Shown here: piece after piece, positions 1 through 248 of the stretch
How positions within the stretch are numbered: the stretch's first letter is position 1
How the letters are laid out: each line of letters begins with the position of its first letter
Assembly (NCBI RefSeq): GCF_003334785.1
Contig: NZ_QOWV01000092.1
Length of the DNA stretch: 248 nucleotides
DNA from: Escherichia coli
Lineage (GTDB): Bacteria; Pseudomonadota; Gammaproteobacteria; Enterobacterales; Enterobacteriaceae
Direction: 5' to 3' (one strand)
Notes under the pieces: generated by a model
The model's input: only the letters and a program-made list of their open reading frames with translations
Databases searched by the model: none
Told to the model about the DNA's origin: nothing
Made by a program: the position numbers and the translations under genes

Positions 1-248
1 TTTCATCTCCAGCTTTTCCAGAACAAGCTTTCGCAATGGTAAATTTTGATCCAGTAAGCACGGTTTTGGCCTTTTCGCCATTCTGTTGGCTCGGTTATTA
101 GCATCAACAGCTTTGTAATAGCGTCTGCCCCGATTACGCTGAACTTCACGTGAGATCGTCGAAGGACTGCGATTCAGCGCAGTAGCTATCGCACGAATGC
201 TCATTTTGGCTGACAAACCAGCTCGTATCTCCTCGCGCTCAGACAGTG
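1..248 (-). CDS. insI: IS30-family transposase (InsI-like), internal fragment, partial at both ends. Codons occupy plus-strand 1-246 read on the minus strand; 247-248 are the last two bases of the preceding codon. The start codon lies beyond position 248 and the stop codon beyond position 1.
   Basis: Seen in sequence: the reverse complement read from its third base gives 82 codons with no stop. Plus-strand frame 1 stops at taa 40-42, frame 2 at tga 47-49, and frame 3 at tag 99-101. Established knowledge (recalled, not aligned): the peptide matches the N-terminal region of E. coli IS30 transposase InsI, roughly residues 60-142 of the ~383-aa protein, with no mismatches I can detect from memory. 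Confidence 0.92.
1..248 (-). mobile_element. Internal segment of an IS30-family insertion sequence (IS30 itself or a near-identical relative). Terminal inverted repeats and target-site duplications are not in the window.
   Basis: Inference from the CDS call: the IS30 transposase gene fills most of the ~1.2-kb element, so a window wholly inside the transposase gene is wholly inside the IS. No IS ends are visible to confirm whether the element is complete. Confidence 0.88.
133..201 (-). other. Helix-turn-helix DNA-binding motif within the transposase N-terminal domain (peptide SIRAIATALNRSPSTISREVQRN).
   Basis: Seen in sequence: a short amphipathic helix-like stretch (SIRAIATALN), a turn (RSPS), and a second basic stretch (TISREVQRN). 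Established knowledge: IS30 transposases carry N-terminal HTH motifs used for recognising the inverted repeats and target sites. Exact motif boundaries are my estimate, not a domain-search result. Confidence 0.6.

Follow-up and report, generated by a model that had tools for sequence, protein, structure and literature searches.

Sequence data and studies on IS30 date back to the 1980s. Members of its family are recognised by an N-terminal helix-turn-helix (HTH), a C-terminal DDE domain within a single long ORF, inverted repeats of about 20-30 bp at the ends of the element and a target duplication of 2-3 bp. The reference copy, IS30A of Escherichia coli K-12 MG1655 (NC_000913.3, 270541-271761), is 1221 bp long, carries insI1 (b0256, "IS30 transposase", 383 aa), ends in inverted repeats of 26 bp that are mismatched at 3 positions, and is flanked by a 2-bp target duplication, AC. 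This copy itself sits inside IS911A, splitting insN into two fragments (NC_000913.3, 270206-272190). The inverted repeats of the IS3, IS256 and IS30 families are described as bipartite, and the same three families are said to transpose by copy-out/paste-in (PMC7780238); in IS30, it is the N-terminal domain that binds the subterminal site (Nagy 2004, as cited in PMC7780238).

The DNA analysed here, referred to as the window, is a single stretch of 248 bases with a G+C content of 48%. Its reverse complement is found without a single difference within K-12 IS30A (nt 241-488, 248/248 bases), so that the window represents nt 179-426 of the insI1 CDS, i.e. residues 61-142 of the 383 residues of InsI1 together with two bases of codon 60. 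An earlier note on this DNA had proposed that the whole window lies inside an IS30 transposase gene, and had named a near-identical match to IS30 (E. coli insI) in minus orientation as the supporting outcome of a database search. This proposal was borne out in full, as megablast aligned the window in that orientation at 100% identity over 248/248 bases (E 4e-126) in its top matches to complete E. coli genomes, and the CDS features lying over the megablast matches are named "IS30-like element IS30 family transposase" in RefSeq. The features of the reading frame are as follows.

Positions 1 to 246, minus strand: insI codons 61-142, 82 complete and stop-free, an exact match to nt 181-426 of the K-12 insI1 CDS
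Positions 247 to 248, minus strand: last two bases of codon 60 (Thr60) of insI, starting at CDS nt 179 in codon phase 1

By an ISfinder-style rule, copies count as isoforms of an insertion sequence when their nucleotide identity to its reference exceeds 95%, and the window agrees with the reference IS30 at 248/248 bases. The window almost certainly represents an inner segment of an IS30 copy (1221 bp, IS30 family) on the minus strand, encoding InsI residues 61-142, and no result speaks against this reading. A different IS30-family element, such as IS30H or another isoform, could be imagined as the source, since relatives whose genes are organised alike show about 92-93%, 88% and 75-76% nucleotide identity in this segment; yet the window agrees with the K-12 reference IS30A at every base, and the nearest distinct elements differ at no fewer than 17 positions, leaving this origin an exceedingly small chance.

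Minus-strand frame 3, read from window position 246 to 1, is stop-free over 82 complete codons and is the sole open frame of the six, each of the remaining five containing stops; its translation is LSEREEIRAGLSAKMSIRAIATALNRSPSTISREVQRNRGRRYYKAVDANNRANRMAKRPKPCLLDQNLPLRKLVLEKLEMK. The uninterrupted minus-strand frame reported in the earlier note was hence recovered as described, with positions 247-248 finishing the preceding codon. A fully open frame alone is weak evidence in a sequence of this length, because 9-20% of randomised sequences also have one (8.8% of mononucleotide shuffles of the window and 19.8% of first-order Markov simulations). These frequencies among randomised 248-base sequences would speak for a chance ORF in a non-coding region, but this explanation is dismissed outright by the exact match to an annotated and experimentally studied gene, by the Pfam HTH_38 match at E 5e-17, and by a strong codon-position bias of substitutions. 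The minus-strand frame is a real coding frame, as follows from the exact IS30 identity, the HTH_38 domain and the third-codon-position substitutions in three relatives.

These relatives, compared over the window-equivalent segment, were a Citrobacter freundii plasmid copy (about 92-93% DNA and 98% protein identity to the window), Klebsiella IS30H (88% and 96%) and a copy on plasmid 5 of Aeromonas salmonicida (75.6% and 89%). Substitutions in the minus frame fall at codon position 3 in 16 of 18 cases for C. freundii, 25 of 30 for IS30H and 46 of 60 for A. salmonicida, and the minus-strand frame is the only one that is open in all three. Position-3 bias and a protein identity exceeding DNA identity in the three relatives are the signature of purifying selection on the minus-strand insI frame. 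At the sequence level, the same substitution pattern argues against conserved coding on the opposite strand.

Two further ORFs in the window, one of 48 aa on the minus strand (3 to 149) and one of 21 aa on the plus strand (36 to 101), were considered as genes and rejected, as stops interrupt their frames both in the window and in every relative, and the substitutions ignore them. In the K-12 IS30A region, the 21-aa ORF, which has an ATG start, is the tail of an antisense ORF of 59 codons (nt 1929-2108 of the fetched region, minus strand) that starts at TTG and ends inside the window; this longer ORF showed no conservation, the corresponding frames carrying stops in each of the three relatives.

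PLSDB lists no gene under the IS30 relative on plasmid 5 of A. salmonicida A449 (NC_009350.1, 91131-91376), where the homologous frame is open. In Klebsiella pneumoniae pBckp021-1, an "IS3 family transposase" CDS (216-554 of the fetched region, plus strand) shares 81 bp, on opposite strands, with the 3' end of the CDS for the IS30H transposase (474-1625, minus strand); probably an IS3 gene was disrupted by IS30H, and the called ORF runs into the IS30H end.

Profile searches with the 82-residue fragment and with full-length InsI, the latter from an identical reference copy, gave the following domain content.

Positions 133 to 246, minus strand: HTH_38 (Pfam), fragment residues 1-38, E 5.1e-17
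Positions 1 to 132, minus strand: basic linker from the HTH to the catalytic core, InsI residues 99-142, with the start of NF033563 and a weak HTH_32 match
InsI residues 6-41: weak HTH_38-like motif, E 0.014 in the full-length protein
InsI residues 58-98: strong HTH_38, E 1.3e-18 in the full-length protein
InsI residues 90-173: weak HTH_32, E 0.0013 in the full-length protein
InsI residues 229-320: rve (DDE integrase core), E 6e-14, beyond the window

Full-length InsI scores 277.1 bits on the NCBIfam IS30 model transpos_IS30 (NF033563), far above the cut-off of 80, whereas the fragment alone reaches 21.7 bits, which lies below the cut-off because the model begins only at InsI residue 89. The fragment is strongly basic, with a pI of 11.15 and 20 Lys and Arg against 8 Asp and Glu residues. 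A search of PDB sequences with InsI at E up to 0.01 returned no match. Of the traits of the IS30 family, the conserved N-terminal HTH (HTH_38/H-HTH2) is present in the segment encoded by the window, and the DDE core and the inverted repeats are located outside the 248 bases.

The conserved HTH encoded by the window is the motif that Nagy and co-workers reportedly named H-HTH2 in 2004. In that work H-HTH2 was reportedly essential for inverted-repeat binding, and HTH1, located upstream, is said to have been tied to hot-spot targeting. By calculated mass, InsI residues 1-150 amount to 17.0 kDa and the whole 383-residue protein to 44.28 kDa. Residues 61-142 fall within the 17-kDa N-terminal fragment (residues 1-150), and it follows that the window encodes most of the module recognising the element's own ends. 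The present analysis shows the sequence identity, the reading frame, the domain content, purifying selection on the frame and the place of the window in the element; that this segment binds DNA, and how the element transposes, is drawn from the literature or inferred by us. In an intact InsI, the N-terminal domain would recognise the subterminal part of the 26-bp terminal inverted repeats, while the C-terminal DDE (rve) core, encoded beyond the window, would cut and join the ends, and transposition is expected to proceed by copy-out/paste-in through an IR-IR junction or circle intermediate.

If the window belongs to an intact IS30, the element would measure 1221 bp with an uninterrupted 1152-nt ORF, its IRL (sense strand, TGTAGATTCAATTGGTCAACGCAACA) ending 240 bp beyond window position 248 and its other end lying 733 bp beyond window position 1. 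We also weighed whether the window might instead stem from a truncated, interrupted or otherwise defective remnant, with no intact mobile copy. Such remnants do occur among the matches: some plasmid matches cover only query positions 71-246, 94-248 or 202-248, and 177 of the 3,928 matching E. coli records have no place covering at least 80% of the window. However, all 248 bases are present here, uninterrupted and 100% identical to the reference, and in most matching records the full-coverage match lies under a full-length annotated transposase CDS. Truncated IS30 remnants are a minority of copies, and we regard a defective source as quite improbable.

Megablast matched the window in 3,532 of 5,426 complete E. 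coli genomes, which places IS30 in about two thirds of them, at 7,335 places, 6,300 of which are chromosomal and 1,035 on plasmids; 3,882 of the 3,928 matching E. coli records match at 99% identity or more. In PLSDB, 1,109 plasmids matched, with hosts from Escherichia, Citrobacter, Enterobacter, Klebsiella, Salmonella, Raoultella, Shigella, Aeromonas, Serratia and other genera. A phage origin of the window was considered and rejected, as none of 50,697 phage records matched. The earlier note had further credited the window with placing a copy of IS30 at this locus. The IS30 part of this statement stands, but the locus part does not, since flanking DNA is absent from the window, which has 7,335 matching places in E. 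coli; being wholly internal to the element and identical to thousands of copies, it singles out neither the host replicon nor the insertion site.

In E. coli SK1144 (NZ_AP018784.2, 862231-866107), a full IS30 has a truncated IS600 transposase on one side and a further partial transposase on the other, and the sat gene, for a serine-protease autotransporter toxin, is located some 600 bp away; these surroundings form a nest of insertion-sequence debris that is typical of a pathogenicity-island border. On plasmids of Raoultella, Klebsiella and Serratia, IS30 remnants are found that are broken within the segment equivalent to the window.

For the strand opposite to insI, an antisense RNA that lowers translation of the IS30 transposase has been published (Arini et al. 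1997, as cited). It is conceivable that the plus strand of the window is functional, either as part of this antisense RNA-C, transcribed from promoter P30C and reducing transposase translation, or as an antisense ORF. Our literature search for the exact positions of RNA-C, P30C, HTH1 and HTH2 returned only citations of Arini 1997, Nagy 2004 and Stalder 1990. A consensus scan of both strands of IS30 gave no sigma-70-type promoter and no intrinsic terminator, and a relaxed scan of the antisense strand gave only three sigma-70-like matches at 8 of 12 positions, among them IS30 539->512 and window positions 75-104 (plus strand). Matches of this quality are at chance level, although they could be related to the published P30C; transcription from the match at IS30 539->512, which lies immediately upstream of the window, would run into it. 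Besides the blank promoter and terminator scan, the evidence against a plus-strand function comprises the lack of any Rfam match over the whole of IS30 at E up to 1, a plus-strand fold no better than that of shuffles (z +0.53), stops in all plus-strand frames of the window and its relatives, and substitutions that follow the codon pattern of the sense frame. Taking the published RNA and the weak sigma-70-like matches together with these results, we consider a function of the plus strand unlikely. A structured RNA in the window was rejected on the Rfam result and on fold z-scores that are ordinary on both strands (sense z -1.30).

An overlap with RNA-C, if true, would add an already known feature to the transposase gene without replacing it, and the segment would then carry both coding information and a regulatory RNA. 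We see but a very slim chance for the broader case in which the window comes from a remnant or recombinant that produces the N-terminal HTH domain by itself or joined to another protein part, perhaps serving as a truncated DNA-binding regulator of IS30 transposition, or in which it overlaps RNA-C.

The reading as an internal piece of an IS30 copy leaves nothing new in the window, the content of which is already known; it is an exact copy of long-known IS30, in agreement with the view of the earlier note that this is a known element and no novel system. As a repeat or mobile element, the window can be masked and struck from any list of candidates for new biology. Compared with IS30 itself (K-12 IS30A, insI1/b0256, InsI), it has the same 248 bases, the same strand relationship and the same reading frame, with zero differences. 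Klebsiella and Citrobacter plasmids carry IS30H and further IS30-like elements that share the gene and the frame at 96-98% amino-acid identity, but differ from the window at the DNA level (88-93% nucleotide identity), nearly all differences falling at third codon positions. In the more distant relative on plasmid 5 of A. salmonicida A449, the HTH core SIRxIAxALNRSPSTISREVQRN is nearly unchanged, whereas the divergence is found mostly in the linker after the HTH.

Follow-up and report, generated by a model that had tools for sequence, protein, structure and literature searches.

A 248-nt internal slice of the IS30 transposase gene insI in Escherichia coli, and what its identity can say about the copy that carries it

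IS30 and its described relatives

The insertion sequence IS30, whose characterisation dates back to the 1980s and which about two thirds of complete E. coli genomes carry, is the closest described system for the sequence considered here, a 248-nt stretch of E. coli DNA that is referred to throughout as “the window”. The reference used for comparison is the annotated copy IS30A of E. coli K-12 MG1655 (NC_000913.3 270541-271761), with the transposase gene insI1/b0256. The reference element is 1221 bp long, and its 26-bp ends, which pair at 23 of 26 positions, are TGTAGATTCAATTGGTCAACGCAACA at one end and the imperfect inverse TGTTGCATTGACAGATTGAATCTACA at the other. In K-12 the element has “AC” on both sides, as a 2-bp duplication. 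By the ISfinder convention, sequences are treated as the same IS or as isoforms when their DNA identity is at least roughly 95%.

In the mechanism proposed for a complete element, the helix-turn-helix (HTH) of IS30-family transposases would recognise the terminal inverted repeats, with the transposase binding the 26-bp repeats of IS30; the C-terminal DDE (rve) domain would join the ends to give an IR-IR junction, in the form of a circle or a tandem dimer; and in the last step the element would be inserted with a 2-bp target duplication. Two motifs, HTH1 and H-HTH2, have reportedly been mapped in the N-terminus of InsI. A related element of the IS30 family, ISApl1, which mobilises mcr-1, resembles IS30 in its N-terminal HTH that binds the inverted repeats, its C-terminal DDE domain, its circular or junction intermediate and its 2-bp duplication; the HTH domain of its transposase binds both IRL and IRR in EMSA, and circle formation requires the DDE residues (PMC10916398). 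ISApl1 differs from IS30 in being a separate and much shorter sequence, with a coding region of 927 bp. IS30 itself makes (IS30)2 tandems with junction promoters (PMC9330008).

Identity and parts of the window

Six-frame translation of the window yields a single open frame, frame -3 of the minus strand, which runs from window position 246 to position 1 through 82 codons with 0 stops and translates as LSEREEIRAGLSAKMSIRAIATALNRSPSTISREVQRNRGRRYYKAVDANNRANRMAKRPKPCLLDQNLPLRKLVLEKLEMK; the remaining five frames contain 2-6 stops apiece. An open frame is weak evidence when it is taken alone, the probability that 82 open codons arise from the base composition being about 0.01 for a given frame and about 0.06 for any of the six, and the identity of the window is settled instead by its exact match to IS30. 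When reverse-complemented, the window is found letter for letter in K-12 MG1655 IS30A, where it occupies nt 241-488 of the element (20% of its length) and nt 179-426 of the insI1 CDS. In a search of complete E. coli genomes the IS30 match has an E-value of 4e-126, which excludes chance. The alignment to reference IS30 that an initial annotation of this DNA had proposed as a check gives identity at 248/248 nt, and the translation equals InsI residues 61-142 with 0 differences, so that IS30A and the window are identical over 248 nt and 82 codons. That annotation had described the frame as intact over 82 codons, with no frameshift or stop, had reported no amino-acid differences from K-12 InsI, and had estimated that about a fifth of the gene is visible; the translation and the comparison with the reference bear out all of this, the visible fraction being 82/383 codons, or 21%. 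It had given no strand; in the orientation of the window the gene is on the minus strand. Taken together, the matches indicate that the window is almost certainly an internal slice of IS30, presented on the strand opposite to the transposase gene insI, and no observation speaks against this. The sequence is one that is already known, the internal part of IS30 insI, and the annotation found under the 100% matches, in thousands of RefSeq records, is “IS30-like element IS30 family transposase”.

The 82 complete codons of the window, insI codons 61-142, occupy positions 1..246 (minus strand), which correspond to IS30 nt 243-488 and match K-12 IS30A/insI1 exactly, and positions 247..248 (minus strand) hold the second and third bases of codon 60 (Thr), as given by the phase within the K-12 CDS. 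The portion at 133..246 (minus strand) encodes InsI residues 61-98, the greater part of the conserved Pfam HTH_38 helix-turn-helix: the match covers residues 1-38 of the window peptide and positions 7-44 of the 44 in the model (E = 5.1e-17), and in full reference InsI the same domain extends over residues 58-98 (E = 1.3e-18). The portion at 1..132 (minus strand) encodes residues 99-142, which form a basic stretch that separates the HTH motif from the catalytic core. A second Pfam domain, HTH_32, is matched weakly by full InsI at residues 90-173 (E = 0.0013). The NCBIfam family model NF033563 (transpos_IS30), which begins at InsI residue 89, aligns with residues 29-79 of the window peptide over model positions 1-50 of 267, with a score of 21.7 bits (E = 1.4e-4); this score is under the cutoff of 80 bits, which is set for the whole protein, because only these positions, a fifth of the model, are present in the window, and full reference InsI scores 277 bits. 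The rve (integrase-core) domain of full InsI (Pfam, residues 229-320) lies outside the window, and so do D237, D293 and E327, the DDE motif residues in reference InsI, none of which falls within residues 61-142; in the DDE core of the family about 33 residues separate the second D from the E. On these domain assignments the window is predicted to encode the conserved DNA-binding HTH and the subsequent basic segment, and none of the catalytic core. A PDB sequence search with full InsI returned no structural relatives at E up to 0.01.

Two further ORFs can be read in the window, a 48-aa GTG ORF on the minus strand at 3-149 and a 21-aa ORF on the plus strand at 36-101; both were set aside as out-of-frame by-products of the insI sequence.

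The rest of the element would be found on either side of the window. IS30 nt 1-240, which contain the left repeat, the promoter and the start codon, correspond to the 240 nt beyond window position 248, and IS30 nt 489-1221, which contain the DDE triad, the stop codon and the right repeat, correspond to the 733 nt before window position 1. Because the promoter, the DDE domain and both inverted repeats are all outside it, the window is silent on activity.

Copies that share the window and the state of this one

Of the 5,426 complete E. coli genomes, 3,532 contain matches to the window, at 7,335 places in total. In 3,882 of the E. coli records with a match (3,928 in all) identity at the best place reaches 99% or more, in 46 it stays below 99%, and 50 of 60 rows spaced evenly down the E. 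coli ranking (about 83%) are 100% identical over the full length; in the sequences compared, the majority allele is exactly that of the window. The window is also present on 1,109 plasmid records from at least 10 genera, which include Escherichia, Citrobacter, Enterobacter, Klebsiella, Salmonella, Raoultella, Shigella, Aeromonas, Serratia, Leclercia and others. A search of the GenBank phage collection INPHARED (50,697 records) found no match and so gives no evidence for an origin in phage, and a 114-nt core of the window occurs exactly in 28 IMG/VR viral-contig loci. These loci have mostly isolate-genome style identifiers, and several come from one genome with many IS30 copies; IMG/VR loci with IS30 are probably prophage or misclassified chromosomal regions, not free phages.

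The frequency with which a copy carrying the window is intact was evaluated in two samples, both of them small. The first consists of every fourth of the evenly spread 100% E. coli matches (H112-H160), which gives 13 records that were compared with IS30A together with 1.5 kb flanks. In this sample 9/13 copies extend over the full length of the element and have both 26-bp ends and the 383-codon ORF (Wilson 95% interval 42-87%); one of these intact copies, on a circular plasmid, runs through the point at which the record begins, and its annotation gives it as complete. The other 4/13 are truncated or frameshifted outside the window, and in them the window is still 100% identical: IS30 stops at nt 804 in L005 (O157:H7 E32511), at nt 690 in L006, where it adjoins an IS3-family element, and at nt 609 in L014, and in L008, a full-length copy, 2 bp are deleted immediately 3' of the start codon. 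Copies that stop at nt 609 or 690 adjoin sat/autotransporter loci. The second sample consists of 22 IMG/VR copies with the exact window that are uncut by the locus end, several of which share genomes and are not independent; 20/22 are full length with the 383-codon ORF, and 2/22 are defective: in L026 IS30 stops at nt 775, and in L043 an IS3-family element is inserted at nt 241-246.

Full-length copies differ from IS30A at only 0-5 nt per 1221, so a 248-nt slice without a difference is expected for almost any copy, live or dead. Judged from the sampled sequences, E. coli IS30 copies decay by truncation, nested IS insertions and indels, not by substitutions, which means that an undiverged 248-nt slice cannot separate live copies from dead ones. 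Truncated E. coli remnants have the same sequence as the window in this region and keep the left inverted repeat and the 5' part of insI but, unlike complete IS30, have neither a DDE domain nor a right inverted repeat. Since copies in young, nearly invariant IS families are lost by these routes, identity over a short internal slice is in general no guide to whether a copy still lives; a live copy can be told from a dead one only with the full ORF and both ends in view.

The initial annotation had taken the identity of the frame to K-12 InsI as the mark of a recent or potentially active copy. Its identification of IS30 insI stands, but the step from identity to recency or activity does not, since defective copies (4/13 and 2/22) share the window; its caveat that the intactness of the whole element was unproven was correct, with only 82/383 codons visible. 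A complete, transposition-competent IS30 (1221 bp, 383-codon insI and both repeats), newly arrived by transposition or horizontal transfer, is nevertheless the likely source of the window, as most copies with the exact window are full length with the ORF intact (9/13 and 20/22), and as copies separated by so few differences, some of them identical and carried on conjugative plasmids of many genera, combine a low divergence and a plasmid spread that both fit a recent expansion of the family as a whole. This reading is held back by the occurrence of the same 248 nt in the defective copies L005, L006, L008, L014, L026 and L043, and by the fact that an intact ORF is no proof of activity; the amino-acid changes A11T, P157S, S240L and V261L are found outside the window in several of the sampled copies. 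The copy is probably full length and ORF-intact, with base rates alone placing this between likely and very likely, and the estimate derives from the population base rate, not from anything in the window. A defective remnant that is 3' truncated, IS-interrupted or frameshifted outside the window, with an undiverged 5' portion, is an unlikely source, though one to be taken seriously: remnants with a 100% identical window are common (the truncations at nt 609, 690, 775 and 804, the deletion after the start codon and the insertion at nt 241-246), and while 3,751 E. coli records contain at least 80% of the window, a place covering at least 80% of the whole element is present in only 3,394; in both samples, however, remnants are outnumbered by intact copies. 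Should the copy be one of the recurrent 3'-truncated ones, in which the left end and promoter survive together with the DNA-binding N-terminal half of InsI but the DDE domain is lost, it might express a repeat-binding inhibitor of transposition, although such an outcome must be considered very improbable. Inhibitors of an analogous kind are IS1 InsA and the Tn5 inhibitor.

The relevant feature of the window could in principle lie not in insI but on the plus strand, as an antisense RNA or an overlapping gene, since that strand is antisense to insI, and an IS30 antisense RNA that reduces translation of the transposase is described by Arini et al. (1997), in the form in which that work is cited in PMC8450116 and PMC9330008. 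The antisense promoter, however, is placed at IS30 nt 730-760 (PMC9330008), which is outside the window, and all three plus-strand frames of the window contain 2-4 stops, with a longest ORF of 21 aa. A consensus scan found no promoter-like or terminator-like sites on either strand of the whole of IS30, and the window matched no Rfam family at E up to 1. A plus-strand feature is on this evidence barely credible, and the window continues to be read as a part of insI.

Insertion sites, breaks and alleles of other IS30 copies

Nearly every sampled copy (L001 and L003-L016) lies inside an IS3-family element, with fragments of IS911, IS600 or ISEc52 on both sides. The left flanks of the sampled copies end in ATATTAAAAAA(A/G)GCnnC, and the right flanks in L001, L009, L011, L012 and L013 begin with GTAGCCTTTTT(T)AATAT, which is the inverse complement of the left motif, with no 2-bp direct repeat; the flanks are located at 738-767 and 1989-2018 in L009 and at 2512-2541 in L002. 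The pattern points to a palindromic hot spot that lies in the A-rich frameshift region of IS3-family elements, with rearrangements afterwards.

Several copies are broken within or next to the region that corresponds to the window. In L043 (3327-5814) the insert is about 1.3 kb long and contains ORFs of 108 and 295 aa (NF033516), and IS30 nt 58-100 are missing as well. The break in this copy coincides with the edge of the window (nt 241), and further E. coli copies start at nt 245 (H97 and H167), so that the region near nt 241-245 may be a recurrent break point, or the agreement may be a coincidence. In L038 (8497-11405) IS30 is split between nt 465 and 466, within the region of the window, by an insert of about 1.7 kb. 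The copy in L016 (1427-1928, plasmid pLP5-1-106kb) has a 2-bp insertion in the window stretch and is truncated at nt 881; PGAP, instead of calling an IS30 pseudogene, labels one piece “helix-turn-helix domain-containing protein” and another “hypothetical protein”. In H91-H93, which are chromosomes of E. coli O157:H7 and related strains, the best IS30 place aligns as two pieces that together cover 96% of the element; a deletion of about 46-50 nt inside the element, common to these records, is implied. The copies in H168 and H169 have window positions 1-139 only.

The common InsI protein alleles are WP_001254938.1 and WP_001254932.1. The first of these, the Val261 allele of IS30A, is in the minority among the sampled copies, and the second, in which residue 261 is Leu (G843C, at IS30 nt 843), is found in most of them (L001, L003, L009-L013 and L015). 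The Leu261 copy of L001 comes from a K-12-derived strain, so the “K-12 InsI sequence” is not a single sequence.

Follow-up and report, generated by a model that had tools for sequence, protein, structure and literature searches.

Sequencing and mechanistic work on IS30 date back to the 1980s, and the element was first described on derivatives of phage P1. The DNA analyzed here almost certainly belongs to IS30 itself, the E. coli insertion sequence that names the IS30 family. Transposition of IS30 follows a copy-out-paste-in route, in which the transposase links both ends of the element via a 2-base bridge and replication then yields either a minicircle or an (IS30)2 dimer with an IRL-IRR junction (PMC9333248). 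This junction doubles as a strong transposase promoter, Pjunc, and targets near-palindromic hot spots or another IS30 end, with 2-bp duplications as the result (PMC9333248). Within the transposase, InsI, a helix-turn-helix domain recognizes the subterminal part of the 26-bp inverted repeats, and the C-terminal DDE (rve) core performs the chemistry (PMC9333248, PMC7780238, PMC9330008). The mechanism and the N-terminal DNA-binding role are taken from this literature.

Apart from IS30 itself, two groups of elements provide the closest comparisons. Other members of the IS30 family (NF033563) share the N-terminal helix-turn-helix domain(s), the DDE/rve core, short terminal inverted repeats and copy-out-paste-in transposition (PMC9333248). 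Elements of the IS3 family (IS600, IS911, ISEc52) have copy-out-paste-in transposition and a junction promoter in common with IS30 (PMC9330008, PMC9333248), and they adjoin it physically in many genomes. They nevertheless form a separate family, whose transposase is of the two-ORF, frameshifted type, and they lack sequence similarity to the DNA studied here; they represent its context rather than its identity.

The subject of this analysis is a single stretch of 248 nt (the window). All 248 nt are identical to E. coli IS30 (ISfinder IS30), with which the window also shares its reading frame and HTH_38 motif; it is the same element. Relative to the K-12 copies there are zero differences inside the 248 nt, and only flanking DNA could tell one copy from another. 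IS30 is a well-known and ordinary element, of whose coding sequence the window is an invariant segment.

Identity of the window and the transposase segment it encodes

A megablast search of 5,426 complete E. coli genomes aligned the window over positions 1-248 at 100% identity (E=4e-126) to genes annotated 'IS30-like element IS30 family transposase'. As the reference copy we used the IS30 of E. coli SK1144 (locus L001), whose boundaries were set from the imperfect inverted repeats at its termini and a 2-bp AC duplication. This copy is 1,221 bp long, with inverted repeats TGTAGATTCAATTGGTCAACGCAACA... and ...TGACAGATTGAATCTACA at its ends and the AC duplication on its flanks. When mapped on it, the reverse complement of the window corresponds to nt 241-488 of the element (Table 1). 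The intact copies of K-12 MG1655, namely IS30A/insI1, IS30C/insI2 and IS30D/insI3, each contain the window as an exact substring, as do seven other annotated IS30 copies (10 sampled in all).

Both the identity and the internal position are well beyond chance. The window is almost certainly an internal piece of the IS30 transposase gene, displayed as its antisense strand, and no result speaks against this identification. The first-pass annotation had likewise taken it for an internal IS30 fragment, a reading borne out by the megablast identity, the mapping and the exact K-12 matches.

Table 1. Features of the 248-nt window and surroundings of the ten sampled IS30 copies that carry it exactly
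Feature or copy	Sequence	Positions	Strand	Remarks
Internal IS30 segment, nt 241-488 of element	Window	1..248	(-)	Wholly within insI / ORF-A (IS30 nt 63-1214); from identity and mapping
ORF, InsI residues 61-142, LSEREEIRAGLSAKMSIRAIATALNRSPSTISREVQRNRGRRYYKAVDANNRANRMAKRPKPCLLDQNLPLRKLVLEKLEMK	Window	1..246	(-)	Frame from position 246; sole stop-free frame among six
Helix-turn-helix codons (Pfam HTH_38), InsI residues 61-98	Window	133..246	(-)	Motif starts 3 residues upstream of window
Basic linker between HTH and catalytic core, InsI residues 99-142	Window	1..132	(-)	Also start of the NF033563-covered region
L001	E. coli SK1144	3426..2275 (transposase CDS, minus); 3001-3248 (window)		Inside IS600, adjoining sat toxin gene
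L002	E. coli O157:H7 PV15-279	2743-3488		Cut at IS30 nt 746 beside IS1203 (IS3-like), prophage region
L003	E. coli plasmid p120899_146	1-457 and 2418-3493 (two inverted copies)		Ends at nt 1071 beside ISEc47; annotated frameshifted
L004	Strain 214-4			Inside ISEc52
L005	E. coli M217	2266-2267 / 3489-3490 (flanks)		Inside IS600, adjoining galF and capsule locus
L006	Salmonella Typhi plasmid R27	2275-2324 (annotated overlap)		Overlapped by 3' end of Ig-like-domain gene
L007	Klebsiella plasmid pK29			No listed gene around; left flank with IS3-like motif
L008	K-12			Inside IS911A of prophage CP4-6
L009	K-12			In ydbA autotransporter pseudogene, beside IS2D
L010 (IS30D)	K-12, KpLE2	2960-4180		Between IS911B and IS600 fragments
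ATTAAAAAA(A/G)GC left flank	L001, L004, L005, L007	3489-3508
ATTAAAAAA(A/G)GC left flank	L008	3022-3041
ATTAAAAAA(A/G)GC left flank	L010	4181-4200

The residues encoded by the window fall in the N-terminal DNA-binding fragment described in the literature, and they include the main helix-turn-helix. HTH_38 matched residues 1-38 of the window translation (E=5.1e-17) and residues 58-98 of the full 383-aa InsI (E=1.3e-18). Residues 29-79 of the fragment also align to positions 1-50 of NF033563, the NCBIfam model of the IS30 transposase. The fragment scores low against this profile (21.7 bits, cutoff 80) because it covers no more than 50 of the 267 positions in the profile, and the full protein of an identical copy scores 276.3 bits against the same cutoff. 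In full InsI, the rve (DDE) core spans residues 229-320, which begins ∼260 nt beyond window position 1, and there is a weak HTH_32 match at residues 90-173. Full-length copies in which the window occurs do carry the rve catalytic domain. A literature search on HTH1/HTH2 returned nothing specific to IS30. Two alternative ORFs were listed in the window, one of 48 codons on the minus strand, which starts with GTG and is out of frame, and one of 21 codons on the plus strand; we regard both as mechanical and without support.

Abundance and insertion contexts of window-identical copies

The window is abundant in E. coli, with 7,335 matching places in 3,532 of the 5,426 complete genomes (median 2 places per positive genome, maximum 23). 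Chromosomes account for 6,300 of these places and plasmids for 1,035 (14%). The best match was ≥99% identical in 3,882 of 3,928 E. coli records. In the plasmid collection, 1,109 records from at least 10 genera matched, 1,055 of them at ≥99% identity; the genera comprise Escherichia, Citrobacter, Enterobacter, Klebsiella, Salmonella, Raoultella, Shigella, Aeromonas, Serratia, Leclercia and others. The phage collection (50,697 records) contained no match to window positions 1-248. Across the thousands of E. coli and plasmid matches, nearly all at ≥99% identity, the window shows no lineage-diagnostic SNP. With the same 248 bases present in thousands of copies and in many genera, the host, replicon and insertion site are not recoverable from them. 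The window carries no information on host, replicon, intactness of the copy or the gene interrupted.

To see what surrounds such copies, we refer to a sample of ten (L001-L010), every one of which carries the window exactly (Table 1). Five of the ten are nested in or between IS3-family elements, and eight are full length, at 99.7-100% identity. Among these eight, six are flanked by 2-bp duplications (AC, AC, GG, GC, AC, CT), the exceptions being the M217 copy (GC/AC) and K-12 IS30D (AC/GT). Two claims of the first-pass annotation are upheld by these data. It had held that the significance of the element depends on its insertion context, and window-identical copies are indeed found nested, gene-disrupting, intergenic or truncated. 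It had also held that an internal fragment cannot decide between chromosome and plasmid, and the region is present on both, as counted above, and in many genera.

Several of the sampled loci have features of their own. In PV15-279, the prophage region that holds the IS30 copy lies between a truncated gene for the tail tape measure and a gene of the VgrG/Pvc8 family. In plasmid p120899_146, two inverted IS30 copies lie ∼2 kb apart and bracket ISEc47 (IS66-like); this arrangement is composite-like but consists of nothing except IS debris. In R27, the annotation of the Ig-like-domain gene extends into IS30, covering 50 nt at the right end of the element, and the IS therefore supplies the present 3' end and stop codon of the gene. 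This suggests that the insertion truncated or re-tailed the Ig-like-domain gene.

The two exceptions to direct duplication were also inspected at their flanks. IS30D is bordered by AC on the left and GT on the right, with no direct duplication; its left flank is of the IS600 type, and its right flank is the reverse complement of an IS911-type left flank. Such a pattern would be expected after recombination or inversion between two IS30 copies, each inserted in an IS3-family element. In M217, the flanks read GC/AC, as compared to AC/AC in the otherwise equivalent SK1144 insertion, and the flanking IS600 differs from that of SK1144 by a few bases. Conversion or independent insertion could account for these flank differences.

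Nesting in IS3-family elements was then gauged on a larger scale. A 120-nt probe for the IS600::IS30 left junction was ≥80% covered in 1,284 of the 5,426 E. coli genomes. These make up roughly one third of all IS30-bearing genomes, so that IS30 is found nested within an IS3-family element more often than in any other single context. The motif ATTAAAAAA(A/G)GC, located near the orfA end of IS3-family elements (IS600, ISEc52, IS911), immediately precedes IS30 copies repeatedly, and its A-run resembles the frameshift region of the IS3 family. The motif is either a natural hot spot for IS30 or the mark of one ancestral nested insertion that has spread widely.

With the full element as query, 3,394 of 4,350 matching records (78%) had a place covering ≥80% of it. 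Of 25 records sampled at even spacing from those matching the full element, 19 had ≥90% coverage, and IS600 was annotated under the match in 7 of these 19. Given the junction-probe, coverage and replicon counts, our best guess for the window is an intact chromosomal copy, quite possibly inside another IS that is dead. Taking the population as the only prior, the copy is most likely full length and located on an E. coli chromosome, and it is quite possibly nested in an IS3-family element. The 'simple neutral insertion', which the first-pass annotation had named as the case that would refute it, would be the commonest outcome to expect, as the usual site of IS30 is within an IS3-family element that is already dead.

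A rival reading is that the copy behind the window is no longer intact and transposition-competent but a remnant of IS30, whether truncated, interrupted or dead in some other way. Remnants with the exact window do exist, as illustrated by the PV15-279 copy, cut at nt 746, and the p120899_146 copy, which ends at nt 1071 and is frameshifted. The coverage data point the same way, in that only 3,394 of 4,350 matching records reach ≥80% of the full element, and a plasmid of E. coli 042 matches window positions 73-248 only. On the other hand, 8 of the 10 sampled window-bearing copies are full length and nearly or wholly identical, and the reading frame of the window is intact, although an intact copy and a remnant look alike within the window. 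We therefore consider a remnant unlikely, while granting it an appreciable chance, and retain an intact copy as the better reading.

The copy behind the window might also occupy a consequential, undescribed site, where it activates or silences a neighboring gene, forms an arm of a composite transposon or contributes to an active IR-IR junction. Consequential IS30 insertions exist, one example being the uspC-IS30-flhDC insertion reported to mark chlorine-tolerant, wastewater-adapted E. coli (PMC5007776). Nothing in the window points to one, and we judge such a site very improbable for this copy.

Element ends, regulatory sites and the antisense strand

The window lies far from both ends of the element. 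From the mapping, the left inverted repeat is expected 215-240 nt past window position 248, and the right inverted repeat is expected to end 733 nt past window position 1. The 26-bp terminal inverted repeats are present in related full copies, and the 26-bp left-end repeat of IS30 has no match in the window with three mismatches allowed. A repeat search of the window found no inverted repeats and a single direct repeat (13 nt, two copies, 85% identity), which is at chance level. Scans of both strands of the window for sigma-70 promoter-like and intrinsic-terminator-like sites gave zero hits for each, and the same scan across the whole element detected nothing inside IS30. An Rfam search of the window at E≤1 gave no matches, and RNA folding against shuffled controls (z=-1.30 and +0.53, the latter for the plus strand) revealed neither strand to be unusual.

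Collectively, these results show that the window is without cis-acting parts; the ends, the junction promoter and the target duplication are all elsewhere. They agree with two further statements of the first-pass annotation. One was that no element boundary is visible, and both the left-end repeat and inverted repeats are indeed absent from the window. The other concerned the features it had listed as informative, namely terminal repeats, duplications and outward promoters, which sit at or near the ends of the element and hence outside the window (PMC9333248, PMC9330008).

It can also be asked whether the plus (antisense) strand of the window has a function of its own, either as part of an IS30 antisense RNA that damps translation of the transposase or as a small antisense ORF. 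The antisense promoter of IS30 has been placed in the central part of the element, at nt 730-760 (PMC9330008, a review). Transcripts from it run to lower coordinates, and would read the plus strand of the window if they extended more than ∼240 nt. However, the promoter itself lies outside the window, and each of the three plus-strand frames is interrupted by stops, the only ORF there being the one of 21 codons. Nor does the plus-strand RNA fold better than shuffled versions, and the window lacks an Rfam match and any promoter- or terminator-like site. These data argue against a separate antisense function, which we regard as improbable.

The least tenable alternative, that the window comes from a different IS30-family member such as a resistance-associated relative, appeals to the large size of the family and to a minority of diverged matches (25 plasmid records at 90-95% identity, 8 at 80-90% and 9 at 60-80%, including a Klebsiella plasmid at 94.7%), but its probability is close to nil. 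Relatives would differ at many positions (nucleotide identity is ≤94.7% in the diverged plasmid matches), whereas the window is 100% identical over 248 nt to copies annotated 'IS30-like element IS30' and to K-12 IS30A, C and D, and the exact K-12 match refutes this alternative.

What this analysis offers is not a discovery but a frank acknowledgment that the window is uninformative. In practice the check is of negative value: the window is best masked as a repeat and left aside. The same 248 bases are so widespread that no analysis of the window can recover its insertion site. If the flanks were known, a chromosomal copy would be expected, often nested in an inactivated IS3-family element, and the outcome of the insertion would be neutral.
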